From a virus (Duplodnaviria > Caudoviricetes): a stretch of 39,816 bases of DNA. Below, piece by piece: positions 1 through 39,816 of this stretch. Where the stretch lies: the IMG/VR virus record IMGVR_UViG_3300028585_000042, positions 1 through 39,816 of that record, one strand, 5' to 3'. How positions within the stretch are numbered: the stretch's first letter is position 1; every line of letters starts with the position of its first letter. Below the pieces are notes generated by a model, which saw nothing but the letters and a program-made list of their open reading frames with translations, made no database searches and was not told the origin of the DNA. The translations under genes and the position numbers were made by a program.

Positions 1-95
1 TTCGCTCAGCAAAACTCCCTAATCTTCGATGCTCTTCAAGCCTGAGCTCGTGTCCGAATGTCAGACCTGACCCCGGCTTTTGTTCGGATCAGAAC

Positions 96-129
96 GCAAA
101 AAGCCCAGTCCGAAGACTGGGCTTTTTGC
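96..129 (-). terminator. Intrinsic terminator, probably the original host tRNA-His terminator
   Basis: GCAAAAAGCCCAGTC-CGAA-GACTGGGCTTTTTGC perfect hairpin just beyond the displaced tRNA 3' end. Confidence 0.85.
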
Positions 130-139
130 TTGCATTCTG

Positions 140-187
140 TGGGGTGGCTGATGGGGCTCGAACCCACGACAACAGGAATCACAATCC
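140..187. repeat. att core, left copy (displaced 3' part of tRNA-His)
   Basis: TGGGGTGGCTGATGGGGCTCGAACCCACGACAACAGGAATCACAATCC is identical to 39690-39737. Confidence 0.97.
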
Positions 188-238
188 AGCCGTCAAATCG
201 CCTTTTCAGTCTATTAATCAGGTACTTGCAAAACTGAC

Positions 239-300
239 TTTCCAACGACAGTCTTGGAAACCACCCCAATCCATGCGGGTTTCAAGAGACCCGTTGGAAA
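239..300. promoter_or_regulatory. Putative integrase arm-type binding sites (CGTTGGAAA), left arm
   Basis: TTTCCAACG at 239-247, TCTTGGAAA at 252-260, CGTTGGAAA at 292-300; the same 9-mer recurs at 39606 and 39626 next to the other att copy. Confidence 0.65.
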
Positions 301-405
301 GTTTTTCGTCTCGGGATAGTATACCGAACTCCGAAGCAGGCTGCAGTGGCAGACGCCATGGCAGCCATTACACACGCAGTCCCCCTTAGGCTAAGAAAGA
401 GCGTT

Positions 406-1188
406 ATGACTCAAGACGAAGCGGTTGCTCTGTTGAAAGGGGACTTCGGTCGGGAGTTCATGCGAAATGTGATCAAGCACGTCATCCCTGTTTGCTGGGG
501 GTCCTATGAAGGTAGGACTTGGAGTGTTCATCAAAGTGGCACAGCTTTTCTACTGAACTGCGGGCTGGAAACGTTTTTGGTTACAGCAGCCCATGTGTAT
601 GAAGAATATTTATCCAGCTTGTCTAAAGTGACAGGGGTTCGGTCTTATGTTGGCGATGTGGAATTCGACTTCCAGGATCGCCTGATTGCGAATCTTGGCT
701 CGGACATCTTGGACATCGCGACATTCAGAATTTTAGAAAGTGAGATATCTCAATTAGGGAAGGACGTCTCTCACGGTCCTAAGGAGTGGCCGCCAGAACC
801 GGCTCAGCAGGACGACGGAGTAATATTTGCCGGATTTCCCGGTGTAGAGCGATCACATCATCAAGTTGCATCGACGCAAACAGTTTGCTTCGGGCTGTAT
901 GCCGGTCTGACCCCGGTAAACTCATCTAGTGAGCGCCACCTCGGGTGTGTTTTGGAGCGCGATGAATGGATTGACGCAATAGGGAAGGGGATCCCAGATG
1001 TCAATTACAACCTAGGTGGAACAAGTGGAGGGCCAGCCTTCCTTGTCCATGAGAGTCCAGCCGGTGTTATAACACGCACGATTACCGGGGTAATTTATAA
1101 CGCAACGGCAGGTGTTATGGGCGAGATCGTCCTGATCCACCATGTGCACTTTATCAATGCAGATGGCACATTACGCGCGCCTGCCTAG
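406..1188 (+). CDS. Trypsin-like (S1) serine protease, moron
   Basis: Catalytic-triad motifs GTAF..FLVTAAHV (His), LDIATF (Asp), GGTSGGP (Ser); lower GC than phage core; ATG406 preferred, ORF open from 346. Confidence 0.8.
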   Translation: MTQDEAVALLKGDFGREFMRNVIKHVIPVCWGSYEGRTWSVHQSGTAFLLNCGLETFLVTAAHVYEEYLSSLSKVTGVRSYVGDVEFDFQDRLIANLGSDILDIATFRILESEISQLGKDVSHGPKEWPPEPAQQDDGVIFAGFPGVERSHHQVASTQTVCFGLYAGLTPVNSSSERHLGCVLERDEWIDAIGKGIPDVNYNLGGTSGGPAFLVHESPAGVITRTITGVIYNATAGVMGEIVLIHHVHFINADGTLRAPA

Positions 1189-1203
1189 CACACCCATGTT
1201 CTT

Positions 1204-2406
1204 TTACTCCGTCGCCTTGGCGCGCCGCTCTGTGCGCCGGTCGTAGTGCCTGTGCGTTGTGGACGGGTTCGCGTGCGCAGCGAAGTCGTAGGCGTCATCG
1301 GTACGGTTCCGTAGCTTGGTTGTGATCGCGGCAGGGCGGACGTCGGACAGGGCGAAGTAGGCCGGGTGGTCCGTGAGCTTGTATCCCTCGTACGGCGCAA
1401 GGTAGGCGCCGGTCTTCCGCGCGGCGCGATACAGAACCTCCCACTCGCGCTTGGCCACCAGCTCGGCGGCCACCTGTCGATCGAACGACGCGATCCAGTC
1501 GAACATGGCATCGGTCCACACCGACCCCCATCCGCTCTTGGAGTAGGGCGCGCCCTTGGCATTCGCGAACAGGTATAGCCGGCTGGCCGAATGCGCTTCC
1601 TTCGCCCGCGCCACTACCGAGCGCAGCCGCGGCGACCACTCGCGCAGCTTGCTCACCTCATCCTCCCCCATCTTCCTTTTGGCGCTGACCACCCGCACGC
1701 CATCCTTCTGCAGGCCGGCCACGTGAAACGGCCGCACCTCCGCCGCCCGGAATCCCGTCAGGTACGTGAACATGCTGGCGCATCCCAATACCTGGTAGCC
1801 GGGTGACTGCCTCAACGACCACAGGTAGAAGCGTACGATCTGGCTCCGCGTGATCGTGCGCACGTCCTTCTCCGTTTTGTTCTGCATCATGTCCGTGAAT
1901 GGGTTCGCCTCCATCAGTCCCCAGCGCACCGCGTAATGGCTGATGGTCGACATCAGCGACAGCTCTTTATTTGCCTTGGCTGGCGCCCCGGCCTTCGCCC
2001 GCGCATCCAGATATTGGTAGCCGTGCACCGTCTTGAGCGCCATCGGCCGCATGGCGCCGAAGAACTTGATCAGGTTCGCATAGGTGCCGGTGCGCACCGC
2101 CAGGCCATCCTTCGATTGGTCGCGGTAGTGCGTTGGCGCGACCTCATCCCGGAAGCGTTCGATCAGCTCGGTAACGGATCCCGCCACCACCACCCCTTGC
2201 TGGACGTCGAGCGCCTTGCGCTTGGCGCTGCGCTCCGCCTCGAGGATCCCTTTCTTGTCGCCGATGTCGGCCGTGCCCAGCGTCTCGCTCGTTCCGTCAG
2301 GGTGCTGGTAATACCACGAGACCTTCCGCTTCCCTACGCGCTTGTAGAGGCGGTCGATCCCGGTGCGCTCTTTACGAGAAGGCGCTGAGGTTTGGCGTGT
2401 CGGCAT
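1204..2406 (-). CDS. int: Tyrosine recombinase/integrase
   Basis: YLTGFRAAE (Arg I), LSDVR (atypical HxxR), AHANPSTTHRHY (His and Tyr); lies beside att; start ATG2406 chosen, ORF open to 2451. Confidence 0.9.
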   Translation of the reverse strand: MPTRQTSAPSRKERTGIDRLYKRVGKRKVSWYYQHPDGTSETLGTADIGDKKGILEAERSAKRKALDVQQGVVVAGSVTELIERFRDEVAPTHYRDQSKDGLAVRTGTYANLIKFFGAMRPMALKTVHGYQYLDARAKAGAPAKANKELSLMSTISHYAVRWGLMEANPFTDMMQNKTEKDVRTITRSQIVRFYLWSLRQSPGYQVLGCASMFTYLTGFRAAEVRPFHVAGLQKDGVRVVSAKRKMGEDEVSKLREWSPRLRSVVARAKEAHSASRLYLFANAKGAPYSKSGWGSVWTDAMFDWIASFDRQVAAELVAKREWEVLYRAARKTGAYLAPYEGYKLTDHPAYFALSDVRPAAITTKLRNRTDDAYDFAAHANPSTTHRHYDRRTERRAKATE

Positions 2407-2629
2407 ATCGTGAGCGCGTCGATTCTTCGGAGATACCCATTTTCTTGTCATGATAGGCCCTGGCCACGCGCGGCAGGCCCGACGCGCCGATCTCGAAGCG
2501 CCACTTGTGCGACGAGAGCCAAGTCACCATCCTGCTGCGCTGGTTCGGCTTGCAGTCGACCAGCTCGGCCAACTCGCTGGCGCTGAGATACCCGGCAGCG
2601 GCCATCGGTTTTTCTTCTGTGCTTGCCAT
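2372..2629 (-). CDS. DUF4224-like excisionase/recombination directionality factor
   Basis: YLSASELAELVDCK...FEIGASGLPRV pattern; overlaps the integrase start. Confidence 0.75.
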   Translation of the reverse strand: MASTEEKPMAAAGYLSASELAELVDCKPNQRSRMVTWLSSHKWRFEIGASGLPRVARAYHDKKMGISEESTRSRYADTPNLSAFS

Positions 2630-2630
2630 A

Positions 2631-2828
2631 CTATTTGCCTTTCTTCATGCCAGCGACCAGGCCGACGTAGCATGCGCTGTGAAACGGCTTCTTGGCCTGC
2701 GCGCCACCCGGCGACTGCGCGCGCACGTACCGCTCGTTCTTCCGCACGGTCATGCCGCAGAAGGCGCACAGGTGATCGCGGCGCGCCGTGTGCGTGACTT
2801 CTGAGGGTGCGATAGTGGAAGTGTTCAT
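2631..2828 (-). CDS. Small Cys/His zinc-binding phage protein
   Basis: TARRDHLCAFCG...FHSAC; tightly packed in the early operon. Confidence 0.6.
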   Translation of the reverse strand: MNTSTIAPSEVTHTARRDHLCAFCGMTVRKNERYVRAQSPGGAQAKKPFHSACYVGLVAGMKKGK

Positions 2829-3208
2829 GGTCGGTTGTCGGCGCCGCAGCTTTTGCAGTCGCCCATGTATCGCTCGGTGCCGCCGATGAAGCGGCCGCAG
2901 CCGCTGCAGTTGATCGTGTCGGGCTGCTTGCGTGGCGGCTTGCGCAGCTCGATCCCCGTGCCGGCCAGCGCATCGCCGCGCTTCACGTGCTGCATGTCCA
3001 CCGCCGGGCGCGTGCGCTCATCGATGTACGACTTCGGCCACGGGATATCGGTGATGCGGCGCTCGTGCTGCGCTACCGCCTCGGCCTTCGTGTACATGTG
3101 CGCCTTGCGCATATCTGTCGTGTAGCCTTTGCCGTCGACCGCCCAGAACAGCATGTCGTTGCCGACGTAATCTCGGCTGTCCTGCAGGTAGTAGCGATCG
3201 TCAGCCAC
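2825..3208 (-). CDS. Conserved phage hypothetical protein with C-terminal zinc ribbon
   Basis: YYLQDSRDYVGNDMLFWA..GYTTD motif plus CxxC..CxxC; GTG start overlaps upstream stop. Confidence 0.7.
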   Translation of the reverse strand: MADDRYYLQDSRDYVGNDMLFWAVDGKGYTTDMRKAHMYTKAEAVAQHERRITDIPWPKSYIDERTRPAVDMQHVKRGDALAGTGIELRKPPRKQPDTINCSGCGRFIGGTERYMGDCKSCGADNRP

Positions 3209-3953
3209 GGCCGCCGCCTTCCTGGCGCTCGCCTGATGTCGGTGCCTGGGCCGGCCGGTAAAGCTTGATGCCGCGCGGGTCGTCGCTGCTAGTGGCTTCA
3301 TATGCCCAGCCGGTGAACAGAAAACTACCGACCGGTTTGTACTCGACAGGCGCTGGCAGAGGCTTGTCTTGTGCTGGCGCCGCGGGAGTGAGCATGGTGG
3401 ACAGCGCCGCCTTGAACAGCTCGCTGCACTTGTTGGCCAGCCGCTTCGGGATGCGTCGCGCTTCATTGCCATCGGGGCAGCAATCACGGAATGCCGACCC
3501 GACGTCGCCAACATGTCCGCACGCGGGGCAGAAGCGCGCCAATTCTTCGGCTGGCGCTACCTGCGCGGCTTGTGCGGCGACTGGGACAGCGAGTGCGAGG
3601 ATCGCCGTGGTGCACGCGGTCTTGGCCTCATCGGCTTGATCGGACATCGCTGGCTCACCCTTGCCCATGCGACGCCCGCACATATACTCTTCGTTCACCC
3701 AAGCCTGCGCAGCCCTCAGCGCGCGATCTACGGCAGCTTGGCGGCCCGCGCTGGCAACCAGCTGCAGGTTGACCTGGTCAACCGGCGCGCCGGCGGAGGT
3801 GGGCACTTCGACCACCAGCACGCGCTCGTGCTTATCGGGTGCGTGGCTGAACGTGCAGCCGGCCGGGCCGACGGTGCCGTGGTTCTCGCTGGTCATGCAC
3901 AGCATCCAGGTGCGCGGAATGCCGGCTGTGCGGCGGGGGAGTGCGTGTTCCAT
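3201..3953 (-). CDS. Mosaic early phage protein with CxxC motif (Ea22-like position)
   Basis: ATG3953 coupled to upstream stop; Ala/Pro-rich linkers; FCPACG..DCCPDG. Confidence 0.6.
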   Translation of the reverse strand: MEHALPRRTAGIPRTWMLCMTSENHGTVGPAGCTFSHAPDKHERVLVVEVPTSAGAPVDQVNLQLVASAGRQAAVDRALRAAQAWVNEEYMCGRRMGKGEPAMSDQADEAKTACTTAILALAVPVAAQAAQVAPAEELARFCPACGHVGDVGSAFRDCCPDGNEARRIPKRLANKCSELFKAALSTMLTPAAPAQDKPLPAPVEYKPVGSFLFTGWAYEATSSDDPRGIKLYRPAQAPTSGERQEGGGRG

Positions 3954-4114
3954 CAGTTTTCCTCTCGGTCTCGGTTGACGCGGCGCGGCGCCGGCGGGTT
4001 CAGTTTGTTTTCGGCCTTGGCGCGGAGTGCCTGCTCGAGCGCGACCTGGGCGAAGAGATCGCGGGCCATCTGCTCGGGGCACTGGTAGGTGATCCGCAAT
4101 TCTTCGAAGGTCAC
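3953..4114 (-). CDS. Hypothetical phage protein
   Basis: VTFEELRITYQCPEQMARDLF; GTG start overlaps upstream TGA. Confidence 0.55.
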   Translation of the reverse strand: MTFEELRITYQCPEQMARDLFAQVALEQALRAKAENKLNPPAPRRVNRDREEN

Positions 4115-4212
4115 AGCGGCCACCCGTGGGCAATGGCCGAAGCGCACAGGGCGCAGTACAGCAGCACGGCGGCGCACTTCCACTTGATGGCTCGCAGGCG
4201 GTGTTCGTTCAT
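4111..4212 (-). CDS. 33-aa hydrophobic peptide
   Basis: MNEHRLRAIKWKCAAVLLYCALCASAIAHGWPL; start and stop overlaps at both ends. Confidence 0.45.
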   Translation of the reverse strand: MNEHRLRAIKWKCAAVLLYCALCASAIAHGWPL

Positions 4213-4619
4213 GGCATCTCCTCCAGCACGGCCAGCGCCGCGCGCAGCTTGGAGGCGGCCACCTTGCGGTCTCGGCGCGCCTGGTCGATCACATCGAGAG
4301 CGGCGCGCACGGTGAAGTTCGGCGCCCGGGCCAGTTCGTCGACCGGCATCTCGTACAGCGTGCGGATCTCGAACACGTCGGGCCGCGCCTTCGCATAGTC
4401 GAGCATTTCCTCCGTCTCGACGTCGACCCACTGGCGCAGCGGGTCGCTGATCACTCGGCACTGATCAAGCGCACTCGATGGCGTCAGTGGAGTGGCAGGG
4501 CCTGTCACGCCCGGGTAAGCGTGCTCCGCCAGGCGGCGCATCAGCTCGCGGTTGTCGGCGGCAGGGACGATGCGGTCACCTTCGCGGATCGTCGGCACTG
4601 CCTGGGTGGTGTCGGTCAT
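4209..4619 (-). CDS. Early protein carrying a copy of the tape-measure C-terminal motif
   Basis: 136-aa ORF with GAGGGA RBS; residues 11-31 IREGDRIVPAADNRELMRRLA match TMP 32586-32648. Confidence 0.8.
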   Translation of the reverse strand: MTDTTQAVPTIREGDRIVPAADNRELMRRLAEHAYPGVTGPATPLTPSSALDQCRVISDPLRQWVDVETEEMLDYAKARPDVFEIRTLYEMPVDELARAPNFTVRAALDVIDQARRDRKVAASKLRAALAVLEEMP

Positions 4620-4621
4620 CG

Positions 4622-4795
4622 TTATTCCCTCGGTTCGGTTGGGCGCGCGGCGGCGTGAGCTTTTTCGATCGCCACCTCGCGCTGGTAGCGGCTGGACTGC
4701 GTGTTGATGCGGGCCTGACGGATGGCCGCGCGGTCGGCCGGCGTCAGGGCCTGCTCGTCGGCGGTCAGCGCGCGGCGGCGCTTCTTCGTGGCCAT
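4622..4795 (-). CDS. 57-aa basic protein (not in ORF track)
   Basis: Manual translation MATKKRRRALTADEQALTPADRAAIRQARINTQSSRYQREVAIEKAHAAARPTEPRE; fills the operon gap exactly. Confidence 0.6.
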   Translation of the reverse strand: MATKKRRRALTADEQALTPADRAAIRQARINTQSSRYQREVAIEKAHAAARPTEPRE

Positions 4796-4797
4796 GG

Positions 4798-4929
4798 TCA
4801 GCCCTGGGCCATCACGGTGACGCCCAGGGCGCCGTCGTCATACGCTGCATCGATCAGCGCATCACGGTCGCCGATGGCGGTGTAGGTGGTGCTGCCGGCG
4901 CTAGTGCGGGCGGTGATGCGGAAGGTCAT
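4798..4929 (-). CDS. 43-aa hypothetical protein (not in ORF track)
   Basis: MTFRITARTSAGSTTYTAIGDRDALIDAAYDDGALGVTVMAQG with GGAGAG RBS. Confidence 0.6.
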   Translation of the reverse strand: MTFRITARTSAGSTTYTAIGDRDALIDAAYDDGALGVTVMAQG

Positions 4930-4950
4930 GGCGCTCTCCAGGTTGCGGCG

Positions 4951-5376
4951 TTAAACAGGCAGGTCGGCCAGAGCGAACACGATGCCGCGGCAGTACGGCT
5001 CGCCGTCTTCGACGATCTCGAACGTCTCGTGTGGCACGTCGGTGCTGATGATCCAGCTGTAGCCGGGCTCGCCTTCCCATGTGGCGCGGATGGTGGCGCC
5101 GCCGTTCTCGCGCTTGAAGTACTCGCGCATTTCGTCCTTGTCGTCGCGGTCGATGTCTTCGAACTCAGGAATTACACCCTTGCGATCAACGATCGCGGTA
5201 CCGCCGTTGTAGCAGCCGATCTCGTCTTCAATCGCGCCGCGGAACTCGAGCAGGTCATCGCTGGCGCCGAAGGCGACGACAAAGCCAGCTTCCTTGGCGT
5301 CGCGCGCCTCGGGTTTGGTGATCTCTTTGCTGTACTCGCGGCCATTCAGCATCTCAGCCAGTTGTTTTGCATCCAT
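4951..5376 (-). CDS. Conserved acidic phage protein
   Basis: AGGAG RBS; GASDDLLEFRGAIEDE and HETFEIVEDGEPYCRGIVF motifs recognisable from phage early regions. Confidence 0.75.
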   Translation of the reverse strand: MDAKQLAEMLNGREYSKEITKPEARDAKEAGFVVAFGASDDLLEFRGAIEDEIGCYNGGTAIVDRKGVIPEFEDIDRDDKDEMREYFKRENGGATIRATWEGEPGYSWIISTDVPHETFEIVEDGEPYCRGIVFALADLPV

Positions 5377-5377
5377 G

Positions 5378-5866
5378 TCAGGTCTCCTGTGTTGGTACTG
5401 GTTTGCGTCGGCGCACTGGCCGACGGCTCGGCGTCGAGCGGGTAGGGTTGAGCGCGACAGCTTCGTCGCGCTGTTCGGTCAGCATCTGGATTGCAGCCCG
5501 GGTAATCGCCGCCATCGTGGCCGCAGCAACGTCCGGGTGCATGCCGTAGTACTCGGTCACGGCGCGCCGGCTGCTGCCGTATGACGCCGATACGCAATGC
5601 TCGTCGTGGTCGTGCTTCACGTTCAGGCCGCGCTTCACGCACAGCTCGCCGGCGTCGCGTGGGTTGCGGCGGTAGCGGGGCAGGTCGGCGCTGTGCAGGC
5701 CGCCATACATGCCCAGCGGCGTCTTGCCCGCAACCACCTGGTGCACCGGCACGTCGCGCCAGATGGTCGTCGGCTTCCTGCCGCGCTGGTTCCGGTCGAG
5801 CTTGGCCAGCACGATCTCTTCGTCGATCGCCTGGCTCAGGTACTCGGTGTCGTACTGCTGGGTCAT
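5378..5866 (-). CDS. NinX/ABA-sandwich-like phage protein, first gene of the PL operon
   Basis: AAGGA RBS; PRY..NPRDAGELC..GLNV...AAITRAAI pattern. Confidence 0.6.
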   Translation of the reverse strand: MTQQYDTEYLSQAIDEEIVLAKLDRNQRGRKPTTIWRDVPVHQVVAGKTPLGMYGGLHSADLPRYRRNPRDAGELCVKRGLNVKHDHDEHCVSASYGSSRRAVTEYYGMHPDVAAATMAAITRAAIQMLTEQRDEAVALNPTRSTPSRRPVRRRKPVPTQET

Positions 5867-5970
5867 GCCCGTTTCCTTTCGTGTTCGCCGGCGCGGGCCG
5901 GGGTATGGGTTGTGGCGGCTGCCAGGCCTCGTACTTCAGAGACGATGCAGGCGCCTGAGTCCTGCCAGCT

Positions 5971-6042
5971 ACCACACAGCGCGACTCGGTCCCTTGAATT
6001 ACTGATGGTTGGTCGAGTACTTCCCAAGCCGCGCTGTGTGGT
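5971..6042 (-). ncRNA. Long stem-loop in the PL leader (candidate structured leader RNA)
   Basis: 13-bp perfect inverted repeat ACCACACAGCGCG/CGCGCTGTGTGGT, extending to 19 bp with G-U pairs on the minus strand. Confidence 0.5.
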
Positions 6043-6091
6043 GACTCCGGGGAGGTGCTGCTGCATCCAGAGTCATCCGGCCATGACTAGA

Positions 6092-6134
6092 ACTATACAC
6101 GAATGGATAGATACTGCAATACGCGAATGAATAA
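6092..6134 (-). promoter_or_regulatory. PL promoter with two operators (6093-6110, 6117-6134)
   Basis: TTGCAG-N16-TATAGT on minus strand; CTATACACGAATGGATAG and CAATACGCGAATGAATAA match the OR operators. Confidence 0.75.
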
Positions 6135-6144
6135 ATTTAGTCGT

Positions 6145-6168
6145 AAAAAAACCCGCACGCGGCGGGTT
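6145..6168 (-). terminator. Terminator of the cI (immunity) operon
   Basis: AACCCGC..GCGGGTT hairpin followed by a U-run on the minus strand. Confidence 0.75.
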
Positions 6169-6192
6169 GATGATTTCGTGACTAGGGCAAGG

Positions 6193-6558
6193 CTATGTTG
6201 GCGCTCTCAGATCGGCTTGGCAATGCTTGCACTTTATGGCCTCCACACGGATCGGCTCAGCGCAGAGTGGACACCTCTTGTACTCGCCGTACTGGCCGTC
6301 TCTCACGGCCATTTGCATCGAGTTCGGGCTGAAGATGGCCATGCCCAGCGCAACTACGCCGCCAGCAAGAATCACTAGCGTCACTCCAAGCCGACGGTAT
6401 TCGAGATCGGGGAATGCAAGCAGCATGAAAACATCGAGGACCAAAGCTGCGCCGCTCATCTTCAAAAACAGCTTCCAACCGCTGCGGCCCTTCATATTTG
6501 CGATAAAGGCCGCGAGGGCTGAGATGAAGAAAAACAAGATCACGCAAATAAGTGGCAC
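6193..6558 (-). CDS. Membrane protein with C-terminal zinc ribbon (immunity-region accessory)
   Basis: Three hydrophobic segments, A..KGRSGW motif, KRCPLCAEPIRVEAIKCKHC; AGGAG RBS before GTG. Confidence 0.75.
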   Translation of the reverse strand: MPLICVILFFFISALAAFIANMKGRSGWKLFLKMSGAALVLDVFMLLAFPDLEYRRLGVTLVILAGGVVALGMAIFSPNSMQMAVRDGQYGEYKRCPLCAEPIRVEAIKCKHCQADLRAPT

Positions 6559-6603
6559 GGTCAGCTCCTAAAATTGCTCTGCACACGACGCACGCCAGCT
6601 CGG

Positions 6604-6888
6604 TCAGAACGGAAGTTCTTCCTCTGGTGGCGCGATGGACAGGTCCACTTCGACCAAGTCCAAATACTCCAGCTGGATCAGGGCCAGGATCACGTGCGTC
6701 TGGAAATTTGCATGCGCCCGAAATCCGTTTATCTCCACCGATACCAGCATCACGACATACACGCGGCAATGCCGCTCGATTCGTTTAATCAGATCGTCGC
6801 CGGCGCCAGGTACCGTGAATTCCGACGGCACGATCGCAACGAGGATGGGTGATCCGTAAGGCTCGATCTCAGCCACATGGATCAGCAT
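6604..6888 (-). CDS. Hypothetical protein translationally coupled to cI
   Basis: TAATG overlap with the cI stop; 94-aa ORF. Confidence 0.65.
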   Translation of the reverse strand: MLIHVAEIEPYGSPILVAIVPSEFTVPGAGDDLIKRIERHCRVYVVMLVSVEINGFRAHANFQTHVILALIQLEYLDLVEVDLSIAPPEEELPF

Positions 6889-7592
6889 TAAATAAAGTCG
6901 GCTTCCATCCTCACGACACGGCCAAGCACCTCTGTACTCTCGTCGACCGCTCGGCTGCGGAACTCGGGCTGCTTGTTGTCAGAGGCGAGGAACCAGGTGC
7001 CGCCGTTTAATTCCAGTCGCTTCACACAGGGCTTGCCGTTATGGTTCACCGCATACATGGCCCCGTCAATGAGCTTGTGCTTTTCCTTGTCAGCGGTGTT
7101 CACGATCACGACATTGCCCCTCTTGAGCGTCGGATACATGCTGTCACCGATCACCCGAATCGCCACCAGCGCGCCCGCAGGCAGGCCTTTCTCGATCACC
7201 CAGGAGCGCCGCACACTCAGCATCGTGTCTTCTTCAAATTCGAGATCGCCGTCAGCACCGTTCACGCCGGCGTGGATGTAGCGCGCGACCATGCGCACGC
7301 CAACGAAGTCGCCTTGCTCATCGTCAAACGATACTTTGACGAGTTCGCCCTCGGGTTCTCCAGGCGGTGGCGTGCGCTCCATTGGGCCGGTGCCGTCCAT
7401 CAGCCATTGAGTCGCGACGTTGCACGCCTCGGCGAGCGTGATGAGCGTGTTCATCTCGGGCCCTTTCTTTCCGGAGCCCTTCAAGATTCGATTGATTGTC
7501 GGCTGCGGAATGCCTGAGGCGCGAGCAAGCGCACTCTGCGACACGATGCCTGCCGCCTGCATTGCCTGGTCCAGCCTGGATGAAATAGTCAT
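6888..7592 (-). CDS. cI: CI-like repressor (HTH + S24 autopeptidase)
   Basis: SQSALARASGIPQPTINRIL HTH; HAG cleavage site; GDSMYP (Ser) and CVKRL (Lys); divergent from cro. Confidence 0.93.
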   Translation of the reverse strand: MTISSRLDQAMQAAGIVSQSALARASGIPQPTINRILKGSGKKGPEMNTLITLAEACNVATQWLMDGTGPMERTPPPGEPEGELVKVSFDDEQGDFVGVRMVARYIHAGVNGADGDLEFEEDTMLSVRRSWVIEKGLPAGALVAIRVIGDSMYPTLKRGNVVIVNTADKEKHKLIDGAMYAVNHNGKPCVKRLELNGGTWFLASDNKQPEFRSRAVDESTEVLGRVVRMEADFI

Positions 7593-7598
7593 CCTCGG

Positions 7599-7676
7599 AC
7601 TATACGCGGGCGTATAGCTCGCACACAACATGCTATTCATTTGTGGATTGCTTTCCTATCCATTCGCGTATAGACT
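7599..7676. promoter_or_regulatory. OR switch: three 18-bp operators (7600-7617, 7633-7650, 7656-7673) with divergent PRM and PR
   Basis: CTATACGCGGGCGTATAG, CTATTCATTTGTGGATTG, CTATCCATTCGCGTATAG; PR TTGCTT-N17-TAGACT; PRM TTGTGT-N18-TATAGT on minus strand. Confidence 0.8.
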
Positions 7677-7682
7677 TACGCC

Positions 7683-7904
7683 ATGGACAAAGACCCTTCG
7701 ACCCTTCTCAGGGAAATTAAGCAGGCGACAGGCTGGAGCCAAACGCGCTTAGCGCTTGAGCTCACCACCTCTCAGCCTACCGTCAACCGCATTCTCAATG
7801 GTCAGGCCAAGTGTCTCAGCGACACGCTGGTCGCGATCAACGGATTGCACGAGAAGCATTGTCGCGGTCGACCGCGCCGCCGGAAGGCCGCTCCGCCGAC
7901 CTGA
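7683..7904 (+). CDS. cro: Cro-like HTH regulator
   Basis: WSQTRLALELTTSQPTVNRIL; recognition helix (QPTVNRIL) nearly the same as CI (QPTINRIL). Confidence 0.85.
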   Translation: MDKDPSTLLREIKQATGWSQTRLALELTTSQPTVNRILNGQAKCLSDTLVAINGLHEKHCRGRPRRRKAAPPT

Positions 7905-7976
7905 TTGCGAACTGCCCATAACCACATTGTCGCGCCTCAAAACTTTCCACGCACCATTTGTTTGCAGGAACATCAC

Positions 7977-8417
7977 ATGAACTACAAAGACGCCTTTTAC
8001 AAGACCGTGCACGACACCCCTGGCGGCTGTGAGGCTCTGGCCGTGCGTATGGGTTACACCGCCGGCCTGCTGCGCAACAAGGCCAACCCGAACAGCACCA
8101 CCAACGTGCTGACGATGGACGACGCATCGCGGGTGATGGAGCTGACGGAGGATTACGCGGTGCTGCACGCGCTGGCGCGCCGCCACGGCTTCGTGTGCAC
8201 CAAGATCGATGCGCAGCCGGCGAGCGACATGGCAGTGCTGGAGTCGGTCACGGACATCTGGGGCAGCCTGGGCCAGGTGGGCACCCTCGTGCATACCGCA
8301 CTGGCCGACGGCCGCATCGATGCCATCGAAGTGCAGCACATCGAGAAGGCGATCTTCGTTTCGATCCGCCCGATGATGGAGCTGCTGGCGCGCCTGAACG
8401 GGATGGCTGAAAAATGA
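7977..8417 (+). CDS. Phage CII-family regulatory protein
   Basis: YKTVHDTPGGCEALAVRMG..LRNKANPN motif; follows cro. Confidence 0.8.
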   Translation: MNYKDAFYKTVHDTPGGCEALAVRMGYTAGLLRNKANPNSTTNVLTMDDASRVMELTEDYAVLHALARRHGFVCTKIDAQPASDMAVLESVTDIWGSLGQVGTLVHTALADGRIDAIEVQHIEKAIFVSIRPMMELLARLNGMAEK

Positions 8418-8896
8418 AGACCCTTCTCACAAAGCTGGAAGGGGCCGAGCTGCGCGCAGCAATCCTTCAGTGCATCCGCGACGGCTTCACACTCACCGCT
8501 CAGATCAGTGAGCACCTCGCCGTGACGTCGGACAAGATTTCGACGCGTCTGGACTACCTGCGCACCCTGGGCGTGATCCACGGCGTGCGCGTGTCTTCGC
8601 CGAAGGGCGGCTTCGTCAACGAATGGCACATGGGCCCAGCGCTCGACGAATACGGCCAGCCCGGCCACGTGCACGAAGGCGGCAGTCGGGCGCAGAAAGA
8701 CGGCCTGCCGCATGTCGTCGTCAGCACAACCTATCCGCTGGTTGACCGCCGTGACCCACTGGTGACCGCACTGTTCGGCGCACCGGTGGCCGAGCGCCGC
8801 GCGCTGCAGCAGAGCGCACCGTGCTGCACCCGCTGCCACACGGAGCAGGGCGCTGGGCACAAGGCCGGCTGCATCGTTGCGATGGTGGCGGCATGA
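8414..8896 (+). CDS. Winged-HTH hypothetical protein
   Basis: LTAQISEHLAVTSDKISTRLDYLRTLG; RDPLVTALFG motif; ATGA overlaps. Confidence 0.6.
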   Translation: MKTLLTKLEGAELRAAILQCIRDGFTLTAQISEHLAVTSDKISTRLDYLRTLGVIHGVRVSSPKGGFVNEWHMGPALDEYGQPGHVHEGGSRAQKDGLPHVVVSTTYPLVDRRDPLVTALFGAPVAERRALQQSAPCCTRCHTEQGAGHKAGCIVAMVAA

Positions 8897-9147
8897 AAGG
8901 CTACGTCAGCATTCACAAGTGGCTTGGCCGCTGCGACGAGCTGAAGTCGCCCGAGAACATGCAGTTCACCACCAGGCCTGCCAAGAGCTGCCGCGGCTGC
9001 TTGTTCCAGGGCCAGCACTCGGCCGTCTGCGATCGCGCCTGTGACGTTGCACAGCTCGCTGAGCTGGAGCACTGCACGCGCGGATTCATCTACGTCGAGA
9101 AGCCGGTCGACCCGCGCCAAGTCTCGCTCATCGATAAGGCCCACTGA
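8893..9147 (+). CDS. Cys-rich hypothetical protein
   Basis: SCRGCLF..VCDRAC..HC; coupled to neighbours. Confidence 0.6.
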   Translation: MKGYVSIHKWLGRCDELKSPENMQFTTRPAKSCRGCLFQGQHSAVCDRACDVAQLAELEHCTRGFIYVEKPVDPRQVSLIDKAH

Positions 9148-9148
9148 A

Positions 9149-10126
9149 ATGGCACGCGCACGCAACATCAAGCCCGGCTTCTTTACCAACGACGAGTTGG
9201 TTGAACTGCCGTTTTCTACCCGCCTGCTGTTCATTGGTCTGTGGACAATTGCCGATCGTGAAGGCCGCATGGTCGACCGCCCGAAGAAGATCAAGATGGA
9301 AATCTTCCCGGCCGACGACGTCGATTGCGACCAGGCTCTGGCCCAGCTCGCCGACAGCGGCTTCATCACGCGGTACCAGGCCGACGGCGTGAAGGTGGTC
9401 GAGATCGTCAACTTCGCGAAGCATCAAGCACCGCATTCCACGGAAAAAGACAGCCTCCTGCCAGACGCTGAGGGCTTCTACACTGTGAATGAGCGCAACA
9501 AGAACAGTGGCGTAACGGGCAAGTTCACCCGTTCAAAGGCGGGAGATGCGAAGCCTAACGTTAACCCACCGTTAGATAACGTTGTCCCGCCGTCTGATAA
9601 CGCCCTGATTCCTGATTCCCCCATCCTGAATCCTGACTCCCTCATCACCGCCGATGCGAGCGCACCGACGGCAGACGATGGCGACGACGTTCCTGCTGAA
9701 CCCGACAACCCGCGCGCTGCTCCGATGCCACCCCGCGTCGAGCCGCCGGAAAGCATCGACCCTGCGATCGTCCTGTCGACTGCGCTGCGCAAGCTCGGCG
9801 TTGACGCGACGTTCACCCAGCCTGCCGTGCAAGCCTGGGCGTCGCAGAAGACCGACATGGCCGTGCTGATCGCTGCCGTGGGCCTGGCTCGCGAGCACAA
9901 GGGCGAGACGGTCAAGATTCACCCGAATTACCTCGTTCCGATCGTCGACAAGCTGCTCAACCCGCAGGCCGCCTCGACCACGTCGTACGCGAAGCCGACT
10001 GCCGCGCCGATCCATGCCCGCAAGCCGATGGGCATGGATCCGAAGGGCACGGACGAGAGCTACGAAGAATTCGATGCCCGCATCGCTGCGGCTGAGGCTA
10101 CGCGCCGTAAAGCCCTGAACCCATGA
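9149..10126 (+). CDS. Phage replication initiator
   Basis: MARARNIKPGFFTNDEL..RLLFIGLWTIADREG..NFAKHQ N-terminus; internal iteron-like repeats. Confidence 0.85.
   Translation: MARARNIKPGFFTNDELVELPFSTRLLFIGLWTIADREGRMVDRPKKIKMEIFPADDVDCDQALAQLADSGFITRYQADGVKVVEIVNFAKHQAPHSTEKDSLLPDAEGFYTVNERNKNSGVTGKFTRSKAGDAKPNVNPPLDNVVPPSDNALIPDSPILNPDSLITADASAPTADDGDDVPAEPDNPRAAPMPPRVEPPESIDPAIVLSTALRKLGVDATFTQPAVQAWASQKTDMAVLIAAVGLAREHKGETVKIHPNYLVPIVDKLLNPQAASTTSYAKPTAAPIHARKPMGMDPKGTDESYEEFDARIAAAEATRRKALNP
9556..9638. repeat. Putative replication-origin iterons
   Basis: TAACG at 9556, 9577 and 9598 (21-bp period), then CCTGA(T/A/C)T 7-mers at 9604, 9611, 9625, 9632. Confidence 0.55.
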
Positions 10127-10869
10127 CCACGAACACCGGAGGCAACATGCTGACCCTGCAAAGCCCTGGCGCTGCCGAAGCGACCATGTCGAGCCGCGAG
10201 ATCGCCGAAATCTGCGAAGCCCGCCACAACGACGTCATCGCGACGATCGAGCGTCTGATCAATGAAGAGGTTTTACGACTTGGTCGTAATACTGCCCGCG
10301 CGCACCAGGCCGACGGCGGCGGGCGCCCGACGATGGTCTACGACCTGACGAAGCGCGACTGCCTGGTCGTGATCTCGGGCTACAGCGCCGCGCTGCGCGC
10401 CAAGATCATCGACCGCTGGATGGCGCTGGAAGCCGCGGCACCGGCGCTGGCCCTGCCGCAATCGTTCGCCGACGCGCTGCGCCTGGCCGCCGACCAACAG
10501 GACGTGATTGCGGCCCAGGCCGAGCAGCTCGCCGCCGCCGCGCCGGCCGTGGAGTTCGTTGAGCGCTACGCCGATGCGACTGGCACGAAGACGTTCCGCG
10601 AAGTGGCCAAGCTGCTGCGCGCGAACGAGAGCGCATTCCGCGAATTCCTGCTCGACCAGAAGGTCATGTACCGGCTGAACGGCGCGCTGACGCCGCACGC
10701 CCACCACATGGACGCCGGCCGCTTCTGCGTCAAAGCCGGCACCGCCCAGAACAACCACGCGTTCAACTCGGCGCGCTTCACTCCGAAGGGCGTGACCTGG
10801 ATTGCGGGCGAGTGGGCAAAGCACCAGGTGGTGCTGCGCCAGCGCGCGGGCGCCGAGGTCGCGGCATGA
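10123..10869 (+). CDS. Rha N-terminal + ANT/KilA-C antirepressor
   Basis: TMSSREIAE..RHNDV, GYSAALRAKIIDRW, LPQSFADALRLAAD, FTPKGVTWI. Confidence 0.88.
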   Translation: MTTNTGGNMLTLQSPGAAEATMSSREIAEICEARHNDVIATIERLINEEVLRLGRNTARAHQADGGGRPTMVYDLTKRDCLVVISGYSAALRAKIIDRWMALEAAAPALALPQSFADALRLAADQQDVIAAQAEQLAAAAPAVEFVERYADATGTKTFREVAKLLRANESAFREFLLDQKVMYRLNGALTPHAHHMDAGRFCVKAGTAQNNHAFNSARFTPKGVTWIAGEWAKHQVVLRQRAGAEVAA

Positions 10870-11084
10870 CCACCGCACACGACCCCTGCGCCTTCTGCGA
10901 GCGCTTCAAGGCGACATTGCGCGCTGACCTGCCGGCCGGCCACGGCTGGTGCATCGGCCACGAGCAGGAGAGGCTCTGGGACTATCACCCGTGCCCGCTG
11001 TTCAAAGAGGCAAAAGACCGGGCGCCGCGTGCGCGGTATGTGGCGCAGCAGCAGGCACAACAACAAGAATTGGAGAAAGCATGA
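10866..11084 (+). CDS. Small Cys-rich hypothetical protein
   Basis: CAFCERF..GWC..PCPLF; ATGA overlaps at both ends. Confidence 0.6.
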   Translation: MTTAHDPCAFCERFKATLRADLPAGHGWCIGHEQERLWDYHPCPLFKEAKDRAPRARYVAQQQAQQQELEKA

Positions 11085-12016
11085 GCATCATCCACGTGGT
11101 TTCGTACTCGACCGGCAAGGATTCACAGGCCACATTGAATCTGGCGGTAGAGATATTCGGAACAAAGAACGTTCGCGCCATCGCATTGGACACGGACAAC
11201 GAGGACGAGGCTTTCCATAAGCACCTGGACTACACACGATCAGCTATCGGCGTCGAAGTCGTTGTCTTGAAAGCAGACTTCTCCGAGCATATGGAGGTCC
11301 ACCGTCAGCGCCTTCTGGCTATTGCCGCAGGAGCGCCAGACTACCATCCGCAGGCGAAATACCCCTGGACGCCGGAGCGTGCGGCGCAGGCAGCCGAGTT
11401 GATGCATCCGACTGGCAATGCCTTCCTCGACCTGTGCATGATCAAAGGCGTATTCCCGTCCCATAGCCGCCAGTTTTGCACTGAAGAGCTCAAGCGAAAC
11501 GTCGCAGTTGAGTATCAGCTTGACCTCGTCGATGCTGGGCACACCGTTGTGTCGTGGCAAGGTGTTCGCCGCGACGAATCGAAGCGCCGCGCCAATGTCG
11601 CCAAATTTGAGCGAATCGGCCCGCGGATGTATGCCTACCGCCCGATTGTCGACTGGACTGCCGAGCAAGTATTCGAATACATCGCGTCCAAAGGTCAAAA
11701 GCCAAACTCACTCTACAGGCGCGGGATGTCCCGTGTCGGTTGCATGCCCTGCGTCAACGTCAACAAGGACGAGCTCAAGCAGATCGCCTTGCGGTTCCCG
11801 GAGCACATCGATCGGATCGCGAAGTGGGAAAAGATCGTAAAGAGCGTCAGCCGATCAGGCATGTCGTCATTCCTGCATACCGGTCAGGCAGGTGGCACCG
11901 ATATCTGGGAGCGTGTCGAGTGGTCGAAAACCACCCGGGGCGGCCGGCAGTTCTCGCTGTTGACCGATCTAGAAGATGCCAATGCCTGCGCTTCGGCGTA
12001 TGGCCTGTGCGAGTGA
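11081..12016 (+). CDS. PAPS-reductase-family (PP-loop, Fe-S) protein
   Basis: SYSTGKDS PP-loop, FCTEELK, QGVRRDES..R, RPIVDWT, SRVGCMPC. Confidence 0.85.
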   Translation: MSIIHVVSYSTGKDSQATLNLAVEIFGTKNVRAIALDTDNEDEAFHKHLDYTRSAIGVEVVVLKADFSEHMEVHRQRLLAIAAGAPDYHPQAKYPWTPERAAQAAELMHPTGNAFLDLCMIKGVFPSHSRQFCTEELKRNVAVEYQLDLVDAGHTVVSWQGVRRDESKRRANVAKFERIGPRMYAYRPIVDWTAEQVFEYIASKGQKPNSLYRRGMSRVGCMPCVNVNKDELKQIALRFPEHIDRIAKWEKIVKSVSRSGMSSFLHTGQAGGTDIWERVEWSKTTRGGRQFSLLTDLEDANACASAYGLCE

Positions 12017-12023
12017 GTGCCGC

Positions 12024-12500
12024 ATGATCCGCACATCCCCCATCGCCCGCACTGGCACCCTCAAGCAGGGCAAGCCGATTGCGCGCAAGACCCCGATGGC
12101 GCGCGGCACCGGCTTCAAGCCGGCTGTCGCTGGCGCTGGGCTGCTGCGCGTAGCCGCCGTGCAGCTCGCCCGCAAGCCGATGAAGAAGTCCCGCGCCAAG
12201 TCGACGCCAGCCCGCCGCGCCGCGCGTGGCCGCGACTGCACGCTGATGCTGCTGGGCGTGTGCAACCGCGATCCAGCCACCACGGTGCTTTGCCATTCGA
12301 ACCGCCTGGCGGACGGGAAGGGCATGGGCCTGAAGGCACCCGATAGCGCCGCGTGCTTCGGCTGCAGCGACTGCCACGACGTGCTCGACGGCAGGCGCCC
12401 GCTACCCGGCTGGATCACGCGCCAGCAGCTCGAAGACGCGTTCGACCACGCCATGGTCATCACCCAGGAACAACTGAAGCTCGAAGGAATCGCCGCGTGA
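12024..12500 (+). CDS. DUF1364/YbcO-like putative nuclease
   Basis: ARGRDCTL..GVCNRDPATTVLCH..GMGLK..GCSDCHDVLDGR. Confidence 0.8.
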   Translation: MIRTSPIARTGTLKQGKPIARKTPMARGTGFKPAVAGAGLLRVAAVQLARKPMKKSRAKSTPARRAARGRDCTLMLLGVCNRDPATTVLCHSNRLADGKGMGLKAPDSAACFGCSDCHDVLDGRRPLPGWITRQQLEDAFDHAMVITQEQLKLEGIAA

Positions 12501-12922
12501 TCACCCTGACCCTACCCATCCCGCCAACGATCAACCACTACTACGGCCAGCGCCCGCGTGGTGGGCGATACATCAAGCCGGCCGGGATCGCATTTCGCGC
12601 CGCGGTGGCCGAAATCGTCGCTGCCGCCCAGGTCGAGCCGCTGCTCGGGCGAGTGTCGCTGTTCGCTGCGATCTACCCAGCCAACCGCCGCCGGCAGGAC
12701 ATCGATAACCGTGCCAAGTCGCTGCAGGACGCTCTGACAGCTGCCGGCGTGTGGATCGATGATGAACAGATTGATGAGCTCCACCTGGTCCGGCGCGAGG
12801 TCGTGCGCGGTGGGCTGGTGCGGATCGTAATTACGGAAATGAAAGAGGCATCCTTACGCGAAGCACAAAGTAGCCTGGCGCCAGATCGCGTCTACCCTAC
12901 AGAAATCGTGCTACAAAAGTGA
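12497..12922 (+). CDS. rusA: RusA Holliday junction resolvase
   Basis: LPIPPTINHYY, RRQDIDNRAKSLQDAL, DDEQI. Confidence 0.9.
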   Translation: MITLTLPIPPTINHYYGQRPRGGRYIKPAGIAFRAAVAEIVAAAQVEPLLGRVSLFAAIYPANRRRQDIDNRAKSLQDALTAAGVWIDDEQIDELHLVRREVVRGGLVRIVITEMKEASLREAQSSLAPDRVYPTEIVLQK

Positions 12923-13216
12923 CGCATCGCAGCGAATTTCGCCTGCAGATACTGGCTCTACGTTTGATTGATGATCAGCAGAAATTTCTTGTTGGACCGG
13001 GGCTAGATGCTGGTAGGTAACATGCCTGATGCGCGTCGCAGTAGGTGGCCTTGGCTCTGCCTCCAGTACGCGTTCGACGATGCTTTCCGGAACATGCACA
13101 TCCTTCAGAAAGCTTCGTGCGTACTCATGCCCATATGCGCGGCACAATCGAATTCCTGCCTCAACCAGCATCTGGACGTGGGAACTGGTTCTGCGCTCGA
13201 CGAAATCAGTCATCAA
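12911..13216 (-). CDS. Small helical hypothetical protein (moron; similar to 39008-39199)
   Basis: ERRT..LVEAG..YG..VPESIVERVL; low GC; overlaps the receiver-gene stop. Confidence 0.6.
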   Translation of the reverse strand: MMTDFVERRTSSHVQMLVEAGIRLCRAYGHEYARSFLKDVHVPESIVERVLEAEPRPPTATRIRHVTYQHLAPVQQEISADHQSNVEPVSAGEIRCDASLL

Positions 13217-13574
13217 ACGACTCGCCCTCGATCAACACTTTCTTCAACGCTCGGTCGAGCAATAGCAGCGAAAATGGTTTTTGAATGAAAGCGTCTATTG
13301 GTGCTTTTAAAAACTCCGGTATTTCTACTGCGGCGGCCATTATTACCTTCACATTTCGCTGGATTTTTTTTGCCTCTACGGCATAGCTCGGTTCTCCAAG
13401 CAATGTGGCGCCAGGGCTGATCATGATTGCTTGAAACTCCATCAATTCCAACATTCGAAGGCCTTTAATTGGCGTGGATGCGCCCAATGAACGGTGCCCC
13501 AGCGCTGCACACATATCGACTACGATTTCGCGAGTGTGCAGATCTCGTTCAACTACTAAGATAAATGCTCGCAT
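13206..13574 (-). CDS. Atypical stand-alone receiver (CheY-like) domain protein (moron)
   Basis: ILVVERD, VKVIMAAA and FIQKPF fold motifs; phosphoacceptor Asp position appears to be Ser (QAIMIS). Confidence 0.75.
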   Translation of the reverse strand: MRAFILVVERDLHTREIVVDMCAALGHRSLGASTPIKGLRMLELMEFQAIMISPGATLLGEPSYAVEAKKIQRNVKVIMAAAVEIPEFLKAPIDAFIQKPFSLLLLDRALKKVLIEGESFDD

Positions 13575-13773
13575 CTAGTGGCTTTCATAGTAAGCAAATC
13601 TTGAGGCTACGCCGATAAATGGTCAGTTACTGACGGGAGTTAGAATTGAGATAAAGGAAACAACATTATCCTTTTGACGTTTACCCACAACATTGCGCGG
13701 GCATAAGTAATTCAATCCGGAAATTTCTTGACCAGCCATGCTACGCTCGCTGGGTCGTCTTTCGGAGAACCCC

Positions 13774-14199
13774 ATGACCACCGCTGCACTCGGCTTTTTC
13801 AACGCCCCAAACCTGCGCCGAGTCCGCAAGGCGGAGGCCCCACAATCCACTGTTCGCACCATCGATCCGTACGCGACCTGCATGGCGTGCTGGGTCGATT
13901 ACATGCGCACCGACGATCGCGACCTGGGCGCCGGCGGCATGAAGCTGGCAGGTGAGGGCGTGCACGAGCGCGACCTACACGAGCAGCAGCGCGCCGCCGA
14001 CATGAAGATCGGCGAGAGCGTCAACGCCATGGTCGATAGCCTGCAGATGCGCGACCGCTGGGCCATCTACAAAAGCCAGGGCATTGCCTCGGCCTGGCGC
14101 TTTCCGAATGCGCGGTACGAGGATGTGCTGATGGATGCACGCGACGAATTGGAAAAGAAGTTGCGCAACAATGTTGCAACGCGGCTGTATTGGGCGTAA
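13774..14199 (+). CDS. Putative late-gene regulator/antiterminator (Q position)
   Basis: Last early gene before a terminator and the packaging genes; W..YM and sigma-region-4-like C-terminus; GGAG RBS. Confidence 0.6.
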   Translation: MTTAALGFFNAPNLRRVRKAEAPQSTVRTIDPYATCMACWVDYMRTDDRDLGAGGMKLAGEGVHERDLHEQQRAADMKIGESVNAMVDSLQMRDRWAIYKSQGIASAWRFPNARYEDVLMDARDELEKKLRNNVATRLYWA

Positions 14200-14233
14200 A
14201 CTCTGCGCACTGGGTGTCTCTGCACGCCCGAAG

Positions 14234-14267
14234 AAAAGCCCGAACCGTTAAACGTTCGGGCTTTTTG
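14234..14267 (+). terminator. Intrinsic terminator (tR'-like)
   Basis: AAAAGCCCGAAC-CGTTAAAC-GTTCGGGCTTTTT. Confidence 0.8.
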
Positions 14268-14336
14268 CATTAGCGGTCTACTTTGCAGATAGCTTTGAGG
14301 CTCGCCGTCTCGCCCACGTAAGGGCCACCGATCAAT

Positions 14337-14407
14337 GCGGATGCAGCTGTATGGACACGAATCGTCTATCATACAAGCCGCGGGTGAGAGCCCCGCCGTC
14401 TGCCCCC
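14337..14407 (+). ncRNA. tRNA-like element (acceptor stem + T-arm + one central hairpin)
   Basis: GCGGATG pairs with CGTCTGC; T-arm-like GCGGG-TGAGAGC-CCCGC; central TGTATG-GAC..GTC-TAT-CATACA hairpin. Confidence 0.4.
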
Positions 14408-14435
14408 TTTCCAGTCCTGTGCCAACAGGACCTTC

Positions 14436-14473
14436 GCCGCCCCTCGCATCCATGCGCCGGGGCGGTTTTTTTT
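14436..14473 (+). terminator. Intrinsic terminator
   Basis: CCGCCCC...GGGGCGG followed by T9. Confidence 0.7.
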
Positions 14474-14563
14474 CGAGGTACGCATGAGCGTCGAGTCCGA
14501 AATCATTTGGATGCGCGTGCTCGTGCAGTTCGCGCGCGAGCACCTCGCCATCTTGGGTAAACG

Positions 14564-14785
14564 ATGAGCATGCCTGTCGAGGTCTACCGCGACCAGATCA
14601 TTCGAGCTGTCACCGGCAACCAGCCGGCGATGGTATTCCGCGTGGTCGATGAGACTGCGCTCCGGCGTCTGTCCGATCGGCTTGCCGAGTCCGAGCGCGC
14701 GCATGCGCTGCTTCGTGCCAAGGGCTACGGCGGGACCGGGCTGCTGCTTGATGAGCTGGCCGCCCTGGTGCCCGACAAGCCATGA
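14564..14785 (+). CDS. Hypothetical protein
   Basis: 73-aa ORF with ATGA overlap into the HNH gene. Confidence 0.55.
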   Translation: MSMPVEVYRDQIIRAVTGNQPAMVFRVVDETALRRLSDRLAESERAHALLRAKGYGGTGLLLDELAALVPDKP

Positions 14786-15099
14786 AGCTGACTGCCCTCA
14801 AGTCCCGGCTACAGACGGCAGCGCCGCGCGTCGCCACCCTGGCCGCACGCCCTGGTGTCGTGGTCGAGCGCAAGCGCGGCTATGGCGGTGTGCTGGACCG
14901 CCGCCGCATCCGGGCGCGTGACTGCGATCTGTGCCAGGAGTGTAAGCGGCAGGGCCGCACCACCATCGGCTACCCGGTCGACCACATCATCGCGCTAGCC
15001 GACGGCGGCACCGATGACGACGACAACAAGGAAACGCTGTGCGTGCCGTGCCACGACGCGAAGTCGGCACGCGAGGCACGCGCCCGCGCGCGGGGCTGA
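14782..15099 (+). CDS. HNH endonuclease (terminase-associated, HK97 gp74-like)
   Basis: RDCDLCQEC..VDHIIAL..GG..N..LCVPCHDAKS directly upstream of terS. Confidence 0.9.
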   Translation: MKLTALKSRLQTAAPRVATLAARPGVVVERKRGYGGVLDRRRIRARDCDLCQECKRQGRTTIGYPVDHIIALADGGTDDDDNKETLCVPCHDAKSAREARARARG

Positions 15100-15200
15100 C
15101 CCTCATTGCCCCGGCAGGGGGAGGGGGGGGCAAAAAGCTTGGAATCATCTTTTGTCAGACACCGACTAGTTCCGCACGCGCAGAAAAAATCCCCCTTGGA
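15100..15200. other. Probable cos packaging region
   Basis: Intergenic HNH-terS gap with a G-run then an A-run, the usual context of 3'-cos sites in HNH/HK97-type phages; exact cut site not determined. Confidence 0.45.
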
Positions 15201-15211
15201 GGAAATTGTTA

Positions 15212-15676
15212 ATGGCTTTAACAGGCAAAAAGCGAGCCTTCGCCGATGCCGTTTTGGCCGGGCTCTCCAATAAGGAAGCGGCTATTCGTGCCGGTTTCAG
15301 TGAAAAAACGGCGTCGGCTGCCGGGTCTCGAAATGTTAAAGACCCGGATGTTAAAGCCTACCTCGATCAACGACGCCAGGCGCCCGCAACCGCCGGCGCA
15401 AGGGCACTACCGGCGCCAGGCCCCGCCGATGAAGCATTCGACATTCCGCCAACATCGGACCCCGTCGAATTTCTCACCAAGGTCATGAACGAACCGGCGG
15501 CCGAGCTGCGACTGAGGATCGACGCAGCCAAGGCGATGTTGCCGTTCAAACACAAAAAGCTGGGCGAGGGCGGCAAGAAGGATCTCAAGGATGACGCGGC
15601 CAAGGCGGCCGGCGCCGGCAAGTTTTCTCAGACCGCTCCACCGAAGTTGGTCGCCGCTGGCGGAAAGAAGGTCTAA
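15212..15676 (+). CDS. terS: Terminase small subunit
   Basis: LTGKKRAFA..AAIRAGFSEKTA..GSR HTH; GGAGG RBS. Confidence 0.88.
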   Translation: MALTGKKRAFADAVLAGLSNKEAAIRAGFSEKTASAAGSRNVKDPDVKAYLDQRRQAPATAGARALPAPGPADEAFDIPPTSDPVEFLTKVMNEPAAELRLRIDAAKAMLPFKHKKLGEGGKKDLKDDAAKAAGAGKFSQTAPPKLVAAGGKKV

Positions 15677-17356
15677 ATGCCCGAGTGGACAACTGCCTGC
15701 CCTGACTGGGCTGCGCGACTGCGCGCGGGCGAATCGATCATTCCCCCTCCGATCTTTCCGGAACAGGCCGAGCATGCGCTCGCGATCTTCAAGGAACTCA
15801 AGATCGTGGACGCGCCAGGCAGTCCAACGTTCGGCGAGTCCTGCGCTGAGTGGGTTTTCGACCTGGTTCGCTGCATCTTTGGTGCCTACGACGCCGAGAG
15901 CGGCCGGCGCCTGATCGTCGAATTCTTCGTGCTGCTGCCGAAGAAGAACAGCAAGAGCACCGTCGCGGCAGGGATCATGCTGACCGCGCTGATCCTGAAC
16001 TGGCGGCAGTCGGCTGAATTCTCGGTGCTGGCCCCGACCGTCGAGGTGGCGAACAACGCCTACACGCCGGCGCGCGACATGGTGCAGAAGGACGACGAGC
16101 TCGACGCGCTGATGCACGTTCAGTCGCATGTGAAAACCATCACGCACCGGGAGAGCAACGCGATCCTCAAGGTGCTGGCGGCGGACCAGAACACAGTGGG
16201 CGGCAAGAAGGCCGTCGGGACACTGGTCGACGAGTTGCACCTGTTCGGCAAGATGCCGAGCGCTGAGAACATGTTTCGTGAGGCACTGGGCGGCCTGGCG
16301 TCGCGCCCCGAGGGCTTTGTGATCTGGCTGACAACCCAGTCGGACGAGCCACCGGCCGGTGTGTTCAAGCAGAAGTTGGACTATGCGCGCAAGGTGCGCG
16401 ATGGCGAGATCGTCGATCCCGCCTTCGTGCCGATCATCTTCGAGCATCCGCCTGAAATGGTGGTGTCGGGCGATTGCCTGCTGCTCGAAAACATGGCGAT
16501 GGTGAACCCGAACATGGGGTTCTCAGTCGACCAGGCATTCCTGGAGCGCGAGTTTAGCAAAGCGCATTTGGCGGGCGGCGAATCGTTTCGCGGTTTCATG
16601 GCAAAGCACGCGAACGTCGAGATCGGCCTGAACCTACGCTCTGATCGCTGGGCCGGCGCCGACTTCTGGGAATCCGCAGTGGACAAGACCATCACCTTGG
16701 AGTCGCTTATCGAGCGATCAGACGTGGCGGTGGTCGGGATCGACGGCGGCGGCCTGGACGACCTGCTCGGCCTGGCCGTACTGGGTCGAGACCGTGAAAC
16801 GGGGCAGTGGCTGCTGTGGTGCCACGCCTGGGTGCACGAGATTGCGCTCGAGCGGCGCAAAGAGATCGCACCGCGGCTACTGGACTTCCAGAAGCAGGGT
16901 GATCTCACCATCGTGAAGCGCCCAGGCGACGACGTCATGGCCGTGTGTGACCTGATCTGCCAAGTGCGCGACTCTGGCCTTCTGCCGGAAGTGAAGGGTA
17001 TAGGCGTCGACGCCGCCGGCATCGGCGCAATCGTCGACGAGTTGATCACCGAAGAGCGCGACATCGACATGACTCAGATTGTCGCGGTTACCCAAGGCTA
17101 CAAGCTGAATGGCGCCATCAAAGACACCGAGCGGAAGGTCGCAGGCGGCGAGTTGCTGCACGCTGGACGCCCGATGATGGCCTGGTGCGTCGGCAACGCA
17201 CGCATCGAGGACAAGGGCAACGCCATCCTGATAACAAAGCAGGCAAGCGGCAAGGCCAAGATCGACCCGCTCATGGCCACGTTCTGCGCGGTCTCGCTGA
17301 TGGCGCTGAACCCCGCCGGGGCAGCAGCGCCGGAAATTCACGTATTGGACTTTTAA
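15677..17356 (+). CDS. terL: Terminase large subunit
   Basis: LPKKNSKST Walker A variant, LVDELH Walker B, GIDGGGLDDL nuclease motif, KIDPLMA. Confidence 0.95.
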   Translation: MPEWTTACPDWAARLRAGESIIPPPIFPEQAEHALAIFKELKIVDAPGSPTFGESCAEWVFDLVRCIFGAYDAESGRRLIVEFFVLLPKKNSKSTVAAGIMLTALILNWRQSAEFSVLAPTVEVANNAYTPARDMVQKDDELDALMHVQSHVKTITHRESNAILKVLAADQNTVGGKKAVGTLVDELHLFGKMPSAENMFREALGGLASRPEGFVIWLTTQSDEPPAGVFKQKLDYARKVRDGEIVDPAFVPIIFEHPPEMVVSGDCLLLENMAMVNPNMGFSVDQAFLEREFSKAHLAGGESFRGFMAKHANVEIGLNLRSDRWAGADFWESAVDKTITLESLIERSDVAVVGIDGGGLDDLLGLAVLGRDRETGQWLLWCHAWVHEIALERRKEIAPRLLDFQKQGDLTIVKRPGDDVMAVCDLICQVRDSGLLPEVKGIGVDAAGIGAIVDELITEERDIDMTQIVAVTQGYKLNGAIKDTERKVAGGELLHAGRPMMAWCVGNARIEDKGNAILITKQASGKAKIDPLMATFCAVSLMALNPAGAAAPEIHVLDF

Positions 17357-18663
17357 TGACCGGGCAATTGTTGAACCTGAAGAAGACGCCGCACACATCG
17401 CGCGTGCTCGACTCCTGGATGGCCGGTCGCGATGGCGCTGCTGAGCGCGTTGGCATCGTGGCGCTGGGCGAGAATTCCAGTGGCAGCATGTCGATGGGTG
17501 AGCTGGCCAACCTGCTGGGTGCTGCGCACCGCTCATCCTCCGGAGCGGCCGTCACCGCCGAAACGGGCATGCGCGTATCGGCTGCTTACGGCTGCATGTC
17601 GCTTGTGGCTGGCGCAATTGCAACCCTGCCCATCGGCATCTATGAGCGCATGGGCAATGAGCGCGACTCGGCTGACCATGAATACTGGTGGATGCTCAAT
17701 GAGCTGGCCAGCGATGGCTGGACGGCATCCGCCGCCTGGGAGGCGGTCATGCTGTCGAAGCTGTCACATGGCGATGGCTTTGGCGAATGGCTGCGGGCAA
17801 GCCCGTATAGCAATCGCGTCATCGGCTGGAAGCCGCTCAAGCGGCAGTCGGTGCAGCCTTTCAAGGACGGCAAAAGTGTTTACTACCGAATCAGTCCGGA
17901 CGACGGGCCGTCGTACGTCCTTGACCGCGCCGACGTCATTCATTTACCAAGCCTGGGATTCGACGGGCTGACAAGCCCAAGTCCGCTGACATACGCAGCG
18001 CTGGAAGCGATCGGCACCGCGCTGGCAGCGCAGGAATATACAGGCAGGTTTCTCGCTGGTGGCGGCAACTTCGATTACGCGCTCAAGACCGCGTCGAAAC
18101 TGGACAAGCCCCAGCTGGAGCAGCTCAAGGCATCGCTCATCGCGCGCGCGCAGAACGGCGGCCGCGGCCCGCTGATTTTGTCGGGCGGTCTAGAGCCGGC
18201 CCAGATTAGTGTGAATTCGAAGGATGCCGAGATTTTGGCCACCCGCTTATTTACGGTGGAAGAGATTTGCCGCGTCTTTGGCGTCCCGCCTGTCATGGTT
18301 GGGCACGGCACTGCGGTCTCCAACTACGGGACCGGCGTGGAGCAGCAAGGTATTGGCTTCACGCGCTACACCTTGCAGCGGCATTTGACGCCGATCCAGC
18401 AAGAGCTCAACAGCAAGCTCTGGCCAGTTCGCCAGCGGTACTTCGTTGAATACATCACCGCGGCGCTCGAGCGTGGCGATCTGAAGGCCCGATACGACGC
18501 TTATCGCATCGCACTGGGCCGCGCCGGCGAAATGCCGTTCATGACCGCAGACGAAGTTCGCCGCCGCGAAAACATGCCGTCCAACACGAACCTTAAAGTA
18601 AACGGAGGCACCAGTGTCGAAAAGCCTGACCAAGCTCCTGGCGAGCAACAAGAAGCGCCCTGA
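17356..18663 (+). CDS. HK97-family portal protein
   Basis: AYGCMSLVAGAIATLP, GFDGLTSPSPL, EICRVFGVPP, EVRRRENMP. Confidence 0.93.
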   Translation: MTGQLLNLKKTPHTSRVLDSWMAGRDGAAERVGIVALGENSSGSMSMGELANLLGAAHRSSSGAAVTAETGMRVSAAYGCMSLVAGAIATLPIGIYERMGNERDSADHEYWWMLNELASDGWTASAAWEAVMLSKLSHGDGFGEWLRASPYSNRVIGWKPLKRQSVQPFKDGKSVYYRISPDDGPSYVLDRADVIHLPSLGFDGLTSPSPLTYAALEAIGTALAAQEYTGRFLAGGGNFDYALKTASKLDKPQLEQLKASLIARAQNGGRGPLILSGGLEPAQISVNSKDAEILATRLFTVEEICRVFGVPPVMVGHGTAVSNYGTGVEQQGIGFTRYTLQRHLTPIQQELNSKLWPVRQRYFVEYITAALERGDLKARYDAYRIALGRAGEMPFMTADEVRRRENMPSNTNLKVNGGTSVEKPDQAPGEQQEAP

Positions 18664-19366
18664 GCGCGTCCCGCAGTCCAAGATCGTGGCCAAGGCCGAC
18701 GAGGTCGAGATCTACATCTACGACGCGATCGTGTCGGACGAGGAGACCGCCTACTGGATGGGTGGCGTCTCGGCCGAGGCGCTGGTGCCGCAGATCCGCG
18801 ACATCAAGGGCGGCACGATCCACCTGCGCATCAACAGCCCGGGTGGCGACGTGTTCGCAGCCCAGGCCATCTGCCAGGCCATCCGTGACACCGGCGCCAA
18901 GGTCATCGCGCACATCGATGGCTATGCGGCCAGCGCCGCTACCGTCATCGCCACTGCGGCCGACGAGGTCGAGATCGCCGACGGCGGCTTCTACATGATC
19001 CACAACGCCTGGACCTGGGCGATGGGCAACGCGAACGACATGACGTCGACCGCAGGTCTGCTTTCGAAGATCGACGCCTCGCTCGCCGGCCAGTACGCCA
19101 AGAAAAGCGGCATGTCGGTTGAAGACCTGCGCGCCGCCATGGACGCCGAAACCTGGTACACCGCCGACGAAGCCGTCGCTGCGGGCCTCGTCGATCGCAT
19201 CGCTGCAGGCAAGAAGGTCGAATCGTCGTGGGACATGAGTGCATATGCGCACGCGCCGAAGCCTGCGCAGCCCGACCCCAGCCAAGTCGATCCGGCCGCC
19301 ACCGAAGAGCACCGCGCGCGCCAGCATCAGCGCATCGCCACGATGGCCCGCCTCCAAGTTAGCTGA
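18614..19366 (+). CDS. ClpP-like head maturation protease
   Basis: RINSPGGDVF, IDGYAASAA, YMIHNAW, ETWYTADEAV..GLVD. Confidence 0.93.
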   Translation: MSKSLTKLLASNKKRPERVPQSKIVAKADEVEIYIYDAIVSDEETAYWMGGVSAEALVPQIRDIKGGTIHLRINSPGGDVFAAQAICQAIRDTGAKVIAHIDGYAASAATVIATAADEVEIADGGFYMIHNAWTWAMGNANDMTSTAGLLSKIDASLAGQYAKKSGMSVEDLRAAMDAETWYTADEAVAAGLVDRIAAGKKVESSWDMSAYAHAPKPAQPDPSQVDPAATEEHRARQHQRIATMARLQVS

Positions 19367-19387
19367 CGCTCTCGCGCCACTAAGCCA

Positions 19388-19410
19388 GCCACCTTCGGGT
19401 GGCTTTTTTT
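19388..19410 (+). terminator. Intrinsic terminator
   Basis: AGCCACC-TTCG-GGTGGC-T7. Confidence 0.75.
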
Positions 19411-19457
19411 ATGCCCAACGGCCGCGAGAGCGGACCACCCCCTTCGAAAGGTTTTAC

Positions 19458-20705
19458 ATGACCAAGCTCGCAGCCCTGCGTGCACAACGCGACACCGTGG
19501 CCCGCAAGGTTCACGATCTGAACAACAAGTACCCGAATGACCAGCGCATGCCGGCCGCCGAGGCTGGCGAGCTGGACAAGTTCCTGGCCGAAGTCGAAGC
19601 AATCGACGTCGAGATTGCGCGCGAGAACCGCATCGCCCAGCTGGCCGGTGAGAATCCTGACCGCCAGCATGACGACTCGGTGAATGCCGCGTACCGTGCA
19701 GGCGCCGGCGCCCCGAGCGAATCGGCTGCGCTGCGCGCTATGCTCACCGGCGGCGTCTCGGCGCTGTCGACCGAGCAGCGCTCGGCGATGCAAGCCCGGG
19801 TCAATCCGGATATTCGCGCGGCGATGTCGACCACGGTCGGCTCGGAAGGCGGCTATACCGTGGCCACCGAATTCAGCCGCACGCTGATCGAAGCGATGAA
19901 GGCATCGTTCGCTGTCCGCTCGGTTGCCACTGGCATCCAGACCGCCACCGGCGCGCAGATGCAGTTCCCGACCGCCGATTCGACTTCGGAAGAAGGCGAG
20001 ATTGTTGGCCAAAATGTGAAGGTCTCGGCGCTGGACACGACGTTCGGCCAGGCCTCGCTCGACGTCTTCAAGTATTCGTCGAAGTCGATCGCGCTGCCGT
20101 TCGAACTGATTCAGGACTCGATGTTCAACATCGAAGCGTACATCACCAACCTGCTGAACCTGCGCATCGGCCGGATCCAGAATCGCCACCACACCCTCGG
20201 CACCGGCAGTGGCCAGCCACGCGGCCTGCTGACGGCTGCCGTCGCCGGCAAGATCGCCGCCACCGGCGGTGCAACGACCGTGAAGTACGAAGACCTGGTT
20301 GACCTGGAGCACTCGGTCGATCCGTACTACCGCGCCAGCGGCAAGTGGATGATGCACGACACCACCCTGGCCGCGCTGCGCAAGATCAAGGACGACAATG
20401 GTCGCCCGATCTTCGTGCCAGGCTATGAGTCCGGCACGCCTGGCGGTGCCCCTGACCGCCTGATGGGTCGCGAGATCATCATCAACCAGCACATGCCGGT
20501 GATGGCCGCGAACGCGAAGTCGATCCTGTTCGGTGACTTCAGCAAGTACCTGGTGCGCGACGTGATGGACACCACCCTGTTCCGCATGACCGACAGCGCG
20601 TTCACGCTCCAGGGTCAGGTTGGCTTCGTCGCCTTCTGCCGCTCGGGCGCCAACCTGATTGACATCGGCGGCGCGGTGCGCTACTTCCAAAACTCGGCCA
20701 CCTGA
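19458..20705 (+). CDS. HK97-fold major capsid protein
   Basis: N-terminal delta-domain coiled coil, EGGYTV, ELIQDS, GTGSGQPRG, KIKDDNGRPIF, ILFGDFS. Confidence 0.95.
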   Translation: MTKLAALRAQRDTVARKVHDLNNKYPNDQRMPAAEAGELDKFLAEVEAIDVEIARENRIAQLAGENPDRQHDDSVNAAYRAGAGAPSESAALRAMLTGGVSALSTEQRSAMQARVNPDIRAAMSTTVGSEGGYTVATEFSRTLIEAMKASFAVRSVATGIQTATGAQMQFPTADSTSEEGEIVGQNVKVSALDTTFGQASLDVFKYSSKSIALPFELIQDSMFNIEAYITNLLNLRIGRIQNRHHTLGTGSGQPRGLLTAAVAGKIAATGGATTVKYEDLVDLEHSVDPYYRASGKWMMHDTTLAALRKIKDDNGRPIFVPGYESGTPGGAPDRLMGREIIINQHMPVMAANAKSILFGDFSKYLVRDVMDTTLFRMTDSAFTLQGQVGFVAFCRSGANLIDIGGAVRYFQNSAT

Positions 20706-20753
20706 TCGTAGCCAGTGGCCGGCCTCGGCTGGCCACTTCAACGGAGAACTACC

Positions 20754-21095
20754 ATGGCAAAAGCAAAACCCGCAGACACCGAAGTAACGAACTCGGATCT
20801 GCCAGCATTCTCGACCTCTGCTTCTGACCAAGTCGATGCACCGGCAAATGGCGAGGCGCTGGCGCAGGAAGTCCCGGACGTAGTCGATACCCCGATCGCG
20901 GATCTGGCGCCGAATGCAAGCGTGCCTGAAGACCCGCGTGAGCTGGTCAAGGCCCGCGTCCTGGCGGCCAGTGCATACGGACAGCCCAACGATGTCATCG
21001 AGATCGATGCGGCGCTGGCGAAGACGATCCCGGACGTGGTCGATACCAGCCCGGAAGCAGTCGCTTACGCCGAATCGCTGGCGTTAGGCGAGTAA
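20754..21095 (+). CDS. Acidic head-associated protein
   Basis: Follows the capsid gene; GGAG RBS; internal repeat VPDVVDT/IPDVVDT. Confidence 0.7.
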   Translation: MAKAKPADTEVTNSDLPAFSTSASDQVDAPANGEALAQEVPDVVDTPIADLAPNASVPEDPRELVKARVLAASAYGQPNDVIEIDAALAKTIPDVVDTSPEAVAYAESLALGE

Positions 21096-21112
21096 CAACA
21101 GGGCAGACCGCG

Positions 21113-21388
21113 ATGACCCACCTGCACATGGCCACGGCCATTTCGACCATGCGCGTCTACGACGGCCCGGGCGGCTATGAGGCGCGCCGGGCATACCTCG
21201 GGATCATCACGGTGTGCCACCTGACCGACCGCATCGTGTACGTGTACGGCGCCGTCGGTCACATCACCCGCGCAACCCACACGGCCGCATTGAACATGCT
21301 CCGCGAACTCGGCGTCACCAAGGTGATGTACGAGCGGCGCGGGCGAATGAAAACTATCGAGCTGGAACCAATCAACAAGGCTGTCTAA
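21113..21388 (+). CDS. Hypothetical protein preceding the fibre-like gene
   Basis: 91-aa ORF tightly spaced in the late operon. Confidence 0.65.
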   Translation: MTHLHMATAISTMRVYDGPGGYEARRAYLGIITVCHLTDRIVYVYGAVGHITRATHTAALNMLRELGVTKVMYERRGRMKTIELEPINKAV

Positions 21389-21392
21389 AAAT

Positions 21393-23948
21393 ATGGCGAT
21401 CACCCAGCAAGCAGTAAAACTTCGCCCGAACGAGGCTTATAACGGCGGCTCGTCTGGCCTGCGGACTTGCTGGTACAAATTCGAATTCGATGCCCCGTTC
21501 GACCAGGTTCAGCACCTGATCGGCAGTAAAGTCGTTTCGGGTACGCCTGGCACCTACAAGGTGCAATTCGCCGTGACCGACGCTATTGCCGTCGATACGG
21601 TGAATAACGCATGGGTTCCGATGCGCGCCGGCGTGGCTTATAACGACAAATCCGCGAATGGCTGGAAAGACGCGACATTCGCTGGCGCTGCGACAAAACA
21701 AATCGGGCTGGCGCCGAACGTAGGAAATAACAACGGCTGCATCCACATGTCTACCGACGTGATGGACTTGGCGAGCGTGCCGCGGGCGGACGGCAAGCCG
21801 GGCAGTATCTTGCTGGTGAAGGTAGTTCAGATCGATTCGGCCGGCGGCTATACGCAAGGCAGCAGTAACAGCAGCGCGTGGGACTCCGCACGAGGTGCTC
21901 AACTGTGGTTCCGCGAGTGGTTCTGTAACGCTCAAAGTAACGTTGACGGTATCGCGAACCTGGCTACGCTGCCTTCGGGTACGCCGTTCAACGGTGACTA
22001 TGCATTCCCTGGGACGCCGATCGTCACCAATACGGCATCGGCCCTTCCTACAGAATTGCTGCTGTTCACGGGCGATAGTCGCAAGTCTGCTGCGTACAAC
22101 ATCAACCGGTTCGCCAGTCCGGCGCGCATGGCGGCCATGTCGCTCAGCACCCCGGCCCGGCCAATCAGTACCGTCAATGCTGCCGGCTCGGGGCATACGC
22201 AGGCAAACTATTTGCTGCTGGCGCTGGACCAAATCGACGCGGGTGTGCGGCCTACCGTGATCCACCTGCCTGGTTTCAGCCAAAACGGGTTTTCCTCATT
22301 CGCCAATTTCAAGACGGCGAATGACAACTTCATGGCCGCAGTGCGCGCGAAGCCGGGCCTGAGCAACGTCAAATTCGTATTTGACACCGACTACTACGTG
22401 GGCGGGTACAACGCGGCGACGGAAGCCGCTCGCCAGCAGTGCATCGCGTACGCCAAGTCCCTGGCAAACGGTACGACCGTGTTTTGCTTCGACAGTGATG
22501 CGATCATCACTGACTACACGAACCCGAGCGCTCCGACATTTAAATCCGCATATTTCACATCGCCGAATTTTATTGGCGGTGATGGTGTTCATGCGGGGCC
22601 CACCGGCCTCGACGCGATGACATATGGGGACGGCACCACCCCGGGACTGCAATCGGTTTATCGAGCCGCATTTGGTCTGGATGCGCCCGCTGCTGACACT
22701 ACCGCCCCTGTTATGACGGGCGCCATCACGGTCAGCGGTCAAACCTCCAGCGGCTTTACCCTTGCATGGCCCGCTGCAACCGATGCCGTGGGCGTCACCG
22801 GGTATGAGGTCGACAACGGTAGCGGCGCGTACGCGAGCGTTGGCACTGCGCTGACACTCGTTGTAACCGGCAAAACCGCTGCAACTGGGCATGCTGTCCG
22901 GGTGCGTGCAAAGGATGCGGCCGGCAATTACGCGACGCCGCTCACCGCTACCGCGACGACATCGGCCGCCGCCGACACGACCGCACCAGTGATGACCGGC
23001 GAGATCACGGTGTCCGCCATCACCACGTCAGGCGCCACGCTGTCGTGCTCGGCAGCGACCGATGCAGTCGGCGTCACTGGCTACGAATTCAGCATCGACG
23101 GCGGCACGAGCTACAGCCTGATCGCCAATGCTGCCCGGTCGGTGGTGGTTTCTGGCCGGCCTGCAAGCACCGTGCACTCGGTGCGGATGCGCGCCTTCGA
23201 CGCCGCTGGCAACCGCGCCACGCCGCTGTCGGCGAGCTTCACCACGCTGGTCGAGCAGCCTGCGCAGAATGCGGTGACGGCCTCGACGGTGGCGGAATCC
23301 CGCCGGGTGGCATTCCCAGGCGGCACGCGCGTGGTGGCGTTTGGCACTGTGCCGAGTGCGCCTATGCTGAACGCACCATACCTGGAAGCGGGGAAGTGGT
23401 GGTGCGCAAAACACCCGCTCGACGAGCGGTACTGGGTGGCCAACATCACGGTCGACCTGGACGAGCGCAAGACCACTGCTGTGTCCGTCGAGGTGATCGC
23501 CGCCGGCGTGACGGTGCTTCAGCAGCCGGTCATTCAGGGCAAGCTGATCCCGGTGAAGCTGGGCGGCTTCAATGCCGCCACCGGCGCGGCCAACTTCTGC
23601 ACGTTCCGCGTCACGTGCGCGAACGGCGAGCGGTTCGACCGCACGATCTGGTTCAAGCAGCAGGTGGGATCGTGGTCGCTCAACAAGGATGCGGACGACG
23701 AAAGCTACTTCGTGGCCGACATCAGCAACGACCTGGCCGACAGCAACACCACCGCAAGCGCGGTGCTGGCGCAGCCGGTCGGCGTGAGCGTGCTGGTGCC
23801 AGCGGTGATCCAGGGTCCTTTGATCCTGGTGAAGCTGGGTGGCATGGACACCTTGCCGGCCGGCGTCAATTACTGCGACCTGCGCATCGACTGTGCGAAC
23901 AGCGAGCGCTTCTACCGGACCATTCAATTTAACAGGGTGGACAACTGA
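21393..23948 (+). CDS. Virion fibre-like protein: SGNH hydrolase + 2x fibronectin III + 2x adaptor-like domains
   Basis: SGNH blocks FTGDS, AGSG, GFSQN, DGVH; two DTTAPVMTG..ATDAVGVTGYE..VRxxAxDAAGN FN3 repeats; C-terminal duplicated KHPLDERYW/KDADDESYF..ERFxRTI. Confidence 0.8.
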   Translation: MAITQQAVKLRPNEAYNGGSSGLRTCWYKFEFDAPFDQVQHLIGSKVVSGTPGTYKVQFAVTDAIAVDTVNNAWVPMRAGVAYNDKSANGWKDATFAGAATKQIGLAPNVGNNNGCIHMSTDVMDLASVPRADGKPGSILLVKVVQIDSAGGYTQGSSNSSAWDSARGAQLWFREWFCNAQSNVDGIANLATLPSGTPFNGDYAFPGTPIVTNTASALPTELLLFTGDSRKSAAYNINRFASPARMAAMSLSTPARPISTVNAAGSGHTQANYLLLALDQIDAGVRPTVIHLPGFSQNGFSSFANFKTANDNFMAAVRAKPGLSNVKFVFDTDYYVGGYNAATEAARQQCIAYAKSLANGTTVFCFDSDAIITDYTNPSAPTFKSAYFTSPNFIGGDGVHAGPTGLDAMTYGDGTTPGLQSVYRAAFGLDAPAADTTAPVMTGAITVSGQTSSGFTLAWPAATDAVGVTGYEVDNGSGAYASVGTALTLVVTGKTAATGHAVRVRAKDAAGNYATPLTATATTSAAADTTAPVMTGEITVSAITTSGATLSCSAATDAVGVTGYEFSIDGGTSYSLIANAARSVVVSGRPASTVHSVRMRAFDAAGNRATPLSASFTTLVEQPAQNAVTASTVAESRRVAFPGGTRVVAFGTVPSAPMLNAPYLEAGKWWCAKHPLDERYWVANITVDLDERKTTAVSVEVIAAGVTVLQQPVIQGKLIPVKLGGFNAATGAANFCTFRVTCANGERFDRTIWFKQQVGSWSLNKDADDESYFVADISNDLADSNTTASAVLAQPVGVSVLVPAVIQGPLILVKLGGMDTLPAGVNYCDLRIDCANSERFYRTIQFNRVDN

Positions 23949-24100
23949 TGATCGATGCATCGCAACTGCCCAGCGTGCCGAACACCGAGCTGCTGAAGCA
24001 GCAGGATGCGGCCGCCGTCGAATACGCGCGCGCGCCGGCAGCGCCTGGCGCGCCGCACGGCGCCGGCCGCCCACCGGCAACACAAGGAACGAACCGATGA
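23948..24100 (+). CDS. 50-aa hypothetical protein (not in ORF track)
   Basis: MIDASQLPSVPNTELLKQQDAAAVEYARAP...; TGATG and ATGA overlaps at both ends. Confidence 0.55.
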   Translation: MIDASQLPSVPNTELLKQQDAAAVEYARAPAAPGAPHGAGRPPATQGTNR

Positions 24101-24642
24101 GCCTGCGACTGATCACCCCGCCCGTGGCGTTGGCAGTGTCGCTGGAAGCTGCGCGCCTGTCGGCACGACTGGACGGGCCCGAGGCCGACGTCGAGCTGCG
24201 CCAGGTCATTGGCCAGCACACGCGCGACGCCGAGCACGAGACGGGGCGCGCGCTGGTGCAGCAGACTTTTCGGCTGACGCTCGACGCTTTCCCGCCGGCG
24301 TTCCTGCTCGAGCATCCGCCGATTCTGGCTGTCGAGCACATCAAGTTCTACGATGCCAACGGCGTCCGCCAGATCCTGCATCCGGACGACTACCTGGTCG
24401 ACAACGAAAGCGAGCCCGGCTACATCGTGCCGGCGCCGGGCCGCGGCTGGCCAGCGACGCAGGCACGCATCAGCGCAGTCGAGGTGCAGTACTCGTGCGG
24501 CTACGGCGTCGACGACAGCACCGTGCCGGACGAGATCAAGGGCTACATCCTGGGCAAGGTCGCCGAGCACTTCGCGCCGGCCGGCACGCCGAAGAGTGAA
24601 TTCCTGGGCGGCCTGCTCGATCGCGCGCGGGTGTACGCATGA
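24097..24642 (+). CDS. Head-tail connector (phiE125 gp8-like)
   Basis: LITPP..VSLEAAR..AEHETGRALVQQT..WPAT..AVEVQYSCGYG..VP. Confidence 0.88.
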   Translation: MSLRLITPPVALAVSLEAARLSARLDGPEADVELRQVIGQHTRDAEHETGRALVQQTFRLTLDAFPPAFLLEHPPILAVEHIKFYDANGVRQILHPDDYLVDNESEPGYIVPAPGRGWPATQARISAVEVQYSCGYGVDDSTVPDEIKGYILGKVAEHFAPAGTPKSEFLGGLLDRARVYA

Positions 24643-24941
24643 TGAACGACCGCATCACGCTGCAGCGCAGCGCGGGCAAGGACAAGATCGGGCAGCCAAT
24701 TGATGCGCCGGTGGACATTGCCACCGTGTGGGCCCACGTGCTGTTCCAGTCGGGCGCCGAGGTGATGCGCGCTGGCGCCGACACAGCGATCGTCAAGTGC
24801 TCGATACGAATCCGCGCGCGGCCCGACGTCGACACTGGCGTGAGTGTCCTGTACAAGTCGAAGGTGTACGACGTGAAGTCGGCGCCGCCGGACAACAGCG
24901 ACCGTCGGTTCATGTTCCTGATCTGCGAGTCGACGTCATGA
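24639..24941 (+). CDS. Head closure/head-tail adaptor
   Basis: DRITLQR..D..GQP..ATVWA..IRIR; position. Confidence 0.85.
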   Translation: MMNDRITLQRSAGKDKIGQPIDAPVDIATVWAHVLFQSGAEVMRAGADTAIVKCSIRIRARPDVDTGVSVLYKSKVYDVKSAPPDNSDRRFMFLICESTS

Positions 24942-25459
24942 TCCGCTTCGACACATCGCAGCTGATGGCCGCCGTGCAGCAGACCGTCGACCAGGTCGCG
25001 AGCGCGATCGACGAGGAAGGGCTGCGCGCTGTCGGCTTCTCTGGTGCTGAGCCATTCCGCGAAGAAGCGAAGCGCAACGCGCGCGCCCGGGCCAAGACCT
25101 ACACCATCCACAACAACATCATCGTCAAGCGGCTCGATGAGGAATCCGACGGCGCGAACCGCCAGGTCTACCTGGTCACGGTGCGGGCCGGTACGTACGG
25201 CGGTAGCGATGCCTTCTACTGGCGCTTCGTCGAGGGCGGTCACAAGTTCGTGCCGCGCAACAAGAAGGTCAGCAAGAAGACCGGCAAGAAAACGGGCTGG
25301 GAAGCCCACCGCCGCGCTGCCGAACTCGAGTACGGCACGGCCAGCGCGCCTGCCTACCCGTTCATGCGGCCGGCGTACGAAAGTAAAAAGCAGGTTTCCG
25401 TTGATGCTATGACGAGCACCTTGACCCAGCTACTTGCACGGAACTCGACAGGATCATGA
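24938..25459 (+). CDS. HK97 gp10-like tail completion protein
   Basis: AFYWRFVE.G..EYGT..APAYPFMRPAYE. Confidence 0.88.
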   Translation: MIRFDTSQLMAAVQQTVDQVASAIDEEGLRAVGFSGAEPFREEAKRNARARAKTYTIHNNIIVKRLDEESDGANRQVYLVTVRAGTYGGSDAFYWRFVEGGHKFVPRNKKVSKKTGKKTGWEAHRRAAELEYGTASAPAYPFMRPAYESKKQVSVDAMTSTLTQLLARNSTGS

Positions 25460-25806
25460 CACCCGAAGAACACGTACACACCACGCTGATCCACCTGGCC
25501 GGCGGGCGCATCTTTCCCGATATCGCGGAGCTGAATACGGCCAAGCCATATATCACCTACCAGGCGGTGGGCGGGGAGCCGATGAACTTCCTGAGTGGTG
25601 ACCGTCCGGACAAGCAGCACGTGCGCATCCAGGTCAACGTCTGGAGCGAGCGCCGCATCGAGGCGTCCGAGATCGGCATGCTGGTCGAGGATGCGCTGCG
25701 CTCCGCCACCGCGTTGCAGGTCGAGGTCGCGAGCGGGCGCGTGGCCACGTACGACGAAGGCACCAATTTACGCGGGACGATGCAGGACTTCATGCTGTTC
25801 TGCTGA
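25456..25806 (+). CDS. Tail terminator (DUF3168-like)
   Basis: GRIFP..PYITYQ.VGG..RIQVNVW. Confidence 0.85.
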   Translation: MTPEEHVHTTLIHLAGGRIFPDIAELNTAKPYITYQAVGGEPMNFLSGDRPDKQHVRIQVNVWSERRIEASEIGMLVEDALRSATALQVEVASGRVATYDEGTNLRGTMQDFMLFC

Positions 25807-25826
25807 CCCGCAAGCTCCACCTCCAG

Positions 25827-25857
25827 GCCGCCCCGAGAAATCCGGGCGGCTTTTTTC
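25827..25857 (+). terminator. Intrinsic terminator
   Basis: GCCGCCC..GGGCGGC followed by T7. Confidence 0.7.
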
Positions 25858-25920
25858 ATGCCCGCATGGGCGCGCAACGGCCCGGACTCCGGGATTTCTC
25901 ACTACTGAAAGGCCCTCACC

Positions 25921-26568
25921 ATGGCTGTATCCGTCCCAAACAACAGCAACTTCTCGGTTGCTACTACCTACGGCCCATCGATCTCCGTCTCGGCCGCCAG
26001 CAACGCGAGCGAAGCGGTGCTCACCACCGTCGCCAACACCTTCGCGCCGGGCGACATCGTCGAATTCACGACCGGCTGGCTGAACGCCAACCTGCGCCTG
26101 TTCCGCGTGAAGACTGCGACGGCCACCACCGCCGTACTGGAAGGCCTGAACACCACGTCGACCACGATGTTCCCGGTCGGTAACGGCGGCGGCTCGCTGC
26201 GCAAGATCCTGACCTGGACGACCATCCCGTTCATGAAGGAATTCCCGGTCACCGGCGGCGACCCGAAGTACAACACCGAAGAATTCCTGGACTTCCCAGA
26301 CGAGATTCAGATGTTCAACGGCTTCTCGGCCGCATCGATCGCGATGAGCATCGCCGATGACCCGGCGCTGCCGCACAACGCCGTGCTGCAGGCGGCCACC
26401 GACACCCAGGCTGTGACCGCGATCCGCGTGGTGCTGCCGTCGGGCGCACCGCTTTTGTACAACGGGGTGCTGGGTTTCAACCCGAGTCCAACTTTGGTCA
26501 AGGGCCAGGGCATGGTCGTTAAGTGCGGCGTCGCCCTGCGCAGCCGCGTGAACCGCTACGCCTCGTAA
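25921..26568 (+). CDS. Major tail tube protein
   Basis: ASNASEAV..GDIVEFTTGW..TGGD..ADDP motifs; precedes the chaperones. Confidence 0.88.
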   Translation: MAVSVPNNSNFSVATTYGPSISVSAASNASEAVLTTVANTFAPGDIVEFTTGWLNANLRLFRVKTATATTAVLEGLNTTSTTMFPVGNGGGSLRKILTWTTIPFMKEFPVTGGDPKYNTEEFLDFPDEIQMFNGFSAASIAMSIADDPALPHNAVLQAATDTQAVTAIRVVLPSGAPLLYNGVLGFNPSPTLVKGQGMVVKCGVALRSRVNRYAS

Positions 26569-26655
26569 CAAGTTTGCCGGCCCGCACAAGCGGGCTTTTC
26601 CAGCCGCGGGGTCGCCCCTCGCGGTTTTTTTGTTCCCCTCTGAAAGAAAAATATC

Positions 26656-26973
26656 ATGGCAAAAGCAAAACTCTCCCTGGCCGCTGAAGCAACCTTCAAG
26701 GCAACCGTCGCTATCCCAGTCCCAGGCGGCCGTACCGCCGACGTCGAATGGGAATTCGCCTGGATGCCCCGTGACGATTTCAAAGAATTCGTCGATGGCC
26801 TCAAGGGCGCCGAAGACGTCGATGCGCTGATGGACATCACCCGCGGCTGGGACCTCGACGAACCGTTCAACAAGGCCGGCGTCGAGAAGCTGACCCAGAA
26901 ATACATCGGTGCCGCCCGCGCTGTCCTGGATAAATTCATCGGCGAGGTGACGGGCGCCCGGGCAAAAAACTAA
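26656..26973 (+). CDS. Tail assembly chaperone (gpG-like)
   Basis: TFKATVAIPVPG..GWDLDEPF..ARAKN ending on a slippery site. Confidence 0.88.
   Translation: MAKAKLSLAAEATFKATVAIPVPGGRTADVEWEFAWMPRDDFKEFVDGLKGAEDVDALMDITRGWDLDEPFNKAGVEKLTQKYIGAARAVLDKFIGEVTGARAKN
26964..26970 (+). other. Programmed -1 ribosomal frameshift site (A AAA AAC)
   Basis: The -1 frame is open from the heptamer (AAA CTA AAG GAC GTT GCC ACG GCG ATG) into ORF 26991. Confidence 0.85.
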
Positions 26974-26990
26974 AGGACGTTGCCACGGCG

Positions 26991-27278
26991 ATGTACGAGT
27001 CAGGCCCCACCGACGCAGAGTTGGAGGTGGCCGGCCTGACCCGTGAAGACGTGACAACGTCGTGCGAAATCTGGCCGCAGAACTACCAGGCCTATCTGCT
27101 GTTCTGCGCGATGGATACGCAATGGCGGATCGGGATGGCCGGGCCCACCGGCCTGGACTACGCGGCGCTGCCGGTGGCGCTGCGCATGATCGACGCGCCG
27201 CGCGCCGATTGGCAGGAGCTGATGACTGACGTTCGCGTCATGGAATCGGCCGCGCTGCAGGCAATGCGCAAAGAATAA
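26991..27278 (+). CDS. Tail chaperone gpT part (DUF1799-like)
   Basis: EIWPQN..LF.AM.TQWR.G..G.TGLDY..VMESAAL. Confidence 0.85.
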   Translation: MYESGPTDAELEVAGLTREDVTTSCEIWPQNYQAYLLFCAMDTQWRIGMAGPTGLDYAALPVALRMIDAPRADWQELMTDVRVMESAALQAMRKE

Positions 27279-27323
27279 CCAGCTGGACCGCCACCTACGG
27301 GTGGCCCTTTTTATAGGCGGGAC

Positions 27324-30300
27324 ATGAGCGATACTGTCAACAACGCAACAATCATGATCACCGCCGACGCGAGCGGCGTCGAGGCTGGCTTGCGCAAGGT
27401 CGAAGACGCGACCGCCAAAACCGGCAAGAGTCTCGACAACCTCGAGGCCAGCGCGAAGAAAACGACGGCAGCCCTGGAAGGTGTCGCCAGCACGCCAAGC
27501 ATGGAGACGGCCGGCGACGGCGCCGGAGTGGCAGCAGGTCGCATGGACAAAGCGACCAAGAACATGGCCGACTCGATCCAGCGCACGCTGGCGACCATGA
27601 ATGCTGGCGCCAAAGGTTCGGCGCAGTACTACGAGGCCCTGGCGAATTCGCGCGGGCTGAACGTCAATGCCCTGCGTCCGTACTTGGAACAGCTGGATGA
27701 AATGACGAAGAAGAGCGCGCTCGCGGCTGATGCCCAGCGCAAGCTCGACGACTCGACCAAGTTCCTCGACAGCCTGCGCTCGAGCACCGAGGGTATCGGT
27801 AAGTCCGCGTCCGAGCTGGCCGCCCTGCGCGCCGAGCAACTGGGCGTGAGCGACGCTGCGGCCGACATGATCGCCAAGCTGCGCGAGCAGGAGCAGGCCG
27901 GCGAATCGTCGTTCGGCAGCCTGGCCGATCTGGCAGAGGGCGCCAAAGTCGCGTTTCTGGCTGTCGCTGCTGCCGTTGCTGCGGCTGCCGCCGCTGGCGC
28001 CGTGATGGTCGGTGATGCCCTGAACGACCTGGCTGATCTCGATGGGATGGCACAAAAGACCGGATCTTCGGTCGAGAGCCTTTCCAAGATCCAGAAGCTT
28101 GCCGTAGTGTTTGGCGAGGATATGGGTGGTGTCGACGCTGCAATTGTAAAGCTGTCGCGCGGCATGGCTGGCTTGGACGACGACAGCAACAAGGTCCAGA
28201 AAGCACTCAAGACGCTGGGCATTTCATCGCGGGATGCCGCAGGCAACTTGCGCGATCCGTCCGTTGTCCTGGTTGATGCTTCGAAAAGCCTTCAGAACTA
28301 TCGCGACGACGCCGGAAAAACGGCGCTCATCAACGATCTTCTGAGCAAGTCTGGCGCGGATATTCTGCCGTTCTTGAACGACCTGGCAGAAAACTATGAC
28401 GGGGTTGCAGGTACTTCGGGTGAGGCCGCCGCCGCAGCCGCTGCGTTCCAAGATCAAATCGGATTCCTGAAGATCGAAGTGAAGAGCCTCGCCACATCGG
28501 CCGCGGTTGCGTTGGCTCCGGCGCTGCGAGATTTGGCCGGCGCTTTCTCTGACGTATTCAAACAGCAGACCCCGATCAAGAAAGGCGAGTGGTCGTCGTG
28601 GGCTGACGATCTCGGGCTGGGCTTCGCGAAGGCATCGGACGCGGTAGCGACGTTTGCGCGATCCACCGGTGTCGCGTGGGACGTGCTGAAGGGCGTCCGG
28701 GCCGGATTCGCTGTCGTGAATGACATCGCGCTTATCAGCCCGGTGGAAGCTATTTACGAATCGTTCAAGGGGGGCGATGGACTCAAGGACGTCAAGAAGT
28801 CGTTTGCCGATTTAAGCCAGGCTATCGCAGACGGCGTGAAAAGCGTTGAGGATATCAATAGCGCTCCTTCGGATCAGTTCCAAAAGGCTTATCTTGCGCG
28901 CCTGGCCAATCGGGGAGCCCCGGCGGCTTCGCCGAATGCGGGGGATGGCGACAAACCGAAGCCAGGCCTGCCGCGAACGGTTGACGACTCGTCAGCGAAG
29001 AAGGCAGCGCAAGAAGCCGAGAAGGCAGCCAAGGAATACGCAGCACTGGTCGACCGCATCAATGGCAAGAGCGTCGGCATCGATGCTGATTTCTATAGCA
29101 ACTTGAACAAGCTGTACGACGGGTACAAGGGCGGCAAGCAGTCGCTGCAGGATTACGTCGACACGGTCGAGACATACATCGGCCAGCAGCAGTTCGTGAA
29201 GCAGGCCGAAGATGAGCGGCTGAAATCGCTGGAGAAGTACCAGAAGGCGCTCGATGGTGCCAGCACCGGCGCCGACAAGGCGACCAAGGACCTGCAGGCC
29301 CAGCGCGACGAAAACGAGCAGATTGGTCTGGCGAAGGATGCACTCGGCGAATTGAATGCGACGCGCATCGAGGGGCTGGCCTTGCGTGCCGAAGAGCGTA
29401 TCTGGGCTGCAGAGGGCCTCGACATCACCGGCGCGCTGGCTGAGGAATACCGCAAGGAAGCGGCCGCGCTGCGCGAGCGTGCGCAAGCGGTGCGCGAGGG
29501 CGCTGTAAAGCAGGTGGGATTCGACGCGGCCAAGAAAGCCGGCGAAGACCTCGACAAGTTCCTGGACCCCACGAAGGCGCAGACGTTCGGTGATGCGCTG
29601 AAGGGCGCGTTCGGCGCGGCCGGCGATTCGATGACGCAGCTGGTCACCGCGCTGGACGCTTACGGCATTCGCCAAGCCGAGGTCGACAAGGCTCGCCAAG
29701 ACGCGTCGGTGAAGTATGCAACCGATTCCAAGGGCCTGGCCGAAGCTAACGCTGCGATCAACTCGAAAGAAGTGAAGTCGCGCCTGAGCGGCTACGGCGA
29801 CATGGCCGCAGCTGCAAAGGGCTTCTTCTCCGAGGGCAGCAAGGGCTATGGCGTGCTGACCAGCGTCGAGCGCGCGTACCGCGCCACCGAGCTGGCCATG
29901 GCGCTGTCGACCATGACGAAGAAGATCTTCTTCAAGCAGACTGAGGTGGTGGCCAACACGGCGCTGAACGCGACCAAGATCACCGGCGAAGCGGCAGCCA
30001 CCGCAGCGTCGACCGGCCTGGCCGCAACCGAGGCGAGTGCCTGGGGCGTCACGGCGGTGGTCAAGGCCATGGCTTCGCTGCCGTTCCCAATGAACCTGGC
30101 CGCCGGCGCAGCCACGCTGGCGGCTGTCGTGGCCATCGGTGCGAGCATCATGGGCGGCGTGGGTGCCAGCAGCGTTCCACTGTCCCAGCAGCGGCAGGAA
30201 AAGCAGGGCGCCGGCAGCGTGCTGGGCGACAGCTCGGCGAAGTCGGAATCGATCGCCAACTCGATCGCTGCCATCGAGGGCGCTACGCTCCAGGGCCTGC

Positions 30301-32834
30301 GCATCAGCGATGGGATGCTGGCGTCGCTGCGCAACATCGAGGCGGGGATCGGGCAATTCGCATCGTTCCTGGTGCAGTCCACCGGTGTGGCAGGCGATTA
30401 CGGCAAGCAGTTCGCTTCGGCCGATGGCAACTTCCTGAGCAAGATCGGGAGCAGCATCTTCGGCGGCAAGAAAACGGTGGAAGACACGGGCTTCCTGCTG
30501 ACGAAGGCGTCGTTCGAAAGCATCCTGAACGGCGGCACCGACGCGGCGCAGTATGCGGACATCAAGAAGTCGGGCGGCCTGTTCTCGAGCGGCAGCTCGA
30601 GCAGCAAGATCGAAGGCCTGGGCGCCGAGGGCAACCGGCAGATCGCCGGCGTGCTCACGTCGCTGTATCAAACCGTCATCGATGCCAGCAGCCTGATCGG
30701 TATCGGTGGCGATGACTTCACCGCCAAGCTCAGTTCGTTCGTGGTCGACATCGGCAAGGTCAGCCTGAAGGGGCTGACCGGCGCCGAGATCCAGGAAGAG
30801 CTGTCGGCCGTCTTCTCGAAGGTGGGCGATGACCTGGCGGCGTTCGGTGTCGATGGCCTGGGCCAGTTCCAGCAAGTGGGCGAGGGTTATCTCGAGACGC
30901 TGTCCCGCGTGGCGACCAATTACCAGGCCGTCACCGTGGTCACGGATTCGCTTGGCATGGTGTTCGACTCGGTCGGGCTCAAGTCGGTCGGCGCGCGCGA
31001 GCGGCTGGTCAGCCTGGCCGGCGGGCTGGAGGAATTCACTTCCAGCGTCGACCAGTTCCTTGCCGATTTCTACACCGACAAGGAGCGGGCCGACTCGCTG
31101 CGCGCGCGTATCACGCCGACGCTCGACCAGTTCGGCATCAAGACCGGCGCCGAGGATTCGCTGAAGCAGTTCCGCGGCGTGGTCACCGGGCTGGACCTGA
31201 CGACCGAAGCCGGCGCGCGGGCGTACGCGGCGCTGATGCAGATCGCCCCGGCGTTCAAGCAGATCGCCGACGTTGACAAGGACGTGCTGGAGAAGGCAAC
31301 CGACCTGACCAACAGCAAACGTGAACTGGAAATCCAGATCATGGAAATGCTGGGCGACAAGGCTGGCGCGCTGGCGGCCACCCGCGCGCTCGAGCTCGGT
31401 GAAATGGACGCGTCCCTGCGCCCACTGCGTGAGCGTGTGTATGCACTGGAAGACGAAGCCGCTGCGCTCGGTACGGCCAACTCGCTGCTGTCGATCCAGG
31501 CTCAGATTTACGAGCTGACCGGCGACAAGGCTGGCGCTGCAGCGGTGCTGTCGCAGCAGCACATCAACGCCCTGACCGCGCTGGATCCGGCGCTGCGCGG
31601 TGCGACGCAGAACCTGTGGGACCTGCAGGCCGCCGCCAAGGCAACCGAGCAGGTTAAGACGGCTGCAGCCGCGCTGATGTCCGGCGTGGATGGCGCGTTC
31701 TCGGCGCTGCAGAAGGTGGTCGAGCGGCAGAAGAAGGCGACGCAGGAAGAGATCGACGTGCGCACCAAGGCCGTCGAGAAGACCCGGTCGCTTTCCGAGG
31801 CGCTGCGCAGCACGCTGGACGGGCTGACTGTGGCTGGCACGGAGAAGAACGACCGCGCCGCCGCCCAGGCGCAGATCCAGGCAGCACTGGCGATCGCCAA
31901 GGCCAGCGGCATCCTGCCGAAAGCTGACGACCTGAAGAACGCGTTGTCGGTGATCGGCAAGGATTCGACCGGCCTGTTCGCCAGCCAGGAAGACTACCTG
32001 CGCGACTTCTACGCGACCAAGAACGGCATCACCGACTTGGCCAAGATCACCGACAAAACACTGTCGGCGGAAGAGCGAAGCCTGAAAGCGCTGGAAGGGC
32101 AGGTCAAGCAGTACGACGACATGCTCCAGCGCGAGCAGGAACAGATCGACGTCCTGAAGGGCATCAGCACGATTGGGCTGTCGATCGAGCAGGCCATCCA
32201 GGCGCTGCACGGTGCGATGGGTGCGGCGGGTGCAAACCCGTACAACTCGGCCACCAGCCAGATCAGCGATGCCTACAAGTCCAGTCTCGGCCGTGCGCCG
32301 GATGCGGCAGGGCTGAGCTACTGGCAGGACCGGGCCGCCGGCGGAATCTCGACCGAGGCCATCATCGGCTCGATCAAGGGTTCGCCCGAGGCGCAGATCC
32401 AGGCGCTCTACAAGGACGTGTTCGGCCGCCCGGCTGACTCGGCCGGACTGAGCTACTGGATCGACCGGCTCAAGGGCGGCATCAGCCTGGGCTCGATCCG
32501 CGACACGTTCGAGGACAGCGCCGAGAAGAAGCTGCGCGGGTTTGCCGTCGGCACGAACTATGTGCCCGCCGACATGCCGGCGAAGATTCACGAAGGCGAG
32601 CGCATCATCCCCGCGGCTGACAACCGCGAGCTGATGCGCCGGCTGGCCAGCCCGGGCGAGAACAGCGCCGTGCTGGTCGCAGCCGTCGAGCGCCTGACCG
32701 AAGAGAACCGGGGCATGCGCAAGGATCTGAACGACGCGCTGTATGCGATCGCGAAGAACACGATGAACACGGCCAGCTCGCTGGACGACGCACTCAACGG
32801 CGAAAAGCCACTTGCCACGAAGGTGATTGCCTGA
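27324..32834 (+). CDS. Tape measure protein with C-terminal DUF4214-like repeats
   Basis: 1836 aa, Ala-rich helical; follows the chaperones; C-terminal FAVGTNYVP..IHEGERIIPA motif. Confidence 0.92.
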   Translation: MSDTVNNATIMITADASGVEAGLRKVEDATAKTGKSLDNLEASAKKTTAALEGVASTPSMETAGDGAGVAAGRMDKATKNMADSIQRTLATMNAGAKGSAQYYEALANSRGLNVNALRPYLEQLDEMTKKSALAADAQRKLDDSTKFLDSLRSSTEGIGKSASELAALRAEQLGVSDAAADMIAKLREQEQAGESSFGSLADLAEGAKVAFLAVAAAVAAAAAAGAVMVGDALNDLADLDGMAQKTGSSVESLSKIQKLAVVFGEDMGGVDAAIVKLSRGMAGLDDDSNKVQKALKTLGISSRDAAGNLRDPSVVLVDASKSLQNYRDDAGKTALINDLLSKSGADILPFLNDLAENYDGVAGTSGEAAAAAAAFQDQIGFLKIEVKSLATSAAVALAPALRDLAGAFSDVFKQQTPIKKGEWSSWADDLGLGFAKASDAVATFARSTGVAWDVLKGVRAGFAVVNDIALISPVEAIYESFKGGDGLKDVKKSFADLSQAIADGVKSVEDINSAPSDQFQKAYLARLANRGAPAASPNAGDGDKPKPGLPRTVDDSSAKKAAQEAEKAAKEYAALVDRINGKSVGIDADFYSNLNKLYDGYKGGKQSLQDYVDTVETYIGQQQFVKQAEDERLKSLEKYQKALDGASTGADKATKDLQAQRDENEQIGLAKDALGELNATRIEGLALRAEERIWAAEGLDITGALAEEYRKEAAALRERAQAVREGAVKQVGFDAAKKAGEDLDKFLDPTKAQTFGDALKGAFGAAGDSMTQLVTALDAYGIRQAEVDKARQDASVKYATDSKGLAEANAAINSKEVKSRLSGYGDMAAAAKGFFSEGSKGYGVLTSVERAYRATELAMALSTMTKKIFFKQTEVVANTALNATKITGEAAATAASTGLAATEASAWGVTAVVKAMASLPFPMNLAAGAATLAAVVAIGASIMGGVGASSVPLSQQRQEKQGAGSVLGDSSAKSESIANSIAAIEGATLQGLRISDGMLASLRNIEAGIGQFASFLVQSTGVAGDYGKQFASADGNFLSKIGSSIFGGKKTVEDTGFLLTKASFESILNGGTDAAQYADIKKSGGLFSSGSSSSKIEGLGAEGNRQIAGVLTSLYQTVIDASSLIGIGGDDFTAKLSSFVVDIGKVSLKGLTGAEIQEELSAVFSKVGDDLAAFGVDGLGQFQQVGEGYLETLSRVATNYQAVTVVTDSLGMVFDSVGLKSVGARERLVSLAGGLEEFTSSVDQFLADFYTDKERADSLRARITPTLDQFGIKTGAEDSLKQFRGVVTGLDLTTEAGARAYAALMQIAPAFKQIADVDKDVLEKATDLTNSKRELEIQIMEMLGDKAGALAATRALELGEMDASLRPLRERVYALEDEAAALGTANSLLSIQAQIYELTGDKAGAAAVLSQQHINALTALDPALRGATQNLWDLQAAAKATEQVKTAAAALMSGVDGAFSALQKVVERQKKATQEEIDVRTKAVEKTRSLSEALRSTLDGLTVAGTEKNDRAAAQAQIQAALAIAKASGILPKADDLKNALSVIGKDSTGLFASQEDYLRDFYATKNGITDLAKITDKTLSAEERSLKALEGQVKQYDDMLQREQEQIDVLKGISTIGLSIEQAIQALHGAMGAAGANPYNSATSQISDAYKSSLGRAPDAAGLSYWQDRAAGGISTEAIIGSIKGSPEAQIQALYKDVFGRPADSAGLSYWIDRLKGGISLGSIRDTFEDSAEKKLRGFAVGTNYVPADMPAKIHEGERIIPAADNRELMRRLASPGENSAVLVAAVERLTEENRGMRKDLNDALYAIAKNTMNTASSLDDALNGEKPLATKVIA

Positions 32835-34492
32835 TGATCATTGTTGATCCAGTAGTGCTAGGGGATGTGCCGTTCACGCGGGCATCCCCCAAGTGGGTGT
32901 ATGACCGGACCGGCACGCTTGTCCAGGTGCCGGCCAATACGGTGGGCGTCACATACGATCCCGCCGACCTGAGCAAAGCGCCGTGGGCGCTGCTTGAGCC
33001 GGCGGCGATCAACCGCATCCGCAACAACACGATGCAGGGCGCGGTCGTTGGTACGCTGGGCTCTGGTGGTGCTATTCCTACTTTTTGGCAAACAGATTTC
33101 GGCGCCAATCAAAAGATGGAAATCCTCGATATTCAGCCTGATGGAACCGGCTTCGCCTACATGGATGTCCGTCTTTATAGTGCGGCCAGCGACCGAGGAT
33201 ATCTTGCAATTTACCCTGAGCCAACTCATAGCAGCAGCAGCCTGAACTCAGCAGTAGTTGCAGAAGGTCAGGCATGGTATTTTTCGCAATATATAAAGCA
33301 CATTAACGGCGTCCTACCGGGCAATGTGCAAATGACTGTGCGAGCGGTTAATGGGGCAGGCGCAGGTATTTCGGACAGTGCAAGCGGTCCGTTGAATATC
33401 GCAGGAGTTAATGCCCCTATCCGAATGACTCGGCAATCTATTTCAATGCCATCGACTCCTGCTGGAACCGCACGACTTGACTGCTTCCTGATTATTTTTA
33501 TTACGCCAGGACAGCCGTACGATTTCACTCTCCGTATCGGGCTTCCACAAATTCAGCGTGACCGCATCGACAGCCCGATCAAAACGAGCGGGAGCGCTGT
33601 CACCCGCGCTGCTGACGTGGTGGGCGCCGGCGCTGGCCTGGTGTATTCGAATGTGCCGATGGTCGAGCCGCCTTACAACGTGGCCACGACCTACGCGAAA
33701 GACGCGGCGGTGTACGACCCGACGACGAAGATCGTCTACTGGTCGATGGTCGCAGGGAATGTCGGCAAGGCCCTGAGTGACCCGGCGTTCTGGAACAAGC
33801 GTACTGCGATCAACCGCTGGGCGATGTTCGACGACCGCAACAGCACGCAGACCAGCAACCCGGAAGAGATCGTGTCCGTGTTCTCAGCGCAGGCAATCAC
33901 GCAGGGCCTGTTCGCCGGCGCCATGGATGCGAGCGAAGTTCGGGTTTCGATGACGCACCCGACGCGCGGCCTGGTATTCAGCGAGACGAAAAGCCTGGTG
34001 CTTCCGCGCTCGGGCAGCAGCTTCTTCGGCTGGTGCTTTAACCGGTTGCGACTGCGCACCTGGTTCCTGACGCTGAAGCTGCCGGTATTCGCGAATGCCC
34101 TGGTCACCGTCACGATCAAGAAACCCGGCGGCGTGCCCAAGTGCGGCATGTGCCTACTGGGTCCGACGGTCGATGTCGGCCTGTCGCTGATGGGGCTGTC
34201 GACCGAGCTGAAAGATTACTCGACCACCACGTTCTTCACGGACGGGTCGAGCTCGACGGTCGAGCGCGGCTTCTCGAAAAAGATGAGTGTCGATATCTCG
34301 GTCGAAAGCGACCGCGTCGAGACGATCGAAGATGACCTGATCAAGCGCCGGCAGAAGACGCTGGTGTTTCTGGGCTCGACCATGCGTGGCGACACGATGC
34401 TGGTCGGCCGGTTCAGTAGCCTGCGCAAGGTGATCGACTCGTTCCCGCGCTCGAAGATGGCCTTACAAATTGATGGAGTATTGTCCCAATGA
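32834..34492 (+). CDS. Tail-tip protein with inserted spike/fibre-type domain
   Basis: TGATG coupled to TMP; FTRAS..LLEP..N and SAVTRAAD motifs bracket a lower-GC insert; conserved-looking C-terminus NRWAMFD..DYS..VERGFSK. Confidence 0.7.
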   Translation: MIIVDPVVLGDVPFTRASPKWVYDRTGTLVQVPANTVGVTYDPADLSKAPWALLEPAAINRIRNNTMQGAVVGTLGSGGAIPTFWQTDFGANQKMEILDIQPDGTGFAYMDVRLYSAASDRGYLAIYPEPTHSSSSLNSAVVAEGQAWYFSQYIKHINGVLPGNVQMTVRAVNGAGAGISDSASGPLNIAGVNAPIRMTRQSISMPSTPAGTARLDCFLIIFITPGQPYDFTLRIGLPQIQRDRIDSPIKTSGSAVTRAADVVGAGAGLVYSNVPMVEPPYNVATTYAKDAAVYDPTTKIVYWSMVAGNVGKALSDPAFWNKRTAINRWAMFDDRNSTQTSNPEEIVSVFSAQAITQGLFAGAMDASEVRVSMTHPTRGLVFSETKSLVLPRSGSSFFGWCFNRLRLRTWFLTLKLPVFANALVTVTIKKPGGVPKCGMCLLGPTVDVGLSLMGLSTELKDYSTTTFFTDGSSSTVERGFSKKMSVDISVESDRVETIEDDLIKRRQKTLVFLGSTMRGDTMLVGRFSSLRKVIDSFPRSKMALQIDGVLSQ

Positions 34493-35187
34493 CCCAGATC
34501 ACAGCACTAAGCGACCCCGCGCAAATGCCGAACCAGCTGGATGACCAGGCCACGTTCGATGCAAAGATGGCCGGCTTCATCGATAACATGCCGGAGCGCG
34601 CGCGGCAGGAGAACGCGCTGGCTGGCGAACTGAACGACCTCGCTGGCGGCGTCACCACCAATGCGGCCGCAGCCGCAGCCGCCGCGCAGAGTGCTGAGGC
34701 GGCCAAGCTTGCGGCGATCGCGGGTGCCAGCGCTCCGGCGTGGGTCAGCGGCACGACCTACGCGAAGAACGTTCAGGTGATCAGCCAGGTGAACTTCCAG
34801 CCGTACCGCCGCCAGGTGGCCGGCGCCGGCACGGTCGACCCAGCGAACGACACTGCAGGCCAGTGGATGCCGCTGTTTGGTACCGGATCATTCACGCCGC
34901 GCGCTGCTGCGTCCGCGACATTCGACCTGTCCACCACCAACTTCTTCACGCGCGCGATGTCAGCGAGCGAGACGTGGGTGTTCGCGAACTGTCCGACCAA
35001 CGGCTTCAGCTTCGGTATCGAACTGACCTACACGGGCGGCACGCTGACGCTGCCGAGCACGGTCAAGACCGTCAACAACGTGGTCTATTCGTTCGTGGCT
35101 GGCAAGACCTACCTGCTGCTTTTCGTCACGACGAACAAGGGCGCCACTCGCTGGCGCATGGTGGCCACCGAGCCCTACGACAACTAG
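34489..35187 (+). CDS. Tail fibre/receptor-binding structural protein
   Basis: N-terminal ITAL..P..ATFD anchor, Ala coil, WVSGTTYA carbohydrate-binding-like motif, beta-rich C-terminus. Confidence 0.7.
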   Translation: MTQITALSDPAQMPNQLDDQATFDAKMAGFIDNMPERARQENALAGELNDLAGGVTTNAAAAAAAAQSAEAAKLAAIAGASAPAWVSGTTYAKNVQVISQVNFQPYRRQVAGAGTVDPANDTAGQWMPLFGTGSFTPRAAASATFDLSTTNFFTRAMSASETWVFANCPTNGFSFGIELTYTGGTLTLPSTVKTVNNVVYSFVAGKTYLLLFVTTNKGATRWRMVATEPYDN

Positions 35188-35193
35188 GCCAAT

Positions 35194-36015
35194 ATGGACG
35201 ACACCATTTTCAAGATCATGTTCGGCGCGATCCAAGGCCCGTCGGGACAGGCGGCCTGGACTACTCCGGGGACCTATTCATGGATCGTTCCTGCGCGCGT
35301 CTTTTCGATCAGTCCCCTGTGCGTGGCCGCCGGCGGTGGCGCTCGCAGGTATGACTCTTCGGTGGGAGGTGCTGGCGGTGGCGGTGGCGGCCTGCGGTAC
35401 GCGAAGAAGATCGCTGTCATGCCCGGCGAAACTCTGACCATCGTCGTTGGCGCTGGTGCTACGGGGGCAAACGGGGGCGTCACAACTATCAGCCGCGGGT
35501 CGACGATTCTTCTGCAGGCGACCGGTGGCGTGGCGGGCGCGAACTTCCCGGGAGCTGGTGGTGAAGGATCGACGCTTGACGGGAACATCGGCGGTGGCAA
35601 CGGCGGCAGCGGCGGGTCGAAGGGCGATAACCAGGTGGAAGGTGGTGGTGGTGGTGGTGCTGGCGGATATTCAGGCAATGGCGGCAGGGCATACATCCCG
35701 AGCGAGCCGGGGTCTGGCGGTGGCGGCGGTGCAGGCGGACGTGGGTTCAATGTCAACCCTGGCGCTGCAGGCGGCGGCGTTGGTATTTTTGGCGAGGGTG
35801 CCAGCGGCATCGCGGGCGTAAATGGTCCCCCTGCAACTGTGGGCGGATCAGGTTCGGGCGGCATCCCAGGAGCTACCAGCACTGATCCGGGACTTTACGG
35901 CGGCGGTGCCGGAGGGCGAACTTCAACTATCTCGCTGGCTGGCGCAGGCGGTGCTTGCCGAATTATTTGGGGCTCTGGCCGAGAGTACCCGTCAACCAAC
36001 ACGCAGGACATTTAA
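35194..36015 (+). CDS. Glycine-rich adhesin-like tail protein
   Basis: TTPGTYSW.VP..GGGG and many polyglycine motifs, ending GACRIIWG. Confidence 0.75.
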   Translation: MDDTIFKIMFGAIQGPSGQAAWTTPGTYSWIVPARVFSISPLCVAAGGGARRYDSSVGGAGGGGGGLRYAKKIAVMPGETLTIVVGAGATGANGGVTTISRGSTILLQATGGVAGANFPGAGGEGSTLDGNIGGGNGGSGGSKGDNQVEGGGGGGAGGYSGNGGRAYIPSEPGSGGGGGAGGRGFNVNPGAAGGGVGIFGEGASGIAGVNGPPATVGGSGSGGIPGATSTDPGLYGGGAGGRTSTISLAGAGGACRIIWGSGREYPSTNTQDI

Positions 36016-36023
36016 GGATTCGC

Positions 36024-36548
36024 ATGTACTACCAGCCATCCACCAATCAAGTATTTACCCTGCACGGCGAGATCCGCAGCGCGCTGTGGGCATCGGCAAG
36101 CGTCATCTTCGAGAGCGTGATCACCGACGCTGCGCTGGCCGAGGCCGGCGTGTTCCCGCTGCGCAGCGAGCGGCCGGGCGCGCAGCCTGGCGAGATCGTC
36201 GAGCCGGGCCCCATCGAGCACGTCGACGATGCATGGATTCAGCAATGGACGGTGCGCGCGGCGACGCCCGAAGAGCAAGCGGCGATCGACGAAGGCGACA
36301 AGGTGCCCGTGCCGCACGAGGTGAGCATGCGCCAAGCCCGCCTGGCCCTGCTGGCGCGCAGCGTGCTGGGTGAGGTCGACACCGCCATCGACTCGCTGCC
36401 GAGCCCGGACCGCGAGGCCGCGCGCATCGAGTGGGACTATTCGAGCGTCGTTGCCCGCAACAGCCCGCTCGTCGTCATGATGGGCGCCGCGCTGAGCCTC
36501 GACGACGACGCGCTCGACGAACTGTTCATCACCGCTGCACGGCTGTAA
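36024..36548 (+). CDS. Tail fibre-associated protein
   Basis: W.QQWTV..ATPEE and VSMRQARLAL..IEWDY..LDELFITAA motifs; AAGGA RBS. Confidence 0.7.
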   Translation: MYYQPSTNQVFTLHGEIRSALWASASVIFESVITDAALAEAGVFPLRSERPGAQPGEIVEPGPIEHVDDAWIQQWTVRAATPEEQAAIDEGDKVPVPHEVSMRQARLALLARSVLGEVDTAIDSLPSPDREAARIEWDYSSVVARNSPLVVMMGAALSLDDDALDELFITAARL

Positions 36549-36590
36549 TCCTCGCGGCCTACCCGGGCCTGGTCACAAACCGCAAGACAC

Positions 36591-36614
36591 AGCCCGCCTC
36601 GGTGGGTTTTTTTT
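36591..36614 (+). terminator. Intrinsic terminator
   Basis: AGCCCGCC-TC-GGTGGGTT followed by a T-run. Confidence 0.65.
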
Positions 36615-36634
36615 CGTCCCATCGAAAGGCAGCA

Positions 36635-36913
36635 ATGAGCATCAGCAAGACCACCCCGCCGGAAGTCGGCAGCTACGCAGGCGCTGCAGTAACGGTCGCC
36701 ACCTCTCTCACCCTGACTGAGTTTGGGGTGATCGTCGGCATCGCCACGGCGCTTCTCACGTTCGTGCTGAACGCCTGGTACACGCACCAGCGCAACACCC
36801 GCGAGCACCTGCTGGCCGAACTGGACCGGCGCGAACGGGAAGTTCGCCTGCAGCAGTTGCAGGCCCAGCTGCTGGCACCGCTGGGCCCGCTGGGCTCGCT
36901 GACGAAACCGTAA
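36635..36913 (+). CDS. Holin (HP1-like)
   Basis: SY.G..SLT..GVIVGI..LLTFVLNAWY transmembrane segment, charged C-terminus; start of lysis cassette. Confidence 0.75.
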   Translation: MSISKTTPPEVGSYAGAAVTVATSLTLTEFGVIVGIATALLTFVLNAWYTHQRNTREHLLAELDRREREVRLQQLQAQLLAPLGPLGSLTKP

Positions 36914-36966
36914 CACACAGCACATCCAGCGCCGGCGCCGCCGGCGCGCAACCCAAAGGACAGATC

Positions 36967-37179
36967 GTGAAATTCATTGACGACGCACGCGCGCAATTCC
37001 CGAAACTCTGGTCGGTACGCTTCGCGCTGCTGGCCGCCATTGCATCGGCCATCGAGGCCGGCATGCATCTGTACGCAAGCGGCACCGCGCCCATCCTGGT
37101 GGTTGCCGCTGGCCTGACCTCGCTCGGTGCCGCGCTCGCGCGCGTGGTGGCGCAACCGACGGTGACCGGCAATGGTTAA
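36967..37179 (+). CDS. Second small two-TM lysis-cassette protein (holin/antiholin-like)
   Basis: KLWSVR..ARVVAQP; overlaps the lysozyme start. Confidence 0.65.
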   Translation: MKFIDDARAQFPKLWSVRFALLAAIASAIEAGMHLYASGTAPILVVAAGLTSLGAALARVVAQPTVTGNG

Positions 37180-37660
37180 GGGCGCACCAACCCAGCGGCG
37201 CGGCCTGGTCGCGCTGGTCGGCGCCGTGGCCGCGACCGCACTGTTCACCTTCACGCCGCCGTTTGAAGGCACCAAGTACATCACCTATCGGGACATGGCC
37301 GGCGTGCTCACATACTGTACTGGTGCCACCGAGAACGCGGCCTGGGGCAAGACGTACACGCCCGCGCAGTGCCGCGCCCAGCTCGACCGCGACCTCGAGC
37401 GGCACGCCGCCGGCATCGCCATGTGCATCCCGCTCGCGCGCCTGACCGATGGCCAGAAGGTGGCCTTCGTCGACGTCGCCTACAACATCGGCGTGAGCGG
37501 CTTCTGCGGCTCGAGCATGGCGCGCCGCACGAACGCGGGCGACATGGTCGGCGCCTGTAATGCGCTGCTGATGTGGAACAAGGTCGGCGGCAAGGAAGTG
37601 CGCGGCCTCACGCGCCGGCGCCAGGCCGAGCGCGAGCTGTGCTTGAAGGGGTTGCCATGA
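37172..37660 (+). CDS. GH24 lysozyme, probably a SAR endolysin
   Basis: N-terminal Ala/Gly-rich hydrophobic segment; FEG..YRD.AGV.T (E-D-T triad); YNIG; GLTRRRQAE..LC. Confidence 0.92.
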   Translation: MVKGAPTQRRGLVALVGAVAATALFTFTPPFEGTKYITYRDMAGVLTYCTGATENAAWGKTYTPAQCRAQLDRDLERHAAGIAMCIPLARLTDGQKVAFVDVAYNIGVSGFCGSSMARRTNAGDMVGACNALLMWNKVGGKEVRGLTRRRQAERELCLKGLP

Positions 37661-38067
37661 TCCCGATCGTAGCGGCAGCAGCCGCACCGGCCGTCGCCGC
37701 CTCGTCCCGCGCGCTGGTGGTCGGCCTGGGCTTGGTGCTGGCAATGGCGCTGTCGGGTGCCGCCGGCTGGTTCACAAACGGCTGGCGGCACGACGCCGAG
37801 ATCGCCGAGCTGCGGCGCGCGCACGCCGAAACCATGCGCAGCCAGTCGGATCTGGCGCTGACCACGCTGCAGGCCGACGCCGCGATCATCACCAAGGCGG
37901 CGACCGAGTTCGCCGACATTCGATCTACCCTGGCGCCGCGAATGTCGGCGCTCACCAAGGAGCTGCGCAATGCGAAACCTTTGCCTGCTGGTTGTGTGCC
38001 TGACGCTGACCGCGTGCGCAACCTCGACGCCGCAATCGAAGCCGCCAACAAAAGCATCCCTCGATAG
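37657..38067 (+). CDS. Rz: i-spanin (Rz-like)
   Basis: N-terminal transmembrane segment, coiled periplasmic domain, C-terminal Cys; follows the endolysin. Confidence 0.8.
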   Translation: MIPIVAAAAAPAVAASSRALVVGLGLVLAMALSGAAGWFTNGWRHDAEIAELRRAHAETMRSQSDLALTTLQADAAIITKAATEFADIRSTLAPRMSALTKELRNAKPLPAGCVPDADRVRNLDAAIEAANKSIPR

Positions 38068-38212
38068 CGCGCTGGCCGCGCCGTGCCCGGTGATCGAGCG
38101 GCCTGGTGCCGACGACTACGACGCATGGCAGGCATGGGCGATCGAGCTGCTGCGCCAGTACGCGGAGTGCGCCGCGCGCCACGCGAAGACGGTTCAGGCC
38201 TGGCCTCGGTGA
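37970..38212 (+). CDS. Rz1: o-spanin lipoprotein (Rz1-like)
   Basis: Lipobox LTAC, Pro-rich, two further Cys; overlaps Rz in another frame. Confidence 0.8.
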   Translation: MRNLCLLVVCLTLTACATSTPQSKPPTKASLDSALAAPCPVIERPGADDYDAWQAWAIELLRQYAECAARHAKTVQAWPR

Positions 38213-38284
38213 AACATCGCCGAGGCCAGCCAATAGAGGAGGGGTGCGTATCAGTTCATCAAACGGGGCAAATTGATACGAGAT

Positions 38285-38521
38285 TCAGGAAACATGAGCA
38301 TGCTTGTCGCCAGGTCGCGTCATCTCCCAATAAAAGCCATGCCACTCGTCACCATCTAGGTACTCCTCCCTCCGTCCACAAACGCTGCAACGGCGGCGCT
38401 CGAGGTCATCGGATAAGATCCATATGTGGGGCGGATTCAACCTTCTTAGCAGAGCGCGAAACATCTTTATCTCGTAAATATTGTGCCCAGTGAGCATAAT
38501 TTCGGCGCTCTTTTTTGACAA
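38285..38521 (-). CDS. Small low-GC hypothetical protein with CxxC (moron)
   Basis: PHIW..RRCSVCGRRE; opposite strand to late genes; start uncertain. Confidence 0.5.
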   Translation of the reverse strand: MSKKSAEIMLTGHNIYEIKMFRALLRRLNPPHIWILSDDLERRRCSVCGRREEYLDGDEWHGFYWEMTRPGDKHAHVS

Positions 38522-38630
38522 TATTTATCTACTCGAGTCGTTAATAACTGAAGCGGCCAGACGTTAGCTGTTGTTAAAAAGTCGCTATGGATAGGATGGA
38601 TGGCGGTCCAGGCTTGGCCGAGGTAGGGTG

Positions 38631-39011
38631 CTAGTTCTCGATCTCGCCCGCGACGCGAGTGATGGCCCGGCGGGTGGCTGCACCGGCGTCGTCGCCGTGC
38701 GGCTCGTTCGCCAAATTGAGATCGGCGGCCATCGCGGTGGTGTCCTGCACGTGTATGTAAATCTCAAGTCGAAGCCGCACGGCCAGGTCGAATGCATCGC
38801 CGCTGAACATGAGCGGGTTCCAGCTATGCACGACCGAGCCGCCGGCGAAGTGCAGGTTGACGTAGCCCTCGCCATCAACCACTTCAACGCGCGCGGCGCC
38901 GATCGCGCGCGCCGCCCGCTCCAGTAGCGCCAGGTCGGCCTCTGGAATATCTACTCTGGGCCGTTCTGGAGGCTCGCCCAGGTCGCCAACGATCTCGTTG
39001 TCCATCATCAT
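38631..39011 (-). CDS. NinX/ABA-sandwich-like phage protein
   Basis: LLERAARAIG..WNPL..GDAFDLAVRL...ATRRAITRVA. Confidence 0.7.
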   Translation of the reverse strand: MMMDNEIVGDLGEPPERPRVDIPEADLALLERAARAIGAARVEVVDGEGYVNLHFAGGSVVHSWNPLMFSGDAFDLAVRLRLEIYIHVQDTTAMAADLNLANEPHGDDAGAATRRAITRVAGEIEN

Positions 39012-39199
39012 CCTTTGTCAGATTTTATCGGCGCAGCCCCGCGGCGTCGCGGCCCTCCATCACTTAGAACGCGCTGCACCACGTGCAAAGGCGTCGTCGG
39101 CTGGAGAACGCGCAAGCCAACATCGAGGCCGAACACGGCCGCAACATTTGCTGCCAGATCGACATAGGTTGCGGTGATGTGATCTGTTCGTTTCTCCAT
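39008..39199 (-). CDS. Small helical hypothetical protein (similar to 12911-13216)
   Basis: EKRTD..VDLA..FG..PLHVVQRVL; ATGA overlap with the next gene. Confidence 0.6.
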   Translation of the reverse strand: MEKRTDHITATYVDLAANVAAVFGLDVGLRVLQPTTPLHVVQRVLSDGGPRRRGAAPIKSDKG

Positions 39200-39270
39200 G
39201 CGCCAAGTATGGCAGGGGAAGCCGCCGGCGCTTGATGAGATGCAAAATTAGGCAGGCTGCATGTCACGGC

Positions 39271-39293
39271 TGCTACACTGTATGGATGAACAG
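39271..39293 (+). promoter_or_regulatory. LexA (SOS) box overlapping an extended -10 promoter
   Basis: CTGTATGGATGAACAG (CTG-N10-CAG) at 39278-39293; TGcTACACT at 39271-39279. Confidence 0.85.
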
Positions 39294-39303
39294 TATTCCG
39301 GCC

Positions 39304-39549
39304 ATGCGGTTCAAGCGCGCGCTCACGAAGGACGATCTGAAAGCGATTCAGGATCGCAACCCGGACTCGCCCGACGTGCGCGCGCTGCTGTGGGAGGTGG
39401 CGCGGCTGCGCGCGCTGGCGCTGCGCACGCACGACTATTTCCGGCAGGGTTCGTCGTCGACGGCCTTGATCCTGGCCGACTCGCTGCGCACGATGCTTGA
39501 AGATGAGCCTGCTATTCAAGAACAGTCGAAGCTGTCGTCAGGACCGTAA
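39304..39549 (+). CDS. SOS-inducible small protein
   Basis: MRFKRALTKDDLKAIQDRN..PDVRALLWEVARLR; directly downstream of the LexA box. Confidence 0.75.
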   Translation: MRFKRALTKDDLKAIQDRNPDSPDVRALLWEVARLRALALRTHDYFRQGSSSTALILADSLRTMLEDEPAIQEQSKLSSGP

Positions 39550-39569
39550 TGGCATCAGATTGGGGAAAT

Positions 39570-39596
39570 AAAAAAGCCACCGCAAGGGTGGCTTTC
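39570..39596. terminator. Bidirectional terminator (SOS gene and restored tRNA-His)
   Basis: AAAAAAGCCACC-GCAAG-GGTGGCTTT. Confidence 0.8.
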
Positions 39597-39605
39597 AACT
39601 CGGCT

Positions 39606-39634
39606 CGTTGGAAAATTCCAAAATGCGTTGGAAA
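39606..39634. promoter_or_regulatory. Putative integrase arm-type sites, right arm
   Basis: CGTTGGAAA at 39606-39614 and 39626-39634. Confidence 0.65.
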
Positions 39635-39689
39635 TTTCACTATCCGAAATATTCAGATTCGCTTAACTACTTGAATCTAAATGAATTCT

Positions 39690-39737
39690 TGGGGTGGCTG
39701 ATGGGGCTCGAACCCACGACAACAGGAATCACAATCC
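39690..39737. repeat. att core, right copy
   Basis: Identical to 140-187. Confidence 0.97.
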
Positions 39738-39766
39738 TGGACTCTACCAACTGAGCTACAGCCACC
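39690..39766 (-). tRNA. tRNA-His(GUG)
   Basis: GGTGGCTGTAGCTCAGTTGGTAGAGTCCAGGATTGTGATTCCTGTTGTCGTGGGTTCGAGCCCCATCAGCCACCCCA: G-1, GUG anticodon, encoded CCA. Confidence 0.97.
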
Positions 39767-39810
39767 ACTGAACTACTACATCTGTCTCGTTGTTTCCGCG
39801 ACAGAACAAG

Positions 39811-39816
39811 ATTATA
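39811..39816 (-). promoter_or_regulatory. -10 element of the tRNA-His promoter
   Basis: TATAAT on the minus strand ~45 nt upstream of the tRNA, at the window edge. Confidence 0.55.

Follow-up and report, generated by a model that had tools for sequence, protein, structure and literature searches.

A short copy of a virion-assembly motif within a non-structural protein has been described for the satellite SaPI1, whose CpmB protein carries a motif of the 80alpha scaffolding protein, binds the capsid protein at the scaffold's site, as seen by cryo-EM, and requires this motif (PMC5644958). Prophage conflicts at tail assembly are described for Tab and anti-Tab of Pseudomonas phage JBD26 and for Tai (PMC10884400, PMC11364771). 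Tab has a late anti-Tab partner and is made constitutively from a promoter of its own, located between the terminase genes, and sensitivity to it maps to a region at the C-terminus of the tail tape-measure protein (TMP), such that a decoy of this region would have a target (PMC10884400). Escape from Tai has been mapped to the central fibre or to the needle (PMC11364771). The TMP is also the phage protein sensed by the STAND receptor Avs18, for which a central helical segment of ~130 residues, not the C-terminal motif, is reported to be necessary and sufficient (PMC13581612). Lambdoid exo-xis genes, such as that for Ea22, are early leftward genes found before xis, and the Ea22 protein is made up of a short N-terminal segment, a coiled coil and a phage-variable part (PMC10834534). 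With regard to the TMP itself, residues ~690-817 of lambda gpH are reported as not resolved in virions, its cleavage site and catalyst not being known (PMC12617516), and only the last 33 TMP residues were built in the JBD30 virion (PMC11445458).

The locus described here belongs to the virus record IMGVR_UViG_3300028585_000042, all 39,816 nucleotides of which were analysed and are termed the window. The window reads as a lambdoid prophage, with integrase, excisionase, CI-type repressor, terminase, head, tail and lysis genes all present (Table 1), and we infer Massilia or close kin as the host, since the nearest TMP C-terminus is found in Massilia sp. MP_M2 (L077). The gene under study, P0001, and the other leftward genes are termed early because of their position relative to the CI-type repressor, and by this position only. 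Both the location and the ribosome-binding site of P0001 fit an early gene of the exo-xis type; at most 0.07 of the words of the region occurred in any RNA run, and promoter and terminator scans gave scores at chance level. P0001 matched no family in Pfam or PHROG and differs in this from Ea22, for which the available description in turn mentions no TMP-derived piece (PMC10834534). Like CpmB, P0001 is a non-structural protein with a short copy of a virion-assembly protein motif. Unlike CpmB, it is encoded by the phage itself, relates to the tail and not to the capsid, holds half of a motif, is often absent and is known from sequence alone. Of the properties of the CpmB kind, the short assembly-protein motif and purifying selection were found, and family-wide retention was not (13/30 whole). 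Situated between repressor and xis, within the leftward operon, P0001 lacks the late-operon position and paired anti-gene of the Tab and Tai layout, and the descriptions of these two systems, as far as available, mention no TMP sequence copy, which sets P0001 apart (PMC10884400, PMC11364771). An earlier note on this DNA had proposed, among other roles, that P0001 could titrate a defence sensor; for Avs18 this proposal found no support, the only TMP match in P0001 being a 21-residue C-terminal piece and not the ~130-residue central segment. No description of a TMP peptide heading early proteins was found in the literature covered (titles and abstract openings in an open-licence library).

Table 1. 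Features of the window that bear on P0001 and its TMP-like peptide.
Feature	Position	Strand	Remarks
att-like repeat	131-187	no strand	partner 39682-39737 overlaps tRNA-His 39690-39765
Integrase and excisionase	1204-2629	minus	close off the leftward operon
33-aa gene downstream of P0001	4111-4212	minus	slot marker; start overlaps P0001 stop
P0001, 136-aa gene	4209-4619	minus	leftward operon, CI-type repressor on one side, xis/int on the other
P0001 core	4212-4493	minus	small beta-beta-alpha-beta unit and long helix; occurs with TMP-type leader, older leader or none
RR-h-x-[DE] signature of P0001	4524-4538	minus	residues 28-32; common to the slot's older leader type
TMP-derived peptide of P0001	4527-4589	minus	residues 11-31
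57-aa gene upstream of P0001	4622-4795	minus	slot marker in relatives
Shine-Dalgarno-like hexamer of P0001	4626-4631	minus	ATG 6 nt further on; from sequence
CI-type repressor	6888-7640	minus	phrog_4
Tail tape-measure protein (TMP)	27324-32834	plus	1836 aa; DUF4214 repeats near C-terminus
First TMP motif half (FAxG part)	32541-32585	plus	15 codons; in no early copy
Donor-type motif half in TMP	32586-32648	plus	~80 residues from TMP end

The protein-level copy of a TMP motif that the earlier note had described in P0001 was confirmed, with 18/21 residues identical between the two peptides. The 63 nucleotides differ at 10 positions, comprising seven synonymous changes and three replacements (R/H, D/E, V/I), the flanks are unrelated, and the copies are in inverted orientation, all as had been noted. 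By self-blastn of the window the match covers 67 nt (85% identity; E 1e-14; tblastn E 4e-8), and an all-against-all comparison of the six-frame ORFs of the window returned it as the sole inter-ORF match besides that of two frames over the att/tRNA repeat. Of the TMP motif, the second half alone is found in P0001 (GERxxPAADNxELM homology); the 15 codons of the FAxG half were not copied, and the His of the TMP motif is replaced. A recent duplication of the phage's own TMP DNA is ruled out by the 85% identity and by the same junction in distant carriers, and is contradicted furthermore by 5 of 93 other TMP motifs that are closer to the P0001 copy and 13 that are equally close. The 7:3 ratio had been taken as a sign of selection on the peptide. 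Comparing P0001 with the TMP is insufficient for this, because the synonymous changes could have accrued in the TMP line, and the part of the claim that stands is the purifying selection observed among the early copies themselves (below).

A degenerate pattern for the motif matched 71 stretches in viral contigs, namely 69 TMP C-termini and two early genes, and TMPs account for 17/17 genome loci with the motif and, among the matches listed, for 40/43 metagenome loci. It is near-invariant in the TMPs of Massilia-type prophages, as the patterns used partly demanded, and its His is present in every aligned TMP row. No Pfam family matched the TMP C-terminal FAxG...HxGE motif; a related motif is presumably carried by residues ~690-817 of lambda gpH. 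In the window, two DUF4214 stretches lie directly ahead of the C-terminal motif of the TMP (27324-32834), as they do in many related TMPs. As the peptide is nearly invariant, the likeness of the P0001 peptide to its cognate TMP represents a likeness to the TMP family. The P0001 copy differs from its own TMP at 9 of 60 bases, compared with a median of 12 across TMPs, and is as such closer than the median without being closest. Among the four records with both copies, 5, 12, 33 and 78 of the 93 distinct TMP motif DNAs are nearer to the early copy than is the phage's own TMP. Co-variation of the peptide with the cognate TMP, as the decoy proposal would have it, was not seen in the four pairs, a test of low power, given how little this peptide varies among TMPs. 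In all four carriers with a long enough record the TMP has the motif, and 5/8 non-carrier genomes matched it too, thus pairing the same TMP motif with no early copy.

Searches for the early family yielded eight proteins and seven representatives, and a leader profile search added at least four non-TMP carriers among the best 120 of 458 matches. Wherever the DNA was readable, the gene occupies one slot flanked by the same pair of small genes, with L159 sharing the upstream one only. In the contigs of four DNA runs, the flanking slot genes occur more often than the P0001 body, and in one contig of run X9 a stretch of 409 other bases replaces the P0001 gene (window 4225-4659) between the same flanking genes. 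A core-domain tree of 30 sequences, from which seven duplicates or near-duplicates were left out (P0002, P0003, P0005, P0006, P0008, P0012 and P0017), includes 13 with the whole motif, 12 with an older leader that ends in an RR-h-DD type signature, four leaderless sequences and one (L179:3001-3396) in which an in-frame deletion removes about half of the motif and provides a natural loss-of-motif control. Retention of the motif by homologues, on which the earlier note had made its proposal depend, was thus not observed, 16/30 sequences being without it and one having half.

Neither is the motif restricted to one type of protein. Eight core-domain genes, none with the motif, were found in 110 genomes of the genus Massilia, and one more genome encodes an Rv2179c-like 3'-5' exonuclease (PF16473, E 2e-47) headed by a diverged form of the motif. 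Exonucleases of the PF16473 family with the motif are P0016, P0018, P0019 and L169, and L231 is an exonuclease of this slot that has the older leader instead. The motif therefore heads two unrelated bodies, the small core domain and the exonuclease, both of which also occur without it. The core domain was not found in 119 Duganella-type genus genomes. A tblastn search of the leader against 50,697 GenBank phages returned two weak matches, one to a TMP and one to the strand opposite an exonuclease, both attributed to chance. Near-identical bodies exist with and without the motif (P0021/L158, L166/P0013 and, at the C-terminal end, P0009/P0017), so that the leader represents a swappable allele, and such natural allele pairs constitute clean experimental material. 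In the core tree, which recombination makes unreliable, the motif is scattered over at least five places, a pattern that could stem either from gain and spread or from repeated loss. The presence of the older leader in the most distant relatives suggests that it came first, recombination weakening the tree on this point.

The junctions point to a common origin of the early copies. A Pro lies two residues ahead of the motif in 21/21 early copies and 0/89 TMP contexts (in 45 TMP contexts it lies three ahead), 11 of the 21 carriers being from the close group of P0001. Placement of the ten early DNA copies in one clade was not rejected (p-AU 0.86), a weak test over 60 columns. As judged from these alignments, the TMP peptide was likely captured a single time, by the N-terminal leader of a single gene slot. 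The RR-h-x-[DE] signature is present in 21/21 carriers and 7/86 TMP contexts, with the acidic residue two places past RRL, as in the older leader; these counts are partly built in, for the carriers because five of them (L166-L170) came from a pattern that required the motif and the acidic residue, and for the older leader because the RR signature served to define it. The FAxG half occurs in no carrier and the His in 1/21, and E5, I7, P9 and N13 are retained in 19-21 of the 21. In the exonuclease-fused copies A10, A11, D12 and M17 are changed, though their own TMP keeps them. RR-h-[DE]D followed by Trp also opens the otherwise distant slot proteins P0014, P0015, L159 and L231, and this signature could itself act as a short binding motif.

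The copy of the TMP piece is real, old and under selection, but it is also accessory and partial, and it is not coupled to the TMP of its own phage. The reading that we prefer, with a probability of about 0.42, is that the TMP piece was co-opted as a putative flexible and swappable docking leader, which retains the older RR-h-x-D/E signature of the slot, rather than as a TMP decoy. A 20-codon piece of a TMP would have been captured once by illegitimate recombination and grafted into an older N-terminal leader, the capture presumably being aided by brief similarities at its two ends (Pro-x-hydrophobic ahead, Arg-Arg behind), and recombination would then have spread the grafted leader between slot alleles. 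The leader would be flexible when free, with its helix binding a putative partner, most likely the one already served by the older leader, in which case the resemblance to the TMP would tell of its origin more than of its function. Several observations fit an autonomous, TMP-like binding unit at least as well, namely the constraint on codons 1-13, which the older leader lacks, the changes in the exonuclease pair, all of them synonymous over codons 5-20, the stronger conservation of the motif than of the core across body types, and the motif being the only element that three different sequence contexts have in common.

Among five close alleles, which came from the whole-protein searches, the selection on the peptide claimed by the earlier note is upheld, with seven synonymous and three replacement changes in 20 codons (dN/dS 0.14; binomial p 0.0035) and p 0.007 for the motif codons of the same alleles in a GC-biased neutral simulation. 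The rest of the gene is likewise under purifying selection in these alleles (57 synonymous, 19 replacement; dN/dS ~0.12), and constraint on the motif does not exceed that on the remainder (0.14 vs 0.12; Fisher p 0.71). Over all ten early DNA copies, five disjoint pairs gave a ratio of 0.31 (interval 0.14-0.64). For the TMP-specific codons 1-13, five synonymous and three replacement changes were counted among the five close alleles (p 0.023), and 10 and nine, respectively, when pooled within groups (p 0.006). The exonuclease pair differs by five synonymous changes and no replacement over codons 5-20 (p 0.002), and the L166/L170 pair shows no constraint (one synonymous, three replacement). Constraint on the motif is as such seen in two of three within-group comparisons, with small counts and several overlapping tests. 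The seven codons directly ahead of the motif are unconstrained (ratio 2.2). Across body types pN is 0.11-0.24 for the motif vs 0.34-0.50 for the core, and this low motif divergence may stem from either stronger constraint or later spread. Pairwise pN/pS is 0.35 for early copies vs 0.16 for TMP copies, the early copies thus being looser, with both sets partly found by the motif.

Structure models were made of P0001 and of the TMP C-terminus. In the P0001 model (22 sequences; pTM 0.39), residues 11-40 have a pLDDT of 47-54, the peptide forming, at low confidence, a coil followed by a helix at residues 21-32, and most blocks of the core, a small beta-beta-alpha-beta unit with a long helix, have a pLDDT of 73-89. 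The low values suggest that the leader is not firmly packed on its own protein. In the TMP C-terminal model (75 sequences) the motif (pLDDT ~75) is likewise coil then helix, and leads into a long coiled-coil helix. Fold searches of P0001 gave no BFVD match at E 0.001 and generic long-helix matches only in the PDB (Z up to 5.6), and the TMP C-terminal model had no BFVD match at E 0.001 and no informative match in a PDB sequence search.

The main rival to the docking leader is a TMP mimic, because the TMP-specific half of the motif is constrained on unrelated bodies. The leader would bind whatever binds the TMP motif and, made early, would titrate away a Tab-like inhibitor that acts on the TMP C-terminus, or would occupy the site of the motif in the tail assembly of a co-infecting related phage; as an accessory weapon, its presence or absence would be expected to vary. 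Selection on the TMP-specific codons, retention of the peptide on two unrelated bodies and with three linkers, the near-complete conservation of E5, I7, P9 and N13 and the motif-bearing TMPs of 4/4 testable carriers all favor this explanation, as do the mapping of Tab sensitivity to the TMP C-terminal region (PMC10884400) and the precedent of CpmB, a short copied assembly motif that competes with the original (PMC5644958). It is disfavored by the missing motif half and His, the exonuclease-fused copies altered at A10, A11, D12 and M17 unlike their own TMP, early copies that do not track their own TMP, the absence of a copy from phages with the same TMP motif (5/8 non-carrier genomes matched) and the unconstrained L166/L170 pair. 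Moreover, a strong tail-assembly competitor would hurt the phage's own tail, and Avs18 is described as reading a central 130-residue TMP segment, with Avs sensors using broad interfaces (PMC13581612). We regard a mimic as less likely than the docking leader. From the decoy proposal of the earlier note there remain a copy that is real, old, in frame and selected; its specificity for the cognate TMP does not, and the copy is often absent and has drifted in the exonuclease fusions.

A broader form of this explanation, which we hold to be equally tentative, is that temperate phages reuse the TMP peptide as a portable N-terminal tag on unrelated early proteins, where it would bind the partner of the TMP and serve as bait for a blocker or as a poison of rival tails. 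Were this true, the tag would be a ready probe for the role of the TMP motif in tail maturation. Should the peptide bind the TMP's partner, counter-defence or interference between phages would furthermore have gained a new form, and light would be shed on what a TMP region left unresolved in the described virion structures does (PMC12617516, PMC11445458). If no TMP partner is bound, the locus would still show the origin of new N-terminal modules in the poorly understood exo-xis type region. It represents in either case a traceable capture of a virion-protein peptide into an early gene, spread over unrelated bodies and kept by selection.

The leader could also be a tolerated passenger, a harmless N-terminal extension moved between alleles by recombination, with a low dN/dS that reflects general constraint, such as solubility, turnover or translation start. 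The 16/30 core sequences without the motif and the one with half of it, the 0/8 core-domain genes with it in the 110 Massilia-genus genomes, the low pLDDT of the leader, the weaker constraint than in TMPs (pN/pS 0.35 vs 0.16, in sets partly found by the motif) and the lack of constraint in one of the three within-group comparisons would all be expected of such a passenger. A harmless extension is disfavored by a dN/dS among the alleles from whole-protein searches that is as low as in the folded core (p 0.0035; simulation p 0.007), and by the unconstrained seven codons directly ahead of the motif (ratio 2.2), and we consider this explanation unlikely. A virion-loading or localisation tag, by which the peptide would use the TMP docking site and bring the small protein or exonuclease to assembling tails for the next infection, is very improbable, since an N-terminal, flexible leader portable between unrelated cargo proteins, and contacts left open by the matching part of lambda gpH, reported as not resolved in virions (PMC12617516), have to be set against a leftward-operon gene that would be expressed before tails form, a tail lumen described as filled by the TMP (PMC11445458) and the existence of the same cargoes untagged.

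Several further genes of the window were noted. A trypsin-like protease gene (346-1188, plus strand) is located between the att repeat and the integrase; its protein scores 20.3 bits against PF13365 (cut-off 27.6) and matches no PHROG, and it is a possible cargo or defence gene. An 851-aa protein, which contains two fibronectin-III-like repeats as well as another internal repeat of a second kind, is encoded at 21393-23948 (plus strand), with head/connector genes on either side, and is possibly a head decoration or fibre. The tail-tip genes at 32834-36015 (plus strand) include no named hub or central-fibre family, and the 552-aa protein among them matched phrog_6278 as its sole family and no solved structure. 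A PAPS-reductase family gene (phrog_424) follows the antirepressor at 10949-12016 (plus strand).
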